A stretch of 64,000 bases of DNA from an uncultured Clostridia bacterium (GTDB lineage: Bacteria > Bacillota > Clostridia > CAKSNL01 > HGM11501). How positions within the stretch are numbered: position 1 is the stretch's first letter; every line of letters starts with the position of its first letter. The stretch covers positions 206,153 to 270,152 of the forward strand of contig CAKSNL010000003.1 in the NCBI GenBank assembly GCA_934476235.1. The letters run 5' to 3'. The translations under genes and the position numbers were made by a program. The notes under the pieces were generated by a model. The model saw only the letters and a list, made by a program, of their open reading frames with translations, was not told the origin of the DNA and did no database searches. Positions 1 to 64,000 of this stretch are shown here, piece by piece.

Positions 1-2
1 AC

Positions 3-788
3 ACCTTCAGAAAGCTTTTGGATTTTGTGACGCTGTTTCCGCATTATTTTGTCGGCTCGAACGCGGATCTTCCGATCGTCGGCGGTTCTATTTTAAGCCA
101 TGACCATTTCCAGGGCGGTCACTATGAGTTTGCAATGGCGAAGGCGCCGATAGAAAAAGAACTTGCTTTTCAGGACTTTTCGGATGTTGAGGCGGGCATC
201 GTAAAATGGCCGCTTTCGACAATAAGGCTCCGTGCGAAGGATTCGGCAAGGCTTTGTGTTTTAGCGGAAAAGATTTTAGACGCTTGGCGTGCATATACGG
301 ATGAGGGCGCGTTCATTTTCGCCGAGACTGACGGCGAAAAGCACAACACAATAACCCCGATAGCCAGAAGAAGGGGAGAGCTTTTTGAGCTTGACCTTGT
401 GTTAAGAAATAATATAACGACAAAGGAGCACCCCCTGGGAGTGTACCATCCCCATGCGGAGCTCCACCACATCAAAAAGGAAAACATCGGTCTTATCGAG
501 GTAATGGGCCTTGCCGTTTTGCCAGCAAGGCTTAAAGAAGAAATGGCGGTTCTTGCGGATTTTATGGTGAATAAAAAGGACTTTTCGTCGGACGGGCGCA
601 CCGAAAAGCATGCGGCATGGGCAAAGGAGATTGCCGAAAAATATCCCGATATAAACAGGGATAACGTTCACGGTGTATTAGAATGCGAGATCGGAAAGGT
701 ATTTGTAAAGGTTTTGGAGGATGCCGGAGTCTATAAGTGCACACCTTCGGGCAGAGAGGCATTCATGCGCTTTATAAAAGCAATATAA
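3..788 (+). CDS. galT: Galactose-1-phosphate uridylyltransferase (type 2, Firmicutes GalT), C-terminal part. The 5' end is outside the window.
   Basis: The translation contains [13 protein letters not shown], characteristic of the type-2 GalT family. The ORF runs to the window edge. Confidence 0.65.
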
Positions 789-792
789 GGAA

Positions 793-828
793 AATGCATT
801 CCGGATATCCGGAATGCATTTTAAAAAA
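793..828 (+). terminator. Perfect 12-bp-stem palindrome (aatgcattccgg atat ccggaatgcatt) followed by tt/A-run. Possible terminator or operator between galT and the next gene.
   Basis: Palindrome read directly from the sequence. The T-tract is weak, and the hairpin overlaps the region just upstream of the ATG at 841. Confidence 0.3.
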
Positions 829-840
829 CGGGGGTACTAT

Positions 841-1875
841 ATGAAATTAATTCATACTGCGGATCTGCACCTTTTTTCTCCGTTGTCTGAAAACCTCGGA
901 ATTGAGAAGGCAAAACTGAGAAATTCCGAGGTTTTGGGCACGTTCGGAAGGATTGCGGATTACGCGAAGAAAAATGCGGTCGCCGCCATCTTGATATCGG
1001 GAGACCTCTTTGACGGGAAAAGCATCACCAAGGGGATGGCGGACGCGGTTTTCTCTGTTATTAAAAACGCGCCGGAAACAAGCTTTTATTACCTTCCGGG
1101 AAATCATGACGGTAAGATTGGGTCTTATGACTGCCCGGAAAACCTTAAGGTATTCGGTCCCGGCTTTGAGAAAGCGGAGTGTAAAGATGCCGTTATCGGC
1201 GGTCTCGGGGATGGCGGCAATGCCTCGGACATTGATTTTTCCTCCGATAAAACCAATATCTTAATGCTTCACGGCGACATATCAAACGGCATAAATCTTT
1301 CGCACTTTAAGGGCAAAAACATCGACTATATTGCGCTCGGACATATTCACAGCTTTTCATCGGGGAGCCTTGATATGAGAACGAAATACGCCTACTCCGG
1401 GTGCCCCGAGGGGCGCGGATATGACGAATGCGGGGAAAAGGGCTTTGTGCTCATTAACGCGGAAAACGGAAGGCTTGATTATGAATTTATCCCCTTCGCC
1501 AAAAGGAAGATAAAGGAGATAACCTTAGATGTTACGGGTCTTTCGGAAACGTTAGACGTGGCGGAAAAAGCTGACGGACTTTTATCTCAGGAAAGCCGCG
1601 GCGATATGATAAATCTTGTACTTACAGGCAAGCTTCAGCCCGATAATACCGTGAATACAGAAATAATCGCGGAAAGATACAGGGACAGATTTTTTGATTT
1701 TAAGGTTACGGTGAAAACCTCGCTCCTTTTTGACAAGGATGAATATATGTATGACGATACGCTGAAGGGCGAATTTATAAGGTGTGTCGCGTCAAATGAA
1801 AAATACACCGAAGAGGAAAAGCTTAAGATCATCGAGACGGGGTTAAAGGCGCTCACCGGGGAGGCTCTCATATGA
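841..1875 (+). CDS. Calcineurin-like metallophosphoesterase, SbcD/Mre11-like DNA repair exonuclease (YhaO-like).
   Basis: N-terminal motifs HTADLHL, GDLFD and GNHD. A GGGGG RBS precedes the ATG at 841. The stop overlaps the next gene's start (ATGA). Confidence 0.7.
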   Translation: MKLIHTADLHLFSPLSENLGIEKAKLRNSEVLGTFGRIADYAKKNAVAAILISGDLFDGKSITKGMADAVFSVIKNAPETSFYYLPGNHDGKIGSYDCPENLKVFGPGFEKAECKDAVIGGLGDGGNASDIDFSSDKTNILMLHGDISNGINLSHFKGKNIDYIALGHIHSFSSGSLDMRTKYAYSGCPEGRGYDECGEKGFVLINAENGRLDYEFIPFAKRKIKEITLDVTGLSETLDVAEKADGLLSQESRGDMINLVLTGKLQPDNTVNTEIIAERYRDRFFDFKVTVKTSLLFDKDEYMYDDTLKGEFIRCVASNEKYTEEEKLKIIETGLKALTGEALI

Positions 1876-3851
1876 GGATAAAGGAATGTTACATTGAAAA
1901 TTTCGGAAAGCTTCATCAATATAAAAAGACTTTTTCCGATACTCTTGATGTCACCGTCTCCGATAACGGGTGGGGCAAAACCACATTCACGCTGTTTTTG
2001 AGGGCAATGCTTTTCGGCATGGAGTCAAAACGCGCGAAAAACAGTATACGCGAAAAATTCCGGCCGTGGCAGGGCGGCAAATACGGGGGATATATCGTTT
2101 TTGAGGCGAACGGTAAGAGCTACCGCGCCGAAAGGTATTTCAACGATACCGAAAGCAAGGACACTTTTACGCTCTACGACTGCGAAAACGGGATGATTTC
2201 GGACGATTATCCGGAAGATATCGGAGTAATGCTGCTTCATACGGACAGGGAAACCTTTGCAAAGACCGCGTACATTCCGCACGGCGGGGTGGAGGTCAGC
2301 TTTGAGAACGACGGCAAGATAATTTCAGCTCTTGAGAGCGGGGAAAGCTCCGGCGATAAGGATTATGACAGGGCGCACGCCGCGTTAATAAAAGCCGAAA
2401 CATACTACGAAAAGCGCGGCGGAGGGAAAATAGCCGATACGGAAAAAGAAATTTTCCGCCTTAAAGAAAAGCTTTCCGAGGCAGAGAAAAGCGCATCAAG
2501 GAAAGAGGAGCTTGAAAAGAAATTAAACAAGCTTTTAGCAGAATCTGAAGATATCAAAGCAAAGATAAATGATGAAAACAAAAAGCAGGGCGCAAATATT
2601 ATAAATGAGGATATCAGCCATTTCAGGCACAAAATAGCGCAAAATATATCAAAGCTTAAGTCCATCCCGACAAAGGAGGAGCTCATAACTCTTTCGGAGC
2701 TGACGGATAGCTTCAGAATGGCGCAAAGACTTGAGGACGAAAAGGAAAGCGCTTATGTTTCGCCCGAGGATAAGGAAAAGATAGCCAAGTTTTTAAAAAG
2801 GGACGGCGAAGCAAAAAACGGAAAATACAGATACTTTTCTGTCATTTTGCTTATAATTTCTCTGCTTTTCTTTGCGGCGGCGTTTATTAAGAGCATATAT
2901 CCGCTTGCCGTTTTGGGGGCACTTTTGCTCCTTGCTGCGATGTATTTTATTCTGGATATTCCTTATAAGAACCAAAGGAAAAGTCTGGAGCGTGAGGCGG
3001 ATATCCTGTCACAGGAGATAACCGGCAGGAGCGGAGATACAGGCTTGCTCAGGGAGCTCTATCATAGCGCAGATAAAAGAAAAACAGAGTTAAAGCTGAG
3101 AGCCGATGAGGCATACAGGGCACTTTCTGAATTTGCCGCACGTTTTTCTGATGCCGACCCGTGTGAGGCATACGTGTTTCTTAACAAAACACTTAATGAG
3201 ATCGAGTCTTGCAAGGAAAATATAGCGCGCTATGAAAAACGGCTCTCAGAGCTCGGGATTGATGTGGTTTATTCACCGGAAAAAACCGCATTACTCGGGG
3301 AGAGGGAGCGCGCTTTGGCAGATGAAATACTCGCGCTGCAAAGAGAGCTCATTTCAATTGAGGAGAAAAACTTAAATATTTCAGAGCTTAGATACGAATA
3401 TGAGAAAGAAAAGCACACCCTCCGAAGGCTGAAGGACGAATTTTTCATATTAAAGGAAGCGGAGCTTTCTCTCATCAAGGCAAAGGAGTCGCTTAAAAGC
3501 AGGTATTCAGGCAAGATAAGGGAGCTTTTTTCCGAATACATAAAAATGCTCTCGTCCCCTTGGGAGGCGGAGCTTGACTCGTCCTTAAAAGTAAACGTCC
3601 TCACCAACGGTGAAACGCACCCGTTTGACGATTTCAGCAGCGGAGAGCGCGATCTTTTCGGGCTTGCCTTAAGGTTCGCCGTGCTCGGAGCCATATATTC
3701 GTCGGAAACGCCGCCCGTAATATTAGACGACCCTTTGATAAATCTGGACGAGGGCAAAAGGGAGCGTGCACTTACGTTTATCAAAAAAATGTCAGCGCTC
3801 TACCAGATGATATATTTCACCTGCGACAGCAAAAGGGCGCCGGGTGAATAA
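1872..3851 (+). CDS. SbcC/Rad50-like AAA ATPase with central coiled-coil and a two-helix transmembrane hairpin (YhaN-like).
   Basis: N-terminal Walker A region (DNGWGKTTF). A long K/E-rich coiled coil. Hydrophobic stretch FSVILLIISLLFFAAAFIKSIYPLAVLGALLLLAAMYFIL. C-terminal signature/D-loop region (FSSGERDLFGLAL...VILDDPLINLD). Translationally coupled to the upstream phosphoesterase. Confidence 0.65.
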   Translation: MRIKECYIENFGKLHQYKKTFSDTLDVTVSDNGWGKTTFTLFLRAMLFGMESKRAKNSIREKFRPWQGGKYGGYIVFEANGKSYRAERYFNDTESKDTFTLYDCENGMISDDYPEDIGVMLLHTDRETFAKTAYIPHGGVEVSFENDGKIISALESGESSGDKDYDRAHAALIKAETYYEKRGGGKIADTEKEIFRLKEKLSEAEKSASRKEELEKKLNKLLAESEDIKAKINDENKKQGANIINEDISHFRHKIAQNISKLKSIPTKEELITLSELTDSFRMAQRLEDEKESAYVSPEDKEKIAKFLKRDGEAKNGKYRYFSVILLIISLLFFAAAFIKSIYPLAVLGALLLLAAMYFILDIPYKNQRKSLEREADILSQEITGRSGDTGLLRELYHSADKRKTELKLRADEAYRALSEFAARFSDADPCEAYVFLNKTLNEIESCKENIARYEKRLSELGIDVVYSPEKTALLGERERALADEILALQRELISIEEKNLNISELRYEYEKEKHTLRRLKDEFFILKEAELSLIKAKESLKSRYSGKIRELFSEYIKMLSSPWEAELDSSLKVNVLTNGETHPFDDFSSGERDLFGLALRFAVLGAIYSSETPPVILDDPLINLDEGKRERALTFIKKMSALYQMIYFTCDSKRAPGE

Positions 3852-3945
3852 CAAAAAAATGAAGAAATAAGGCACTTCAGTGCAAAAAAATTAAGGTAAT
3901 GCCTCCTTATATTGTGCTATAATGCAATATAAGGAGGTTGTTTTT

Positions 3946-6363
3946 ATGAAAAAAATATTATTAATTGCTTTATCCTTATTACTTATGTTTTCTTTGATAA
4001 CGGTTTCGTATGCCGCCGATACGGTATATAAAGCCGAGGATTCATGGAAAATTGAGGCAAGCAGCGACAAGGGAAATTCAATCGGGAAAGCGTTTGACGG
4101 CGACACGTCCACCTACTGGCACACTAATTACGAGAAAGGTTCGGACGGTAAGAACGTTATCGATCCGTGCCCGCACACCGTTACAGTGACATTCCCCGAG
4201 GCACTTGAAATTTCCGGCGTGAGATATGTTCCGAAGCAGAAAACTGAAAAGGATGCATCGGCTTCCGGCGCATGGAAAGCGGCTGACATCTATACATCTG
4301 CTGACGGCAAAAACTTTAAAAAGGCTGCAACACAGACTTTTGATATAGCCGGCACAAGAGAGACCGTTGACATTTCAATTGCGAAGGGCAAGTACAAGGC
4401 AATGAGAGTCGTTGTAACCGACGGTGTTAACGGCTATGCCACTGCTGCGGAGATAGGGTTTATAGGTTCGGGAGCCACCTCTTCCGGAACAAAGACCGAG
4501 ACAAAGACAGAAACGAAAACCGACACCAAAACCGAAACGAAAACCGAAACCAAAACGGAAACGACCGGCAATACCTTATTATCCGGCAATGCTTACGAAT
4601 ATGATATCTTGTGGAAGATTGAAGCAAGCAGCGACTTTGGTGAAACGGTGAACAGAGCGTTTGACGGCGACACGTCCACCTACTGGCACACCAATTACAA
4701 AAAAGGTGACGACGGAAAGAATATTATTGAGCCTTACCCGCATACCGTTACCGTAACATTCCCCGAGGCGCTTGAAATTTCGGGAGTAAGATATGTCCCG
4801 AAGCAGAAAACCGAAAAGGATGCATCGGCTTCCGGTACATGGAAATCGGCTGATATATACGGTTCGGCTGACGGCAAGGACTTTGAAAAGATTGGGTCCT
4901 CCACTTTTGATGTAGCTTCCGCGCGCGAGGCATGCGACATTAAGATCAAGGCGGGTAAGTACAAGGCAATGAGAGTCGTTGTAACCGACGGTGTCAACGG
5001 CTATGCCACCGCCGCGGAGATAGAGTTTATAAAGCCCGGCAACAGCTCCGCGGACAATACTAAGACGGACGATACCAAGAAAGAAGCGCTCAAGAGCATC
5101 ATAATGACGATTGATTCAGACTCGGCAGAGGTTCTGGGAAAAACCGTTAAGCTTGCAGCAGCTCCCGTTATCAGAGACGGAAGAACGCTTGTGCCCGTAA
5201 GATTTGTTTCGGAAAACCTCGGTTCAAACGTTGACTGGAATAACGATACGCGCGAGGTTACGATATCCGACGGGTCGAACAGAATTTCACTTAAGATCGA
5301 TTCTGACTCTGTCAGCGTAAACGGCGTTTCGTATAAGCTTGACGTTCCGGCAATGATAATCGGAAGCTCGACCATGGTTCCGATAAGATTTGTTTCCGAA
5401 AGCCTCGGAGCAAAAGTGGAATGGAACGGGGATAAAAAGGAGATAACTATCACAATGCCCTTGACGATTGCATGCTGGGGCGACAGCCTGACCTACGGAG
5501 ACGGTGCAACGATCTCGGCTTATCCGAAGGTTTTGGGAAAGCTCACCGGAGCAAAGGTCTATAACCTCGGCATCGGCGGAGAGACCGCTCTTACCATTGC
5601 GGCAAGACAGGGCGCATATGACATAGTATTTGGCTCGGATTTCACGATTCCGGAATCCGGAAGCGTGGAGCTTCCGCTTTCAAAGGAAGCTGACGGCAAT
5701 TTCCTTTTGACAGAAGGCGGAGGACATGTTTTCCCGAGGTCAACCAATGCAAAGTGGAATCCGTGCTACATAAACGGAGTTGAGGGAACCTTAAGCATTG
5801 ATGTTGACACGACAAAGTTCCCGCGCGTGTTAAACAGTGTTAAGTTTTCAAGAAAAGACTCCGGATCTGTTGTTGAGGTTAAAAAGGGCGATAGGCTCAT
5901 AACCTCCGCAAGCTATGTAAACGCAGACATAAATGTAATTTATATCGGCGTTAACGGATGCTGGAGCGAGGACAACCAGAACGGTAAAAACACCGTTGAA
6001 CAGTCCGCAAAGCTCATAGGCACAATCAAAAAAATGATAGAAAACACTCCCGATCCCGAAAAGTATCTTGTTATCGGATACACCATCGGCGAGAAGGACA
6101 GCTGGAATGTGCTTGACGCCGAAATGAAAAAAGCCTTCGGAGAACACTATGTTGACGCGAAAGCCGACCTTGTGAGCGAGGAAAGCTTAAAGGCAAAGGG
6201 CGTTACTCCCACAGAAAACGATAAAGCAGACATTGCAAAGGGTGCCGTTCCCGAATCGTTCAGAAAGAGTGCGACCGATAAGGTACATCTTAACGATCTG
6301 GGCTACACCGTTCTTGCGGAGGCTGTGAACAAAAAAATCACCGAGCTTGGATATATAAAATAA
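3946..6363 (+). CDS. Secreted multidomain SGNH/GDSL hydrolase with two F5/8 type C (discoidin) domains, a TKTETK linker, and two copper-amine-oxidase-N-terminal-like domains.
   Basis: AGGAGG RBS then ATG at 3946. Signal peptide MKKILLIALSLLLMFSLITVSYA. Two copies of FDGDTSTYWHTNY (F5/8 type C). Two copies of TLVPVRFVSE.LG..V.WN (CAO-N-like). GDSL block IACWGDSLTYG and C-terminal DKVHLND (D-x-x-H). Confidence 0.7.
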   Translation: MKKILLIALSLLLMFSLITVSYAADTVYKAEDSWKIEASSDKGNSIGKAFDGDTSTYWHTNYEKGSDGKNVIDPCPHTVTVTFPEALEISGVRYVPKQKTEKDASASGAWKAADIYTSADGKNFKKAATQTFDIAGTRETVDISIAKGKYKAMRVVVTDGVNGYATAAEIGFIGSGATSSGTKTETKTETKTDTKTETKTETKTETTGNTLLSGNAYEYDILWKIEASSDFGETVNRAFDGDTSTYWHTNYKKGDDGKNIIEPYPHTVTVTFPEALEISGVRYVPKQKTEKDASASGTWKSADIYGSADGKDFEKIGSSTFDVASAREACDIKIKAGKYKAMRVVVTDGVNGYATAAEIEFIKPGNSSADNTKTDDTKKEALKSIIMTIDSDSAEVLGKTVKLAAAPVIRDGRTLVPVRFVSENLGSNVDWNNDTREVTISDGSNRISLKIDSDSVSVNGVSYKLDVPAMIIGSSTMVPIRFVSESLGAKVEWNGDKKEITITMPLTIACWGDSLTYGDGATISAYPKVLGKLTGAKVYNLGIGGETALTIAARQGAYDIVFGSDFTIPESGSVELPLSKEADGNFLLTEGGGHVFPRSTNAKWNPCYINGVEGTLSIDVDTTKFPRVLNSVKFSRKDSGSVVEVKKGDRLITSASYVNADINVIYIGVNGCWSEDNQNGKNTVEQSAKLIGTIKKMIENTPDPEKYLVIGYTIGEKDSWNVLDAEMKKAFGEHYVDAKADLVSEESLKAKGVTPTENDKADIAKGAVPESFRKSATDKVHLNDLGYTVLAEAVNKKITELGYIK
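4489..4569 (+). repeat. Tandem ~18-nt (TKTETK) coding microsatellite inside the hydrolase gene.
   Basis: Protein stretch TKTETKTETKTDTKTETKTETKTETT. The DNA is an imperfect ac(a/c)ga(a/g)ac(a/c)aa period. Confidence 0.6.
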
Positions 6364-6371
6364 TTTTCCGA

Positions 6372-6405
6372 AAGAACCTGCGCTTTAAGGCAGGTTCTTT
6401 TTGTT
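6372..6405 (+). terminator. Rho-independent terminator.
   Basis: agaacctgc-gctttaag-gcaggttct followed by ttttt, directly after the hydrolase stop. Confidence 0.7.
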
Positions 6406-6507
6406 ACTTGTGTATAAAAAAATATCGTTAAATTTTAAACGATTTGCCTTTAATTCCCTTGTCAAACCGAAAAAATTATTGTATAATAAGGCTATGGAGG
6501 AAAAATT

Positions 6508-7455
6508 ATGAACATTACATTTCTTGACGCACGGGCAATCGGAAACGATGTATCGCTTGATATATTAAGAGAGGTCGGCAATCTCACGGTTGAGGAAAAG
6601 ACCGGTCAGGACGAGGTTGCACATAAGCTTGGCGATACTGAGGTTTTAATCGTAAACAAGCTTAAGCTTAACGAAGAAAGTTTAAAAAACGCAGAAAAGC
6701 TCAAATTAATATGTGTTACCGCAACGGGTTATGACAATATTGATATTGATTATTGCAGAAAAAAACACATCGGCGTCTGCAATGTTGTCGGCTATTCCTC
6801 TCGCAGTGTGGCTGAGGTCACCGCGGCGATGGTTCTTTATCTTTCAACACATCTTGGCGAATACAGGTCTTATGTCGGGAGCGGAGCTTACTCAAAAAGC
6901 GGTACGGCAAATAAATTAACCCCCGTGTTTCATGAATTGTATAAAAAAACGTGGGGAATAATAGGGTATGGCAATATAGGACGGGAAGTGGGCGCGGTTG
7001 CGTCCGCACTCGGGTGCAGTATACTTACCTACAGAAAAACCAAAACGCCCGGCTGCGTTACTTTGGATGAACTTTTGAAAAAATCGGACATAATAAGCAT
7101 ACATACTCCGCTGACTGATGAAACAAGGGGGCTTATCGGCGAAAGGGAGCTTTCGCTTATGAAAAAGGATGTAATCTTAGTAAATACCTCGCGCGGAGCG
7201 GTGACGGATGAAGCGGCGGTTGCCGCGGCGGTCAAAAATAAAAGTATCGGGGCGTTCGGGACAGATGTTTATTCAGCGGAGCCTTTTCTGGAAAGCGACC
7301 CGCTCTATGCAATCAAGGATCTTCCCAATGTGTGCCTGACTCCGCACATGGCGTGGGGTGCTTTTGAGGCGAGAACGCGCTGTATAGATGAGATTGCCGA
7401 AAACATCAGGGATTTTTACGGCGGCGGAAAAAGGAACAGAGTTGACCTTATCTGA
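6508..7455 (+). CDS. D-isomer-specific 2-hydroxyacid dehydrogenase (glycerate/hydroxypyruvate reductase-like).
   Basis: NAD-binding motif GIIGYGNIGREVG. Catalytic-domain pattern ending HMAWG. Confidence 0.75.
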   Translation: MNITFLDARAIGNDVSLDILREVGNLTVEEKTGQDEVAHKLGDTEVLIVNKLKLNEESLKNAEKLKLICVTATGYDNIDIDYCRKKHIGVCNVVGYSSRSVAEVTAAMVLYLSTHLGEYRSYVGSGAYSKSGTANKLTPVFHELYKKTWGIIGYGNIGREVGAVASALGCSILTYRKTKTPGCVTLDELLKKSDIISIHTPLTDETRGLIGERELSLMKKDVILVNTSRGAVTDEAAVAAAVKNKSIGAFGTDVYSAEPFLESDPLYAIKDLPNVCLTPHMAWGAFEARTRCIDEIAENIRDFYGGGKRNRVDLI

Positions 7456-7577
7456 TGATTATCGTGCTAAAATAGACAAAAAAGTACATTAGTCGTCACG
7501 CGGTACATAAATTGAATATTGCTTTTTAACCATATTTCGGTTTATAATTAAACTATAATGAAAAGGGGCGGTTATTT

Positions 7578-7889
7578 ATGGCAAAGGATGCTGTTGAAAT
7601 GATAAAAAATGCCGAGCAGAGGGCATATGAAATCGTGAATAAGGCAAAGGCTGATGCTAAAGCAATGACCGATAATGCATTAAACGAAAAAAAATCAATG
7701 ATTGAAAAAAGCATAGCCGCCGCTAATGAAGAGATATCAAAACGCGATGGCGACATGAAAAAGGTCTGCGATGAAAAGATCGCGTCGGAAACCGAAAATT
7801 ACAGAGCCGAGGTTAAGCAAAGCTTTTCCGACATAGAAAAAAGAATAGGGAAAACTGCCGAAAAGGTTGTCAGAGAGATATTTGCATAA
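7578..7889 (+). CDS. ntpF: V-type ATP synthase subunit G/H (NtpF-like).
   Basis: 103-aa charged helical protein. It is the first gene of the V-ATPase operon. Confidence 0.6.
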   Translation: MAKDAVEMIKNAEQRAYEIVNKAKADAKAMTDNALNEKKSMIEKSIAAANEEISKRDGDMKKVCDEKIASETENYRAEVKQSFSDIEKRIGKTAEKVVREIFA

Positions 7890-7908
7890 TCTTTGAGAGG
7901 ATGTCATT

Positions 7909-10339
<2,431 letters not shown>

Positions 10340-10355
10340 TTTCAAGGAGGAGCTT

Positions 10356-10931
10356 ATGGATCAACTTGACAAAATAATTTCGCATATAGAAAATGAGGCT
10401 GACGAAGAAGCCAAAATGATTCTGGCAGAAGCGGAAAAAAAGTGCAGCGGAATTTTGGAAGACGGAAAAGCCGAAGCGAAAAGGGAGTATGATTCAGCGC
10501 TCGAAGCACAAAAGGCAAAAGAGGAGAGGGATTATGCGGCGGCACTTTCTTTGATAGAACGTGAAAAGCGCATGATAAATCTTCAGTGTAAAGCAAACAT
10601 AATTGAGCGCACGGTAAACGAGGCTCTTAAGATGATTGACAACATGGATTTTAAGGATTATGAGAGCTGCCTCGTTTTCTTGGCAGAAAAATATTCCGAT
10701 AAGAGCGAAAAGGGAGAAATATATCTTTCCGACGGCGATATTTCAAAGCTATCGGACGGCACAAAGGAAAAATTTAATTCGCTCGGGCTTTCGGTTAAAT
10801 CCGGCGGTTCTGACTTTCCGAAGGGCATGGTTATAAAATACGGCGATGTGGAAGAAAACTGCACCGTAGGAGCGCTTCTTCATGAGAAAAGGGAACATAT
10901 CAACGATATTATAGCAAAAGAACTACTCTAA
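10356..10931 (+). CDS. ntpE: V-type ATP synthase subunit E.
   Basis: 191-aa charged helical protein. Position in operon. Confidence 0.7.
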   Translation: MDQLDKIISHIENEADEEAKMILAEAEKKCSGILEDGKAEAKREYDSALEAQKAKEERDYAAALSLIEREKRMINLQCKANIIERTVNEALKMIDNMDFKDYESCLVFLAEKYSDKSEKGEIYLSDGDISKLSDGTKEKFNSLGLSVKSGGSDFPKGMVIKYGDVEENCTVGALLHEKREHINDIIAKELL

Positions 10932-10938
10932 AGGGTGA

Positions 10939-11907
10939 TTGCATTTGAACAGCATTGATTACGCTTACAGCGTTGCACATATAAGGGCAATGGAAAACGG
11001 GCTCTTATCAAAGTCCGACTATGAGGCTTTAATGACCTCATCGGAAGAAAATTGCCTGAGGCTGCTCTCGGAAAAAGGCTACCGCCGGGATATCGGCAGG
11101 ACGGATGCTTTATTGAATGAAAGAATTGCCGATGCGTGGAATCTCCTTCTTTCTTCGGCGCCGGATAAGAGTATGCTTGAGATTTTATTGTATGAAAATG
11201 ATTTTGAGAATTTAAAAACCGTTTTGAAAGGCATTTTCACCGATTCGGAGCTTTATAAGGAGCTTTTATTAACTCCGACGGTATCGGATTGGGAAAAGAA
11301 CAGCCGTCTTATTGCCGAGAAGAATTTTTCGGCGCTTCCGGATGAATTTAAATCCTGTGCGGACGAGGCTTTTGAAATTCTCGCGCTTACATTAGACGCT
11401 GACAGGGCGGACGCGGTGGTCGACTCTTCATGCATGGCTTTAATGTTCCGCCTTGCAAAAGAGACGGGCAATGACTTTTTAATAAATATTGCGACGCTGA
11501 AAAATACATTAAAAAACATAAAGACCGCATACAGGTCGGCGGCAACAGGCAAGGGCGTTAATTTTTTAGACACGGCGCTGACGGAATGTTCCTCACTTAA
11601 CAAAAATCTCCTTATAAAGGCAGCTCTGGAGGGAAAAGACGCGGTTTATGACTTTCTCACATCAAACGGCTACGGTGAGGCGGCAAGGCTCATAAATGAG
11701 TCCTATTCGGCATTTGAGCTTTACCAGGATAACAAGATCAGCGAAACGGCAAAAAACTCCATATACACGTCGTTCGGAGTTGAGCCTCTGATAGCGTATC
11801 TTTTCAAGGTCATGACCGAGGTTAAAAACGTGAGAATAATATTAACCGCCAAGGCAAATAAAATTGACGACGGCGAGATCAGGGCGCGGCTGCGTTCGTT
11901 TGCATGA
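10939..11907 (+). CDS. ntpC: V-type ATP synthase subunit C.
   Basis: 322 aa. Operon position between the E and F subunits. Confidence 0.7.
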   Translation: MHLNSIDYAYSVAHIRAMENGLLSKSDYEALMTSSEENCLRLLSEKGYRRDIGRTDALLNERIADAWNLLLSSAPDKSMLEILLYENDFENLKTVLKGIFTDSELYKELLLTPTVSDWEKNSRLIAEKNFSALPDEFKSCADEAFEILALTLDADRADAVVDSSCMALMFRLAKETGNDFLINIATLKNTLKNIKTAYRSAATGKGVNFLDTALTECSSLNKNLLIKAALEGKDAVYDFLTSNGYGEAARLINESYSAFELYQDNKISETAKNSIYTSFGVEPLIAYLFKVMTEVKNVRIILTAKANKIDDGEIRARLRSFA

Positions 11908-11916
11908 GGTGAAAAA

Positions 11917-12231
11917 ATGCGCGATATATGTATAATAGGCGACTATGACAGTGTCTGCGGTTACACAGTCCTCGGAATTAAGGTTTTTGCGGTTTCGGAC
12001 AGCCGCGAGGCGTCGGACGTTCTTAAAAAGAATACCGATACCGCTAAAATAATATTCATCACAGAACCGCTTGCCGAGGCACTGAAGGACGAAATAGATA
12101 TTTTTAATGACAGATTGCTTCCCGCCATTATTCCGGTTCCTTCAATAAAGGGAGGATCGGGATTCGCCGGGGCGCGTATTTCCGAAGCGGTCAAGCAGGC
12201 AGTCGGCTCCGACATTTCGTTCGGAGAATAA
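11917..12231 (+). CDS. ntpG: V-type ATP synthase subunit F.
   Basis: 104 aa. Operon position. Confidence 0.7.
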   Translation: MRDICIIGDYDSVCGYTVLGIKVFAVSDSREASDVLKKNTDTAKIIFITEPLAEALKDEIDIFNDRLLPAIIPVPSIKGGSGFAGARISEAVKQAVGSDISFGE

Positions 12232-12255
12232 TAATACTGAAACGGAGAGTTAGAT

Positions 12256-14025
12256 ATGACAAAAGGAAAAATCACAAAGATTTCCGGTCCGTTGGTTGTA
12301 GCGTCCGGTATGAGGGACTCAGATATGTATGATGTTGTCAAGGTAAGCAAGCTCGGACTCATCGGCGAAATAATCGAAATGCACGGTGATAAGGCGTCAA
12401 TTCAGGTTTACGAGGAGACATCGGGTCTCGGTCCCGGAGAAGATGTAATTTCAACGGGCGCTCCGCTTTCCGTGGAGCTCGGTCCCGGTCTTATCGGCGG
12501 AATATATGACGGAATACAAAGGCCCCTTAACGCGATCATGGAAAAGGTGGGCACGAACCTTGAAAGAGGAGTGAGCGTTCACTCGCTTGACCGCGGAAAG
12601 ACCTGGCACTTTGAAGCGTCGGCAAATGCGGGGGACAAGGTTTCCTCGGGCGACATTGTCGGCTCTGTAAAGGAAACGGACGCGGTTACTCACTATATCA
12701 TGGTGCCGAACGGCGTGTCCGGAGTGATATCCGAAATAAAGTCCGGCGAATATAAGATAGAAGACACCGTTTACAAAATAAAGAACGATAAGGGTGAGGA
12801 AAAAGAATATTCGCTCATGCAGAAATGGCCCGTCAGAGTCGGAAGACCATATAAAAAGAAGCTTATTCCGACGGTTCCGCTCGTTTCGGGTCAGCGAAGC
12901 ATTGATACGCTTTTCCCGATTGCAAAGGGCGGTATCGCGGCGATTCCCGGTCCCTTCGGAAGCGGAAAAACGGTTGTTCAGCATCAGCTTGCAAAGTGGG
13001 CGGACGCTGACATAATAGTCTATATCGGCTGTGGCGAGCGAGGAAACGAGATGACGGACGTTCTTAACGAATTTCCCGAGATTAAGGACCCCAAAACCGG
13101 GAAAACACTTATGGAAAGAACGGTTCTTATAGCGAACACGTCCGACATGCCCGTTGCGGCGCGTGAGGCGTCTGTATATACAGGCATCACGATTGCCGAA
13201 TATTTCAGAGATATGGGCTACTCGGTAGCGCTTATGGCGGATTCCACATCAAGATGGGCGGAGGCTCTCCGCGAAATGAGCGGAAGACTTGAGGAAATGC
13301 CCGGCGAGGAAGGCTATCCGGCATATCTCGGAAGCAGACTGGCGCAGTTTTACGAAAGAGCCGGTCACGTTGTATGCAACGGAAGCGACGAAAGGGAGGG
13401 TGCGCTTTCCGCTATCGGAGCCGTATCGCCTCCCGGAGGCGATATTTCAGAGCCCGTTTCTCAGGCGACATTAAGAATAGTAAAGGTTTTCTGGGGCTTG
13501 GATTCGGCGCTTGCGTATAAAAGGCATTTTCCGGCTATTAACTGGCTCAAGAGCTATTCTTTATATACGGACTCGCTGAAAAACTGGTTCTGCGAGAATA
13601 TTGCGTCCGACTGGTTTGACTTAAGAGCAAGGATAATGCGCATACTCCAGGACGAGGCGGAGCTTGAAGAGATCGTTCAGCTCGTCGGAATAGACGCGCT
13701 CTCGGCAAACGACAGATTAAAGCTGGAGGTTGCCCGCTCGATAAGAGAGGACTATCTGCATCAGGACGCGTTCCATGAGGTTGACACCTACGCTTCGCTT
13801 GAAAAGCAGCATATAATGATGGAGCTCATATTAAAGTTTTACGATATGGCACTTTCAGCACTTGAGGACGGGGCTGACATTAAAAAGCTCATTTCTCTTC
13901 CGGTGCGGGAGGCGATAGGAAGATTCAAATATACTCCGGAGAGCGAAATGCATTCGGAATTTGACAGCGTATCGGCTGAAATGAAAAGTGAAATTGACGA
14001 ACTTACGAAAGGGGATGAGCACTGA
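12256..14025 (+). CDS. ntpA: V-type ATP synthase catalytic subunit A.
   Basis: Walker A GPFGSGKT. 589 aa. Confidence 0.9.
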
Positions 14026-15404
14026 TGCCGAAGGAATACCGCACAATACAGGAGGTTGCAGGTCCCCTGATGCTTGTTAAGGACGTTGACCATGCTTCGT
14101 ACAATGAGATAGGCGAAATCGAGCTTGCGTCCGGAGATATAAGACGGTGCAGAGTCCTTGAGGTCAACAACTCCGACGTATTGGTTCAGCTTTTTGAAAA
14201 CAGCGCCGGAATCAACCTTCAGAACAGTAAGGTTCGCTTTTTAGGACGCGGAATCGAGCTCGGCGTGTCGGAGGACATGCTCGGAAGAATGTTCGACGGT
14301 ATGGGAAATCCGATAGACGGCGGTCCCGAGATAATACCGGAGAAAAGAATCGATATTAACGGCGTTCCGATGAATCCGGCGGCGAGAAACTACCCTTCAG
14401 AGTTCATAGAGACCGGCGTGTCCGCGATAGACGGGCTTAATACGCTTGTCCGCGGACAGAAGCTCCCCATATTTTCGGGAAGCGGACTTCCGCACGCGAG
14501 TCTTGCAGCGCAGATAGCGCGTCAGGCAAAGGTCAAGGGGAAGGATGAAAAGTTTGCCGTTGTTTTTGCGGCAATGGGCATTACCTTTGAAGAAGCCGAT
14601 TTCTTTAAGCAGGAATTCATAAAGACCGGCGCGATGGAGCGTACAGTTCTTTTCGTTAACCTGGCGAATGACCCCGCAATCGAAAGAATTGCAACTCCGA
14701 AGATGGCGCTTACCGCCGCGGAATATCTTGCGTTTGACCGCGGAATGCATGTGCTTGTTATCATGACCGATATCACGAACTACGCTGACGCTTTGCGCGA
14801 GATATCCGCCGCACGAAAGGAAGTGCCCGGAAGGCGCGGATATCCCGGATATATGTATACGGACCTCGCAACGCTTTATGAGCGTGCCGGAAGGCTTAAG
14901 GGAAAGGACGGCTCCATAACACTTATCCCGATCCTTACCATGCCCGAAGATGATAAGACTCACCCGATACCTGACCTTACAGGCTATATCACCGAGGGAC
15001 AGATAATTCTCTCGCGTGAGCTTTACAGAAAGAACATCGAGCCTCCGATAAACGTGCTCCCCTCGCTTTCGAGACTTAAGGATAAGGGAATAGGAGAGGG
15101 GAAGACCAGAGCCGACCACGCCAATACGATGAACCAGCTCTTTGCGGCATATGCAAGAGGAAAGGACGCAAAGGAGCTTATGTCGATTCTCGGCGAAGCC
15201 GCTCTTTCGGATGTTGACAAGCTCTATGCCGAGTTTGCCGAGCGCTTTGAAGAGGAATACGTGTCCCAGGGATATTATAATGACCGCTCAATTGAAGAAA
15301 CGCTTGATATCGGCTGGAAGCTCCTTTCGATACTTCCGAAGAGCGAATTAAAGCGAATCAAGAGCGAGTATATCGAAAAATATTATAAAGGTAACGAACA
15401 ATGA
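14025..15404 (+). CDS. ntpB: V-type ATP synthase subunit B.
   Basis: 459 aa. Non-catalytic nucleotide-binding fold. The start overlaps the ntpA stop. Confidence 0.9.
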
Positions 15405-16054
15405 GCGTTTTAAATGTAAATCCGACGAGAATGGAGCTCACCAACCTAAAAAAGAAGCTGGCGGTTGCAAGAAAGGGGCACAAGCTCTTAAAGGATAAGC
15501 GCGACGAGATGATGCGCCGTTTTTTGGATATTGTTAAGGAAAACCACGCACTTCGCGGTGAGGTGGAAGAAATGCTCCTCACGGCGGAGAAAAAGGTAAT
15601 GCTTGCCAAGGCGGTAATGGGCGAAAAGACGCTCGCTTCGGCGCTGATGCTTCCGAAAAGCCGTGCTGCATTGGATATGGGCGAAAAAAATATAATGAGC
15701 GTCAGGATTCCGGAATTTAAGATTCCGGATAAAGGGCAAAATGTTCTGCCGTACGGTTTTGCATCCACTGCCGGAGAGCTTGACGAAGGAATTTTTGCAC
15801 TCGAGGAGTCAATGCCTAAGCTTATAAAGCTTGCAGAATCCGAGAATGCGATCGAGCTTTTGGCGTCGGAAATCGAAAAAACAAGGCGAAGAGTTAATGC
15901 CTTGGAGCATGTCATGATTCCGAATTATGAGGATACCATAAAGTACATCACGATGAAGCTTGACGAAAATGAGCGTTCAAATACCGCAAGGCTTATGAAG
16001 GTTAAGGACATGATGATTGAAGAGACCATTGAGGAAAAAAGAGCGGCACAGTAA
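15401..16054 (+). CDS. ntpD: V-type ATP synthase subunit D.
   Basis: 217 aa. Last gene of the operon. Overlapping start. Confidence 0.8.
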
Positions 16055-16077
16055 TTGGCACAGTAAATGCAAATAAA

Positions 16078-16113
16078 CAAAAACACTGTAACGATTACAG
16101 TGTTTTTGTTTTG
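16078..16113 (+). terminator. Rho-independent terminator ending the V-ATPase operon.
   Basis: aaacactgta-acgat-tacagtgttt followed by ttgtttt. Confidence 0.75.
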
Positions 16114-16541
16114 TGATTTAAAGCCCTCGAGAGCTAAAGGCGTAAGGAGAGACGCATCGGAAATGATTGAAAAATCCCTCAGAGTTTTCCTCCGGAAAAC
16201 CCACTTAAAACCGCCTTTGCGGTTTTAAGTGCGTGCGACAAAACCTTGAACGGTTTTTCGCACCTAACGGAAAAAGACCTTGTTGTCTTTTTTCGCCACG
16301 CCGTTTAGCAAGGGAGCCTTTAAATGCCCTCCTTGCTAAAGGTAGCGAAGCGGCGCCGAGGCAATGAATGACAGTCCAGTGGACTGTCAGAACCGAGGCG
16401 TGACCGAGCCGCAGCGAGACGGAAGAGCCGAAGGCGAAGGGAGGATTTTTCAGCGCGCCCACCGTATTCGCGGCAAACCCGTCCGGCACGGACTTTCGGC
16501 AGAGGGTGCCTCTGTGGTAAAATGGTTCCCGGGGTGAGAGA
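16114..16541. other. GC-rich noncoding block (~430 bp) with at least six consecutive stem-loops. Candidate structured RNA or element-boundary remnant.
   Basis: Hairpins read from the sequence include gagttttcc/ggaaaac, ttaaaaccgc-ctttg-cggttttaa, agcaagggag..ctccttgct and gacagtcc-agt-ggactgtc. The only ORF (minus strand, 123 aa) is low-complexity and implausible. Confidence 0.4.
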
Positions 16542-17375
16542 ATGTTTATCACAGAAGAAAAAATAAAAAATTTCAAAAACGACCTTATTAAACGCGAAAA
16601 GGAGAGGGCGACCGCAGAAAAATACGCCCGCGACGTGAGGCTTTTTGCCGAGTACCTTTCCGGGCTAAAGGTGACAAAGGAGCTCGCGGTCAGCTACAAA
16701 GAGCACCTCAAGGTAACCCGCGCACCAGCAAGCGTGAACGCCGCGGTTGCGGGGCTTAACTCATTTTTCGCGTTCTGCGGGAGGCACGATTTAAAGCTCA
16801 AGAGCCTTAAATTTTCCCGGAGCAGCTTTGCGGATAAAGAGCGGGAGATGACGGTATCAGAATACAACCGACTTTTGTCCGCCGCGAAGGAAAAGAGCGA
16901 GCGGCTATATCTGCTCATGCAGACGGCGTGCTCCTGCGGACTCAGAGTTTCCGAGATTCGCTTTATCACTTGCGAGGCGCTTATGCTGCGCCGCGCGACG
17001 GTCGCGCTAAAGGGCAGAGTCCGCACGGTGCTGCTCCCGGGAAAGCTCTGCAAAATGCTGATTAAGTATGCCAAAAAGAACAAAATAAAAAGCGGACCCG
17101 TGTTCATCATAAGAACAGGGAAACCGCTTGACAGGTTCTATATCTGGCGCTCCATGAAGGCACTTTGTAAAAAGGCGAATGTGTCCGAAAAGAAGGTGTT
17201 CCCGCACAACCTCCGCCATTTGTTTGCGCGGACGTACTACAAGGTGCATAAGGACTTACTGCGCCTTTCGGAGCTTTTAGGGCACGTGAGCATGAATACC
17301 ACGCGCATTTACACCGCGGAATCTTCGGAGATTCACCGCTCCAGAATCGAAATGCTCGGCTTTTTGCGGGAATAA
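16542..17375 (+). CDS. Tyrosine-type site-specific recombinase (XerC/D-like, 277 aa).
   Basis: Catalytic pattern GLRVSE (Arg), HNLRH (H-x-x-R) and TRIYT (Tyr). A GGGGTGAGAG RBS precedes the ATG. Confidence 0.8.
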   Translation: MFITEEKIKNFKNDLIKREKERATAEKYARDVRLFAEYLSGLKVTKELAVSYKEHLKVTRAPASVNAAVAGLNSFFAFCGRHDLKLKSLKFSRSSFADKEREMTVSEYNRLLSAAKEKSERLYLLMQTACSCGLRVSEIRFITCEALMLRRATVALKGRVRTVLLPGKLCKMLIKYAKKNKIKSGPVFIIRTGKPLDRFYIWRSMKALCKKANVSEKKVFPHNLRHLFARTYYKVHKDLLRLSELLGHVSMNTTRIYTAESSEIHRSRIEMLGFLRE

Positions 17376-17391
17376 AAGAAAAAAGCCACAT

Positions 17392-17408
17392 AATATACAT
17401 TACGTGGT
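17392..17408. repeat. Left copy of a 17-bp perfect inverted repeat (AATATACATTACGTGGT). Candidate recombinase crossover site (IR-L).
   Basis: Exact reverse complement of 17677-17693. Flanking CCAC/GTGG motifs are also shared. Confidence 0.7.
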
Positions 17409-17600
17409 CCAGAAAAAAATCAACAAGGATTTTTTTCGGACCGGTTTACGAAAAATATTCAAGTTTTTCGTAAACTGGGTATACAGGAGCCGGCAAACGC
17501 CGGGTCCGTTCATGCAAAAGACCACGAAAAATAGACCGATGAAAGCAATTTTTCATCATCGGTCTTAAAACCGTGCAAAAAAATATTTTTGCCGATAAAT

Positions 17601-17629
17601 ATTGACATACTTTTCCAAAAGTAGTATAA
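17601..17629 (+). promoter_or_regulatory. Consensus sigma-70 promoter (TTGACA-17 nt-TATAAT) inside the IR-bounded segment.
   Basis: ttgaca tacttttccaaaagtag tataat, read directly from the sequence. It points toward the gene at 17727. Confidence 0.65.
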
Positions 17630-17676
17630 TAAAAATACCCTAATTTCGCTTTTCGAGGAAAAGGGCTGGATGGTAT

Positions 17677-17693
17677 ACCACGTAATGTATATT
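17677..17693. repeat. Right copy of the 17-bp inverted repeat (IR-R).
   Basis: ACCACGTAATGTATATT is the reverse complement of 17392-17408. Confidence 0.7.
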
Positions 17694-17726
17694 CCGTGGT
17701 GAAAATTAATTTTTAGGAGGAAGAAA

Positions 17727-18626
17727 ATGTTCGACAAGATTGACAAGAACATTAAGGATTTTGCACAGGTTCTGTGTTGGGTCGGTGTAATTGCAAGCAT
17801 CATTTTGGCAATAGTAATGTTTGCAAAAGCAGGAGATTCATATTATACAGAAGGATTGTTTACGAGTTTGGGATTTATTTTCTTAATAGTAGGACCGATT
17901 ATATCAATAATAAACGGAATGCTCGTGTATGGATTCGGTGAGTTAATAGAAAAAGTAATGTCAATTGATACAAAATTGAAAAAAAATAAGGGAAACAGAG
18001 TATATAATCCAAACAGTACGGTGAAATTTGACTGCTATCACGGTGCGATTGAATGGCTGGTTCTTGATAAAAAGGACGATAAGGCACTTTTGATCAGTAA
18101 ATACTGTTTAGATGCGAACGCATACGATAAAAATGAGGAAAATGAATCTGTCACGTGGGAAACCTCAACACTTCGTCAGTGGCTTAACGGTGAATTTATA
18201 AATGAAGCATTTACCGAAAAAGAGAAAACTCTGATATGCGACACACATTTGAAAAATCCCAATAATCCCAAATACGGCACCGATGGAGGAAACGATACGA
18301 CGGATAAAGTGTTCCTCCTGAGTATTGATGAGGTAGAAAAGTATTTTGCAAACGGAGAGAAAAGAAAAGCGGAAGCAACGGGGTATGCGAAATATAAAGG
18401 AATTTGTGTATCGGAAGAAAACGGCAATGTTTGGTGGTGGCTGCGGTCGCCCGGGAGCAATAGTAGAGACGCTGTCTATGTGGACCTTGATGGATCCGTC
18501 CGCTATTACGGAAGCCATATGGACGACGAAGAGGGTGGTGTTCGTCCTGCAATGTGGGTGAAGATAGAAGAATGGGGAGAAAAAAATAGCGGTGTGAGTC
18601 GGCATAATATTGTGTGCAATTCATGA
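17727..18626 (+). CDS. Membrane-anchored protein of unknown function (two N-terminal TM helices plus an extracytoplasmic domain with WWLRSPG / GVRPAMWV motifs, DUF6273-like).
   Basis: AGGAGG RBS. Hydrophobic N-terminus. GC content is markedly below that of the flanking genes. Confidence 0.55.
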   Translation: MFDKIDKNIKDFAQVLCWVGVIASIILAIVMFAKAGDSYYTEGLFTSLGFIFLIVGPIISIINGMLVYGFGELIEKVMSIDTKLKKNKGNRVYNPNSTVKFDCYHGAIEWLVLDKKDDKALLISKYCLDANAYDKNEENESVTWETSTLRQWLNGEFINEAFTEKEKTLICDTHLKNPNNPKYGTDGGNDTTDKVFLLSIDEVEKYFANGEKRKAEATGYAKYKGICVSEENGNVWWWLRSPGSNSRDAVYVDLDGSVRYYGSHMDDEEGGVRPAMWVKIEEWGEKNSGVSRHNIVCNS

Positions 18627-18640
18627 ATCATCTTTGCGAT

Positions 18641-18680
18641 AAAACAAAAAAAACTCTGTAATTATTACAGAGTTTTTTAT
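18641..18680. terminator. Bidirectional rho-independent terminator.
   Basis: A-run, then aaactctgtaat-t-attacagagttt, then T-run. It lies between convergent genes. Confidence 0.75.
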
Positions 18681-18688
18681 TACGGAGT

Positions 18689-19732
18689 TTACTTTTCCGG
18701 GAGCTCGCGGCTTCGCATGATCTCTTTTTTTGCCTTGGAGCTATACTGAGCGTAAAATTTATGCGTTACCTCAATATTTTTATGCCCCATAAGCTCGGCA
18801 ACCATTTTAATGTCCACGCCTTCTTCTAAAAGGGTGCAGGCAAACGTTCTCCTCAGGGCATGGGGTCTGGTTTTATCCTTATTTGTTATCCCGGCGGCAA
18901 GGCAGTATGTTTTTAAGTTATGTTCCACGCTTGAAATGGTGAGCCTGTCGCCGTTTCTTGAAACAAATAGGGCAGAGGTGCCGTAATTTTGCTCCTTGCG
19001 CCATTCAAGATACTCCAAAAGTTCATTTTCGACCTGAACCGGCATGAATATTTCGTCCTCATTTCCGCCTTTTCGGGTAACGGTGAACGACGACGTTTCA
19101 AAATCAATATCCGATATGTCAAGATTTACCAGCTCCGAAACGCGAACACCTGTTCCCAAATAGGTGAGATAAAGCGCAATATCGCGCTTTTTTCGGTTCA
19201 GATACTCTATCAGAAGGCGACCTTTAAAGTATTTTTCGCCGTTTAATATAACATCCATCAGCCGCATGGTTTCCTGCAGGGTGAGGGGTTTCTTGATTTT
19301 CTGAACAAGCTTGTTCATATCAACCTTAAGCGTGACATTCTGCGAAATTTTATCAGTTTTATAAAGATACGAAAAAAGACTTCTGAGCGACGACATTTTA
19401 CGGTTGATTCCGAAGGATGAATTCCTGTGAGTACGGCTGTAGGATTCACCGTCAGAATCGGTATATGTAAGCGTGTATTGCTTTAAGTAGGATTTGTATT
19501 CCAATAGATCGTCAACACAAATCTGTTCCATGTCATTTTCGGAAAACTCTTCAACAGTGTCGTACGGGAACTTGCCGGACACCAAAAGGAAGTTTAAAAA
19601 GATTTTTATATCGAGAGCAAATGCAAGCTGAGTATTAACGGATTCGCCGTCATAATAATAATCAATGAATCTGAATACAAAGTCGGGAAGCTCTGCCAGG
19701 TAATTTCTCAGTGTGTTTTGCTTATCAGTCAT
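18689..19732 (-). CDS. Tyrosine-type integrase/recombinase (phage-integrase family, 347 aa).
   Basis: C-terminal HALRRTFA...MGHKNIEVTHKFY catalytic region. Low GC. Confidence 0.8.
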   Translation of the reverse strand: MTDKQNTLRNYLAELPDFVFRFIDYYYDGESVNTQLAFALDIKIFLNFLLVSGKFPYDTVEEFSENDMEQICVDDLLEYKSYLKQYTLTYTDSDGESYSRTHRNSSFGINRKMSSLRSLFSYLYKTDKISQNVTLKVDMNKLVQKIKKPLTLQETMRLMDVILNGEKYFKGRLLIEYLNRKKRDIALYLTYLGTGVRVSELVNLDISDIDFETSSFTVTRKGGNEDEIFMPVQVENELLEYLEWRKEQNYGTSALFVSRNGDRLTISSVEHNLKTYCLAAGITNKDKTRPHALRRTFACTLLEEGVDIKMVAELMGHKNIEVTHKFYAQYSSKAKKEIMRSRELPEK

Positions 19733-19833
19733 AAAAACCCTCCTTCCGTTATAAAAGAATATTCCAATTCAGATAAATAGTTATTTATCTGAAAATAATC
19801 ACATTAAACCCTTTATATTCCCCGGCTTGTATT

Positions 19834-21804
19834 TTAAAATTCTATAGAAAGCTCTTTGTCTTTTTCAAGCTTTATGCTCTCGCCGTTAAAGCATAATGTA
19901 CCTCCGCCTATTGTTGCGGAGACGGAAAGCTTTTTGCCGGTTAACTTTACTTTTACTTCTCCGCCTTTTACCGGAACCGTTCCTTCAATAAACTTAAATC
20001 CGCCGAGGTGCGGCTTCACGGTAAATGTTTCATAGCCGGGACTTGTCGGATAAACTCCCAAAAAGAATCTTCCTAAAAGATATATCGGAGCTGCTCCCCA
20101 CGCGTGGCAGAGCGACTTATCGTATTTCTTGCCGTACATCGCATAATGTTCGTCCCCGGAAAGCGACGGGTCAAATTCCTCCCACACCGTCGTCGCACCC
20201 AAGTCAAGCATGCCCTTCCAGTATGTGCGAATCTTGTTTTCAATAAAGTCAAACCGCCCGAGCTTTCCCATTGCTTCAAGCTCGTAGCCTTCAAAATAAG
20301 GTGTTGTTATTTTGGGAATATCATCATTGAACAAAACATTTTTGCAAATGCTTTCCGTCTGCTCTTTTGACGCAATATCATATAAAATTGCAAAAATATT
20401 CGCGTGGCGCGTGACATTTCTCTTGCCGGACTCGTAATTGTCGATATAAGCGCCTTTCTCCTCATCCCAGAAAAACGCATTGATTTTTTCGGTGAGAAGC
20501 TCTGATTCCTTTTTATATGAATTGTCACTTCCGACTATTTTTGCCAGCTTTGCCATAGCTTTGTACGCAGCAGCCAAAAGCATCTGCTCGGCGCTGATGC
20601 AGGATTCGCCGGACTTGTCAATTTCCGCCCAGTCAATGAATATCCAGTCCCCCGGGACGCGTTTTATAAAACCGTCGCCGTTCACACGCCGGCGGCAAAA
20701 ATCCAGAAGCGTTACCGCCTTGGGATAAATGAACTTTATAAATTCCTCATCCTTGTAGAACAGATAATACTCATAAAGCCCGATTATCCAGAAAAGACTG
20801 TAGTCCGCAATGGTGTTTATATGCTCATAAACCGGGTCCTTCCCTCTTAAAGCAATCGTGCTGCGCCTTATTATTTCCTTGTCAAAGAAAAGGTAATTGT
20901 TAAACTTATACGCTTGATATGAGTCCCCTCCCCAGAGCCATCTGTCACGCTTTACAGCCTCTAACTGCACTTCGCGCGAGGTTAAGTGAAGAGTGTATGC
21001 GCACATATCCCAGATTTTATTGACCGCCTCATCATCGCATGAAAAGGCGCCCTTGTATTCAAGGGGAAGATATTCATAGTCTGCGCAAACTTTCAGAGCG
21101 CCGTTTTCACCGCCCTGAATGAAAATATACCGAAATGCGCGCGGGCGGAGCTTGTACCGCGTTTTGCCTGTCACATCCTCACGGACTGTGGAAAACTCGG
21201 TATCGACCGCTTCGGAGAGCGACTCGCCGTAGCTTACATGTATTTTATCTTGAGGGCACGCCCCGTCGATCAATAAAAAGCCGTAGATTTCTTTTCCGAA
21301 ATCATAAAGCAAGCCGTCCGCCCTTTTTTCGGTCTTTACCGGGAGGAGCTCTTTATATTCAAAAATGAATTTTTCGGGATTTTTGGATGGGCTGTCGTAC
21401 TTTTTGTCGAAACCGACCGGGAGTACCTTCGTTTTTTGCGGGTTTAAGGCGTACCAGTCATCTCCACCCGGGCAAATATCGCTTTCGACAAATGCCGCGG
21501 GAAGTCCCGAAAGATTTGTCACTGTTATTTTTGCGTGATGCTTGCCGGGGGCAATGGTGTGAACCTCCCCTGCTTTATAAAGCTTTCCGTCAACCGAAAG
21601 GTATCCGAATCCGTTTAAGGTGACTTTTATTTTTTCCGGCAAGTCATTTTCAAAATCACAGTATAAGAATACGTTTTTATCCACATCGGGAAGGCGCCAG
21701 AACACGGGATAATCTATGCCAAATTCCTCTCTCCTTGTGTTAGCCTTGTTCGAATGGAATATTTCATAGTCGCCGTAATTCCACATCCAGTATGCTTTTG
21801 CCAT
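19834..21804 (-). CDS. Six-hairpin glycoside hydrolase, GH78 alpha-L-rhamnosidase-like.
   Basis: KRDRWLWGGDSYQAY and CHAWGAAPIYLLGRFFLGVYP resemble the GH78 (alpha/alpha)6 catalytic domain blocks. Confidence 0.55.
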   Translation of the reverse strand: MAKAYWMWNYGDYEIFHSNKANTRREEFGIDYPVFWRLPDVDKNVFLYCDFENDLPEKIKVTLNGFGYLSVDGKLYKAGEVHTIAPGKHHAKITVTNLSGLPAAFVESDICPGGDDWYALNPQKTKVLPVGFDKKYDSPSKNPEKFIFEYKELLPVKTEKRADGLLYDFGKEIYGFLLIDGACPQDKIHVSYGESLSEAVDTEFSTVREDVTGKTRYKLRPRAFRYIFIQGGENGALKVCADYEYLPLEYKGAFSCDDEAVNKIWDMCAYTLHLTSREVQLEAVKRDRWLWGGDSYQAYKFNNYLFFDKEIIRRSTIALRGKDPVYEHINTIADYSLFWIIGLYEYYLFYKDEEFIKFIYPKAVTLLDFCRRRVNGDGFIKRVPGDWIFIDWAEIDKSGESCISAEQMLLAAAYKAMAKLAKIVGSDNSYKKESELLTEKINAFFWDEEKGAYIDNYESGKRNVTRHANIFAILYDIASKEQTESICKNVLFNDDIPKITTPYFEGYELEAMGKLGRFDFIENKIRTYWKGMLDLGATTVWEEFDPSLSGDEHYAMYGKKYDKSLCHAWGAAPIYLLGRFFLGVYPTSPGYETFTVKPHLGGFKFIEGTVPVKGGEVKVKLTGKKLSVSATIGGGTLCFNGESIKLEKDKELSIEF

Positions 21805-21817
21805 TTTTGCCCCTCCT

Positions 21818-22642
21818 CTAAACGAGCTTTTTTAAAAATTCAAGTGAAAGCTCGGTCTTTTTTATAAGGTTGTCGGTGGTATTTATTTCGATAGAAACAG
21901 AGTCGTCATAACCTTTTTCACGCAGCATTTTAATGATTTTAGCAAAGTCTATAACGCCGCTTCCGATATCGTTGCTGTCGCATGTTTTTCCGTTTATGCA
22001 AATGCTTCCGCTATCGGACGGGGTTATATCCTTAAAATGCACGTGCCTGATTTTATCGCCGTAGCGCTCTATAGCCTCGCACGCGTCAATCCCGTTGAAC
22101 CAGAAATTCCCCGAATCAAGCACAAAGTAAAGGTCGGGATTGTCATAAAGCAGTCTATCAATATCCGAAAACGTGGCAAACGGACACTTATTGTCGGAGA
22201 AATTCTCTATGACGACCGTTATGTTATACTGCTTTGCCAGAAAGCATATGTCCCCTATGTATTCCGAAACGATTTTGGCACATTCTGAGCGCCCGTTTGC
22301 GGATTCGTAAGGCTTTGTAATTGCCGGAACCGGCATGAAGATGTCAGAACCCATAAAAGCACATAATTCCAGCCTCTTTTTACTGTCCTCTTTCATAAGG
22401 TTTAAAATATTTTCCCTGTCATATGAAAACTCAAAAAGATGATACATACTGGATATGCCGATACCGCTGCGCTTTAACTGTCCGGAGAGCTCCTTTGGGT
22501 CATGAGCGGATGTAAGACCCGTGTAAAGGTCCATCATATCCAGCCCTTTTGAATGGAGATAGGCAAGCGTTTTTTCGAAATCCTCTGTCTCCCCCGCCTT
22601 TGCTGCGATATCCAACTGAACCAAAAATGTACTTATCTTCAT
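21818..22642 (-). CDS. Sugar phosphate isomerase/epimerase (xylose-isomerase-like TIM barrel).
   Basis: TIM-barrel AP-endonuclease-2 family pattern. Start chosen at the internal Met (MKISTF), which has a GGAGG RBS. The longer ORF would overlap pgm. Confidence 0.6.
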   Translation of the reverse strand: MKISTFLVQLDIAAKAGETEDFEKTLAYLHSKGLDMMDLYTGLTSAHDPKELSGQLKRSGIGISSMYHLFEFSYDRENILNLMKEDSKKRLELCAFMGSDIFMPVPAITKPYESANGRSECAKIVSEYIGDICFLAKQYNITVVIENFSDNKCPFATFSDIDRLLYDNPDLYFVLDSGNFWFNGIDACEAIERYGDKIRHVHFKDITPSDSGSICINGKTCDSNDIGSGVIDFAKIIKMLREKGYDDSVSIEINTTDNLIKKTELSLEFLKKLV

Positions 22643-22643
22643 T

Positions 22644-24353
22644 TTATGCCTCCACCAAAGCTCTGAGCTCATTTATAAGGGCTGCGGAAATTTTTTCAGC
22701 CTGAGGTGCCGAATCAGCCTTTGCGCCTACATATATCTTAAGCTTCGGCTCCGTTCCGGAGGGACGGAGAACCGCCCAGAGCCCGTTTTCAAGCTCAAAA
22801 TAGAGCACGTTTGATTTCGGAAGTGTTAAAGGCGATGTGCTGCTATTTACAAAATCTTTGCGAATTCTTTCGTCATAGTCTCTCAGCGCGAGAACCTTAA
22901 AGCCCGCCAAAACCTCCGGGGGATTGTTTCTTACCTTGGTCATTGACGCCTTTATCTCGTCAGCACCCTTAAGCCCCTCCCTGACGATGTTATAAACGCC
23001 TTCCTTGTGCCAGCCGTATTTATTGTAAAGGTCGCAAAGCGCGTCATAAAGGGTTTTATTTTTAAGGCTGTAGAATGCCGCCATTTCAGCGATAAGCATG
23101 GAGGCAACAACGCCGTCCTTATCGCGCGCATGGATTCCGGCAAGGTAGCCGTAGCTTTCCTCGAAGCCGAAAACATAATGCATGTCGCCGTCTTCCTCGT
23201 TGTTTTTAATAAGCTCGCCGATATATTTAAATCCCGTGAGGCACTCAAACATCGTGACGCCGTATGAAGCGCAGATGTTTCTTATTATATCGGTCGTGAC
23301 GATCGTTTTAACGACAAAGGGATTTTCGGGCATGGTCCCCTTTTCGGTGCGCTGAGAGAGAATATACTCGCACAAAAGCGCGCCGACCTGGTTTCCTGTC
23401 ATCGTAACGTATTCCCCGTCTGAATTTTTTACTACGATTCCGACTCTGTCGCAGTCGGGATCCGTTCCGAGAATAAGGTCAACATTCAGCTTCTTAGCCA
23501 TCTCGATTCCGATCGTGAAGCCTTCCTTGTCCTCCGGGTTAGGCGATTTGACCGTCGGAAAATCGCCGTCCGGGACGCACTGCTCTTTTACCGTGTATAT
23601 ATTTTTTAACCCAATGGCATTAAAAGCCTTCATAACCGGCTTATAGCCGGTTCCGTGGAACGGAGTGTAAATTATCTTAAAGGTCTCTCCCGCCTCTTTT
23701 ACCGCCTCGGGGTTTATCTGCTGCTTTAATACGGCTTTCAGAAATTCGTTCTCGATATCCTCGCCTATTAACGTGATGAGCTTTTCGTCAACGGGGGTGT
23801 CAAAGCTTTCAAAAAGAGACATGGAATTAATTATCTTAACAATACTGTCAGCGGTTTCGGGACCTATCTGGCACCCGTCGTCCCCATAGACCTTGTATCC
23901 GTTATACTTTGCCGGGTTGTGGCTTGCGGTAACCATGATTCCGGCGGAGCACTTTAAGTACCTTGTAGCGAAGCTTACCTCCGGTACAGGCTTGAGCTCT
24001 TCAAAAAGATATACCTTAATGCCGTATCTCGTGAGCGTTTCGGCAGCTTCTCTTGCAAAAACGTCCGACTTATGGCGCGAATCGTAGCCTATCACTACGC
24101 TGGGGTTTTTAATGTTTTCGGAAAGAAGGTGCTTTGCCAAAGCCTTTGTCGCCCTTCTTACAACATAAATATTCATTCTGTTTGTGCCCGCGGCAATAAC
24201 TCCGCGAAGTCCCGCCGTACCGAACGCAAGCTCGGCGCCGAAGCGCTCCTTTATCTCGGCGTCATCGCCTTTTATCGCTTCAAGCTCTTTTTTAAGCTCA
24301 GAATCAAGCTCTTTATAATTTAACCATTCACTATACTTATCAATATAGGTCAT
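22644..24353 (-). CDS. pgm: Phosphoglucomutase/phosphomannomutase (alpha-D-phosphohexomutase).
   Basis: Active-site TASHNP. 569 aa. Confidence 0.85.
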   Translation of the reverse strand: MTYIDKYSEWLNYKELDSELKKELEAIKGDDAEIKERFGAELAFGTAGLRGVIAAGTNRMNIYVVRRATKALAKHLLSENIKNPSVVIGYDSRHKSDVFAREAAETLTRYGIKVYLFEELKPVPEVSFATRYLKCSAGIMVTASHNPAKYNGYKVYGDDGCQIGPETADSIVKIINSMSLFESFDTPVDEKLITLIGEDIENEFLKAVLKQQINPEAVKEAGETFKIIYTPFHGTGYKPVMKAFNAIGLKNIYTVKEQCVPDGDFPTVKSPNPEDKEGFTIGIEMAKKLNVDLILGTDPDCDRVGIVVKNSDGEYVTMTGNQVGALLCEYILSQRTEKGTMPENPFVVKTIVTTDIIRNICASYGVTMFECLTGFKYIGELIKNNEEDGDMHYVFGFEESYGYLAGIHARDKDGVVASMLIAEMAAFYSLKNKTLYDALCDLYNKYGWHKEGVYNIVREGLKGADEIKASMTKVRNNPPEVLAGFKVLALRDYDERIRKDFVNSSTSPLTLPKSNVLYFELENGLWAVLRPSGTEPKLKIYVGAKADSAPQAEKISAALINELRALVEA

Positions 24354-24445
24354 AAAACTAACTCCTTTGCATTTTTTCTCCAGTATATTATATCACAAGT
24401 TTTCCCCTTCGTAAAGAGTTTAATTGGTCTTAAAACCTCGAAAAA

Positions 24446-24488
24446 TGCAAAAAAGGACTCCGTCCTTAAAAGATGCGGAGTCCTTTTA
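24446..24488 (-). terminator. Rho-independent terminator (minus strand) after ispH-rpsA.
   Basis: aaggactccg...cggagtcctt. On the minus strand it is followed by a T-run. Confidence 0.65.
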
Positions 24489-24491
24489 ATA

Positions 24492-26480
24492 TTATTCTTC
24501 TGTTTCTTCTGCCGCTTCAGCTGTTTCAGCCGGAACCTCGGGCTCAGCGTCCGGAAGAAGCGCTCTGATTGAAAGCGCAATCTTGGGAGTGGGTTTAGCG
24601 TCCCAGTTGATGTCGATAATCTTCGCGTCAACCTTCTGACCCTTCTTAAGCTCGTCGGAGGGCTTGTTGATTCTCTTGTTTGCAATCTGAGAAATATGGA
24701 TAAGACCCTCAACGCCGGGGATAAGCTCCGCAAATGCACCGAATGCCATAACGTTTGTAATCGTAACGTTAACAACGTTGCCTATTTCAAACTTGCTCTT
24801 AGCGATTACCCAGGGATTGTCCTCGTCCTTCTTATAGCCGAGGGAAACCTTTGTCTTGCCATTCTCGTCAGTCTCGATCTTAAGGATGCGGACAGTAATC
24901 TCATCGCCGACCTTAACAACCTCGGACGGATGGCTTATCTTGTTCCAGGAGAGCTGAGAAATGTGAACAAGACCCTCAACTCCTCCGATATCAACGAATG
25001 CGCCGAAATCGGTAATCGTCTTAACGATTCCCTTGTACTCCTTGCCAACCTCAGCGTCAGCCCAGAAAGCCTCAGCCTTCTTAGCCTTTTCAGCAAGGAG
25101 TACCTGCTTGATTGAGCCGACAATCTTCTTTGTGCGCTGGTCAAACTTTATAATCTTGAGCGGAACCTTCTTTGTTGTGTCAACAAGAACGGATAAGTCG
25201 CTTAAGAATCTGTCGTTCGCCTGAGAACCGGGAACGAATACTCTGATGCCTTCGCAAAGAACGATAACTCCGCCCTTAACAGCTTCGATAACGATACCGG
25301 AAAGAACGGTGCCGTTCTCAAACGCTTCCGCAAGAACCGCGTACTTCTTCTCATTGTCGATCTTCTTTTTAGAGAGAAGAACGTTTCCTTCAACATCGTT
25401 TACTCTTATTACGAATACATCTATCACGTCCCCTACCTTGACTACATCCGAAGGTGTAAGTGTGGGATCATCGGTTAACTCACTGGCGGGAATGATGCCG
25501 TCAGACTTGTAATTAAGGTTAATAATTACTTCATTCGGGTGTATCTCAACGACAGTACCCTTAACCTTTTCACCTGTATGTAAGGTAACAAGAGTGTTTT
25601 CAAGCACTTTTGTCCAGTTTTCCTCCTCATTTGTATTAGTTGTTACTTTTGTGTTTTCTTCCATTGTGTGAAGAACCTCCTTTATTATCCAGTCCGGTGT
25701 TGATGCACCGGCTGTTACACCAATTTGTTTGCAGATGTATTCCGACTTGTCGGGAAGCTCATAGGCTCCCTCAATATGATAGACGTTTTTGCACACGCGC
25801 TTTGCCGTTTCGACAAGCTTTTTATTGTTTGAACTGTGCTTTCCGCCTATCACGAAGAAGATATCGGACTTTTCCGCAATTAAGAGTGCTTCCTTCTGTC
25901 TTAAATCAGTCGCACTACATATTGTATCAAAAAACTCTGCACTTTGGCAAGTCTTTTTTATAAATTTTTTTAAGTTTTCCCAAAAAACTACCGATGACGT
26001 TGTCTGAGCGACAACGCAAAGCGGTTCAGAAGCGATTTTTGGGATCTTTGCCCGGGCGTCCGCCATGTCCTTTATTATTACGGCGCTGCCAGAGCACCAG
26101 CCGTTGATTCCCATGACCTCCGGATGCGTTTCGTCACCCGCTATTATTATAGTATAACACTTTTCGTGATACATTTCAACTATTCTTTGAATTTTTTTAA
26201 CAAAAGGGCATGTTGCGTCGATAAAATCCGTCTTTATCTCATTTGCCGTATCCTTCGGAATACCGTGACTTCTTATAACGACCGTTTCGCCGTCATGTGC
26301 CTCCGAAGGCGAGTTTATGATTCTTACGCCCTTTTCGCCGAGCGAGGATACGACCCGTTCGTTATGTATGATAGGTCCGAGTGTGGCTATCTTTTTCCCC
26401 TGGGCAAGCCCTTCCTCCACAAAGTTAAGCGCTCTGGAAACACCGAAGCAAAAGCCCGCCGATTTTGCAACGCGTATCAT
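24492..26480 (-). CDS. ispH: Bifunctional 4-hydroxy-3-methylbut-2-enyl diphosphate reductase (IspH/LytB) fused to ribosomal protein S1 repeats.
   Basis: N-terminal IspH (MIRVAKSAGFCFGV). C-terminal half carries several S1 domains and an acidic tail. Confidence 0.8.
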   Translation of the reverse strand: MIRVAKSAGFCFGVSRALNFVEEGLAQGKKIATLGPIIHNERVVSSLGEKGVRIINSPSEAHDGETVVIRSHGIPKDTANEIKTDFIDATCPFVKKIQRIVEMYHEKCYTIIIAGDETHPEVMGINGWCSGSAVIIKDMADARAKIPKIASEPLCVVAQTTSSVVFWENLKKFIKKTCQSAEFFDTICSATDLRQKEALLIAEKSDIFFVIGGKHSSNNKKLVETAKRVCKNVYHIEGAYELPDKSEYICKQIGVTAGASTPDWIIKEVLHTMEENTKVTTNTNEEENWTKVLENTLVTLHTGEKVKGTVVEIHPNEVIINLNYKSDGIIPASELTDDPTLTPSDVVKVGDVIDVFVIRVNDVEGNVLLSKKKIDNEKKYAVLAEAFENGTVLSGIVIEAVKGGVIVLCEGIRVFVPGSQANDRFLSDLSVLVDTTKKVPLKIIKFDQRTKKIVGSIKQVLLAEKAKKAEAFWADAEVGKEYKGIVKTITDFGAFVDIGGVEGLVHISQLSWNKISHPSEVVKVGDEITVRILKIETDENGKTKVSLGYKKDEDNPWVIAKSKFEIGNVVNVTITNVMAFGAFAELIPGVEGLIHISQIANKRINKPSDELKKGQKVDAKIIDINWDAKPTPKIALSIRALLPDAEPEVPAETAEAAEETEE

Positions 26481-27103
26481 TTCTTTGCACCCTTTAATGA
26501 AAGAGCATATATTTTTTCCATTAATTCACGGGATAATCTGTCATAATCCTCATCGGTAAGCTTTGCACCTTTGTATTCGGAATAGTCGATAGGTTCGCCT
26601 ATAACCACATAGCCTTTTTTTCTGAAGGCTTTGTGACCTTCAGACACTCCGACCGGAAGAATCGGCACTCCGGTCATTATGGCAAGTCTTACGGCTCCGT
26701 GCTTGGCTTCAACATTATCAGCCCTTTTGCACCTTGTCCCCTGCGGAAACATCAAAAGTGCGTGACCGCCTCTTAAGAGCTTTATCGACGTTTTGACCGC
26801 AGAAACATCGTTATGCCCCCTGTCAACCGGGAATGCGCCCAAAAGCGATATAAGCTTTCCGAACGGTTTGAATTTAAAAAGCTCCTTTTTTGCCATAAAG
26901 GTCAGCCTGCGTTTGAGCGATATGGCAATAAAAACTGGGTCCAGTAAGCTTGAATGGTTGCCGCAGACGATGAGCCCGCCGCTTTCCGGAACGGACGAAT
27001 TGTCGGCACGCCTTAAGCGATACGGAATAAACATGACCGCGCGGACCAGCCCGCGTGCGAAATTATAAAAAGAACCGCTCATTTTACCCTGTCTCCAATA
27101 CAA
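26477..27103 (-). CDS. plsC: 1-acyl-sn-glycerol-3-phosphate acyltransferase.
   Basis: NHSSLLD (H-x4-D) and FPQGTR acyltransferase motifs. Confidence 0.75.
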   Translation of the reverse strand: MYWRQGKMSGSFYNFARGLVRAVMFIPYRLRRADNSSVPESGGLIVCGNHSSLLDPVFIAISLKRRLTFMAKKELFKFKPFGKLISLLGAFPVDRGHNDVSAVKTSIKLLRGGHALLMFPQGTRCKRADNVEAKHGAVRLAIMTGVPILPVGVSEGHKAFRKKGYVVIGEPIDYSEYKGAKLTDEDYDRLSRELMEKIYALSLKGAKK

Positions 27104-27756
27104 TTTATTACGGCTTTCACCGACTCGTCGAGCGATAAGTCCGACGTGTCTATAAGCACCGCATCGTCCGCCTTTTTAAGCGGCATGAACTTACGTGTAC
27201 TGTCATTTTTGTCGCGTTGTATCATGTCGGACAAAACATCCTCGTACTTAACGGCTTCACCCTTTTGGCAAAGCTCTTTAAATCTTCTCTCGGCGCGTAT
27301 TTTAACGTCAGCCGTCAGATATATTTTAACATCGGCGTCCGGCAAAACATAGGACCCGATATCCCGCCCGTCCATAATGCAATTATTGTTTTTTGCCAGC
27401 TGCCTTTGAAGCTCTGTCATCTTCTCGCGTATCTTTATGACCGTGCCGGCGTCCGACGCCGCCATAGATATTTCGGGAGTCCTTATAAGGTCCGACACAT
27501 CCTCCCCGTTTAAGAAAATGCGCTGCTCGTTATTCTGATATTTTAAATCAATCGAAACATCCGGGAGATTTTTTATGACCTTTTCCTTTTCTGATTTCAT
27601 ATTTATGCCGAGGCGTGTCATAAAAAGCCCCACGGCGCGGTACATCGCACCGGTATCGATATAAATATAGCCGAGATAAGCAGCAGCCTTCCTCGCTATA
27701 GTGCTCTTTCCGGCTCCCGAAGGTCCGTCAATAGCTATATTGATCAAAAAAATCAC
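27079..27756 (-). CDS. cmk: Cytidylate kinase.
   Basis: P-loop IAIDGPSGAGKST. 225 aa. Confidence 0.85.
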   Translation of the reverse strand: MIFLINIAIDGPSGAGKSTIARKAAAYLGYIYIDTGAMYRAVGLFMTRLGINMKSEKEKVIKNLPDVSIDLKYQNNEQRIFLNGEDVSDLIRTPEISMAASDAGTVIKIREKMTELQRQLAKNNNCIMDGRDIGSYVLPDADVKIYLTADVKIRAERRFKELCQKGEAVKYEDVLSDMIQRDKNDSTRKFMPLKKADDAVLIDTSDLSLDESVKAVINCIGDRVK

Positions 27757-27758
27757 TC

Positions 27759-28172
27759 CTAAATTACTCTGTGCCCGAGTCCGATTGCAATCTCGTTAAG
27801 GTGTAAAAGTCCGATCCCGCAGAATATGCAAACGGCAATGTGTTCCTTGTAGCGGGCAATGCCGATTTTTCCGCCGGCATTTAATCCGATTGCCTTTGTC
27901 ATGATAGCGGTCATCGCCTCGCGTGCCGCACCGGCAACTGCGCCCTCTTCCATGTGTGACGCTTCGATAAGCTTTTCTCTCTTCGCTCCTACGACGGTAC
28001 GCTCCACTATCTTATTGACAGAGCCTATAAAGTCCCCTCCGAAATCGACCGCGCAGCAAAGCATATTCTTATCGGACATTTTGGATTTGTACGCCGATTC
28101 TTCTTCCCTTGTTGCGGTGAGTGCCATTCGGACAGCCGCGGACGCGACCTCCTTGCTTCCGTATTCAGACAA
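27759..28172 (-). CDS. HutP-family RNA-binding protein (hut-operon antiterminator-like), orphan.
   Basis: C-terminus IAVCIFCGIGLLHLNEIAIGLGHRVI parallels Bacillus HutP IAVSLYGTIGAPIKGLEHETFGVGINHI. 137 aa. Confidence 0.55.
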   Translation of the reverse strand: MSEYGSKEVASAAVRMALTATREEESAYKSKMSDKNMLCCAVDFGGDFIGSVNKIVERTVVGAKREKLIEASHMEEGAVAGAAREAMTAIMTKAIGLNAGGKIGIARYKEHIAVCIFCGIGLLHLNEIAIGLGHRVI

Positions 28173-28236
28173 GGCTTATGCCCCCTTATAACAAAACATA
28201 TTATATATTCTATCACAAAACAAAAAAATAATCAAC

Positions 28237-29454
28237 TTATTTTTGTGATTTTCCGGCGGTAAAGCCTGTCGAAAACGCTATCTGAAGGTTAAAACCCCCG
28301 GTGTAAGCGTCCGAATCTATCACTTCGCCCGCAAAAAACACGCCTTTTACAAGCTTTGATTCCATTGTTGACGGATTTATCTCATTCACACTGACTCCGC
28401 CGGAGGTTATGATAGCCTCCGAAATGGGTCTGAATCCCTTTATATTGATTTCAAAATGCTTCAATAGCTCCTTAAGGCGCCGCCTTTCCTCCTTCGTTAT
28501 CTCACAGACCGTTTTGTGCGGCGGAATCTCTGACAGCCTTACGATTACCGGAATCATCTTTTGCGGCAAAAGATCGTCAAGCGAATTTAAAAAATCTTTT
28601 TTTGAGTATTTTTCAAAGTCGCGTAATATTCTTTTATCAAGTGCTTCTTCGCTTAAAGCAGGTTTTAAATCGAGCGCTATCTTATAGCTTTCCGGGCTTT
28701 TTTTCATGTGTGCGCTTGCGGAAAGTACAATGGGACCCGATAACCCGAAATGCGTGAATAAAAGCTCGCCGAAATCTTCATATATAACCTTGGAATTTTC
28801 ATAAAGCTTCAGCGCCGTGTTTTTTAACGACAAGCCCATCATCTCGCTGCAAAAGGCTTCCTTTGCTTCAAGCGGCACCAGCGACGGACGGATCGGCTTT
28901 ACGGTATGCCCGAGCGAGCGGGCGAAGGTGTACCCGTCCCCCGTCGACCCGGTGCCGGGATAGCTCGCTCCGCCGGTTGCGATGATAACCCTGTCGCCTG
29001 CAATCTTTTCCCCGTCCGAAAGCTCGACATGCGAAAACGCGCCGTCCTTTTCAATAACCGCAGCAACCTTTGCGCGGATTGCCGAAACGTTATGCTTTTT
29101 CATTTGGCGGACCATCGCGTCCACAATGTCCGCCGCCTTGTCAGACTGCGGAAAAACACGGTTTCCGCGCTCGGTTTTTAACTTAACTCCGGCATTTTCG
29201 AAAAATTCCATAGTCGAATATGAGTCAAATTTTGAAAACGCGCCGTATAAAAACCGCCCGTTTACCGGGATGTTTTTTATAAGCTCGTCGCGTGTGCAAT
29301 TGTTGGTAACGTTGCACCGCCCCTTGCCGGTAATGGAAAGCTTTTTTCCGTACCTGTCGTTTTTCTCTATGAGGACGACCTCATCGCCCGCCTCGCCGGC
29401 TGAGCATGCCGCCATAAGACCTGCTGCTCCGGCTCCTATTATGATAGTTTTCAT
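28237..29454 (-). CDS. NAD(P)/FAD-dependent oxidoreductase (HI0933/YhiN/BaiN-like flavoprotein).
   Basis: N-terminal Rossmann IIIGAGAAGLMAA. 405 aa. Confidence 0.65.
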   Translation of the reverse strand: MKTIIIGAGAAGLMAACSAGEAGDEVVLIEKNDRYGKKLSITGKGRCNVTNNCTRDELIKNIPVNGRFLYGAFSKFDSYSTMEFFENAGVKLKTERGNRVFPQSDKAADIVDAMVRQMKKHNVSAIRAKVAAVIEKDGAFSHVELSDGEKIAGDRVIIATGGASYPGTGSTGDGYTFARSLGHTVKPIRPSLVPLEAKEAFCSEMMGLSLKNTALKLYENSKVIYEDFGELLFTHFGLSGPIVLSASAHMKKSPESYKIALDLKPALSEEALDKRILRDFEKYSKKDFLNSLDDLLPQKMIPVIVRLSEIPPHKTVCEITKEERRRLKELLKHFEINIKGFRPISEAIITSGGVSVNEINPSTMESKLVKGVFFAGEVIDSDAYTGGFNLQIAFSTGFTAGKSQK

Positions 29455-30200
29455 TTTTTCGCTCTCTTTCTTGCCGCGATAAATATGCGCTGCTCGTCAT
29501 CTGACGGTGACTTTAACTCCCTGTCCGCGAAAAATTCAATCTCGCAAAGCCCCGCCCTTTCCATAAGAGACGAAAGCTCCCTCTTGCTCCATGCCCGCTC
29601 TGTCTGATATTCATCAAACCTTGAGTAAAAGCCGTCCTCTTCTTTCACGAAAAACTTAAGCTCGAAATCGCAAAGGCGGCTTTCCTCGTCATAAAAGCTC
29701 TCCCAGCTGTAGAAAACCCCGTCATTGTCATATGTATAGCAGTTTCCTCCGAGGACATTTTTAAGCTTGTATTCCGAATTGATATCGAATATAAATACGC
29801 CGTCATAATCAAGGTAGTTATTCACAAGCTTAAAAACGGTAAGAAGCTCCTCCTCGTCAGTGATATAGTTTATACAGTCAAGGCTTGAAATAATGGCGCC
29901 CATGGTTCCGTAAAGCTCAAAATCCGTCATGCTCTGATTTAAATAAAGCGTTCTGCCTTTATTTTTCATCACGGCTTTGCCGAGCATGGCACACGAGGAG
30001 TCGACCCCGGTCATGTCATAGCCGCGCTCCGACATTATTTCGGTGAGGGTGCCGGTTCCGCACCCCAAATCGAGCACGAGCTTCGGCGAAAGGTCATATC
30101 TTTTAAATAATTTTTCGTAAAAATCCGCCCACGAAGCATAGTCCGTGTCCTTCATCAGCATATCGTAAATGTCAGCAAATTCGTTATACATTAAGATCAC
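29451..30200 (-). CDS. Class I SAM-dependent methyltransferase.
   Basis: Motif I VLDLGCGTG. Confidence 0.65.
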   Translation of the reverse strand: MILMYNEFADIYDMLMKDTDYASWADFYEKLFKRYDLSPKLVLDLGCGTGTLTEIMSERGYDMTGVDSSCAMLGKAVMKNKGRTLYLNQSMTDFELYGTMGAIISSLDCINYITDEEELLTVFKLVNNYLDYDGVFIFDINSEYKLKNVLGGNCYTYDNDGVFYSWESFYDEESRLCDFELKFFVKEEDGFYSRFDEYQTERAWSKRELSSLMERAGLCEIEFFADRELKSPSDDEQRIFIAARKRAKK

Positions 30201-32392
30201 TCCGATATTTTTTCAAGCTTTGCATATACCGCCATAAGATTTTTTTCTCCGGATTCATCAAAAATAATTCTAAGGCGCATATCGTTGCCGACCGCCTGTG
30301 CCTCGGCAATCGTTCCGACTCCGAATTTTTTGTGTCTTACCCTGTCGCCGGCGGCAAAGTCAAATTTCTGCACGCTTTCGGACTTTCGAAACGCTCCGAA
30401 ATTGACCTTCTGAAAATCCTTTGAGCCTCTTTTTTCAAGCGGTGCCGAATAGTAATAGTCGTCGAAGGTGGGCTTGGGCGTAATGTCTTCCGAGCAGAAA
30501 TCGGGAATTTCCTCGATAAACATGGAGACCTTGTGGTACTCTGTCTTTCCGAATACCTTGCGCTGATTTGCCCATGTCATAAAAAGCTCCTGCTTTGCTC
30601 TTGTAATGGCAACATATGCAAGGCGCCTTTCCTCCTCTACCCCGTCAGGCTCAAACTTGGATATATCGCTCGGGAAAAGCCCGTCCTCGCAGCCCGTTAT
30701 AAACACAACAGGGAATTCCAGCCCCTTTGCCATATGTATGGTCATCATTGAAACGGTGTCCTCATCCTCATCGTAATCGTCAATATCGGACACAAGCGAT
30801 ATACTGTCAACATAGTCAGAGAGCGACGCACCTTCCGCCGCCGTCTCAAAGCTTTTCGCACCGCTTATAAGCTCGCCTAAGTTATCAAGCCTTGAGCGCG
30901 ATTCCACATCGTCGGTCATCGTGAGAAAATTATAATATCCGCTCTTTTTAATCACGCGCTCCACGAAATCGCCGATCGGCACCGTGTCAGCCTCGGAGCG
31001 GAGCTCCTCAATCAACGCGGCAAATTCCTGCATTTTGGGGCCGCTTCTGCCAAGCTCGTTATAATAGTTTACTATTGTATCATAAACGCTTATCTCTTTT
31101 TGAGCCGCTATTTTTGCGGCATTTTCAAGCGAAGTTCTTCCGATTCCGCGCTTAGGCTCGTTAATGCACCGCCCGAGCGCTATATCGTCATCCGGATTGA
31201 TGATAAGCTTTAAGTACGCCATGATGTCCTTTATTTCCTTGCGGTCGTAAAATCTCAATCCCGAAAGAAGCTTATGCGGTATGCCCGCCATTCTGAAGCG
31301 TTCCTCCAGCGCTCTGGACTGGTTGTTCGTACGAAACAGCACCGCCATGTCAGAAAGGGCGTATTTTCCTTTAAGTTCCTCTATCTTTCCGGCGATAAAG
31401 TCCGCCTCGGAATACTCATTGTCCGCCTTATATATTTTAACAGGCTCGCCCTTATCCATAGCCGTCCAGAGCTTTTTGCCCTTTCTTCCGACATTGTTTC
31501 CTATAACTCCGTTTGCGGCATCCAATATATTCTGGGTCGAACGGTAGTTTCTTTCAAGCCTTATCACTTTTGCTTCGGGAAATTCATTTTCAAACTCTAA
31601 AATGTTTTTTATGTCTGCGCCGCGGAACTTATAAATGCTCTGATCGTCATCGCCCACGACGGTGATATTTCTGTGCCCGCGGCACAAAAGGCTTATAAGA
31701 CTGTACTGTGCGTGGTTCGTGTCCTGATACTCGTCCACAAGAATGTACTTAAATTTATTCTGATAATACCTTAAAACGTCCTCGTTTTCGGACAAAAGCT
31801 TGACCGTGAGCATAATAAGATCGTCAAAATCCATCGCATTGTTCGCTTTGAGCGCCTCTCTGTACGCCGTGTAAACGCGCGCATATATGCTCATCATATA
31901 GTCGTTTCCGTACTCCTCTAAAAAGCTCTCCGGGTAAATCATTTTATTTTTCGCATCCGATATTATTTTAAGGCAGCTTTTTGCCGGAATCTTTTCGGAA
32001 TCTATATTAAGGTTTTTCATACAGTCCTTAATAAGTGTTTTTCTGTCGGTATCGTCATAGATGTTAAAGCCGGGCTTATAGCCCAGATATTCCGGATTTT
32101 TTCTCAATATCGCAAGGCAGGCACTGTGAAAGGTCTTGATCCACATTATGTCCGCGTCGCTCCCGCAAAGCCTCGTGAGCCTTTCGCGCATTTCATCCGC
32201 CGCTTTATTGGTAAATGTGATAGCGAGGATATTGTATGGCGACACGGCTCTTTCCGACAGCATATACGCTATCTTATGTGTCAGCACCTTGGTCTTGCCG
32301 CTTCCGGCACCCGCCAATATCAATAGCGGACCGTCAGGCGCGGTGACTGCCTCAAGCTGTTCGGCATTAAGCCCGTCAAGCAGCTCATTCAT
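30197..32392 (-). CDS. pcrA: ATP-dependent DNA helicase PcrA/UvrD.
   Basis: Walker A GAGSGKT. UvrD-family motifs. 731 aa. Confidence 0.85.
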   Translation of the reverse strand: MNELLDGLNAEQLEAVTAPDGPLLILAGAGSGKTKVLTHKIAYMLSERAVSPYNILAITFTNKAADEMRERLTRLCGSDADIMWIKTFHSACLAILRKNPEYLGYKPGFNIYDDTDRKTLIKDCMKNLNIDSEKIPAKSCLKIISDAKNKMIYPESFLEEYGNDYMMSIYARVYTAYREALKANNAMDFDDLIMLTVKLLSENEDVLRYYQNKFKYILVDEYQDTNHAQYSLISLLCRGHRNITVVGDDDQSIYKFRGADIKNILEFENEFPEAKVIRLERNYRSTQNILDAANGVIGNNVGRKGKKLWTAMDKGEPVKIYKADNEYSEADFIAGKIEELKGKYALSDMAVLFRTNNQSRALEERFRMAGIPHKLLSGLRFYDRKEIKDIMAYLKLIINPDDDIALGRCINEPKRGIGRTSLENAAKIAAQKEISVYDTIVNYYNELGRSGPKMQEFAALIEELRSEADTVPIGDFVERVIKKSGYYNFLTMTDDVESRSRLDNLGELISGAKSFETAAEGASLSDYVDSISLVSDIDDYDEDEDTVSMMTIHMAKGLEFPVVFITGCEDGLFPSDISKFEPDGVEEERRLAYVAITRAKQELFMTWANQRKVFGKTEYHKVSMFIEEIPDFCSEDITPKPTFDDYYYSAPLEKRGSKDFQKVNFGAFRKSESVQKFDFAAGDRVRHKKFGVGTIAEAQAVGNDMRLRIIFDESGEKNLMAVYAKLEKISE

Positions 32393-32444
32393 AAATATTT
32401 CTCCTTTATAAAATCAGGCTGTGCGGCGCACAGCCTGATCTCGC

Positions 32445-33377
32445 TTATTTAAGTTTTATTGCTTCCTTTGCTGATGCCGCAATGTCATCGGGCGTCATAT
32501 TGTAATATTTAAAGAGCTCAGCCGGCTTTCCGCTGCGACCGAAAACGTCGCGCACGCCGATGCGCCTTAAAATGCAGGGCGCCTTTTCAGCGATAACCTC
32601 GGACACTGCCGTTCCGAGCCCGCCGATTATACTGTGATCCTCAACCGTTACTATTGCTCCGGTCTCCTTTGCGCATTTTATGATAAGCTCCTCGTCAATC
32701 GGCTTTATTGACGCCATGTTGATGACTCTTGCGTTTACGCCTTCTTCTTTAAGCTTTTCCGCCGCATCCAATGCAGCCGACGCCATAATACCGGTCGAAA
32801 TAACCGTAACATCGTTACCGTCCTTTAAGATGTGTCCCTTGCCCAGCGTGAATTTATATGATGAATCGAATATTTCGTCTGTCGCAAGGCGGCTGAATCT
32901 TAAATAAACCGGTCCGTCAAAGTTGAGCGCAAACTCAACCGCGGCAAAGGTTTCATTGGCGTCCGCCGGGTTTATTACGGTCATTCCCGGAATCCCGCGC
33001 ATAAGCCCCAGATCCTCGATGCACTGGTGCGTCGCCCCGTCCTCGCCGACGGTGATGCCGGCATGAGTCGCGCCTATTTTAACATTAAGGTGCGGATAGC
33101 CTATGGAGTTTCTTATCTGCTCGTAGCTTCTTCCCGCCGCAAACATTGCAAATGAGCTTGCAAATACCGGCTTTCCGGTCGCCGCTATTCCGGCGGCAAC
33201 GCTCATCATGTTTCCCTCTGCAATACCGGTGTCAAAAAATCTTTCGGGATATGCTTTTTTGAATATTTCCGTTTTCGTTGCGGCTGCAAGGTCCGCGTCA
33301 AGAACAAGGAAATCATATTTTTCGGCAAGGGCGCAAAGCGCCTCTCCGTATGCCTGTCTGGTTGCTTTTTTCGCCAT
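32445..33377 (-). CDS. Transketolase, C-terminal (pyrimidine-binding) subunit.
   Basis: Split transketolase. 310 aa. Confidence 0.8.
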   Translation of the reverse strand: MAKKATRQAYGEALCALAEKYDFLVLDADLAAATKTEIFKKAYPERFFDTGIAEGNMMSVAAGIAATGKPVFASSFAMFAAGRSYEQIRNSIGYPHLNVKIGATHAGITVGEDGATHQCIEDLGLMRGIPGMTVINPADANETFAAVEFALNFDGPVYLRFSRLATDEIFDSSYKFTLGKGHILKDGNDVTVISTGIMASAALDAAEKLKEEGVNARVINMASIKPIDEELIIKCAKETGAIVTVEDHSIIGGLGTAVSEVIAEKAPCILRRIGVRDVFGRSGKPAELFKYYNMTPDDIAASAKEAIKLK

Positions 33378-33380
33378 AAC

Positions 33381-34223
33381 TTATGCCTCCTTCTTCATTA
33401 ACGCTTCGATATGAGCATCAAGCTCGGAAATCGCTTTGCCATACTCTTCCTCATTCGGCGCAACGCCGTGCCATTTAACCGAGTTTTCCATGTACGAAAC
33501 GCCCTTGCCCTTTATGGTCTTCATAATGACCGCGGTGGGCTTTCCTTTTGTATCGCGCGCCGTTTTGAGAGCGTTTTTGATCTCGTCGTAATCATGCCCG
33601 TCAATCGTCAGCACGTTCCAGCCGAACGCCTCAAACTTCTTGTCAAGAGGCGACGAATCCATAACCTCCTTGGTCGAACCGTCAATCTGGAGTCCGTTAA
33701 GGTCAACGAATATGCAAAGATTGTCAAGCTTATAGTGGGGCGCATACATTGCCGCCTCCCAGACCTGCCCTTCTTCTATTTCTCCGTCACCCAGAAGCGC
33801 ATATACTCTGTAATCCTTTTTATATGCCTTTGCGGAGAGCGCCATTCCGCATGCCGCAGAAATGCCGAGCCCGAGCGAGCCTGTCGACATATCCACCCCG
33901 GGAATGTGCTTCATATCGGGATGACCCTGAAGCCTTGAGTCAATATGGCGGAAGGTCTTAAGTTCCTCCTTGTCAAAAAATCCGGCTTCTGCGAGCGCTC
34001 CGTAAAGAGCCGGGCTGCAGTGACCCTTGGAAAGAACAAATCTGTCTCTTTCCTCCATTTTCGGGTTTTTCGGGTCGATGTTCATCTCGTCAAAATATAA
34101 AACCGCCATCAGGTCAGCAGATGAGAGCGAGCCGCCGGGATGACCGGAGGATGCACTGTATACTGCCGTGACGGCGTTCTTGCGAATGTTATAGGCCTTG
34201 ATTTCGAGTTCTCTGTTATTCAT
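33381..34223 (-). CDS. Transketolase, N-terminal (TPP-binding) subunit.
   Basis: GHPGGSLS and GDGE TPP-binding motifs. Confidence 0.8.
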   Translation of the reverse strand: MNNRELEIKAYNIRKNAVTAVYSASSGHPGGSLSSADLMAVLYFDEMNIDPKNPKMEERDRFVLSKGHCSPALYGALAEAGFFDKEELKTFRHIDSRLQGHPDMKHIPGVDMSTGSLGLGISAACGMALSAKAYKKDYRVYALLGDGEIEEGQVWEAAMYAPHYKLDNLCIFVDLNGLQIDGSTKEVMDSSPLDKKFEAFGWNVLTIDGHDYDEIKNALKTARDTKGKPTAVIMKTIKGKGVSYMENSVKWHGVAPNEEEYGKAISELDAHIEALMKKEA

Positions 34224-34391
34224 TAGCCTCTCTCCTTTACAGCTTTCAAAACTTCTTTATATATTATACCACACAGAAGCCTCTAATTCAAGACATTTTC
34301 GCGCTAATAAAAAAAATAATCATTTTTCATATTTTTTCTGGATTTTTGCCATAATTTGTGATATTATATTATAAATAAGGAAGGTGCGGTT

Positions 34392-35039
34392 ATGGATAAA
34401 TTTGCATTGGTATTCGGGACGGACGAATTCGGCAAAGGAATTTCCTCGGCGATGGATTCACTCGGAATAAGAACGGTTTTGGTGAACATACATCCCGAAA
34501 GTAAGCTTGCTTCGGATGATATCGGCTTTGAATACTGCTCGGGCTCTTTGTCGGATGGACGGTTTATGGAGTCGCTTGATATTGACAGAGCGCATATATG
34601 CATCTGTGCGCTTAAGGATGATTTCATGTCGGCACTTGAATGTGTGCGCATTTTAAAGCTTTACGGTGCCGGATATATTGTCACGGAGGCGGATGACGAA
34701 ATGCAGGAGCATTATTTAAGGCTCGGCGGTGCAAGCAGAATAGTCCATTCTTTCAGTGATTATGCACTTATCACTGCCGCAAAGCTTTTAGGGAAAGATG
34801 AGCTTGAGTTTACATATTTAAATGACGTTCAGGCGCTTTTTCAGAGAAAGATTCCGGATTCCTGGGCGGGCAAGACCCCGGCAGAGCTTGATATCAGAAG
34901 GAAATACTCGTCAAACGTTCTCGGTGTAAGGCGAAACGGAAATTTTTTGCCGGTCACGGAAGCTGATTTTGTCTTTGAAAAGGCGGATATCATTTATGCG
35001 CTCGGCGATTTAAGAAAGGTATTTGACTCGGAAGAATAG
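34392..35039 (+). CDS. TrkA/KtrA-family K+ transport regulatory protein (TrkA-N + TrkA-C).
   Basis: Rossmann-like N-domain and C-terminal TrkA-C pattern. 215 aa. Confidence 0.55.
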   Translation: MDKFALVFGTDEFGKGISSAMDSLGIRTVLVNIHPESKLASDDIGFEYCSGSLSDGRFMESLDIDRAHICICALKDDFMSALECVRILKLYGAGYIVTEADDEMQEHYLRLGGASRIVHSFSDYALITAAKLLGKDELEFTYLNDVQALFQRKIPDSWAGKTPAELDIRRKYSSNVLGVRRNGNFLPVTEADFVFEKADIIYALGDLRKVFDSEE

Positions 35040-35106
35040 AAAAAATGCCGGAAACTGCAATTATTTATTGACAAATCCGAAAAATGCGGTATAATAGATA
35101 TTGCAT

Positions 35107-35180
<74 letters not shown>

Positions 35181-35182
35181 TG

Positions 35183-35216
35183 CCGGAACAAGCCAAAGCT
35201 TGTTCCGGTTTTTTTG
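35183..35216 (+). terminator. Rho-independent terminator after the tRNA.
   Basis: ccggaacaagc-caaa-gcttgttccgg followed by ttttttt. Confidence 0.75.
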
Positions 35217-35255
35217 CACAAAAAACTGCGTACAAAACAGTACGCAGTTTTTAAT

Positions 35256-36044
35256 TTAAAACAGTGCTTTATCGGCTGCCGCTTCTTTATGTTCCTTAAT
35301 ATACTTGGTCCACTTGATGTAGCCGTAGGTCGTATTTGTAAGATATCCGACCTTTAATACAAGAAGTACATACTGACCGGAAAGAATGTTTATCACAGAC
35401 TCCAAAATCGCGCTTATGTACCATGCAATCCACTGCTCGCGGTATCTTAACAAAATGAACACTCCGTTTGCAATACCGACTGCGGATACGCACGCGTCAA
35501 GATAGCACACGATGTTTTCCAAAAGCTCGTTCCCGCCGAAAAGGTCCGTTTCGATATCAATTGTGGTTAAAAAATACCCTACTCCGACCGTCCATACCAC
35601 GATACCGACAATAAGTAAAACCTCTGCCAGACCGCTCAGTTTTCGAACCTTGGTAACATCCTCGTCGGTCTTATCCGGGTGCCTGTTCCAGTTTATAAAA
35701 CTGATTATGTCTATCGGGATCCAGAAAAAGAGCGTGGACGCCATTGTAGCAAATCTGTTCGCCGTTACAATGCATATCGCAATCTCGGTTATCTCAACCA
35801 AAAGCGAAACGATGAAGTTCCATTTGCTCTGTTTCGAAATCAAAAGCTCGCAGAGTATGTTAAAAAACGTGTCCGCAAGATAAAGCCCCATGATAATCGC
35901 GCCGTTAACGCCGTTGATGTCCTCCTCCGGGAACAGGAATGCAAATACGAACGCTAATATCAATATACTGAAAAACCATATTTTTTCGTACGTCGTGAAA
36001 TAATTCCACAGTTCTTTTGCCCGTTTCACAATTTTATTTTCCAT
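35256..36044 (-). CDS. Multi-TM membrane protein, nicotinamide riboside transporter PnuC-like.
   Basis: Roughly seven hydrophobic helices with Trp-rich loops resembling the PnuC family. The family assignment is tentative. Confidence 0.45.
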   Translation of the reverse strand: MENKIVKRAKELWNYFTTYEKIWFFSILILAFVFAFLFPEEDINGVNGAIIMGLYLADTFFNILCELLISKQSKWNFIVSLLVEITEIAICIVTANRFATMASTLFFWIPIDIISFINWNRHPDKTDEDVTKVRKLSGLAEVLLIVGIVVWTVGVGYFLTTIDIETDLFGGNELLENIVCYLDACVSAVGIANGVFILLRYREQWIAWYISAILESVINILSGQYVLLVLKVGYLTNTTYGYIKWTKYIKEHKEAAADKALF

Positions 36045-36906
36045 CGGAATTTTTCTCCTTTATGTCATTTAGTTTAATTGCAAGATTAGAAAATTCCTGC
36101 ATTGAGAGAGTTTCCCCGCGAACGTTAGCGTCATAGCCCATATCCTCAAGGATTCCCCTTATCCCCTCTTTCCCGCCGTAAAGCCCCGAGTTTGCAAGCG
36201 CGTTCAAAAGCGTTTTTCTCCTTTGAGCAAATGACGCTTTGACGAGCCTGAAATAATCCTTTTCGGGAGCCTCTATCGGAGGAGAAGGCAAAAGCTTTAA
36301 TGCAACGACCGCTGAATCCACCTTCGGAGCGGGAATGAATTTTGCCGCGGGAACAAAGTCCGTTATCCTTGCCTCGGCATAGTAAGACACTGCCAAAGTA
36401 AGTGCCCCGTAATCCTTCTTTCCGGGCTTTGCGACAATTCTTTCGGCAACCTCTTTCTGAACCATTATCACAATGTTTGAAAACGGAAGCTTTTCTTCCA
36501 AAAGCTTCATGAGAATCGGCGTTGTGACATAGTAAGGAAGGTTTGCGGCAACGCTGACCGTCATGCCCGGAAACTCTTCTGCCAAAAGCTTTTTAAGGTC
36601 GGTCTTCATAATATCTCCGTATCGCACGGACACATTCGAAAAGCCGGCAAGCGTTTCTTTCAAAACAGGTCTTAAGCTTTCGTCAAGCTCAACGGAAACA
36701 ACTTTTTTTGCCTCCGTCGCCAGTGCCGCGGTCAATGTTCCGAATCCGGGACCGATTTCGAGAACCCCGTCGGTGCCCGCCTCTTTTGCAATGTTAAAAA
36801 GCACGTCTTTATCCGTCAGAAAATTCTGCCCGTAGCTTTTTTTAAAAGAGAACCCGAAGCTGTCGCAAAGGTGTTTTATCACCGACGGTGAAGTTAAATC
36901 ATACAT
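36034..36906 (-). CDS. rsmA: 16S rRNA (adenine1518/1519-N6)-dimethyltransferase.
   Basis: SYGQNFL and VLEIGPGFG motifs. Confidence 0.85.
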   Translation of the reverse strand: MYDLTSPSVIKHLCDSFGFSFKKSYGQNFLTDKDVLFNIAKEAGTDGVLEIGPGFGTLTAALATEAKKVVSVELDESLRPVLKETLAGFSNVSVRYGDIMKTDLKKLLAEEFPGMTVSVAANLPYYVTTPILMKLLEEKLPFSNIVIMVQKEVAERIVAKPGKKDYGALTLAVSYYAEARITDFVPAAKFIPAPKVDSAVVALKLLPSPPIEAPEKDYFRLVKASFAQRRKTLLNALANSGLYGGKEGIRGILEDMGYDANVRGETLSMQEFSNLAIKLNDIKEKNSDGK

Positions 36907-36911
36907 ATGCC

Positions 36912-38306
36912 TTAAACCGGATAAGTGTTGTTTTCACTGTCGGCAAGCGACGCGTCTACTTTGTACTTTTTAGCCTGTCTCTGCTGAAAGAACTTGACCG
37001 CAACCTGTCCGAACAAAGCGTAGGACAAAACGTCCTCCTCCTGCTCCGAATACTGCTTCATTTCTTCCCTGTACTTGTCAAGCTCTGCCGGAATCTTGTC
37101 GGCGGGGCGGCAGGTAATGGGCTTTTCGTCGCCGATGATCTTCTTTCTGATTTCATCGCTTATGGGAGCCGGAGTCTTTCCGTACTCGCCGCGGACAATT
37201 CCCTTTGTCTCGTTCGATATCATTTTATATCTCTCGCCGCAGATAACGTTAAGCACCGCCTGTGTGCCGACAATCTGGCTTGTGGGAGTTACAAGAGGCG
37301 GATAGCCGAGATCCTCGCGAACCTTGGGCACTTCTTTCAATACATCGTCAAGCTTATTCTCTTTGCCCTGCTGCTTAAGCTGCGAAACAAGGTTTGAAAG
37401 CATGCCGCCGGGCACCTGATATCTTAATGTGTTTATGTCTACGCCGAGAACCTTTGTGTTCAAAAGTCCTTCTTCAAGATATTTCTCTCTTAATCCCTTG
37501 AAATATTCCGAGATTTCGGAAAGCGCGTCAAGGTTAAGACCGGTGTCGTACTTCGTTCCGGCAAGCGTCGCAACAAGCGGCTCCGTCGGAGGCTGAGATG
37601 TGCCCAAAGCAAGCGGAGACAGTGCGGTATCGACAATGTCGCATCCCGCCTCTATCGCCTTAAGATAGGTCATAGAAGCAACGCCGCTTGTATAGTGAGT
37701 GTGGATCTCGATCGGGATCTTCACGCTCTCTTTTAACGCCTTTACGAGGTCATACGCCGTATAAGGAACCAAAAGACCCGCCATATCCTTTATGCAGATA
37801 CTGTCAGCCCCCATGTTTTCAAGCTCTTTCGCCATTTTAACAAAGCTTTCCGTGGTATGGACAGGGCTTATCGTGTAAGATATCGCCGCCTGAACGTGAC
37901 CACCCTCTTTCTTTGTGGCGTTAATGGCAGTCTTTAAGTTTCTGGTGTCGTTAAGAGCGTCAAATATTCTTATGATGTCAATACCGTTGGCAATCGACTT
38001 CTGAACGAAATATTCAACCACGTCGTCGCCGTAGTGCTTGTAACCTAATATATTCTGACCTCTGAAAAGCATCTGAAGCTTTGTATTTTTAACCTTATCT
38101 CTGATTTTTCTGAGTCTTTCCCACGGATCCTCATTTAAGAAGCGAAGGCACGAATCAAACGTTGCTCCGCCCCATGCTTCCAAAGCGTTATATCCGATTT
38201 TATCCAGCGCTTCGAGTGCGGGCAGCATTTCCTCTGTCGTCATTCTCGTCGCAATCAGTGACTGATGCGCGTCACGGAGGATCGTTTCAGTGATTTTAAC
38301 ACCCAT
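36912..38306 (-). CDS. Oxaloacetate decarboxylase alpha-like / 5S-type pyruvate carboxyltransferase subunit (no biotinyl domain).
   Basis: N-terminus MGVKITETILRDAHQSLIATRM (pyruvate carboxyltransferase TIM barrel). 464 aa. No AMKM biotin-attachment motif. Confidence 0.7.
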   Translation of the reverse strand: MGVKITETILRDAHQSLIATRMTTEEMLPALEALDKIGYNALEAWGGATFDSCLRFLNEDPWERLRKIRDKVKNTKLQMLFRGQNILGYKHYGDDVVEYFVQKSIANGIDIIRIFDALNDTRNLKTAINATKKEGGHVQAAISYTISPVHTTESFVKMAKELENMGADSICIKDMAGLLVPYTAYDLVKALKESVKIPIEIHTHYTSGVASMTYLKAIEAGCDIVDTALSPLALGTSQPPTEPLVATLAGTKYDTGLNLDALSEISEYFKGLREKYLEEGLLNTKVLGVDINTLRYQVPGGMLSNLVSQLKQQGKENKLDDVLKEVPKVREDLGYPPLVTPTSQIVGTQAVLNVICGERYKMISNETKGIVRGEYGKTPAPISDEIRKKIIGDEKPITCRPADKIPAELDKYREEMKQYSEQEEDVLSYALFGQVAVKFFQQRQAKKYKVDASLADSENNTYPV

Positions 38307-38330
38307 AATATATCTCCTATTCTGAATTAA

Positions 38331-39533
38331 TTATTTAAACATTGCAAGGAATACTCCTGCCGCGACTGCCGAACCGATAACTCCGGCAACGTTGGGCCCC
38401 ATCGCATGCATGAGAAGGAAGTTTCCGGGATTTTCCTCCTGACCGACCTTCTGCGAAACACGCGCAGCCATGGGAACCGCGGAAACGCCGGCAGAGCCGA
38501 TAAGCGGATTTACCTTGCCGCCCGTCGCCTTATACATGATCTTTCCGAATAAAAGTCCGCCCGCGGTCGAGATCGAGAATGCAACAAGACCTAAAACAAC
38601 TATCTTTATCGTATCCAAATTCAAAAAGTTTTCCGCAGTTGCGGTCGCTCCGACCGTAACGCCTAAAAATATCGTTATGATATTCATAAGCTCGTTCTGA
38701 GCGGTCTTTGAAAGTCTGTCAACGATTCCGGTTTCCTTGAAGAGGTTACCGAGCATAAGCGTTCCGACAAGCGGAACAGCGTCCGGAACTATAAGTCCGA
38801 CAACAATGGTAACCAATATCGGGAAAATAATCTTTTCTTTTTTAGATACCGGTCTTAACTGCTCCATAACAACGGAACGTTCTTTTTTCGTTGTCATCAG
38901 CTTCATAATGGGAGGCTGAATCATGGGAATAAGCGCCATGTAGGAGTACGCCGCGATGGCAATCGCCGGCAAAAGATGCGGAGCCAGAGTTTTTGTAACA
39001 TATATCGCCGTCGGTCCGTCAGCTCCGCCGATGATACCGATAGCCGAGCTTTCTTTAAGAGAAAATCCCAAAAGGTTCGCACCCAAAAATGTTACGAAAA
39101 CGCCGAGCTGAGCCGCCGCGCCCAAAAGAATACTTTTAGGGTTCGCGATAAGCGGTCCGAAATCCGTCATCGCTCCGATTCCGAGGAATATAAGAGGAGG
39201 ATAAATTCCGAGCTTAACGCCGAGATACAAAATATCCAGAAGACCTCCGTCATGCAGAACCTGTCCGTAGTCTATCTCCTGACCGGTAAAAAAGTCCGCA
39301 TGGAATATTTCCGCACCCGGAAGGTTTGCGAGAGCCATGCCGAACGCGATCGGCAAAAGAAGCATCGGCTCAAATCCTTTTACGATGGCAAGATACAAAA
39401 GCACGCATGCAATTGCGATCATAACTATATTGAGCACATTGCCGTTGTCCGCAACGGTGTCAAAAAGCCTCGAAATACCGGTTCCTTCAAGGAATTTTAT
39501 AATTCCTTTTTCAAAATAACCAAAAAAACTCAA
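38331..39533 (-). CDS. Na+-translocating decarboxylase beta subunit (OadB/GcdB/MmdB family).
   Basis: 400-aa polytopic membrane protein with conserved Asp/Ser-rich helices typical of the beta subunit. Confidence 0.75.
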   Translation of the reverse strand: MSFFGYFEKGIIKFLEGTGISRLFDTVADNGNVLNIVMIAIACVLLYLAIVKGFEPMLLLPIAFGMALANLPGAEIFHADFFTGQEIDYGQVLHDGGLLDILYLGVKLGIYPPLIFLGIGAMTDFGPLIANPKSILLGAAAQLGVFVTFLGANLLGFSLKESSAIGIIGGADGPTAIYVTKTLAPHLLPAIAIAAYSYMALIPMIQPPIMKLMTTKKERSVVMEQLRPVSKKEKIIFPILVTIVVGLIVPDAVPLVGTLMLGNLFKETGIVDRLSKTAQNELMNIITIFLGVTVGATATAENFLNLDTIKIVVLGLVAFSISTAGGLLFGKIMYKATGGKVNPLIGSAGVSAVPMAARVSQKVGQEENPGNFLLMHAMGPNVAGVIGSAVAAGVFLAMFK

Positions 39534-39547
39534 CGTTATCCCCTCCG

Positions 39548-39925
39548 TTAATTAAGGGTTACGATTACATCACCCGTATTTACCGACTGACCCTGAGTAA
39601 CGGCAACGCTTGCAATAACCGCGTCTTCCGGAGCCATAATTTCATTTTCCATCTTCATTGCCTCAAGAACTGCAACTACCTGTCCCTTTTTAATGGACTC
39701 GCCCGCGGTTACCTTTACCGCGTTGATCGTTCCGGGCATCGGAGCCTTGATCGACGATGCGCCCGCACTTACGGGAGCCGGAGCCGGTGTGCTTGCCGGT
39801 GCGGGAGCAGGCGCACTCGCCGGAGCCGGAGCAGCCGGTGCCGAATAAGAAGGAGCGGACGAGCCGATCTCTTCCACCTCTACCTCGTAAGCTTTTCCGT
39901 TTACCTTTATATTGAACTTTTTCAT
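39548..39925 (-). CDS. Biotin carboxyl carrier subunit.
   Basis: Ala/Pro-rich linker and the biotinyl-lysine motif EAMKMEN. Confidence 0.75.
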   Translation of the reverse strand: MKKFNIKVNGKAYEVEVEEIGSSAPSYSAPAAPAPASAPAPAPASTPAPAPVSAGASSIKAPMPGTINAVKVTAGESIKKGQVVAVLEAMKMENEIMAPEDAVIASVAVTQGQSVNTGDVIVTLN

Positions 39926-39954
39926 TAAAATCTTCCTTTCTTGTGGCGACCCGT

Positions 39955-40236
39955 TTAAGAGAGTCTTTTATAGGATCTGATCCTGAAATTACTTACCTTT
40001 GTATCAAGCGATGATGCGATTGCCGCCGCCAAAACCGCGACAAGCTCGTCCTCGTCCTCGGTTTTAACGCTTGAAGCAACAGCTTCCTTTACCGGAGCCG
40101 GCTCTTCCTTTTTGCCATCTCCGGACGGGGCAAAAACCTTCATCAGGCTTAATATCAGCATCAAAATTACAAGTACCGCGAAAACAATCAAAACGCCGAA
40201 AACCGTTACGGCAAGAGCTTCTGTTATATTCTCCAT
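39955..40236 (-). CDS. OadG-like small membrane subunit of the Na+-pump decarboxylase.
   Basis: 93 aa with a single N-terminal TM helix. Position within the operon. Confidence 0.5.
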   Translation of the reverse strand: MENITEALAVTVFGVLIVFAVLVILMLILSLMKVFAPSGDGKKEEPAPVKEAVASSVKTEDEDELVAVLAAAIASSLDTKVSNFRIRSYKRLS

Positions 40237-40248
40237 ATCAGCATCTCC

Positions 40249-41670
40249 TTACAGAGCAAGCCCTGAGTGTTTTTTGATGACATTTTTGTTTTTGGTATAG
40301 AGCATTTCAAACGCCGCCGCAAGACGCGGTCTTGTCGTTTCGGGCTCAATAACGTCATCAATATATCCGGTCGATGCCGCGGCAAGCGCATTTGCTTCAC
40401 CTTCTATGTAGCTATTCTTTATCGTATCCTTGTCCGTTACGCCGTTTTTGCCGTAAAGGAGCACAGCCGCCATGTCGGGAGACATTGTGCCGATCACAGC
40501 CTCGGGCCATGCGATAACAAAGTCGGCGCCGACCGCCTTGGAGCCCATAATGATGCCCGCGCTTGTGCATGAGCTCTTGGTAATAAGCGTTACCTTCGGA
40601 ACGGTTGCCGAGCTGTAGGCATACGAAAGCGAGGCTGCGCTCTTTAATATCTTTCCGCGCTCCTCAGCTAAAGATGCTTTAAAGCCCTCCGCTTCGCAGA
40701 GAGTGAGGATCGGAATATTAAACGCATCCGCAAACTTAATCATTTTTACCGCTTTTTCAAATGCCGATGTGTCAAATTCATTTCCGCCGGCAACGACCGC
40801 TATTGTCTCGCCGTTGATCTTAATGAATCCGGTCTTTACGGCATCCGCGTATTTTTCACTGACAGGAAGATATGTACCGTTATCCGAAATGGCTTTTATT
40901 ACATCGTCCAAAGCAGCGTCCTTATTTTCAAATACATCGGACAGTCTGTTAAGGTCGTCCGTGCACTCTTCTTTGGGAGCGTGCTCTGCAGCGCATCCGG
41001 GCAAAAGCGAGATAAGCTCTTTTATCTTGGCTATCGCCGCATTATCGTCCTCTGCGGTAAAGTCGGCATTTCCGTTTATTTCCGAGTTGACAGTGGGGCT
41101 TGATATATCACCCTTGTCCCTTCCGGTCTCGCTGCATAACGCTTCGCCGTTTAACATAAGGCGGCTCTTTTTCGTCATGATAACAAAATCGGAAAGCGCC
41201 GGAATGAGCGCGCAACCTCCCGCGCATGTGCCGAATAATGCCGAAACGGTCAAAACCGCACCCGAAAGCTTTGCATACTCGGAATAAAGCATGCCGAGCG
41301 AGTTTAACGCCTCCGCCTTGTCATCTAACTTAACCGTGCATGAATCAAGGAGTGCAACGACCGGAGCTCCTGTCAATTCAGCCGTATGCAGGGTCTTTAA
41401 TATTTTCTTTACCTGTTCTTTTCCGAACGCGCCGTCCGACGAGCCTTCGTTTGCATACACGAAGACCGATCTTGAATCAACGGTTCCGTAGCCTGTGATA
41501 ACTCCTTCATTTGCGGCGTCTTTGCTCTTTCCCGAAAACATGTCCGTTTCAATAAAGCTTCCCTCGTCGAAAAGAAGATTTATCCTTTCGCGGGCAGACG
41601 ATCCGTTTTTCCCGGAGCCTGACTGTATGACTGCGTTTCTGCGGTCAATAAGCTCTTTTCTCTTATCCAA
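40249..41670 (-). CDS. Acyl-CoA carboxyltransferase alpha subunit (methylmalonyl-CoA / glutaconyl-CoA decarboxylase alpha, 12S-type).
   Basis: 473 aa. Crotonase-like duplicated carboxyltransferase fold. Operon context. Confidence 0.7.
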   Translation of the reverse strand: MDKRKELIDRRNAVIQSGSGKNGSSARERINLLFDEGSFIETDMFSGKSKDAANEGVITGYGTVDSRSVFVYANEGSSDGAFGKEQVKKILKTLHTAELTGAPVVALLDSCTVKLDDKAEALNSLGMLYSEYAKLSGAVLTVSALFGTCAGGCALIPALSDFVIMTKKSRLMLNGEALCSETGRDKGDISSPTVNSEINGNADFTAEDDNAAIAKIKELISLLPGCAAEHAPKEECTDDLNRLSDVFENKDAALDDVIKAISDNGTYLPVSEKYADAVKTGFIKINGETIAVVAGGNEFDTSAFEKAVKMIKFADAFNIPILTLCEAEGFKASLAEERGKILKSAASLSYAYSSATVPKVTLITKSSCTSAGIIMGSKAVGADFVIAWPEAVIGTMSPDMAAVLLYGKNGVTDKDTIKNSYIEGEANALAAASTGYIDDVIEPETTRPRLAAAFEMLYTKNKNVIKKHSGLAL

Positions 41671-41729
41671 ACGTATCCCTCCTGTAGAATAATTAAATCA
41701 ATTTTAAAATTGCATCCAATTTAAAAAAA

Positions 41730-41794
41730 TTCGGCAAAACCTCCTCTTTTACCTTTCGGACTTTTATACAAAAAGCATTGGAGATTTTGCCGAA
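41730..41794 (-). terminator. Long hairpin (15-bp stem) followed by a T7 run on the minus strand. Terminator of the upstream hypothetical gene.
   Basis: ttcggcaaaacctcc ... ggagattttgccgaa. On the minus strand it is followed by ttttttt. Confidence 0.5.
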
Positions 41795-41806
41795 TATTTG
41801 TGCATA

Positions 41807-42157
41807 TTAATCTTGACAGTGCCTTCCCGAAACAAAGAATCCTTCAAGCGATACCGTCATATCACTTTCAAAGTTCATTCTTTCGCACAGGTCGCGAAGT
41901 TCCCCGTTTATACAGCGGGCTTTTTTTATGCCGTGCCTTTCGGCATAATTCAGCATTGCGAGAAACATTAAAAGCCTTGCGTCCTCGTACGGCGCGCTGA
42001 CGTTTTTTATAACTACGGTGTCATTTTCGTTTTCGCAGACCGCGGTGCCCTTAAACACGCCCTCCTCGTTAAGAGCAAAAAGCATTTCATTCTCCCCTAT
42101 TTCCGGGCAGATGCTTTGTGCAATCTCGCGGTTATCAATGTAATGTATCTTAAACAT
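41807..42157 (-). CDS. Hypothetical small protein (116 aa).
   Basis: ORF with coding-like composition. No motif recognised. Confidence 0.4.
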   Translation of the reverse strand: MFKIHYIDNREIAQSICPEIGENEMLFALNEEGVFKGTAVCENENDTVVIKNVSAPYEDARLLMFLAMLNYAERHGIKKARCINGELRDLCERMNFESDMTVSLEGFFVSGRHCQD

Positions 42158-42159
42158 AA

Positions 42160-42882
42160 TTATCCCCCGTTTTTATACGCCTTGATGAGCGCCGTTTCGG
42201 CTTTCGTAAATTCCCTGTAGGTGCCGGGTGTGATATTGCCGATCGTGAATTTCCCGACTGCGGTGCGCTTAAGCGCCGTCACGAAGCAGCCGACAGAGGC
42301 AAACATCTTTTTGACCTGCCTGTTTCTGCCCTCGTGAATCACGATTCTTACATCCGTGAAATTTTCTCCGGAGCTTAAGATTTTCACCTTTGCCGGGGCG
42401 GTTTTTCTTTTATCTATCACAACTCCCGAGCGCAGCTTTTCAGCCTTTTCTTCGTCAAATTCGCCCTTTATACGCGCGAGGTATACTTTTTCAATGCTCT
42501 TTTTGGGATGTGCCACGGCGTTCGCAAAATCCCCGTCGTTGGTCATTAAAAGCAGTCCTTCGGTGTCATAGTCAAGTCTGCCGACCGGGTAAATCCTCTC
42601 CGGAATATCCGAAACCAGCTCCATAACGGTTTTTCTGTCGAAGTTATCCTTTGCGGTTGTGATATACCCCTTCGGTTTATTCAATATGATATAGCGCTTT
42701 TTTGTTTCGATTTTTACATTTTTTCCGTTAAGGGTCACGCGGTCTTTTTCCTCGTCAACGCTTGTTCCCATTTCGGTAATAATTATTCCGTTAACGCCGA
42801 CTCTGCCCTCTTTTATAAGCTCCTCCGCTCCTCTGCGCGACGCAACGCCGCTTAAAGCCAAGAACTTCTGTAATCTCATCAT
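42160..42882 (-). CDS. Pseudouridine synthase, RsuA/RluB family (S4 domain).
   Basis: LQKFLALSGVASRR S4 N-terminus. Catalytic GRLD. Confidence 0.75.
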   Translation of the reverse strand: MMRLQKFLALSGVASRRGAEELIKEGRVGVNGIIITEMGTSVDEEKDRVTLNGKNVKIETKKRYIILNKPKGYITTAKDNFDRKTVMELVSDIPERIYPVGRLDYDTEGLLLMTNDGDFANAVAHPKKSIEKVYLARIKGEFDEEKAEKLRSGVVIDKRKTAPAKVKILSSGENFTDVRIVIHEGRNRQVKKMFASVGCFVTALKRTAVGKFTIGNITPGTYREFTKAETALIKAYKNGG

Positions 42883-42887
42883 AAGGT

Positions 42888-44027
42888 CTACCTCATCAGT
42901 TCCAAAAGTGTTTTTATCAAAAAAATATATCTTTCTTTGTATGCGTAAGAAAGATCGTTTTTCTCGGCATTGCCGGATGCCGAAAGATTCACGGATGTTA
43001 TGTACAGCCCGTTATTGTAGACGTCAACGCTTCCCAAAATGTCTCCTTTTTCGACCGGAGCGTCGACTTTATCCTCTATGTTATATTTTAACGTAACCTC
43101 AAGCGGTGTCTCACATTCGCGCAGAGAAAGGCTCCTTTCCGGGGAATACAAAACGCGCTCCTTGCTGCCTGAAACCTCTATGCTTCCCGCCGCGGCGCCC
43201 TCTTTTAAAATGCTTTTAAGCGTTGTGTAATTTTCAAACGAATAGTCTAAAAGCTTTTTATGGTCGTTCCAGTCATCGGGGTCGTTTAGCGTCACAACTA
43301 TCGTTTCAAGCTCCCCGCGGTCCGCTGCGGAAACAAGGCACCTTCCGGATTTTTTTGTATATCCCGTTTTCACTCCGACAGCCCCGTCATAGCTTTTCAG
43401 CATTTTGTTGTGGTTTTCGAGTGCCCTTCCCCAATCCTTGCCCTGCCACGGAATCGTGCACGATTTTGTGGAAACGATTTTCTTAAAGTCGTCATTGCGA
43501 AGAGCATACCTTGAAATAAGCGCAAGATCGCGCGCCGTGGTATAGTGATTTATATCATCCAGACCGCTTGCTGTGACGCAGCTTGTGCTGACGGCGCCTG
43601 CCTTTTTGCACGTTTCGTTCATGAGCGACGAAAAAGCCTCCTCGCTTCCGGAAATATGCTCAGCAATCGCGACCGCCGCATCGTTTCCGGATTCGAGCAT
43701 CAGGGAATACAAAAGCTCCGACAGCGTGAGCTTTTCCCCCGGTTCAAGCCATATGCTTGAGCCTTCAGTCCCCGCCGCATTGGCGGAAACGGTCACGATA
43801 TCGTTAAGGTCTCCGTTTTCGATAGCGGTTATCGCCGTTATGATTTTAGTCGTGCTTGCCATCGGCAGCTTTTCGTCAGCGTTTTTTTCAAAAATAATCC
43901 CGAAGGTCTCAGCATCGACACAGATTGCCGCGCGCGCCGAAACCTCCGGTTCGCTTGCATAAGCTTTCGTCTGCATTGCAAGTACAATAAATAAACACAA
44001 AGCCAATTTCTTAAATATACCAATCAC
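42888..44027 (-). CDS. D-alanyl-D-alanine carboxypeptidase (serine-type, PBP5-like).
   Basis: Signal peptide. SxxK (ASTTK), SGN and KTG motifs. Confidence 0.8.
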   Translation of the reverse strand: MIGIFKKLALCLFIVLAMQTKAYASEPEVSARAAICVDAETFGIIFEKNADEKLPMASTTKIITAITAIENGDLNDIVTVSANAAGTEGSSIWLEPGEKLTLSELLYSLMLESGNDAAVAIAEHISGSEEAFSSLMNETCKKAGAVSTSCVTASGLDDINHYTTARDLALISRYALRNDDFKKIVSTKSCTIPWQGKDWGRALENHNKMLKSYDGAVGVKTGYTKKSGRCLVSAADRGELETIVVTLNDPDDWNDHKKLLDYSFENYTTLKSILKEGAAAGSIEVSGSKERVLYSPERSLSLRECETPLEVTLKYNIEDKVDAPVEKGDILGSVDVYNNGLYITSVNLSASGNAEKNDLSYAYKERYIFLIKTLLELMR

Positions 44028-44072
44028 CTGCCATACTTATATATATGCCGGTGAAAACGGATTTTGACTTAT

Positions 44073-44468
44073 TTATTCATCGTCCTCTTTGTTTTCTTTG
44101 ATCAGCGAATTAATTTTGTCAATCATTTTGGGTACAAACTCAAAAAGCTTGTCCACCGAAGTTGCCGAGCCGGACTCAATCGGAAGCATCTTTATCTGAT
44201 CCGCTCCCACAACCAAAAATCCGACCGGCTTAATCGAAACGCCCGCTCCGCTTCCGCCGCCGAAGGGAGAATCCTCCGCCGACGATGAAACGCCCTTTAT
44301 CGGGATGTTGGAGCCGCCGGCTCCGAATCCGAACGCCACCTTCGAAACGGGAATAATCGTCGTCCCGTCGGGAGTCTGTACAGGATCCCCGATAATGGTG
44401 TTAACGTCCACCATTTCTTTAATGTTCTTCATTGACGATTCCATAAGTCCTTCAATGGGATGTGCCAT
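44073..44468 (-). CDS. ytfJ: Sporulation protein YtfJ/GerW family.
   Basis: 131 aa. The IIPVSKVAFGFGAGGS pattern is typical of YtfJ. Confidence 0.6.
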   Translation of the reverse strand: MAHPIEGLMESSMKNIKEMVDVNTIIGDPVQTPDGTTIIPVSKVAFGFGAGGSNIPIKGVSSSAEDSPFGGGSGAGVSIKPVGFLVVGADQIKMLPIESGSATSVDKLFEFVPKMIDKINSLIKENKEDDE

Positions 44469-44485
44469 AAAAAATCAACCCTTTC

Positions 44486-45025
44486 TTACTCATATGATTT
44501 GTATTTTGTATAAAATTTAACCGCGGTATATATAGCCTTCGCGGCATTGGTTTTTATTACCGTGCAAAAGTCGGCGTTAAACACCGGCTCGTCCCCGTAA
44601 TCCGGTTCAATCGTTATAACCGGGGGCTTTACAGTGAACACGCACGAAATAAGACCGATGAATTTATATATTTCCGCGTACGCGATTCCGACCAGAAAAC
44701 CGGTTGCCGCCGCGTCCCCGCTCCCGAAGTGTGCGTCAAGCTTAAAGCTTTCGACCCTGACCGCCCGTTTTATCGCTCCTGAGGTTTCGTAAAGCGCCCC
44801 CACAATGTTCCATATTCTGTCGTACGGCTGCTTTTCTTCGGGCTTTTTGTCTTTTTCTTCTCCCGCGTCATTCTTCTTGGGGGCTCTTTTTTTACCCTTA
44901 AGCTTAAACGGTCCGAATTTTATTATAAGTCCCGCTTTTTGGCTCTCGTACGATACGATCGCTCTCACCGGCATAAAGAGAAGGAGCGCCAAAAGTGCAA
45001 TAAATACCGCTATGAATATAAGCAT
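44486..45025 (-). CDS. DUF2953 (YtfI-like) sporulation membrane protein.
   Basis: N-terminal TM followed by a Lys-rich region. Adjacent to ytfJ, as in Bacillus ytfI-ytfJ. Confidence 0.5.
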   Translation of the reverse strand: MLIFIAVFIALLALLLFMPVRAIVSYESQKAGLIIKFGPFKLKGKKRAPKKNDAGEEKDKKPEEKQPYDRIWNIVGALYETSGAIKRAVRVESFKLDAHFGSGDAAATGFLVGIAYAEIYKFIGLISCVFTVKPPVITIEPDYGDEPVFNADFCTVIKTNAAKAIYTAVKFYTKYKSYE

Positions 45026-45048
45026 AGCTTAAACACACCCTTTTAAAA

Positions 45049-45618
45049 TCATTCTTCCTCTGTGCCGGAGTCTATCTTAAGCTGATCGTTCTCCTCTGTC
45101 TCAAGCTCCTTGTAAAGCTCGCCGATATCGGGAAGCTCACCCAAATTGCGAAGCCCGAATACCCTCAAAAATTCCTTGGTGGTTGAATAAAGCGACGGTC
45201 TTCCCGGCGCGTCGGACGTGCCGGATTGCTCAATAAGACCGCACATTACAAGGCGGCTTACAGAGCTCGAACTGTCAACGCCCCTTATATAGTCGATCTG
45301 GCTTCTTGTAACGGGCTGCCTGTACGCGACAATGGATAGAACCTCCAGCGCCGCATGCGAAAGCGGAGCGTTTCTTTTCGGCTCCGTAACACGTCTTACA
45401 TATTCGTAATATTCCTTTTTCGTCTTAAGCTGGAGATCGTCGTCTATCCTTATTATCGTGATTCCGCCATCTTCATACTTTTCAGATAACATGGAGGCGA
45501 TTTTTTCAACCTCGTCAGAGTCGGTCTCCAAAGCCTGGGCTATATCGCTTATTGCAACGCTTTCGCCCGAGGCAAATAAGATAGCCTCCAGCGCTGCCGT
45601 TTTTTCGTTATCCGTCAT
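45049..45618 (-). CDS. scpB: Segregation and condensation protein B.
   Basis: AALEAILFASGESV N-terminus. Confidence 0.8.
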   Translation of the reverse strand: MTDNEKTAALEAILFASGESVAISDIAQALETDSDEVEKIASMLSEKYEDGGITIIRIDDDLQLKTKKEYYEYVRRVTEPKRNAPLSHAALEVLSIVAYRQPVTRSQIDYIRGVDSSSSVSRLVMCGLIEQSGTSDAPGRPSLYSTTKEFLRVFGLRNLGELPDIGELYKELETEENDQLKIDSGTEEE

Positions 45619-46331
45619 TTTTCCACCCCGCCGTCCGTTATGGTAATCCCGTCGCTGTCTTCATAAAATCTGACCTTGCTTAGCTTGATAAGCTCAAGCA
45701 ATGCCAAAAATGATGCGACGCGTTCGCTTTTTGTGCCTTTAAACAAGTCCTTGTATTTCATTTTGGTTTTTCGCTTTATGCTTTTTAATATATCCTTAAC
45801 TTTGGAAAAAATACTAACCGGTTTTCTTATAACCGCTTCTTTTATGTTTTCCTTTGACGGAGGGCGCAAAAGCGCCTTTCTTTCCGAAAGCGCAAAAAGC
45901 GATTTTAAGAGCTTGTCCTTATCTATCGGTGCAAGCGGCTTTGACGGGAACTTTATCTGCTCGGCAATCTTGAAAAATGTATATTTCGATTCAAACTGCC
46001 TGTCCGCTATTTTGTCCGCCGTAAGCTTTATAAGCTTGTACTCCTTAAGCCTGTCTATAAGGTTTAAGGCAGTATCGTCCTCTTTCGTCTCCTCCTCGTG
46101 CCGCGGCAAAAGGAACTTGGACTTGATATATAAAAGCTCTGAGGCAATGACTAAAAATTCGCTCGAAAAATCAATGTTTTCTTTTTTCCAGCGCTCAATA
46201 TAGTAAAAATACTGGTCCGTTATCTCGGCAAGGGAAACATCGACAATAGAGAGCTTGTTCTTGCTGATTAAGTGGAGCAAAAGGTCAAGCGGTCCCTCAA
46301 AATCTTCCGATTTGAATATTACAGGTTCCAA
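45615..46331 (-). CDS. scpA: Segregation and condensation protein A.
   Basis: GPLDLLLHLI motif. Overlaps the scpB start. Confidence 0.8.
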   Translation of the reverse strand: MEPVIFKSEDFEGPLDLLLHLISKNKLSIVDVSLAEITDQYFYYIERWKKENIDFSSEFLVIASELLYIKSKFLLPRHEEETKEDDTALNLIDRLKEYKLIKLTADKIADRQFESKYTFFKIAEQIKFPSKPLAPIDKDKLLKSLFALSERKALLRPPSKENIKEAVIRKPVSIFSKVKDILKSIKRKTKMKYKDLFKGTKSERVASFLALLELIKLSKVRFYEDSDGITITDGGVEK

Positions 46332-46343
46332 TTATTCATCCCC

Positions 46344-47627
46344 TCAAACGTCATATCTTAACATATCCTCGTACGTTTCGCGGCGCAGTGCGACGCGTGA
46401 CTCCTCCCCGCGGACAAAAACTATGGGCGCTCGCGGCACTCTGTTATAGTTGCTTGCCATGGAGTAGTTATAAGCGCCGGTTGCCAGCACCGCAAGAATA
46501 TCGCCGCTCTTCACTTCTCCGAGCGCGATATCTTCGCCCAGCATATCTCCCGATTCGCAGCACTTTCCGCACACCGTCACCTTTTTATCCTTCGGCTGAC
46601 CGCACCTTCCCTCAATAAGAAAGGTGTACTTTGCTCCGTACAGAATGTAGCGCGGATTGTCGCCCATTCCGCCGTCGACCGACACGTATGTCCGGATTCC
46701 GGGAATCTCCTTGACTCCTCCGACCTTATACAGTGTCACTCCTGCGGGACCTGCGATTGCCCTTCCCGGCTCAAAGCCCAAGTGTATAAGCGCTTTTTTC
46801 TCTTTTTCCCGGCGGTCCTTAACATATGTTAAGACCGGCTTTAATATTTCGTCATAGGAAAGCGGATTGTCCTCCTCCGAATACTTTATGCCGAACCCTC
46901 CTCCGAGAACAAGCTCGGAAAACTCCCGTTTGTGCTTTATTTCCTGTTCGTTAATAAAATCCAGCATAACCTTCGCCGCTTCGGCAAAAGGCTCCGGCTG
47001 AAATATCTGCGAGCCGATATGGCAGTGAAAACCGCAAAGCTCGACATTGCAAAGCTTTAACGCCTCGGCGGTAATGCTGTCCGCCGCCCCCGTAGCGATT
47101 GCAGACCCGAACTTTGAATCAATCTGCCCGGTCTTTATAAATTCGTGCGTGTGCGCCTCCACCCCCGGTGTTATCCTTAAAAGAATCTTCTGGCGGATTC
47201 CGGCTTCCTTCGCACATTCGTTAAGGCGAATAAGCTCCTCCGGATTATCGACAATGAACTTTCCGACGCGGTACATGACGCCGAGCCTTATCTCCTCATC
47301 GGTCTTGTTATTCCCGTGGTAGTGAATTTTCTCCATGGGAAATCCCGCGCTTTTCGCGGTATAAAGCTCCCCGCCCGACACACAGTCGAGCCCGAGACCT
47401 TCACTGTCCGCAATTTTGCACATTTCCTTTATGCAGAGCGCCTTTGAAGCGTATGTAACGGTCCCGTTTGAATCATAGTACTTATCTATCGCCCCTTTTA
47501 ACGCTCTTGCGTTTTCGCGGACAACCTCCTCATCCATTACATATAAGGGCGTGCCGTACTTCTCCGCAAGATGCGAAGCCGTTAACGAGCCGATATAAAG
47601 ATGTCCGTTTTTTACACTGATTGACAT
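46344..47627 (-). CDS. lysA: Diaminopimelate decarboxylase.
   Basis: PLP-enzyme motifs including HCHIGSQ. 427 aa. Confidence 0.85.
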   Translation of the reverse strand: MSISVKNGHLYIGSLTASHLAEKYGTPLYVMDEEVVRENARALKGAIDKYYDSNGTVTYASKALCIKEMCKIADSEGLGLDCVSGGELYTAKSAGFPMEKIHYHGNNKTDEEIRLGVMYRVGKFIVDNPEELIRLNECAKEAGIRQKILLRITPGVEAHTHEFIKTGQIDSKFGSAIATGAADSITAEALKLCNVELCGFHCHIGSQIFQPEPFAEAAKVMLDFINEQEIKHKREFSELVLGGGFGIKYSEEDNPLSYDEILKPVLTYVKDRREKEKKALIHLGFEPGRAIAGPAGVTLYKVGGVKEIPGIRTYVSVDGGMGDNPRYILYGAKYTFLIEGRCGQPKDKKVTVCGKCCESGDMLGEDIALGEVKSGDILAVLATGAYNYSMASNYNRVPRAPIVFVRGEESRVALRRETYEDMLRYDV

Positions 47628-47952
47628 AATCCATCATCCTCAAAATCAAAGCTGCTATATATGATTAATTTTACCACACAATAAGTATTTTGTCAAATAA
47701 TAACCCCTTATAAAAAGTTCACATTTTATTTTTATTTTAGATATAGTTAATTCATAATCATAATGTATAATAAAATTGTAAAGCAAAAGAAATACGCTTT
47801 ACAAAGTTTTTCATTTTCCTCTCCTATATCTCATTTGGATGCAAACGCACAGTTTTCCCCAACTGTGCGTTTTGCTTTTTAAATTCTTTTTGTTGCTTTT
47901 TATGCTATTATATGCTAAAATAGACAAAGTGTTATTGATACGGAGAGTAATT

Positions 47953-48861
47953 ATGAGAAGCTTTACGTTAAATGCCGATGATGCAGGTCAGAGGCTTGAC
48001 AAATATATACTGAAAATAACCGAAATGCCGCGCTCGCTTATATATAAGTATATCAGAACGGGTCATATCAAGGTAAACAAAAAGAAAAAGGATGCCGGCT
48101 ATTTTCTCTCGGAGGGCGATGTTGTCGCTCTTTTTATTGACGACAGCCTTTTCAAGTCGGAAAAAAGCGCTTTTTTGACCCATCCTCTCGACATAGTTTA
48201 TGAGTCTGACGATATTATAGCCGTAAACAAGCCGTCCGGAATGAAGAGCCAGCCGGACCGCCCGGGCGACGGCGCGCTTTCCGAATATATAAAGGGGTAT
48301 CTTTTTTCAAAGGGCGAATACCTCCCCGAAGGCGGACATTCCTTCTCGCCCGCTCTTTGCAACAGGCTTGACGTTAATACCTCGGGCATTGTGCTTGCGG
48401 CAAAAAATGCCGAAAGCTTAAGAATATTAAACGAAAAGATAAAAAACAAGGAAGTTGAAAAATACTACCATTGCATAGTGCGCGGAACGCCTCCGGAAAA
48501 AAGCGGAATCCTTGAAGGGTATATATTAAAAGACCGCGCAAAAAACAAGTCGGTTATAAAAAAAGAAGAGTTCCCCGATTCGAAATATGTCAAGACCGGG
48601 TACCGCGTTATCCGCTCATCAGGCGGGCGCTCGCTTATCGATATAACGCTCTATACGGGAAGGTCACACCAGATACGCGCGCACATGGCGTCTGTCGGCT
48701 GCCCGATAGAGGGCGACTTTAAGTACGGCGGCGGAGAAGGAACGCAAAAGCTTTGCGCATATAAGCTGGTTTTTAATTTTTCGGACAGCGGAGGAAAGCT
48801 CTCGTATCTTAAAGGAAAAACGCTTGAGATAACTCCTTATTTTGACAAAGAGGTGCAGTAA
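47953..48861 (+). CDS. RluA-family pseudouridine synthase.
   Basis: S4-like N-terminus. Catalytic HRLD-like region and GRSHQIRAHMA. Start chosen at MRSFTLN. The longer ORF annotation from 47839 is rejected. Confidence 0.7.
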   Translation: MRSFTLNADDAGQRLDKYILKITEMPRSLIYKYIRTGHIKVNKKKKDAGYFLSEGDVVALFIDDSLFKSEKSAFLTHPLDIVYESDDIIAVNKPSGMKSQPDRPGDGALSEYIKGYLFSKGEYLPEGGHSFSPALCNRLDVNTSGIVLAAKNAESLRILNEKIKNKEVEKYYHCIVRGTPPEKSGILEGYILKDRAKNKSVIKKEEFPDSKYVKTGYRVIRSSGGRSLIDITLYTGRSHQIRAHMASVGCPIEGDFKYGGGEGTQKLCAYKLVFNFSDSGGKLSYLKGKTLEITPYFDKEVQ

Positions 48862-48862
48862 A

Positions 48863-49723
48863 ATGAATTTGGCGAACGAATGGAAAGATTATGAGATATT
48901 AGACCTTTACAGCGGCGAAAAGGTCGAACGGTGGGGCGATATCATGCTCATCCGTCCCGATCCTCAGGTTATATGGCCCAAAACAGATAATACCGAGTGG
49001 GAGAAAAAGGCATATGCCAGATATATAAGGTCTTCCTCCGGAGGCGGAAGCTGGGAATATTACAAAAAGCTACCCGAAAAATGGCGGATAAATTATAAAG
49101 ACCTTTCTTTCTATATAAAGCCGATGGGCTTTAAGCATACCGGGCTTTTCCCTGAGCAGGCGGTTAACTGGGACTATATGATAGATAAAATTAAAAAAGC
49201 CGGACGCCCCATACGGGTGCTTAACCTTTTCGCCTACACCGGCGGAGCGACGGTTGCATGTGTATCGGCGGGCGCTTTTGTCTGCCATGTTGACAGTTCA
49301 AAGGGAATGACCGCATGGGCGAAGGAAAACATCGCTTTATCGGGACTTTCGGATAAGCCGATGCGCTTTATAGTGGACGATGTGAGAAAATTCGTCGAGC
49401 GCGAAATAAGGCGCGGAAACACTTATGACGCGATAGTCATGGATCCCCCCTCATACGGGCGCGGCGCGGGAAAAGAAGTGTGGAGCCTGGAAACCGACCT
49501 TTATGACCTTGTGGCTCTTTGCTCAGGCGTCCTTTCCGACAATCCTTTATTTTTCCTTATCAATTCATACACCACGGGGCTTTCCCCCACGGTGCTTGAA
49601 AACATACTCGGCATAAACCTTTCGCGTTTTAAGGGGAAAATAACCTCCGGCGAAGTCGGACTTCCTGTCACGGGCTCCGATCTCATACTCCCTTGCGGAA
49701 TATTCGGAAGATGGGAAGCATAA
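48863..49723 (+). CDS. Class I SAM-dependent (rRNA) methyltransferase, RlmI/YwbD-like.
   Basis: VLNLFAYTGG motif I and DPPSYGRG motif IV. Confidence 0.55.
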   Translation: MNLANEWKDYEILDLYSGEKVERWGDIMLIRPDPQVIWPKTDNTEWEKKAYARYIRSSSGGGSWEYYKKLPEKWRINYKDLSFYIKPMGFKHTGLFPEQAVNWDYMIDKIKKAGRPIRVLNLFAYTGGATVACVSAGAFVCHVDSSKGMTAWAKENIALSGLSDKPMRFIVDDVRKFVEREIRRGNTYDAIVMDPPSYGRGAGKEVWSLETDLYDLVALCSGVLSDNPLFFLINSYTTGLSPTVLENILGINLSRFKGKITSGEVGLPVTGSDLILPCGIFGRWEA

Positions 49724-49763
49724 AAACATCGGGTGTACTTAAAGTACACCCGATGTTTTTATT
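49722..49763. terminator. Bidirectional terminator.
   Basis: aaaaacatcgggtgtactt-aa-agtacacccgatgttttt. Confidence 0.75.
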
Positions 49764-51378
49764 TGCACAGAATCCACTCTGTATATTCATCGTCAGGATT
49801 CATCTTTGCAGCCGAGGCATAGTCGGAAAGCGAAAGGTCGCCTGAGTCAAACTCGATGTTATGTTTTGTGTCCTTGTTTCGGACAAATTTCCCGCCGCAG
49901 TCCTTTGCGCCGTAAATGTCGGAATTTATATCGGAATCCGGAACCATGACGAGCGGACCGAAGGAAAAACCGGCATATTTTTTTCCGTCTATATTCACAT
50001 CTTCTTTTTCAATCTGCATGTCAAGGCAAAGCGTTACCTCGTCCCCGTCTTTTATGCCGAGAGTGACATATCCGCCGCTTTCGGGAGCAAAACTTTCCTT
50101 GCCGTTTACATTAATACTGTATTTTTTACACCATGACGGGATGCGGAGTTTCAAGCTCTTTTCACTTGCCCCGGTGACAAAAAAGCTTATCTTTCCGTCA
50201 AAGGGGTATTCAGTCTTTTCTTCGATTCTGACCCCATTGCTTTCCCACACCGCCGGAGCGTAGATGGCGGGAATTACGGTGTTTTCGTCCTCTGTAAAAA
50301 GAAGCTCGGGAAGCCGGCTGATGAAATTATATCCGCGGTATCTGCAGCATTTATAGGGATCCTGCCCCGACGTCCTCGTAACTCTTTTGCCGAAGTTCGG
50401 CTGATAATACGCAAAATCAGCGTTTTTATCGTCAAATGAGCCCATTATGTGGTTAAAAAGCGACCTCTCCGCCGCGTCGATGTATTTTATATCGCCTGTC
50501 GCCTTATATAAAAGCAGTGAAAACTCCGCCCACCCGACAGAGACGCACGTTTCGTTCGGGTGAATGTCAAGCGGTAAAAAGCACGGCGTGTTCCCCTCCG
50601 GAATCCACTTTTCCGCATTTGTTCCGTTTCCGGGACGGCGTATCTGTGTTTTCTTAAGCTCATCCCAGTATTTTTCTGCGCCCTTAATGCACTCTGAATC
50701 CTTGGAGCTGTCATAATAAAAGAGCATGCCGATAAGGATGATAAAATTCTCGATTCCTTTTTTGCTCCTTAAGTCAAAAATGCTTTCAAAATCGAAAAAA
50801 TTATTTCCGGAAGTTTTTAATCTTCTTAAAATATACTTTGTAAATTCGGCGTAAATGACATCGTCCGTCACGTCATAAAGTCCGGGAAGCGTCAGAAGAA
50901 ATGAGGCATTCTGCGTTCCGTCGTTAAATGCGTCCATAATATTGTCTTTTTCGGACAAATAATGAGCGGCAATGTTTTTCGCGCATTTTTCCGCCGCATT
51001 AAGCGCGGCTTTTCTCCGTGTGGTTTTATAGTAACTCAAAAGACCGTATACGGTGAACGTCTGATTCCAGACGGAAAATTTCTGCCATTCATCCTCTTTC
51101 GGGTACCCTCCGAGGTAACCGTCCGCATGCTGGTTTTCGATGATACAGTCAACCAGCCCGTCAGCCTTTTTAAGAAGACTTTCATCATGAGTCAGATCAT
51201 AAAAATTCATGCATGTGTCTAAATATTTTCCGGCAAATTCGCTTTCCGCAAAGTGGTGATACTCCCTGTGATCGCCGATATATGCCTTTTTATGCACTTC
51301 GGGATCGATGCTTTTTTCAAAGCTTTCCAGGCATTTGTCAAAAGCTTTTTTGAGAAATCCGTTTTTAAGTTCCGTCAT
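49759..51378 (-). CDS. GH127-like (DUF1680, beta-L-arabinofuranosidase family) six-hairpin glycosidase.
   Basis: GKYLDT...ADGYLGGY...W pattern, as in GH127. Adjacent Cys pair in PYKCCRYRGY (GH127 Zn/catalytic Cys). Start chosen at MTELKNG, which has an AGGAGGG RBS. Confidence 0.5.
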   Translation of the reverse strand: MTELKNGFLKKAFDKCLESFEKSIDPEVHKKAYIGDHREYHHFAESEFAGKYLDTCMNFYDLTHDESLLKKADGLVDCIIENQHADGYLGGYPKEDEWQKFSVWNQTFTVYGLLSYYKTTRRKAALNAAEKCAKNIAAHYLSEKDNIMDAFNDGTQNASFLLTLPGLYDVTDDVIYAEFTKYILRRLKTSGNNFFDFESIFDLRSKKGIENFIILIGMLFYYDSSKDSECIKGAEKYWDELKKTQIRRPGNGTNAEKWIPEGNTPCFLPLDIHPNETCVSVGWAEFSLLLYKATGDIKYIDAAERSLFNHIMGSFDDKNADFAYYQPNFGKRVTRTSGQDPYKCCRYRGYNFISRLPELLFTEDENTVIPAIYAPAVWESNGVRIEEKTEYPFDGKISFFVTGASEKSLKLRIPSWCKKYSINVNGKESFAPESGGYVTLGIKDGDEVTLCLDMQIEKEDVNIDGKKYAGFSFGPLVMVPDSDINSDIYGAKDCGGKFVRNKDTKHNIEFDSGDLSLSDYASAAKMNPDDEYTEWILCK

Positions 51379-51511
51379 AACAACCGCCCTCCTTTTGATA
51401 ATTATACTTAAATATATGATATAAAACAATATCATATATTATATTTTTTCGTATTTTATGATACATTATTGACATTTTATATCACAAATGTTAATATTAA
51501 GAGCGTAAGGA

Positions 51512-52396
51512 GTGGATAGCATGCATAAAAACGCGCTTTATATTGCAAGACTTTATATGCTTAAGGAAAACAAAAGGTCAAAGTTTTCGCTTTTGGCGGA
51601 CTATTGCCTTTCCAATATAGATTCTCTTGATAAGCTGACGATAAACGACCTTTCGGAAAATACCGGTACGAGCTATGCAACTGTCTGCCGGTTCATTAAA
51701 GAAATCGGAGTGTCGGGCTTTAAGGAATTTAAGAAAATTGTCTGCGACGAAATAAAGAAGCAGCAGCGGCTTGAAATCAAGATTGATAATTACGCTCCCG
51801 GCGGGAGCGATGGCTCCGGTTTTGACCGTCTGATAAAAAAGGTGTGTGTTTTTTCCGCAAGCGTCATCGAAAACTGCTATGACACATTAAAGGAGGATAC
51901 GCTGCGGGAATTTATCAAGTGCTTTTTTAAGGCGCGCCACGTTTATTTCATCGGTACCGGAACATCTGCCGTGACGGCACTTTACGCATACACAAAACTT
52001 TTCAGAATAAAACGAAGCTGTTCGTTCGATTCGGATGCGATCATTGCCAAAATGAAAGCCTCAGTCCTTGAAAAGGGCGATATGTTATTTGTGATATCAT
52101 CATCCGGCAGAACAAAAGCAATGGTCGAGGCGGCTCAAAATGCAAAGAAAAACGGAGCCGTGATTGCATGTCTTTGCGACTTTTTCGTCTCTCCCCTTTC
52201 GGATATTTCAGACATTAATATCTGCACGACCGTGCGGGACTCAAACAAGTATTTAGACACGGACTTTCCGCTTATCCAGGGACAGATAACGGTAATCGAC
52301 ATTTTGTATTCCTGCCTTTATAATGCGGCTAAAAGCTCATCGGATAATAAATTTAATATGACCAAAGCTGCGGTAAGAAATGATAAGACAAATTAA
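51512..52396 (+). CDS. MurR/RpiR-family transcriptional regulator (HTH + SIS domain).
   Basis: HTH LSENTGTSYATVCRFIKEIG. SIS domain. Divergent from the GH127-like gene. Confidence 0.75.
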   Translation: MDSMHKNALYIARLYMLKENKRSKFSLLADYCLSNIDSLDKLTINDLSENTGTSYATVCRFIKEIGVSGFKEFKKIVCDEIKKQQRLEIKIDNYAPGGSDGSGFDRLIKKVCVFSASVIENCYDTLKEDTLREFIKCFFKARHVYFIGTGTSAVTALYAYTKLFRIKRSCSFDSDAIIAKMKASVLEKGDMLFVISSSGRTKAMVEAAQNAKKNGAVIACLCDFFVSPLSDISDINICTTVRDSNKYLDTDFPLIQGQITVIDILYSCLYNAAKSSSDNKFNMTKAAVRNDKTN

Positions 52397-52439
52397 CAGT
52401 TGACACCTTTTATTTTGTGTGCTGTAATACTCCGCAAGA

Positions 52440-52700
52440 AAGAGGGGAATATTATGAATCTATCAATGGGAACCTATATATTACGCGAACGCTTCGGCGA
52501 TGAGGCGGCGATACTCGGCGCGGAAAATGTGATACTCTCTGATTTGCCGCGACGTTAAAGCTCATCGGATATAAGGGCGAGCTTACGTTTGAGATATTCG
52601 GCTATCTCGGAAGGCTTTAGGACGCTTTACTTCCCGATGCGGTAAATTATGCCGCCAAGGTCGGAAGGGACATCATAGAAAAAATCAAAAATTCGTAATT
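52440..52700 (+). pseudogene. Frame-disrupted remnant of a sugar-phosphate isomerase/epimerase (xylose-isomerase-like TIM barrel) C-terminus.
   Basis: Three short frames give LKLIGYKGELTFEIFGYL and PDAVNYAAKVGRDIIEKIK. These resemble the TIM-barrel C-terminal blocks but are interrupted by stops. Confidence 0.35.
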
Positions 52701-52744
52701 TTTTTATAATTTTCCTGCCAAAATCCTGCCAACGAAAAAGAAAG

Positions 52745-52782
52745 CGCCTAAAATAGGCGCTTTCTTTTTTGTGGCAATGCCG
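52745..52782 (+). terminator. Rho-independent terminator.
   Basis: gaaagcgcc-taaaat-aggcgctttc followed by tttttt. Confidence 0.6.
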
Positions 52783-52935
52783 AATCATTAAGATATTCAC
52801 GCCGCAGGCGTATCTCGCAAAAAGGTGGTAGCGACTGTGAGCCTTGTGTGCGCGCTTGTGAGCGCGCTTGCAAGCGAACAGGCGAGCCGAGCGTGCCTTG
52901 TTGCGAAAGAGGAGGAACGACGGCGCGTGTGACTG

Positions 52936-52982
52936 ATTTTTCTATAAAGAAAAATCGGAACGGAGCAAAGTCCGTTCCGACG
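52936..52982 (-). terminator. Terminator downstream of the minus-strand tRNA pair.
   Basis: tcggaacgga-gcaaag-tccgttccga. On the minus strand it is followed by tttttctttat. Confidence 0.6.
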
Positions 52983-53058
52983 TGGTGGAGATATGGGGAT
53001 TCGAACCCCAGACCTGTTACATGCGAAGCAACCGCTCTCCCAACTGAGCTATACCCCC
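52983..53058 (-). tRNA. tRNA-Ala (anticodon CGC).
   Basis: Reverse complement: GGGGGTATAGCTCAGTTGGGAGAGC...TTCGCAT loop...GGTTCGAATCCCC...CCACCA. The G3:U70 Ala identity pair is present. Confidence 0.8.
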
Positions 53059-53065
53059 GAAACGT

Positions 53066-53154
53066 TGGTGCCCGAGACCGGAATCGAACCGGTACGACTT
53101 TTAACGGTCGCAGGATTTTAAGTCCTGTGCGTCTGCCAGTTCCGCCACTCGGGC
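53066..53154 (-). tRNA. tRNA-Leu (anticodon TAA), long variable arm.
   Basis: Reverse complement: GCCCGAGTGGCGGAA...anticodon loop CTTAAAA...long extra arm...GGTTCGATTCCGG...CACCA. 89 nt. Confidence 0.75.
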
Positions 53155-53245
53155 TAACAACAAGATATAGGATATCACATTTTTTCCTTTTTGTCAATAG
53201 TTTAGTGCGAAAAAACTGCCCCTTTGCTTATCAAGGGGCGGTTTT

Positions 53246-54187
53246 TTATTCGAAATCTTTTATATCAAAATGCCACGGCTCGCGTTTTCTGAACGGAGTC
53301 TTGAATTTCTTTTTAAGAACGCCCTTTTCTTCAAGATGAACATAACATGCAATATCGCACGCCCTTCCGCATATCGAGCACTGATAAGCATGCTGCGCGG
53401 GCGGATAAAAATAAATTTTATCAAGAATTTTCCGCGCCGTTTCCGGAGTCACTTTGGCTTCACCCGCAATAATTTTTATTCTGTCGTCAAAATCACTAAA
53501 AGCGTCCGGAGGCATGAACGGATTTTTCGTGCCGTTAGCACCGTTATAATAAACGGCGCACTGCCACGGTTCAATTCCGCCGTCAGGTTTTACCGCGCCT
53601 CCCGGGCATGCTTTTTTGCACTCCATGCAGTTATCGCAAAGGTGCTTTTCGTAAATCTCCGTACCTTCAATCTCCGCGTCGGTCAAAACAAAGCAATATC
53701 TTATCATGGGACCGAAATCGTCATTTAACAGTGCTCCGTCAAAGCCTTTTTCTCCGAGTCCGCACATCACGGCGACATTTAAAAAGTCAAGCGTTTCCTC
53801 GCTTTTTCTGTTTCTGTATACTGCATCATATGCGACCTCGGGATTGGTCGAATTTTCTTCCTTCATTATCTGCTGGTGCTTTCTCTGCGGAAGCGCCGTG
53901 AATCCCTCGCGCTCTATGACGCCGGACACCTTAAGGCTTGCCATCGGCATGACCGTTTCCTCCATGTTTTCAACGCCCATTGTGGTGTACTGATAATATG
54001 TTGTGCCTTCCTCGATACCTCTGTATACGCCGCGAAGGACTCTGAATCCGAGACCGATGACTGTTTTAACCTCCGGCATAAGGCGAAAGACCGCGTCGCC
54101 CTTACCGAATCTCTCCGCCGGAGCAAAACCGACAACGTCCGCCCCGTTTTCCTTTGCCGTATTAATTATAATATCTTTAAGCTCCAT
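53246..54187 (-). CDS. QueG/reductive-dehalogenase-like 4Fe-4S protein, paralog 1.
   Basis: N-terminal ADVVGFAPAERF...VIGLGF resembles the QueG N-domain. CDNCMECKKACPGG (C-x2-C-x2-C-x3-C-P) and CSICGRACDIAC cluster motifs. Start placed at MELKDII, which has a GGGGG RBS. Confidence 0.5.
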   Translation of the reverse strand: MELKDIIINTAKENGADVVGFAPAERFGKGDAVFRLMPEVKTVIGLGFRVLRGVYRGIEEGTTYYQYTTMGVENMEETVMPMASLKVSGVIEREGFTALPQRKHQQIMKEENSTNPEVAYDAVYRNRKSEETLDFLNVAVMCGLGEKGFDGALLNDDFGPMIRYCFVLTDAEIEGTEIYEKHLCDNCMECKKACPGGAVKPDGGIEPWQCAVYYNGANGTKNPFMPPDAFSDFDDRIKIIAGEAKVTPETARKILDKIYFYPPAQHAYQCSICGRACDIACYVHLEEKGVLKKKFKTPFRKREPWHFDIKDFE

Positions 54188-54188
54188 A

Positions 54189-55076
54189 TCAAAGTTCCCC
54201 CACAATGTGCTCATAGCATGCTATGTCGCACTTTTTCATGCAAAGGCACGGTGAATAGCCCCACTGCGTGTTCGGCAAAAAGTTCATTTTCTTATATAGC
54301 TTTCTCGCGCTTTCCGAATCGAACCGCTTTTCTCCGTTTATAATAGCCTCACGCTCGGGATCGCCGCGCAAAAATTCGTCCGTCATAAAAGGATTTGACT
54401 TATGCGCGCCCTTATAGTAAACGCTGCACTGCCATGTATCCAAGCCATGTTCACTTATCGCGTGACCCGGACACGCCGAGATGCACTTTCCGCACCCGTC
54501 GCACACATCCTCATAGGGCTCGTCAAATTCCAGCGGTGCGTCGGTAATAATAAAACAGTACCTTATAAAAGGACCGTATTTTCTATTCAGTATCTTTCCG
54601 GAAAGCCCCATATCTCCGATTCCGCACGCTTTCGCCGCCTTGCCGAAATTTATTATCACGTCTGGAGCCGGCTTTCCCTCCTCAACGGGATCTGAAATAA
54701 GCTCGTATGTATCTATTACCTCGGGGTTCGTTTCCTTGTCGCCTTTGATTCTTAAGTTGGGTATGACCTTCTGAAGACAGGCGTCATAGCCCTCGTCCTC
54801 AATCATTGCTCCCATTTTAAGAAGGAATATTTCCGCCATTTCCTCATCGATATATTTGACTCCCAAGGTAGTGTACGAATAGTGCTGCACACCGCGCGCC
54901 ATCGCTTTATAAAGTCCTTTGGGAACCGCGAATCCGAATCCTATTATGCTTTTCGCCTTCGTCAGTATCATGTAAGGGTCTCTACCCGGATCTTCCTCGG
55001 CATACACTCTGCCGACTCCGCACAAAGACGCTCCGAGCTCATATGCGCGTTTTTTTATCATTTCGGTTGTAAGCAT
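54189..55076 (-). CDS. QueG/reductive-dehalogenase-like 4Fe-4S protein, paralog 2.
   Basis: Same architecture, with motifs CDGCGKCISACPGH and CLCMKKCDIAC. Confidence 0.5.
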   Translation of the reverse strand: MLTTEMIKKRAYELGASLCGVGRVYAEEDPGRDPYMILTKAKSIIGFGFAVPKGLYKAMARGVQHYSYTTLGVKYIDEEMAEIFLLKMGAMIEDEGYDACLQKVIPNLRIKGDKETNPEVIDTYELISDPVEEGKPAPDVIINFGKAAKACGIGDMGLSGKILNRKYGPFIRYCFIITDAPLEFDEPYEDVCDGCGKCISACPGHAISEHGLDTWQCSVYYKGAHKSNPFMTDEFLRGDPEREAIINGEKRFDSESARKLYKKMNFLPNTQWGYSPCLCMKKCDIACYEHIVGEL

Positions 55077-55092
55077 ACCATGACCTCCTTAT

Positions 55093-55434
55093 CTATATAA
55101 AACGCCTTTCTGTATTTTCTTTGCTTGTGTTGCTGTTTTCAATCACAAGAACCGTCGCGTCACGCGACATTGTAGTATGATGCCACACGCCCCTTTTTAT
55201 GTTGTATACTTTGTTCTTTTCCATAGGCACCGTTTCTTCTTCGGTATATAAGACCGCCTCACCCGAAAGTAAAACAAACACCTCGTCCGTTTCAGTGTGC
55301 CGTTCAAGCCTGTCGGCTTTTGAAAAACGCTCGGACCATCTCATCAGCCCGATTTTCCACCCCTCAAAAACCTTGACCGCCTTAAAATCCTCGCCATTAT
55401 AATCAATAACCTCTATCATCTGTCCAGCCTCCAA
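55093..55434 (-). CDS. Cupin-domain protein (113 aa).
   Basis: Small beta-barrel cupin-like sequence (G.W.H..E.DE.FVLL.GEA). Confidence 0.5.
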   Translation of the reverse strand: MEAGQMIEVIDYNGEDFKAVKVFEGWKIGLMRWSERFSKADRLERHTETDEVFVLLSGEAVLYTEEETVPMEKNKVYNIKRGVWHHTTMSRDATVLVIENSNTSKENTERRFI

Positions 55435-56495
55435 GCTTTTTTGGTGCGAAGCGGCTCCTTAAATCTGCCTTCCATGCAGCCGCCTTTTTTCTCAAGCATC
55501 GAAACGCACGCTCTTATGCAGCCTCCGCACTTTGCCATATTGTATCCGACCCAGCTCGGGAAATACTTCTGAAGAGCGGTATAGACCTTCATTATTTCTT
55601 TTTCGTCGGCAATATCGGTCTTGCCCTCCATGAGGTCAAGCGCTCCGTTCTCGTTTTTGTCCCAGACCTCTTTCGGAACAAACGGATTGTAATACCTTCC
55701 CGCATGAGTATAGAAAGCGTAGCAGCGCCACATATCGATGTCGCCCCACTCGCAGAGCTTTCCGTCAAGGTCAACGCTTATTGTTTTTCCGGAATTGATA
55801 GCGGGGATACAGCTTCCGGGACATTCCCTCACGCACGCTCCGCATTTGCGGCACAAGGGCTTGCCCGAGTACATCTCGTCATATTCAAGCTCTGCGTCCG
55901 TAAATAAAAACGCCACTCTCTGAAGCGGTCCGAATTCGGGAGTCAAAAGCATCTTGCTCCACCCTATCTCGCCGAGCCCGCACGCAACCGCCGCAAGCCT
56001 GAACTGAAATTGAAGGTCGGGAGGCACGGACTCCTCTCTTGCCGCACGCGTGAACTGCACACTTCTGTGGTGCGCGGTCGAGCTTTTCGCGTTTTCGTTA
56101 ACCTCTATCTGCTCCTCGGGCGAAAGAGTGTTTCCGGGGCTTCCGTCCATGTCCGAAACGCAGCCTCTTGCGCCGGTGTTTCTGTAAACGAACGCTTCGT
56201 AGCCTTCATCCTCAATCACCTTTCCGACATGGTAAAGCACCGCCGGAGCATATATTTCGTTAATTCCGCCGTATGCCATCGAAGGGTACTGGTTAAACTG
56301 CGTGCCCTCCTCAATGCCTCTTTGCACTCCGCGCGGAATTCTGAAAACAAAGCCGATGCAGCTTTTCGCCTCCGGAAAAAGAAACCGGGGATTCATTTCA
56401 TCAGGTGCGCCCGAAAAGCGGGACATCGGAGCAATCCCGCATTTGTCCGCGCCGGCGGCAAGCGCCGCTTCTTTAATCATCTGACTTGTCAGCAT
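55416..56495 (-). CDS. QueG/reductive-dehalogenase-like 4Fe-4S protein, paralog 3.
   Basis: Motifs CRKCGACVRECPGSC and CGGCIRAC. The N-terminus matches paralog 2. Confidence 0.5.
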   Translation of the reverse strand: MLTSQMIKEAALAAGADKCGIAPMSRFSGAPDEMNPRFLFPEAKSCIGFVFRIPRGVQRGIEEGTQFNQYPSMAYGGINEIYAPAVLYHVGKVIEDEGYEAFVYRNTGARGCVSDMDGSPGNTLSPEEQIEVNENAKSSTAHHRSVQFTRAAREESVPPDLQFQFRLAAVACGLGEIGWSKMLLTPEFGPLQRVAFLFTDAELEYDEMYSGKPLCRKCGACVRECPGSCIPAINSGKTISVDLDGKLCEWGDIDMWRCYAFYTHAGRYYNPFVPKEVWDKNENGALDLMEGKTDIADEKEIMKVYTALQKYFPSWVGYNMAKCGGCIRACVSMLEKKGGCMEGRFKEPLRTKKAWRLDR

Positions 56496-57520
56496 AATAT
56501 TTTCTTCCCTTCACTTAAATTTGTGAGTGCAGCTTTGAGCTCATCGGCGCATATTGTACATTCGCTGCATTTTTTGCTGCAAAAAAGGCGCCTGTCCGTC
56601 AGCTTTCTGTTATCTATTACATAAGGATAGAGCCTTCCGAAGTGATTCGGCTCCAAAAGCTCCAATACGTTTCCGCTGTGCCTTCCGGATATGTAGCTTT
56701 TAAGCACCATGCGCGCCATATCCGTCGCCCTCGTAGCAAGCTTCATGGCGTTAAAATAAGGTTCGTATAAATGCACTTCTTCAGGTCTTATAAAGCTTGT
56801 GTCCTTTAAGAGCGATATGTAATTTTCTTTGTTTTTAAGGTACTCGTGGCATATCCCTTCAAAGGTATAGCCGTTTTTCATTTTTGAAATCTCTTTTTCA
56901 TGGGCGACCAGATTGTCGTGAAACGTGTGCGCGGAGCAATCGGACAGGCAGCCGCTGTTTGCCAGAATATAAAGCTCTTTCCCGTTTTCGCCGCACCATT
57001 TTTTCAATTCATTAATCTTTTCAAAATCCCGGTTGTATTCGCGTTTTAAATAATACCCGTCAAAATACTTTCCGACATAGTCCATGCCGCGGCACGAGCC
57101 TATCCCCATATTGACCGATGCGCGGGTCTTGATATCACGGAAATTGTCCTTGATAAATTTTGCGATAAGGGGCGATGTTGTCGTGACCGATGCTAAATTG
57201 AATCTGCATTTAATATAATCTGTGCAGTCGCCTATCTCATTGTAAAACGATCCACAAAGGCTTTCCCTGCCGTAGCAATTCCCGTTAAAAAGTAGGTTGA
57301 ATTTAATTTCCTCTTCATTGAGGCGGGCAAGGTCTTTGTTCATTTTTTCATATGCTTCCCACTCGGTCATTTCTCCGCTTTCGGTCTGCGGCGCCCTTCC
57401 GTTCGGGAACGAGCCCCATGAAAAATATACTTCTTCAATGCGCTCTTTGTTCTTTATTATATCCTCCAAAAAGCCCGTATCGCAAGAGCAATTGTATCCC
57501 ACGGAAAATTTCAAACGCAA
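56489..57520 (-). CDS. Cys-rich protein, tentatively peptidase-U32 family-like (RlhA/TrhP/UbiU-type).
   Basis: N-terminal L.F..G.....FLEDIIKN...EEVYFSWG resembles the U32 N-terminus (..AGADAVYxGG). Multiple conserved-looking Cys clusters. The family assignment is tentative. Confidence 0.35.
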   Translation of the reverse strand: MRLKFSVGYNCSCDTGFLEDIIKNKERIEEVYFSWGSFPNGRAPQTESGEMTEWEAYEKMNKDLARLNEEEIKFNLLFNGNCYGRESLCGSFYNEIGDCTDYIKCRFNLASVTTTSPLIAKFIKDNFRDIKTRASVNMGIGSCRGMDYVGKYFDGYYLKREYNRDFEKINELKKWCGENGKELYILANSGCLSDCSAHTFHDNLVAHEKEISKMKNGYTFEGICHEYLKNKENYISLLKDTSFIRPEEVHLYEPYFNAMKLATRATDMARMVLKSYISGRHSGNVLELLEPNHFGRLYPYVIDNRKLTDRRLFCSKKCSECTICADELKAALTNLSEGKKILC

Positions 57521-57611
57521 CCCCTCCTTTTTTGCATAATACCATATAATAATTTTATCACATAAAATATCTTACTTAAATGCACGAAACAAATATAAAG
57601 ATGTAAAAAAC

Positions 57612-57650
57612 AAACAAAAAAATAATCGGCTGAAAGCCGATTATTTTTCA
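57612..57650. terminator. Bidirectional terminator after copZ.
   Basis: A-run, then ataatcggct-gaa-agccgattat, then ttttt. Confidence 0.7.
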
Positions 57651-57905
57651 CTTTCCGAATGCTCCGAAAAACCCCTTTTTCTCGTACGGAGAAGAGGTTA
57701 TCTCCCCGACCGTATATCCCGTGGGTTTTAAGACCTCTCTTATCTTTTCGGAATCAAGAGCGTCCTCCGAGATAATTTCAGTCTCGCCCTTGGAGTGTGA
57801 AGACGAGACTTTTTTTACGTTAAAAGCCGCCCTTATTGCGTCATTTACATGCGTTTCGCACATCTGGCACATCATGCCGTCAATTTTAACTGTTGTTTTG
57901 AACAT
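57648..57905 (-). CDS. copZ: Copper chaperone CopZ-like HMA-domain protein.
   Basis: Metal-binding GMMCQMC. 85 aa. Confidence 0.7.
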   Translation of the reverse strand: MFKTTVKIDGMMCQMCETHVNDAIRAAFNVKKVSSSHSKGETEIISEDALDSEKIREVLKPTGYTVGEITSSPYEKKGFFGAFGK

Positions 57906-57910
57906 AACAA

Positions 57911-60379
57911 TTACTCCTTTATCTTTATTACTTTATATCCGGCTGCCTCAACGGCAGTTTTCAATGCATCTTTATTAAGGTTCTCGGCTCCCAAAATCTC
58001 CGCCTTGCCCGATTTGCTGCTTACCGATACGTCCGACACTCCGCTGACCGCTAAAAGTGCCTCTCTCACCCGCTTTTCGCAATGCGAACACATCATGCCG
58101 CGTATCACGATAACGGTTTTGTCTGCGCTTTTTCCTTTCTCAGATTTGAAAAAGTTAAGTCTTAAGGCGTTTGACACCACAGATACGCTCGATAAGCTCA
58201 TTGCCGCCGCTCCGAACATCGGATTTAACGTCAGCCCGAGCGAAACAAAGCATCCCGCGGCAAGCGGTATTCCGATTACGTTATAAATAAACGCCCAGAA
58301 GAGATTTTCGTGAATGTTTTTAATTGTCGCCTTGGAAAGCCTTATGGCAGTCGGAACATCTGTCAGCCTGCTCTTCATCAAAACAATGTCCGCCGCATCT
58401 ATGGCAATGTCGGTTCCGGCGCCGATTGCAATGCCGATATCCGCGCTCGTTAAGGGCGGCGCGTCATTTATGCCGTCGCCGACCATGGCAACGCGCCCTT
58501 CCTTTGAGAGATTTTCGACGGCTTGCTTTTTCCCGTCCGGCTTAACACCGGCAATCACCTCGTCAACCCCGACTTTTTTGGCAATCGCGCGTGCGGTCCT
58601 CTCGTTATCCCCGGTCAGCATGACAACGCGGATTCCCATTGAATGAAGCTCTTCTATCGCCTTTTTGCTTTCGGGCTTTACCTCATCCGCAACGGCGATG
58701 ACGCCCAAGAGCTTACCGTCTGCCGCAAAAAGAAGCGGTGTTTTTCCTTCAAACGAGAGCTCGTCTGCCTTTTTTTCAATTTCGGGTGAAATCTCAGTTT
58801 CCGACCTTAAAAAGTCAAGGCTTCCGCCGATTACTTTCTTTCCGTCAATTATTCCGGTAAGCCCGTTTCCGGGAAGCGCAGTAAAATCCGATACTTCTTT
58901 TTCTTCAATGCTTCTTTCTTCTCCGAATCTTGTTACAGCTCCGGCAAGCGGGTGCTCGCTCCTTTTCTCAAGCGAAACCGAAAGCGTTAAAAGCTCGTCC
59001 TCCGCCGCCTCATCAGCCGCGAAAACATCGGTAACCTCCGGTCTGCCCTCCGTGATGGTTCCCGTTTTATCAAGCGCGGCAATCTTTATTTTTCCCGCAT
59101 TTTCAAGAACCTCCGCAGTTTTAAAAAGTATTCCGTTTTTCGCCCCGACTCCGGAGCCGACCATTATTGCAACGGGAGTCGCAAGTCCCAAAGCGCACGG
59201 GCAGCTTATAACCAAAACGGAAATGGCGCGTGCCAGAGCGTACGCAAACGTCTGTCCGATTATGAGCCAGACAATAAGTGTGATGACCGACAGTGTGATA
59301 ACCGTCGGAACGAACACGCCCGATACCTTGTCCGCTATCTTTGCAATAGGAGCCTTCGATGCCGCGGCGTCGCTTACCATTTTGATTATTTTTGCCAAAG
59401 CCGTGTCCCCGCCGACATTTTGAGCTTCGCACTTTAAAAACCCGGACATGTTGACCGTACCTGCCGAAACAATGTCTCCCGCTTTCTTGTCCGCCGGAAT
59501 ACTCTCTCCTGTAAGCGCAGATTCGTTGACCGCGCTTACCCCTTCCGTAACCGTTCCGTCAACGGGAATGTTTTCGCCCGGACGAACAACAAATATGTCG
59601 CCCTTTATAACCTCCGAAACAGGGATTTTTTCCTCCTCGCCGTTACGCACAACGGTTGCCTTGTCCGGAGCAAGCTTCATAAGGCTTTTGAGCGCGTCCG
59701 TCGTTTTCCCTTTTGAGCGCGCTTCAAGCATTTTGCCGAGCGTTATAAGGGTCAATATCATTGCGGCGGATTCAAAATAGAACTCGTCCATATACCGCAT
59801 TACCGCTTCATGATCGCCGTTTGCCTGCGATCCGGTCATCGCGAAAAGAACATATACGCTCCAGATATATGACGCTCCGGAGCCGAGCGCGACGAGCGAA
59901 TCCATGTTGGGCGATCTTTTTATGAGCGCCTTTGTTCCGCTTATAAAAAACTTTTGGTTTATCACCATTATCACTGTCGTCAACAAAAGCTGCAAAAGTC
60001 CCATAGCGACGTGATTGTCCGAAAGCCACGATGGCAGCGGAAAGCCCCACATCATGTGCCCCATGGAAAAATACATCAATATTACAAGAAAAAATAAAGA
60101 AGCAATAAGTCTCTTTTTAAGAACCGGAGTCTCTGTATCGGGAAGCTCTTTTTCGCTTTTTTTCTCTTCCACGCCTTTAACGCTCGCCCCGTAACCGGCT
60201 TTAACGACCGCGCCGATTATTTCATCGTCCGACGCCGTGCCGGAAACCGTCATACTGTTCGTAAGAAGGTTGACGTTACATTCCGTTACGTTATTAAGCG
60301 CAGACACCGCTTTTTCAACTCTTGCCGAGCATGAGGCGCAGCTCATTCCCGTCACATTGTACTGACGCATAAAAATCAC
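57911..60379 (-). CDS. copA: Cu+-exporting P1B-type ATPase CopA with N-terminal and C-terminal HMA domains.
   Basis: GMSCASC (N-terminal HMA). CPC membrane motif (SCPCALG). DKTGT. GDGINDAP. C-terminal GMMCSHC HMA domain. Confidence 0.9.
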   Translation of the reverse strand: MIFMRQYNVTGMSCASCSARVEKAVSALNNVTECNVNLLTNSMTVSGTASDDEIIGAVVKAGYGASVKGVEEKKSEKELPDTETPVLKKRLIASLFFLVILMYFSMGHMMWGFPLPSWLSDNHVAMGLLQLLLTTVIMVINQKFFISGTKALIKRSPNMDSLVALGSGASYIWSVYVLFAMTGSQANGDHEAVMRYMDEFYFESAAMILTLITLGKMLEARSKGKTTDALKSLMKLAPDKATVVRNGEEEKIPVSEVIKGDIFVVRPGENIPVDGTVTEGVSAVNESALTGESIPADKKAGDIVSAGTVNMSGFLKCEAQNVGGDTALAKIIKMVSDAAASKAPIAKIADKVSGVFVPTVITLSVITLIVWLIIGQTFAYALARAISVLVISCPCALGLATPVAIMVGSGVGAKNGILFKTAEVLENAGKIKIAALDKTGTITEGRPEVTDVFAADEAAEDELLTLSVSLEKRSEHPLAGAVTRFGEERSIEEKEVSDFTALPGNGLTGIIDGKKVIGGSLDFLRSETEISPEIEKKADELSFEGKTPLLFAADGKLLGVIAVADEVKPESKKAIEELHSMGIRVVMLTGDNERTARAIAKKVGVDEVIAGVKPDGKKQAVENLSKEGRVAMVGDGINDAPPLTSADIGIAIGAGTDIAIDAADIVLMKSRLTDVPTAIRLSKATIKNIHENLFWAFIYNVIGIPLAAGCFVSLGLTLNPMFGAAAMSLSSVSVVSNALRLNFFKSEKGKSADKTVIVIRGMMCSHCEKRVREALLAVSGVSDVSVSSKSGKAEILGAENLNKDALKTAVEAAGYKVIKIKE

Positions 60380-60414
60380 CCCTTTGATAGTCTTTGCGAC
60401 AAGATAAATAATTA

Positions 60415-60723
60415 TTACTTCATAAGCTTCTGAATCGTTAAAACAAGCTCGTCAATCACCTCATCGTCGCCGTTTCTTATATCACGCGCAACACATCCTT
60501 TAATGTGGCTTTTAAGCATTTCCTTGTTAAACGCATTCATCGCCGCGACCACCGCGGAGGACTGAACCAATATGTCGTTGCAATACGCATCCGACTCTAT
60601 CATGGATTGTATTCCGCGTATCTGCCCTTCAATTCTTTTAAGCCTGTTCATCATTGATTTTTTCTGTTCATCGCTTCGCATAGTATGCTTTTCGCTGCAA
60701 TGGCAGCATTTTTCACGTTCCAT
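60415..60723 (-). CDS. csoR: CsoR-family copper-sensing transcriptional repressor.
   Basis: 102-aa helical protein with conserved Cys/His/Cys positions. Immediately upstream of copA. Confidence 0.7.
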   Translation of the reverse strand: MEREKCCHCSEKHTMRSDEQKKSMMNRLKRIEGQIRGIQSMIESDAYCNDILVQSSAVVAAMNAFNKEMLKSHIKGCVARDIRNGDDEVIDELVLTIQKLMK

Positions 60724-60727
60724 AATA

Positions 60728-60764
60728 ATACCCCCTAAGGGTATTATATACCTATAGGGGGTAT
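60728..60764 (-). promoter_or_regulatory. Two tandem CsoR-box-like GC-rich pseudo-palindromes (ATACCCCCTAAGGGTAT and ATACCTATAGGGGGTAT) in the csoR-copAZ promoter.
   Basis: Read from the sequence. They resemble the Bacillus CsoR operator TACCCTACGGGGGTA. Confidence 0.55.
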
Positions 60765-60782
60765 TCTGTCAAGCATTATTTT

Positions 60783-63365
60783 TTATACCGTGCAGCAAAG
60801 CTCGCCATCCTTAACGTCAACCGTTATGGTGCTTCCGGTATCAAAGTCGCCTTTTAATATTGCACGGGCAATTAAGGTTTCCATACTGCTCTGCAAGTAA
60901 CGGCGGAGCGGTCTTGCACCGTAAAGCGGGTCATAGCCTCTGTCGATTATGAGTTCTTTTGCCTTTTCGGTCACATTAAGCTTTAACGACTTATCCGCAA
61001 GACGGCTTCTCAAGCCCTCAATCATGATGTCGATAATTCCCGTGAGATTTTCCTTTGTCAGCGGTCGGAACATAACCGTCTCATCAAGTCTGTTTAAAAA
61101 CTCCGGACGGAAGAACCTTTTAAGCTCGCTCATAACGGCGCTTCTTGCCTCATCGGTTATATTGCCGTCTTTATCGATTCCGTCCGAAAGATACTGGCTT
61201 CCGAGGTTGGAGGTTAAAATGATTATCGTGTTTTTAAAGTCGACCGTTCTTCCCTGGGAATCGGTTATCCGTCCGTCATCCAATATCTGTAGCAGAATGT
61301 TAAATACATCCGGATGCGCCTTTTCAACCTCGTCGAAAAGCACAACGCTGTAGGGCTTGCGCCTTACCGCTTCCGTAAGCTGACCGCCCTCGTCATATCC
61401 CACATATCCGGGAGGTGCGCCGATAAGGCGCGATACGGAGTATTTCTCCATGTACTCGGTCATATCGATACGCACGATGTTGTGCTCATCGTCAAACAGG
61501 CACTCCGCAAGACTTTTTGCAAGCTCTGTTTTTCCGACACCGGTAGGACCCAAGAAAAGGAAGGAACCGATCGGACGGTTGGGGTCGGAAATTCCGGCAC
61601 GGGATCTTAATATTGCCTCGGTCACTTTCTTGACCGCTTCATCCTGACCGACAACGCGCTTATGAATGTACTCGTCCAGATGAAGTATCTTCTCGCGCTC
61701 GCCCTCCATGAGCTTGGAAACGGGAATTCCGGTCCATTTTGCAACAATTCCGGATATATCCTCATCCGTGACCGTGTCATGGATGAGCGTGCCCTGCTTC
61801 TTCGTTTCGGAGGCTTTCTCGGCATCGCGGAGCTTTGCTTCGAGTGCGGGAAGGTCTGAATACTTAAGCTTTGCCGCTTTCTCGTACTCATAATGAAGCT
61901 GGGCGCTTTCAATGTCAGCATGCATTTTTTCTATCTCGGATTTAAGCTTTTTAACATTGTCAACACTCGACTTTTCCTCTTCCCAGCGCGACTTCATTTC
62001 GTTAAATTTATCCTTCAATTCATAAAGCTCCTCGCGAAGCTTGCCGAGTCTGTCACGGCTTAATTCGTCCTCTTCCTTCTTTAACGCCATTTCCTCAATT
62101 TCAAGCTGCATTATCTTTCTTCTGACGTCGTCCATCTCGGAGGGCATGGAATCAATCTCGGTTCTTATAAGAGCGCACGCTTCATCGACAAGGTCGATAG
62201 CTTTATCGGGCAGGAATCTGTCCGTTATATATCTGTTTGAAAGCGTTGCCGCGGCTACCAGTGCGCTGTCGTGAATTCTGACGCCGTGGAACACCTCATA
62301 ACGCTCCTTAAGACCTCTTAAGATAGAAATCGTATCCTCAACGGTGGGCTCGTCAACCTGTACGGGCTGGAAACGCCTTTCAAGAGCGGGGTCCTTTTCG
62401 ATGTACTTTCTGTATTCGTCAAGTGTTGTTGCACCGATGCAGTGAAGCTCACCGCGCGCAAGCATGGGCTTTAAGAGGTTTCCGGCGTCCATGCTGCCTT
62501 CCGTTTTTCCCGCGCCGACGATGGTGTGAAGCTCATCAATGAAAAGAAGAATCTTGCCTTCCGCGCGCTTTATTTCCGAAAGTACCGCTTTAAGCCTTTC
62601 CTCAAATTCACCTCTGTATTTTGCCCCGGCAATGAGCGCACCCATATCAAGCGAGAAGATTGTTTTATCTTTAAGGCTTTCGGGCACATCTCCCCTTACG
62701 ATACGCTGAGCAAGTCCCTCGGCTATCGCAGTCTTGCCGACGCCGGGCTCACCGATAAGTACGGGATTGTTTTTCGTTTTACGCGAAAGGATCCTTATCA
62801 CGTTTCTTATTTCCGTGTCTCGCCCGATCACGGGGTCAAGCTCGTTATTTTTTGCTCTTTCCACAAGGTCGGTTCCGTATTTTTTAAGCGCGTCATACGT
62901 GCTCTCCGGATTGTCGCCGGTAACGGGCGCGGTCTTTACCTTTGAGAGCTCCGACGAGAATTTCTGCTTTGTTACTCCGTGGTTGTCAAATATCTTTTTT
63001 ATCGCCTGCGTTGCCGCTGAAAATATTCCTATCATTAAGTGCTCAACGGAAACGTATTCGTCCCCCATTGATTTTGCCGCCGCTTCCGCCGCCTTTATCA
63101 CCCTGTCGGTCTCGGACGAAAGATATGCTCTCCCCTCCATTGTGCCGACCTTCGGCAAAAGTCCTATAGCGGTATCAAGCTCCGACAGCATCGCGTCTGT
63201 ATCTGCCCCCATTTTCTTTAAGAGCGACGGTATAAGCCCGCCGTCCTGGTCGATAAGAGCATACAAAAGGTGCTCCGGTGCAATATAGTTATTTTTGTTT
63301 TCCTCAGCCATAGACTGAGCTGTGTTAAGCGCTTCGGCGCTTTTCTGTGTGTAGTTAGTGTTCAT
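60783..63365 (-). CDS. clpB: ATP-dependent chaperone ClpB.
   Basis: Two AAA modules ([16 protein letters not shown]). Middle coiled-coil. 860 aa. Confidence 0.9.
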
Positions 63366-63391
63366 AAGCGTACCTCCCTTTCATGCCGCTT

Positions 63392-64000
63392 TTAAATATA
63401 AAGCTCGGCGTTTTCAAGATATTTTGCGTATGCCGCCTCAACATCCCTGTCGCTCAGGCGCTCCGAAAGATATCCTTTCATGAGCTCATCAAAAAGCTCG
63501 ATATAATAAGACAGGGTTCTTGCCAGCGTATCCGCCGAGAAATCCTTATTCGGCGCAAGAATCGTTCTTTCAAACTTGCCGTCATAAAGAGCATAGTCGT
63601 TTTCAGCACCGGTAACAGGAGCCAAATATTCGTCCTCAATCCGCTTCCACAGGCGGAAAAAGTTTGTGATTTTATTTACCAGATACTCTGACTGTGTTCT
63701 GAAAACGACGGAGAGCGTTCCTATTTTTCCTCCCGCTTCGGCATCAAGCTCCACCTCGTACTTTACCGTAGGACGGTATTTGTACTCAAGAGAGCTTTTA
63801 AGCGACATTGAAAGACTGTTCGGCGAAAAGAACGGAACCAGCTCCCTCGACGAAGCGGTCAGCCTCTCAATCGCGGAAAGAACCTCGTTAATTCTCTGCT
63901 CCGGCGTTACATAATTTACGTATTCGGCAAGTATTTTGTTTATAAGGCTCGAACGGTTCTGCCCGAGCTTGTGCGCCAGAATGTCGACCTCGCGCACCAC
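63392..64000 (-). CDS. Hypothetical protein (partial; the N-terminus runs past the window edge). Possible RHH-like N-terminus.
   Basis: ORF reaches the window end. No catalytic motif recognised. Confidence 0.4.
   Translation of the reverse strand: MVREVDILAHKLGQNRSSLINKILAEYVNYVTPEQRINEVLSAIERLTASSRELVPFFSPNSLSMSLKSSLEYKYRPTVKYEVELDAEAGGKIGTLSVVFRTQSEYLVNKITNFFRLWKRIEDEYLAPVTGAENDYALYDGKFERTILAPNKDFSADTLARTLSYYIELFDELMKGYLSERLSDRDVEAAYAKYLENAELYI

Follow-up and report, generated by a model that had tools for sequence, protein, structure and literature searches.

A candidate invertible promoter beside a tyrosine recombinase in an uncultured gut Clostridia lineage

A short intergenic segment in the 64,000-nt stretch of DNA analysed here (hereafter the window) is very probably an invertible promoter, i.e. 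a phase-variation switch or inverton, run by the tyrosine recombinase encoded next to it. According to the proposed mechanism, the 277-aa Xer-like recombinase would bind two 22-bp core sites (17386-17407 and 17678-17699), and strand exchange in their two opposed 4-bp centres would invert a segment of ~290 bp. In the present orientation (ON), the promoter would read across the right core site (IR-R) and a leader with a ribosome-binding site into the gene for a membrane-anchored, lectin-like DUF6273 protein. Once inverted (OFF), it would face the 3′ end of the recombinase gene, where the palindrome of the left core site (IR-L) and its T-run form a putative terminator, and the hairpin inside the segment, then on the plus strand, would keep transcripts of the recombinase gene from running on into the target gene. 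We infer from the sequences that the 277-aa recombinase is the catalyst, that the promoter and terminators are active, and that the strain still switches.

The features of the locus are given below. Related loci or contigs that were compared with the window are labelled with L-numbers (e.g. L003).

16496-16523, plus strand: predicted recombinase promoter, TCGGCA-16-TAAAAT with a TG extension (9/12 match; putative activity)
16542-17375, plus strand: tyrosine recombinase, 277 aa, presumed invertase (PF00589, E = 8e-26)
17376-17407, minus strand: IR-L palindrome followed by CTTTTTTCTT, terminator-like (call at 17407-17386; putative function)
17386-17408, unstranded: left core site IR-L, CCACATAAT-ATAC-ATTACGTGG (17386-17407) plus T; centre at 17395-17398
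17409-17676, unstranded: interior of the putative invertible segment, 268 nt; its inner part aligns on the minus strand with relatives whose flanks align on the plus strand
17441-17478, unstranded: palindrome inside the segment with 15-nt arms, CCGGTTTACGAAAAA / TTTTTCGTAAACTGG (93%)
17522-17565, minus strand: terminator-like hairpin, AGACCGATGA...TCATCGGTCT then ATTTTTCGTGG (hairpin 17533-17565, T-tract 17522-17532)
17602-17630, plus strand: predicted consensus sigma-70/SigA promoter, TTGACA-17-TATAAT (12/12 match)
17677-17699, unstranded: right core site IR-R, A plus CCACGTAAT-GTAT-ATTCCGTGG (17678-17699); centre at 17687-17690
17700-17726, plus strand: conserved leader with ribosome-binding site AGGAGG (17715-17720), part of the shared module
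17727-18626, plus strand: presumed switched gene, 299-aa DUF6273 protein (PF19789, E = 7e-36)
18648-18678, unstranded: bidirectional terminator hairpin closing the module, conserved in L003 and L158, where the 2.1-kb module likewise ends with it
18689-19732, minus strand: second tyrosine recombinase, XerS-like, 347 aa, convergent, 63 nt beyond the target gene

Repeat pair and locus layout

A V-type ATPase operon, with its end at 16054, precedes the recombinase gene. A perfect 17-bp inverted repeat, AATATACATTACGTGGT, was found at 17392-17408 with its exact reverse complement at 17677-17693, coordinates identical to those given in an earlier reading of the window made from its letters and open reading frames (hereafter the sequence-only reading). 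When two mismatches were allowed, the arms lengthened to 23 nt (91%; 17386-17408 and 17677-17699) with 268 nt between them. The segment enclosed had been described as noncoding, and no credible ORF was found within 17409-17676. The recombinase gene ends 16 nt before the 17-mer, close to the 17 bp originally reported, and 10 nt before the 23-nt arm.

Chance could be excluded as the source of the repeat, because three matches to the 17-mer with up to three mismatches were found where 0.07 were expected from shuffles of the window; the third match is a self-overlap of the palindromic right arm. In a scan of the whole 64-kb window, this pair was the top spaced inverted repeat, the remaining repeats of at least 16 nt being tight hairpins with the exception of one imperfect pair within a coding region.

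Core-site anatomy

Each arm of the repeat is itself nearly palindromic and consists of two 9-bp inverted half-sites (CCACnTAAT) around a 4-bp asymmetric centre, which is, as far as its sequence goes, the layout of a tyrosine-recombinase core site. The positions of the arms thus stand as first read, but the arms are composite 22-bp core sites rather than simple 17-mers, and the CCAC/GTGG motifs that had been seen to flank them are present as the outer ends of the palindromic half-sites. The two centres, ATAC on the left and GTAT on the right, are reverse complements of one another; given that they lie in opposite orientation, inversion is predicted and not deletion. With the crossover presumed to fall in these centres, the flipped unit would measure ~292 bp from centre to centre. 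No mismatch occurs in the 17 bp over the centre and inner half-sites; in the outer half-site of IR-R, CCACGGAAT, two positions are off consensus. Sister loci that retain the paired-site layout show similar variation at half-site positions 5-6.

This arrangement resembles those of Cre/loxP and Xer/dif, in which inverted recombinase-binding arms surround an asymmetric central region whose sequence must match between partners and sets the direction of the reaction; the window enzyme is, furthermore, Xer-like by sequence. It differs from both in that the apparent variable centre in the window family is only 4 bp, so that the true overlap probably takes in the flanking A/T pairs, and in that the role here would be promoter inversion rather than dimer resolution or excision.

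The upstream recombinase

All catalytic residues of the 277-aa recombinase (R135, K157, H222, R225, H248 and Y257) are intact and are invariant in the family alignment. The protein is Xer-like in fold, its nearest solved structure being the XerC-like 4a8e, yet it fell below every equivalog cut-off for the XerC, XerD, XerA and XerS chromosome-dimer resolvases: its NCBIfam scores were 118 for XerA (cut-off 220), 105 for XerD (330), 95 for XerC (335) and 53 for XerS (267). Nor is it of the FimB/FimE type, scoring 26.9 and 23.7 bits with NF007370 and NF007371 against cut-offs of 221 and 222. Both enzymes neighbouring the switch are PF00589 tyrosine recombinases, and neither is a serine recombinase of the Hin/Gin or Mpi type. 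The predicted promoter of the 277-aa enzyme lies in a block conserved between modules; in the window, L002, L003, L005 and L154, conservation takes in the motif TGTGRTAAAAT and the sequence from ~100 nt before the recombinase ATG onward.

Survey of the recombinase family

Relatives of the 277-aa recombinase formed 7511 clusters at E ≤ 1e-20 among the candidates scored, and a scan of one genome per species yielded at least 587 loci that encode them. The best 80 of these loci all came from uncultured members of the Clostridia, Oscillospiraceae or Eubacteriales that live in the gut of humans and herbivores. The layout of the switch was surveyed in 71 of these 80, namely those with at least 350 nt downstream of the gene. 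A paired inverted repeat (perfect, ≥14 nt) follows the recombinase gene in 68/71 loci, starting no more than ~100 nt past the gene, and usually within ~50 nt, its arms separated by 150-430 nt; the three remaining loci have one site each. Repeats measure 15-32 nt and inner segments mostly 190-280 nt. Degenerate relatives (L075, L080 and L084) were seen with a single site or no segment whatever. The sequence-only reading had proposed looking in other genomes for the same repeat pairs near recombinases, and paired core sites are what these 68 homologous loci contain.

The sites themselves are highly regular. The family consensus, CCACATAAT-N4-ATTATGTGG, fits 131 of 142 sites, and the arms are nearly invariant, including outer positions that the search pattern left free. 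Between loci, 33 different 4-nt centres were found, none of them palindromic; within its own locus, the centre was matched in inverted orientation in all 63 loci that could be parsed, and no direct-orientation site pairs were present among the surveyed family loci. The 17-mer has no other copy in the 64-kb window, and the sites are tied to one recombinase family. A scan of metagenome contigs for the 17-mer AATATACATTACGTRGT returned 65 isolated hits. BLAST related none of these to the locus, and all were therefore regarded as chance matches.

A promoter matching at least 10 of 12 consensus positions was predicted inside 62 of the 68 segments (65/71 when the window, L003 and L005 are added), at a median of 35 nt from the nearer repeat. 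Of these 62, 14 point toward the downstream gene and 48 toward the recombinase. By sequence comparison, then, the anatomy of the site, its linkage to this recombinase family and the predicted internal promoter are established features. The first genes downstream encode cohesin, SLH, BspA-LRR, Listeria-Bacteroides-repeat, SPFH/zinc-ribbon and DUF6273 proteins, and TetR regulators account for 15 of 50. Cohesin, SLH, BspA-LRR, Listeria-Bacteroides-repeat, DUF6273 and TetR genes are typical phase-variable cargo. Among cultured relatives, Monoglobus pectinilyticus (enzyme 42% identical) retains the same core; in Pusillibacter faecalis (46%), a different 26-nt repeat precedes an S-layer-homology gene.

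Promoter, hairpins and leader

The sigma-70 promoter that had been placed at 17601-17629, facing the membrane protein gene, was recovered one base further on with a perfect match to consensus. It reads out across IR-R, which begins 46 nt past the -10 box, and is aimed at the DUF6273 gene (ATG at 17727), consistent with the ON orientation.

The terminator-like hairpin lies ~37 nt behind the -35 box of this promoter, and the 81-nt stretch that contains it folds at -23.6 kcal/mol (z = -3.0). The sequence-only reading was right about the existence and the strand of a minus-strand terminator hairpin, and gave its position as 17525-17560. It had also proposed that inversion would bring this hairpin in front of the gene. 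In the OFF-oriented relatives L003 and L005, a corresponding hairpin, AAGACCGATGA...TCATCGGTCTT then CTTTTCGTGG, does lie on the plus strand, after the recombinase gene and ahead of the target gene, as predicted. Across the family, 37 of 65 segments have the palindrome AGACCRRT...AYYGGTCT. In the conserved hairpin, the sequence itself is maintained and not the pairing alone, and many relatives lack a T-run on the side where one would be expected; the hairpin may therefore bind a protein besides, or in place of, terminating transcription.

The IR-L palindrome, which has CTTTTTTCTT after it on the minus strand, folds at -10.1 kcal/mol (z = -4.1); it would thereby be placed to stop an OFF-oriented promoter before transcripts enter the recombinase gene. 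The 17441-17478 palindrome also occurs in L153 and is missing from the shorter 217-nt segments of L003 and L005. The leader is nearly alike in the window, L003, L005 and L008, and positions 5081-5132 of L005 are 92% identical to window positions 17676-17727, yet the downstream gene differs. The ON-state leader has no unusual structure (z = +0.5). No Rfam family passed its gathering threshold in or around the switch, and what scored below threshold was noise.

Downstream gene and limits of the module

The gene at 17727-18626 had been described as an RBS-equipped gene for a membrane DUF protein, which agrees with the AGGAGG at 17715-17720 and with the two N-terminal hydrophobic helices and DUF6273 domain of its 299-aa product. 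Phage receptor-binding proteins and a gut IgA protease contain DUF6273, a domain with a C-type-lectin-like fold (PMC10743442, PMC12402451). The gene was also considered as the target of a DGR, and this was rejected, self-BLAST having shown no template repeat for it in the window, where no part of 17727-18626 has a second copy.

Homology between modules covers ~2.1 kb: it sets in ~60 nt before the recombinase ATG and ends with the terminator past the DUF6273 gene. The modules of L158 and L003 are 90% identical, and copies were found in three genomic contexts: between V-ATPase genes and the XerS-like recombinase and a rhamnosidase (the window), between GT8 and a 2-hydroxyacid dehydrogenase, and between ClpP and an MFS transporter. 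Unrelated genes in L005 and L154 are preceded by a shorter block, which spans the module from recombinase promoter through ribosome-binding site. Judging from these alignments, the cassette has evidently been duplicated or moved; no mechanism for this was found in the module copies compared. As a separate matter, a phage or plasmid origin was considered and set aside, the matches found being distant ones alone (38-46% identity), to large secondary replicons of cultured Oscillospiraceae, Monoglobus and Sebaldella and to two unannotated phage-bin contigs.

The proximity of the second, convergent recombinase, 63 nt beyond the target gene, raises the question of whether inversion is catalysed by that XerS-like enzyme, or by both enzymes jointly, instead of by the upstream one alone; two-recombinase switches such as FimB/FimE are known. 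We consider this very improbable. The 347-aa enzyme, of another Xer-like group, is only 26% identical to the 277-aa one, the homologous modules L003, L008, L158 and L164 lack it, and it is the 277-aa enzyme that is linked to the sites in the surveyed loci (68/71). An exact-protein look-up found no identical protein on record for the 347-aa recombinase. Hence the second integrase, which the sequence-only reading had counted as part of the switch geometry, lies where it was said to lie but is not a conserved part of the switch module.

Evidence from segment orientation

Homologous segments were found in both orientations with exact boundaries, as judged by alignment. L074 and L079, which come from different samples, have collinear flanks with plus-strand identities of 99.7% and 99.8%, and their inner 247 nt match at 99.6% on the minus strand, an exact inversion. 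With an assembler k-mer of 141 against a repeat of 27 nt in these contigs, the orientation comes from the reads rather than from a choice made in assembly. Compared with L003 and L008, the window recombinase aligns at 77% and the DUF6273 gene at 85%, both plus/plus, and the inner segment at 87-88% plus/minus over 117 nt. In L002 and L153, whose recombinases are 96% and 94% identical to that of the window, the promoter end lies beside IR-L, opposite to its position in the window. The central claim of the sequence-only reading, that the segment is invertible, is thus supported by alignments in which both orientations occur in the family, one pair differs by an exact inversion, and the window is inverted relative to its closest relatives.

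These comparisons also bear on whether the repeats could be MITE-like terminal inverted repeats, or mere palindromic terminators or operators, with no programmed inversion. Each arm does fold as a hairpin, IR-L with its T-run is terminator-like, and the whole module occurs in different genomic contexts. However, the repeats occupy a fixed place after one recombinase family and have the core-site anatomy of tyrosine recombinases with locus-specific, matched centres, the 17-mer is unique to its pair within the window, and the L074/L079 difference is an exact inversion rather than an insertion or excision. This explanation is hardly credible, and a recombinase-driven promoter inversion remains the preferred reading.

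The window is the sole ON copy in its subfamily, with L002-L005, L008, L153-L155 and L158-L168 all OFF. In the sister lineage, 14 of 14 assemblies are OFF (L003, L004, L008 and L158-L168), these being consensus assemblies; an ON copy was sought there through look-ups of DUF6273 orthologues, and the 11 new contigs obtained (L158-L168) were all OFF. The window's own proteins are recorded on about three contigs only, the species being rare in collections. No inverted copy of the window's own locus was found in the two contigs of the species that were read, which represent one collapsed place, match the window exactly and are both ON. When the recombinase, the DUF6273 protein and V-ATPase subunit D were looked up by exact protein match, only one identical assembly came back in each case, with the switch ON.

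A locked or decaying switch, in which the family inverts and this copy is fixed ON as an ordinary constitutive promoter, would account for the two identical ON contigs, for the two departures from consensus in the outer half-site of IR-R, and for the existence of degenerate relatives (L075, L080 and L084). Two identical contigs, possibly from the same strain, nevertheless say little about heterogeneity in the population. The recombinase is intact with all catalytic residues, the 17 bp across the centre and inner half-sites are perfect with correctly inverted centres, and half-site positions 5-6 vary likewise in sister loci with the paired-site layout. We therefore regard fixation of this copy as unlikely and retain the interpretation of a functional switch.

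Several contigs end inside or at the switch (L002, L004, L036, L043, L083 and others). These breaks were considered as a sign of mixed orientation, but this was downgraded to weak evidence, because paralogous modules share segments that are >90% identical, which would break assemblies as well. Three contigs, moreover, begin 6 nt inside the segment and not at the repeat boundary.

A possible portable cassette

A broader reading, which we offer tentatively and as a whole, is that of a portable, self-contained phase-variation cassette that is addressed by its centres and carries an accessory-factor site in its palindrome. Its parts would be its own promoter, the invertase, two core sites with the terminator/promoter segment between them, and a leader carrying a ribosome-binding site. 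Such a cassette would have been copied before unrelated genes across hundreds of uncultured gut Clostridia species, with surface adhesins, S-layer and cohesin proteins and TetR regulators as its cargo. The nearly invariant 9-bp arms would be open to binding by any enzyme of the family, and the locus-specific, non-palindromic 4-bp centre would serve as an address that keeps paralogous switches in the same genome apart. The AGACCRRT...AYYGGTCT palindrome would then be the binding site of an accessory factor that sets the switching bias.

Relation to known systems and significance

The switch resembles E. coli fimS in its ~300-bp invertible segment, its short inverted repeats, its single promoter directed into a surface-structure gene, and the tyrosine recombinase encoded beside it. 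It differs in that the enzyme is not of the FimB/FimE type, with one adjacent enzyme instead of two, and no accessory IHF or Lrp sites were identified at the window switch. The window repeats are 22-bp palindromic core sites, unlike the fim repeats, which are 9 bp.

The invertible promoters of Bacteroides polysaccharide loci are similar in that many invertons occur per gut-commensal genome, driving surface molecules and regulators, but they belong to a different phylum and have a different promoter consensus and different repeat motifs. In Bacteroides, Mpi is a serine recombinase that acts globally, and the Tsr enzymes are tyrosine recombinases. The window enzyme differs from Mpi in being a tyrosine recombinase (PF00589) and in being, to judge from its genomic position, dedicated to the adjacent switch.

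Closer in taxonomy are the C. difficile cwpV/Cdi1, flagellar/Cdi4 and cmr switches, which are inverted by RecV (PMC5903667, PMC7446863). Points in common with the window are the class Clostridia, the tyrosine type of the recombinase, the placement of a short invertible element between genes, ahead of those for surface or signalling functions, and ON/OFF control in which termination has a part (PMC5903667, PMC7446863). RecV, however, is encoded away from its switches and serves several with unrelated repeats, whereas in the window family each switch has its own recombinase directly upstream and one core-site consensus holds family-wide; the window is set apart from the RecV switches by description. 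The comparison with fim-, Bacteroides- and C. difficile-type geometry made in the sequence-only reading therefore holds for function, which would be like that of fimS and the RecV switches, but not for the enzyme, which is no FimB/FimE invertase.

The nearest parallel in the literature is hCom2 inverton group 139, linked to invertase group 35, in which 32 of 33 invertons, from 17 strains, are from Clostridia (PMC11892184). Nearly all of these lie beside a tyrosine recombinase, example repeats measure 14-26 nt with 206-228 nt between them, and flipping in culture was seen in read data (PMC11892184). Taxon, adjacency to a tyrosine recombinase and dimensions agree with those of the window family, the comparison being by description and not by motif, and the two are probably related. 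The window organism, by contrast, is an uncultured species outside the hCom2 community.

The type of mechanism is thus already known, and the family is large and barely described, in uncultured gut Clostridia. New here are the size and regularity of this family and its defined core site. Phase variation in uncultured gut Clostridia is far less charted than in Bacteroides or C. difficile, and in one such lineage the locus presents a concrete case, open to testing, of a lectin-like membrane protein under putative ON/OFF control. A ~278-aa Xer-like recombinase followed within ~300 bp by two oppositely oriented copies of CCACATAAT-N4-ATTATGTGG that enclose a consensus promoter makes up a simple signature, which picks out hundreds of switches among metagenome-assembled genomes and may account for some recurrent contig breaks. 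The compact enzyme/site pairs with variable 4-bp centres are possible orthogonal genetic switches. For the organisms themselves, the signature predicts heterogeneously expressed surface proteins and TetR-headed operons.

Core-site layout among relatives of the switch

The layout of core sites (9-bp inverted half-sites around a 4-bp asymmetric centre) varied among the related loci. A third core site, in tandem, was present in L012, L019–L023, L031, L033, L035, L044, L050 and L067, at a distance of about 33 nt from one of the two repeats, right or left (greater in L044 and L067), and would allow alternative inversion end points; the window lacks a third site. Other family members carried a single core site: L075 retained a promoter together with its one site and is apparently locked ON, while L080 and L084 had one site without an invertible segment. 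All three (L075, L080 and L084) look like decayed switches.

A more distant relative was found in a cultured isolate, Pusillibacter faecalis pMM59_01 (L156), whose recombinase is 46% identical to that of the window and is followed by a different repeat:

L156, 3327–3646: inverted repeat of 26 nt, TCCTATAGACAAAAACAACATTTCGT, with 268 nt between copies, 3' of the recombinase gene and unrelated in sequence

An additional tandem copy of this repeat is present, with an S-layer-homology gene further downstream, and the locus may represent a sister subfamily that uses another site.

Palindromes within the invertible segment

An AGACCRRT...AYYGGTCT palindrome (window 17533–17565, and 36 other loci) was present in 37 of the 65 invertible segments, mostly 37–62 nt upstream of the -35 box. 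The sequence itself is kept, beyond what pairing alone would account for, and a T-run follows the palindrome in some subfamilies only; an accessory protein may bind there. The segment in the window holds a further strong palindrome:

17441–17478: palindrome with 15-nt arms

This element lacks a T-run on both sides, and is common to the window and L153 (a short contig, see below) while being absent from the sister lineage, whose segments are 217 nt long.

Sequences flanking the module

Beyond the DUF6273 gene lies a convergent second recombinase, adjoined by a palindrome:

18689–19732, minus strand: second tyrosine recombinase, XerS-like (153.6 bits against a cut-off of 267)
19767–19792: palindrome of 12+12 nt, TTCAGATAAATA-GT-TATTTATCTGAA, within the gap of 100 nt that immediately precedes the second recombinase start

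The palindrome could be this enzyme's own site, or an operator. The second recombinase gene was not found adjoining homologous switch modules.

Upstream of the first recombinase gene, window 16111–16540 is noncoding and rich in hairpins. Sequence comparison located portions of it near other modules:

L003, 6127–6274: about 80% identity to window 16173–16324
L158, 2955–3074: 93% identity to window ~16204–16324
L154, 2704–2799: 83% identity to window 16330–16422

A further assembly of this strain is interrupted within the stretch, one scaffold ending at 16373 and the next starting at 16397, and a repeat of REP- or MITE-like type may be present here. Elsewhere in the window, a 420-nt direct repeat (4045–4464 and 4612–5031, 80% identity) within an 813-aa ORF (3922–6363) is probably a duplicated domain.

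Anomalous contigs

In L153 (ENA ERZ1749213; 1825 nt, coverage 1.1), two different recombinase genes converge on the switch with their 3' ends, one from each side, and the two sites have unlike centres (ATAC vs ATAT). Either two paralogous modules were joined as a chimera in assembly, or recombination took place between modules. Three sister-lineage contigs (L161, L166 and L168), from independent assemblies made with different assemblers, begin at an identical base 6 nt inside the invertible segment, at its right-repeat end. This shared base is accounted for neither by a simple model of inversion branches nor by one of paralogue branches.

TetR regulators as switched genes

Many switches of the family (L013, L014, L016, L017, L033, L035, L044, L050 and others) have as their target a TetR regulator (about 187 aa), preceded in those loci by TGTAAYGnnCRTTACA palindromes that look like operators. 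The combination of a TetR target with operator-like palindromes ahead of it suggests that phase variation at these loci is passed via the repressor to further genes.

Follow-up and report, generated by a model that had tools for sequence, protein, structure and literature searches.

Five tightly coupled genes form one operon on the minus strand, from 57520 to 53246, of the window (the whole 64,000-nucleotide stretch of DNA analysed), in the order A, Q1, cupin, Q2 and Q3. An ORF check found all five where the preliminary description had located them, on the minus strand. The upstream limit of the operon is a terminator-like hairpin of a copZ-like gene (57617..57649, minus strand), with a 15-bp stem followed by a T-run. 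Between this and the first gene is an AT-rich intergenic leader (57521..57616, minus strand), in which a ribosome-binding site, AAGGAGGGG, can be read immediately 5' of gene A; a sigma-70 consensus scan of the leader gave no strong match. Gene A (ORF at 56489..57520, minus strand) encodes a Cys-rich, predicted TIM-barrel protein of 343 aa. This gene had been described as the last of the operon, but it is the first in the direction of transcription. TTG 57514 is its likelier start, and would give the sequence MKFSVGY that homologues have.

The QueG/RdhA-like gene Q1 (55416..56495, minus strand; 359 aa), identified by ORF, HMM and paralogue alignment, shares its first 7 nt with the end of A. The small cupin gene (55093..55434, minus strand), recognized by a Cupin_2 match, is 113 aa by ORF; ATG 55419 is the likelier start (108 aa), overlapping the Q1 stop in the sequence ATGA, and the cupin orthologue in locus L092 has 108 aa. 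It is followed by QueG/RdhA-like gene Q2 (54189..55076, minus strand; 295 aa), assigned by HMM, PDB, AF2 and Foldseek comparisons, and by the third such gene, Q3 (53246..54214, minus strand; ORF, HMM and alignment). Q3 is 322 aa by ORF, and its likelier start is ATG 54187, 1 nt past the Q2 stop, predicting a protein of 313 aa, the length of the L092 orthologue. Directly 3' of Q3, a terminator-like hairpin (53218..53239, minus strand) with a 7-bp GC-rich stem and T-run marks the operon end. With the likely starts, the gene spacings are -7, -4, +16 and +1 nt, and these, together with a terminator on either side, indicate that the genes are a single operon. The gene overlaps suggest translational coupling. 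RpiR, GH127, tRNA-Ala and tRNA-Leu genes lie beside the cluster in the window, as previously noted.

The QueG/RdhA-like proteins Q1, Q2 and Q3

Alignment reveals that Q1, Q2 and Q3 are paralogues, with 32–35% identity and 59 invariant columns. Each contains CxxCxxCxxxCP, a remote W-x-C cysteine and a three-Cys motif at the C-terminus, amounting to eight invariant cysteines per paralogue as ligands for two [4Fe-4S] clusters. These are C215/218/221/225, C258 and C323/326/330 in Q1, and C192/195/198/202, C217 and C279/283/287 in Q2; Q3 has the full set of eight. The preliminary description had predicted two clusters of ligating cysteines in each protein. The ligands and the first motif are confirmed in all three, but the second, C-x2-C-x3-C-x3-C, is exact only in Q3, being C-x-C-x3-C-x3-C in Q2 and C-x2-C-x3-C in Q1. 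Q1 also bears a conserved insert at about residues 100–165, and full-length Q1 forms a single 50%-identity cluster.

The NCBIfam QueG and RDH models match Q1–Q3 at E 1e-7 to 1e-12, the matches of QueG model TIGR00276 being confined to a core of about 60–80 residues. Sequence likeness to QueG peaks at GLGxxG...TPExGP...CxxCxxCxxxCP, and the N-terminal block also aligns weakly. Q2 is the paralogue nearest QueG (QueG 47.2 bits, RDH 46.4 bits), and in a single-sequence search it matched the PDB QueG entry 5d08 (E 4.6e-10). A Q-family profile gave RdhA 8q4h as its best PDB match (E 1e-14), with QueG at E 1e-12. All 46 significant Foldseek matches of the Q2 AF2 model were QueG or RdhA, with CblC and CblD next in rank. 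An N-terminal cofactor domain fold, then a two-[4Fe-4S] ferredoxin domain, characterizes the class III cobalamin superfamily; both are found here, and the entire N-terminal domain is kept in all three proteins. Q1–Q3 are shown by these HMM, PDB and Foldseek comparisons to share the QueG/RdhA class III cobalamin-enzyme fold, as their earlier description as three QueG/RdhA-like Fe-S paralogues implied. Class III enzymes carry no B12 sequence motif (PMC4646009), so corrinoid binding is not legible from sequence; a look for cobalamin riboswitches and B12 genes in the window and at eight loci found none.

The Q proteins resemble QueG (PDB 5D08 and 5D6S) in overall fold, with its N-terminal cofactor domain and two-[4Fe-4S] ferredoxin domain, and in being soluble. 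In Q1–Q3, RR is absent from the first 30 residues and a hydrophobic segment was not found, so that, like QueG, they are predicted to be cytoplasmic. Identity with QueG was rejected: TIGR00276 scores are 28.3 (Q1), 47.2 (Q2) and 28.6 (Q3) bits against a curated equivalog cutoff of 200 bits. QueG is defined by a catalytic D-Y-H motif and an Asp134-type loop (PMC4646009, PMC5175355). The DYH tripeptide is absent from the three window proteins and from the 189 orthologues scanned, and no Asp134 loop is recognizable; the model is of low confidence at residues 61–80, so the counterpart of the conserved QueG Tyr cannot be placed. In QueG a C-terminal HEAT-like tRNA domain comes after the ferredoxin domain, whereas Q1–Q3 end at the second Fe-S motif, in agreement with the reported lack of HEAT repeats. 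The second-cluster motif, unlike that of QueG, is split by an insert of ~60 residues, an RdhA trait, and its remote first Cys is likewise an RdhA-like arrangement. QueG is also a single housekeeping gene, in contrast to three co-conserved paralogues in what appears to be a regulated catabolic operon.

Fold and redox-chain layout are shared with RdhA (PceA, NpRdhA and the membrane RDH complex 8Q4H). This identity was also rejected, with TIGR02486 scores of 36.7, 46.4 and 31.0 bits for Q1, Q2 and Q3 against a subfamily cutoff of 160 bits. Unlike RdhA, the Q proteins (295–359 aa) lack a TAT signal and a fused NAD(P)H reductase module; neither an RdhB partner nor a gene for a small membrane protein is a conserved part of the operon, and the genes occur in a sugar-gene setting in fermentative gut bacteria.

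Among the best 150 relatives of Q1, 30 are single chains of 725–836 aa, comprising a Q-like module, a Q-like N-domain and a further Q-like module. These uncharacterised proteins (e.g. P0349 and P0354) have 29–43% identity to Q1 over aligned segments and carry Fe-S motifs like those of Q; P0349 matches PF08331 QueG_DUF1730 with 29.9 bits. They differ from Q1–Q3 in having all modules in one polypeptide, the middle one without Fe-S motifs. One example sits among pectate-lyase-like, sulfatase, LacI and IclR genes, and no A-like gene was found beside the single-chain gene at the two examples examined. The three-module architecture supports a putative Q1–Q2–Q3 assembly.

Gene A and the U32 fold

The gene A product has 16 Cys in 343 aa, of which C82, C176, C191, C195 and C224 are invariant in the family. 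Towards its C-terminus, the window protein carries a further motif, C314-x3-C318-x2-C321-x2-C324, which 35/81 family members share. Pfam, NCBIfam and PDB sequence searches gave no match. In a Foldseek search with the AF2 model (pLDDT 87.9), the top match was the U32 TIM barrel 5D88 (E 2.5e-9, probability 1.0, target-normalised TM 0.71), the second-best barrel being at E 4.8e-5. The model shows A as a TIM barrel with U32 as the closest structural match. Like U32 proteins (UbiU/UbiV, RlhA, TrhP; 5D88), A is predicted to be a (beta/alpha)8 barrel and is associated with anaerobes. It differs in lacking a DUF3656 or PF16325 C-terminal domain and in being always accompanied by three QueG/RdhA-like genes; we know of no U32 protein that is paired with such a set.

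The tentative relation to U32 proposed in the preliminary description holds at the level of fold but not of sequence. Pfam Peptidase_U32 (PF01136) gave no match to the window protein even with an E limit of 10 and, although the commonest Pfam match in the A family, is weak there (2/41 members, best E 0.0097). Pairwise comparison of A with U32 gave a z-score of -0.08, and hhalign of profile A2 against a 25-sequence U32 alignment gave a probability of 1.2% and E 0.044, a weak test in which both profiles were of low diversity. None of the pairwise, HMM or profile–profile tests was significant, and these comparisons do not establish homology; the likeness is at the modelled fold level only. The U32 cluster motif is CX6CX15CX3C (PMC11574389). 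The invariant C176-x14-C191-x3-C195 of A recalls its last three Cys, but the motif's first Cys appears to be missing, with no Cys six residues upstream and no significant alignment to fix the register relative to U32.

Conservation and genomic context

Gene A is encoded in at least 566 GTDB species, and A-Q1-Q2-Q3 occur in fixed order in 65/69 assessable species-level loci. The order of Q1, Q2 and Q3 is kept across families and phyla, and each of the three forms an ancient orthologous subfamily; they are not, as first supposed, a local tandem triplication. The core of the system is shown to be four proteins in the order A, Q1, Q2, Q3. Q1 is the most conserved subunit, with a median identity to the window protein of about 86% (86.5% to orthologues) across families; for A the median is 56%. 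No curated Pfam or NCBIfam model for the four-protein system was found, none passed its threshold, and literature searches found no description. This Fe-S set is uncharacterised, consistent with the earlier failure to name a pathway.

The interleaved cupin was correctly recognized, matching Cupin_2 (PF07883) at 31.0 bits, above the 27.2-bit gathering cutoff (E 2e-7), with weak WbuC and D-lyxose isomerase matches. It is an optional operon member, present in 27/69 loci and lying between Q1 and Q2 in 22 of these. Some loci have a radical SAM/SPASM gene between A and Q1, resembling the 'metalloenzyme maturase' models TIGR04317 (E 1e-72) and TIGR04311 (E 7e-56), both below cutoff.

In 54 loci, an AraC regulator is encoded divergently no more than 300 bp away. 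Partners encoded in the operon itself, in the same direction, include a GFO/IDH/MocA dehydrogenase (14 loci; the order in a Lentisphaerae locus is GFO-A-Q1-Q2-Q3) and DUF5696 (GH101-like; 13 loci). Further neighbours are CUT1 and CUT2 sugar ABC transporters, LacI, sulfatase, GH2, GH3, GH10, GH78 and GH130. The window operon has no AraC, GFO or DUF5696 partner. Its tRNA adjacency is not conserved: a tRNA gene of any kind is present in 4/42 other loci, and never tRNA-Ala or tRNA-Leu. The accessory genes are heterogeneous (GFO or radical SAM, several GH families), so no single substrate is indicated. Genomes of gut Clostridia are rich in sugar genes, and part of this neighbourhood signal may be background for that reason.

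Possible function of the operon

There is about an even chance that the operon encodes a cytoplasmic multi-subunit Fe-S oxidoreductase that anaerobic gut bacteria use in breaking down carbohydrates (glycosides, sugars or possibly cyclitols). Synteny, fusions and the overlapping genes lead us to infer a Q1–Q2–Q3 complex. This heterotrimer would carry low-potential electrons (e.g. from ferredoxin) via up to six [4Fe-4S] clusters, a corrinoid-type active site being retained in the extremely conserved Q1 at least. The A barrel would bind a polar substrate close to a metal or Fe-S site that is ligated by Cys of A itself. The complex may then perform reductive C-O bond cleavage (deoxygenation, dehydroxylation, or epoxide/ether opening), a chemistry chosen as common to QueG and Fe-S TIM-barrel enzymes; that of QueG is two-electron reductive oxygen removal from a carbocyclic diol epoxide. 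The substrate could be a molecule freed by glycosidases (among them DUF5696, GH3 and GH127), which the GFO/IDH/MocA dehydrogenase and a cupin isomerase would prepare in many genomes, with the operon turned on by an AraC-type regulator or, in the window, possibly RpiR.

Alternatively, A could be an O2-independent hydroxylase or oxidase like U32 (UbiU/V, RlhA, TrhP), inserting or removing an oxygen function, with Q1–Q3 as only an electron-transfer chain from or to A, corrinoid catalysis having been lost. U32 oxidases require Fe-S clusters, with redox partners yet to be identified (PMC11574389), and both class III clusters are near the protein surface, making inter-protein electron transfer possible (PMC4646009); the conserved Cys of A and its best structural match also agree with this. 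It is nevertheless unlikely, since A failed the Pfam U32 and profile–profile tests and lacks the canonical CX6CX15CX3C, the N-terminal cofactor domain is intact in Q1, Q2 and Q3, and the stronger constraint on Q1 than on A (86% versus 56%) would be unusual for a mere electron carrier.

It is rather improbable that Q1, Q2 and Q3 are independent reductases, with different substrates or at successive pathway steps, like the multiple rdhA paralogues of organohalide respirers, and that A is an unrelated pathway enzyme. Strict 1:1:1 co-occurrence in fixed order (65/69 loci), the coupling suggested by gene overlaps and the fusion of three Q-like modules, the middle one without Fe-S motifs, argue against this, although no paralogue has lost any of its eight cluster cysteines or part of the fold, and QueG and NpRdhA act without paralogous partners, QueG as a monomer (PMC5175355).

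The preliminary description suggested RNA bases or small aromatic or halogenated compounds as substrates, which the conserved neighbours (AraC/LacI, sugar dehydrogenases, glycosidases, sugar transporters) do not favour. An RNA-modification system, with divergent QueG-type and U32-type (RlhA/TrhP-like) proteins acting on tRNA or rRNA bases, would draw on RNA-modifying members of both parent families (PMC5175355; PMC11574389) and on the two tRNA genes adjoining the window operon. This is very unlikely: the HEAT-like tRNA-binding domain and DYH motif are both absent, QueG HMM scores are 28–47 bits against 200, the tRNA-Ala/tRNA-Leu adjacency does not recur, and AraC/LacI regulation with in-operon sugar genes suits catabolism, not housekeeping. 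Equally remote is a role as reductive dehalogenases, respiratory or catabolic, on organohalides, for although RDH models match at E 1e-7 to 1e-12 and PceA, NpRdhA and the RDH complex are matched in structure, scores are 31–46 bits against 160, TAT signal, RdhB-like membrane anchor gene and fused reductase module are all missing, and the genes belong to fermentative Clostridia of gut and rumen, in a sugar-gene context.

On the best reading, the operon probably encodes a sugar-regulated heteromeric reductase whose substrate derives from carbohydrate. The recurrence of this set in hundreds of species beside sugar-utilisation genes points to a probable role in an anaerobic reaction, as yet undescribed, of a carbohydrate-derived compound.

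Organization of the operon and its surroundings

In the window, five minus-strand ORFs are arranged head to tail between 57520 and 53246. They encode A, a Cys-rich TIM-barrel protein (56489-57520; 343 aa), the QueG/RdhA-like Fe-S protein Q1 (55416-56495; 359 aa), a small Cupin_2 protein (55093-55434; 113 aa) and two further QueG/RdhA-like proteins, Q2 (54189-55076; 295 aa) and Q3 (53246-54214; 322 aa). In transcriptional order A comes first, although it had been supposed to end the operon. Upstream lies the strong hairpin terminator of a copZ-like gene (57649-57617, minus strand); an AT-rich leader comes next, with the ribosome-binding site AAGGAGGGG directly 5' of A; a terminator-like hairpin (53239-53218, minus strand) is present 3' of Q3. 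Comparison with a Hadza gut metagenome contig (97% identical, with identical synteny) and with family consensus sequences suggests that three genes are slightly shorter, with starts at TTG 57514 for A, at ATG 55419 for the cupin (overlapping the Q1 stop as ATGA) and at ATG 54187 for Q3. Gene spacings with these putative starts are -7, -4, +16 and +1 nt, which indicates that the operon is one tightly coupled transcription unit.

The region directly upstream (57648-60723, minus strand) carries copper homeostasis genes, namely those for a CsoR-type repressor with a Trns_repr_metal domain (60415-60723), an HMA-domain P-type ATPase of the CopA type (57911-60379) and an HMA protein resembling CopZ (57648-57905). 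Beyond these lies ClpB (60783-63365), and the Hadza gut contig shares this order of the copper genes and ClpB. On the other side of the operon, tRNA-Leu(UAA) and tRNA-Ala(CGC) (52983-53154, minus strand) are situated between the operon terminator and an RpiR gene, with a promoter-like site (53197-53169) and a terminator (52981-52954) of their own. This tRNA neighbourhood, noted in the preliminary description, is real in the window but is not conserved, as any tRNA gene is found near the module in only 4 of 42 loci, and tRNA-Ala or tRNA-Leu in none; a linkage of the module to tRNA was therefore rejected. The RpiR/SIS regulator and GH127-like gene reported beside the cluster were both confirmed, and are its closest non-tRNA neighbours. 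Past the GH127 gene, at 47839-49723, an RluA-type pseudouridine synthase (S4 domain) and a SAM-dependent methyltransferase (Methyltrans_SAM) represent ordinary RNA-modification housekeeping, with no conserved link to the module.

Conservation and genomic neighbourhood of the A-Q1-Q2-Q3 module

When each GTDB species was represented by a single genome, a scan recovered a homologue of A in at least 566 species. The best 80 A-bearing genomes belong to gut and rumen Clostridia (Oscillospiraceae, Lachnospiraceae, Acutalibacteraceae and Ruminococcus) and to Lentisphaerae and Actinomycetota MAGs, and in their loci the Q genes sort into three orthologous subfamilies. The order A, Q1, Q2, Q3 is kept in 65 of the 69 loci with sufficient flanking sequence, so that what had been described as a tandem triplication is instead a conserved module and not a local event. 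In four of these 65 loci (L035, L042, L048 and L070) Q1-Q2-Q3 and an AraC-A unit are transcribed divergently, which shows that A is separable from the Q genes while adjacency is kept. The cupin is optional, being present in 27 loci and situated between Q1 and Q2, as in the window, in 22 of these.

Median identity of orthologues to the window proteins is about 86% for Q1, 64-71% for Q2, 64-66% for Q3 and about 56% for A. The Q1 value is maintained across bacterial families, against that of A in the same loci (L008-L087), and when 1.84 billion representatives were searched exhaustively, full-length Q1 formed one single 50%-identity cluster. The constraint on Q1 is unusually strong.

The tightest partner of the module is a divergent AraC-family regulator, found in 67 of 81 loci and at a distance of 300 bp or less in 54. 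Co-directional genes within or abutting the operon include a GFO/IDH/MocA dehydrogenase (14 loci), DUF5696, a GH101-like putative glycosidase (13 loci), and a YgjV-type membrane protein (6 loci), although these neighbour counts are raw and the genomes are CAZyme-rich, so that sugar genes near any gene may be background. The dehydrogenase weakly resembles inositol 2-dehydrogenase, levoglucosan dehydrogenase and glycoside 3-dehydrogenases, and in a Lentisphaerae MAG the gene order is GFO-A-Q1-Q2-Q3. In six loci a radical SAM/SPASM protein of 331 aa (e.g. L088:11017-12012 and L024:3242-4237) is encoded between A and Q1. It matches, strongly but below cutoff, the model for the 'tungsten cofactor oxidoreductase radical SAM maturase' (TIGR04317; E 1.3e-72) and, also below cutoff, that for a 'putative metalloenzyme maturase' (E 7e-56), a similarity which hints that the complex may require a matured metallocofactor. 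Two module subtypes can be recognized, one in which A has an extra C-terminal CX3CX2CX2C motif and is accompanied by the radical SAM and YgjV genes, and one in which A lacks that motif and is accompanied by GFO and DUF5696. Among the other neighbours are CUT1 and CUT2 sugar ABC transporters, LacI, IclR and a sugar-sensor-type two-component system; GH2, GH3, GH10, GH78, GH130 and a sulfatase; an APH-type kinase with a nucleotidyltransferase; and a PF12831 flavoprotein.

Two RNA elements were seen at single loci. A group II intron D1-D4 element (107 bits; L033:9426-9566) lies directly 3' of Q3 in a Lentisphaerae MAG. In one other MAG, a fluoride riboswitch (46 bits; L016:5446-5518), 3.5 kb upstream of the module, precedes genes for a Na+/H+ exchanger and a hybrid-cluster (prismane) protein; it controls the exchanger and was judged incidental to the module.

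Relationships of the Q proteins and of protein A

Q1, Q2 and Q3 share 32-35% pairwise identity, with 59 invariant columns. Besides CxxCxxCxxxCP, each contains a remote cysteine (W-x-C) and a three-Cys motif at the C-terminus, and the resulting eight Cys ligands are enough for two [4Fe-4S] clusters. The sole curated models matched are RDH (TIGR02486) and QueG (TIGR00276), at E values of 1e-7 to 1e-12; scores are 28-47 bits (the cutoffs being 160 and 200, respectively), and the matches cover the core only. Against the PDB, Q2 matches QueG (5D08; E 4.6e-10) and the Q family profile matches RdhA (8Q4H; E 1e-14) and QueG (E 1.4e-12), the profile also matching the N-terminal strands weakly but in the correct order. 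The AlphaFold model of Q2 (pLDDT 77) matches only QueG and RdhA structures below E 1e-6, followed by the B12 chaperones CblD and CblC. Together, the profile and model matches establish that the fold of Q1-Q3 is that of class III cobalamin enzymes.

The preliminary description of QueG/RdhA-like Fe-S paralogues without HEAT repeats thus holds for the fold and the cysteines, but does not extend to membership of either family, from which Q1-Q3 are about equally distant. The DYH motif is absent from the three window proteins and from 189 orthologues, and Q1-Q3 lack the HEAT-like tRNA domain of QueG. The features of RdhA, namely a twin-arginine signal, hydrophobic segment, anchor gene and fused reductase module, are likewise missing. 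A search of the loci for a bona fide QueG for residue-level comparison found none, nor was a cobalamin riboswitch found in the window and eight loci. Class III enzymes have no sequence motif for B12, and corrinoid binding cannot be read from sequence (PMC4646009).

Among the top 150 relatives of Q1 in the 1.84 billion representatives are 30 uncharacterized proteins of 725-836 aa (e.g. P0349, P0354, P0356, P0361 and P0372; loci L094 and L095), in which a complete Q-like module, a Q-like N-domain without Fe-S motifs and a second complete Q-like module are joined. From these three Q-type modules per chain, the fixed stoichiometry and the gene overlaps, we infer that Q1-Q2-Q3 assemble into one complex. 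One fusion gene has pectate-lyase-like, sulfatase, LacI and IclR genes as neighbours. In the two contexts read, the fusions had no A-like gene beside them, and an adjoining 524-aa gene was rejected as a candidate partner, being not A-like.

Protein A itself has no match by sequence in Pfam, NCBIfam or the PDB. In its family (3039 matches in a large collection) polar residues are invariant at many positions, as are five cysteines (C82, C176, C191, C195 and C224), and an additional C-terminal CX3CX2CX2C is present in window A and 35 of 81 relatives. The confident AlphaFold model (pLDDT 87.9) is a (beta/alpha)8 barrel, for which the top Foldseek match is the U32 structure 5D88 (E 2.5e-9; TM 0.71 normalized to the target); other barrels trail it by four orders of magnitude. 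Two weak sequence signals also point toward U32: 5D88 is among the only five PDB matches of the family profile, at a non-significant E of 1.2, and the commonest Pfam match among 41 members is Peptidase_U32 (two members, best E 0.0097). Comparisons of A with U32 by hhalign (with one canonical U32 found in L075, and with a 25-sequence U32 alignment), by pairwise alignment with a shuffle control and by hmmsearch with filters off were all non-significant. A hand alignment of A ELYILANSGC-LSDC-S to the U32 signature was attractive, but had no statistical support and was set aside. The canonical U32 cluster motif is CX6CX15CX3C (PMC11574389), and A has a C-x14-C-x3-C stretch that may correspond to part of it. 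Given the non-significant tests, A, at first tentatively related to U32, is named U32-like by its predicted fold and kept out of the family.

Putative function and significance

All module proteins are predicted to be soluble and cytoplasmic. Two-electron reductive chemistry at low potential is common to the parent families; QueG, for example, removes the epoxide oxygen from a cyclopentane diol (PMC5175355). In general terms, the balance is even as to whether the module is a sugar-induced heteromeric reductase with a carbohydrate-derived substrate. Q1-Q2-Q3 would supply electrons via up to six clusters, with at least Q1 retaining a corrinoid-type site, and A would hold the polar substrate, derived from carbohydrate, next to a Cys-ligated site of its own. 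Overall, the reaction could be reductive C-O cleavage on a glycosidase product pre-processed by a dehydrogenase and a cupin isomerase; this specific chemistry is considerably less probable than the general proposal.

A bolder and doubtful version is that A-Q1-Q2-Q3 is a new corrinoid/Fe-S complex, forming, among class III B12 enzymes, a third functional branch devoted to ring deoxygenation. Gut and rumen Clostridia would then remove oxygens stepwise from a polyhydroxylated ring, such as a keto-sugar or a plant cyclitol (for example a derivative of inositol, quinate or shikimate), with one site per paralogous subunit and the substrate held in the U32-like barrel. If true, this would provide an enzymatic basis for anaerobic dehydroxylation of sugars or cyclitols in the gut.

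It is unlikely that A is instead a U32-style O2-independent hydroxylase with the Q proteins as a pure electron chain; the U32-like barrel speaks for such a role, and the absence of a significant alignment of the A sequence with U32 speaks against it. That Q1, Q2 and Q3 are three independent enzymes is likewise unlikely: gene order, overlaps and the triple-Q chains point to joint action. The RNA bases and halogenated substrates proposed at first fare worst, RNA modification and dehalogenation both being very remote prospects for proteins that share the fold of QueG and RdhA but have no HEAT-like tRNA domain and are not RdhA.

The initial view that this is no standard pathway was borne out, as searches of curated models, solved structures and the literature found no description of the family or the four-gene arrangement, and members carry public names such as '4Fe-4S binding protein' and 'hypothetical protein'. 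The folds are known, so that the module represents no new category. To our knowledge, class III B12 enzymes have been described with only two activities, dehalogenation and the reduction of epoxyqueuosine. In the paper on the QueG structure, further class III families were predicted to be hidden among ferredoxin-domain proteins (PMC4646009). The module is a strong candidate both for a third branch of these enzymes and for a new carbohydrate chemistry of gut anaerobes, and a concrete and widespread one, very strongly conserved and situated in regulated sugar-utilization loci of human-gut and rumen Clostridia. It also supplies a set of partners, open to test, for a U32-like Fe-S barrel, a family whose chemistry and redox partners are still unclear. 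If the module is a reductase of a carbohydrate-derived substrate, it would represent a new reaction type in anaerobic glycan or plant-metabolite catabolism, and a new corrinoid demand in gut ecology.
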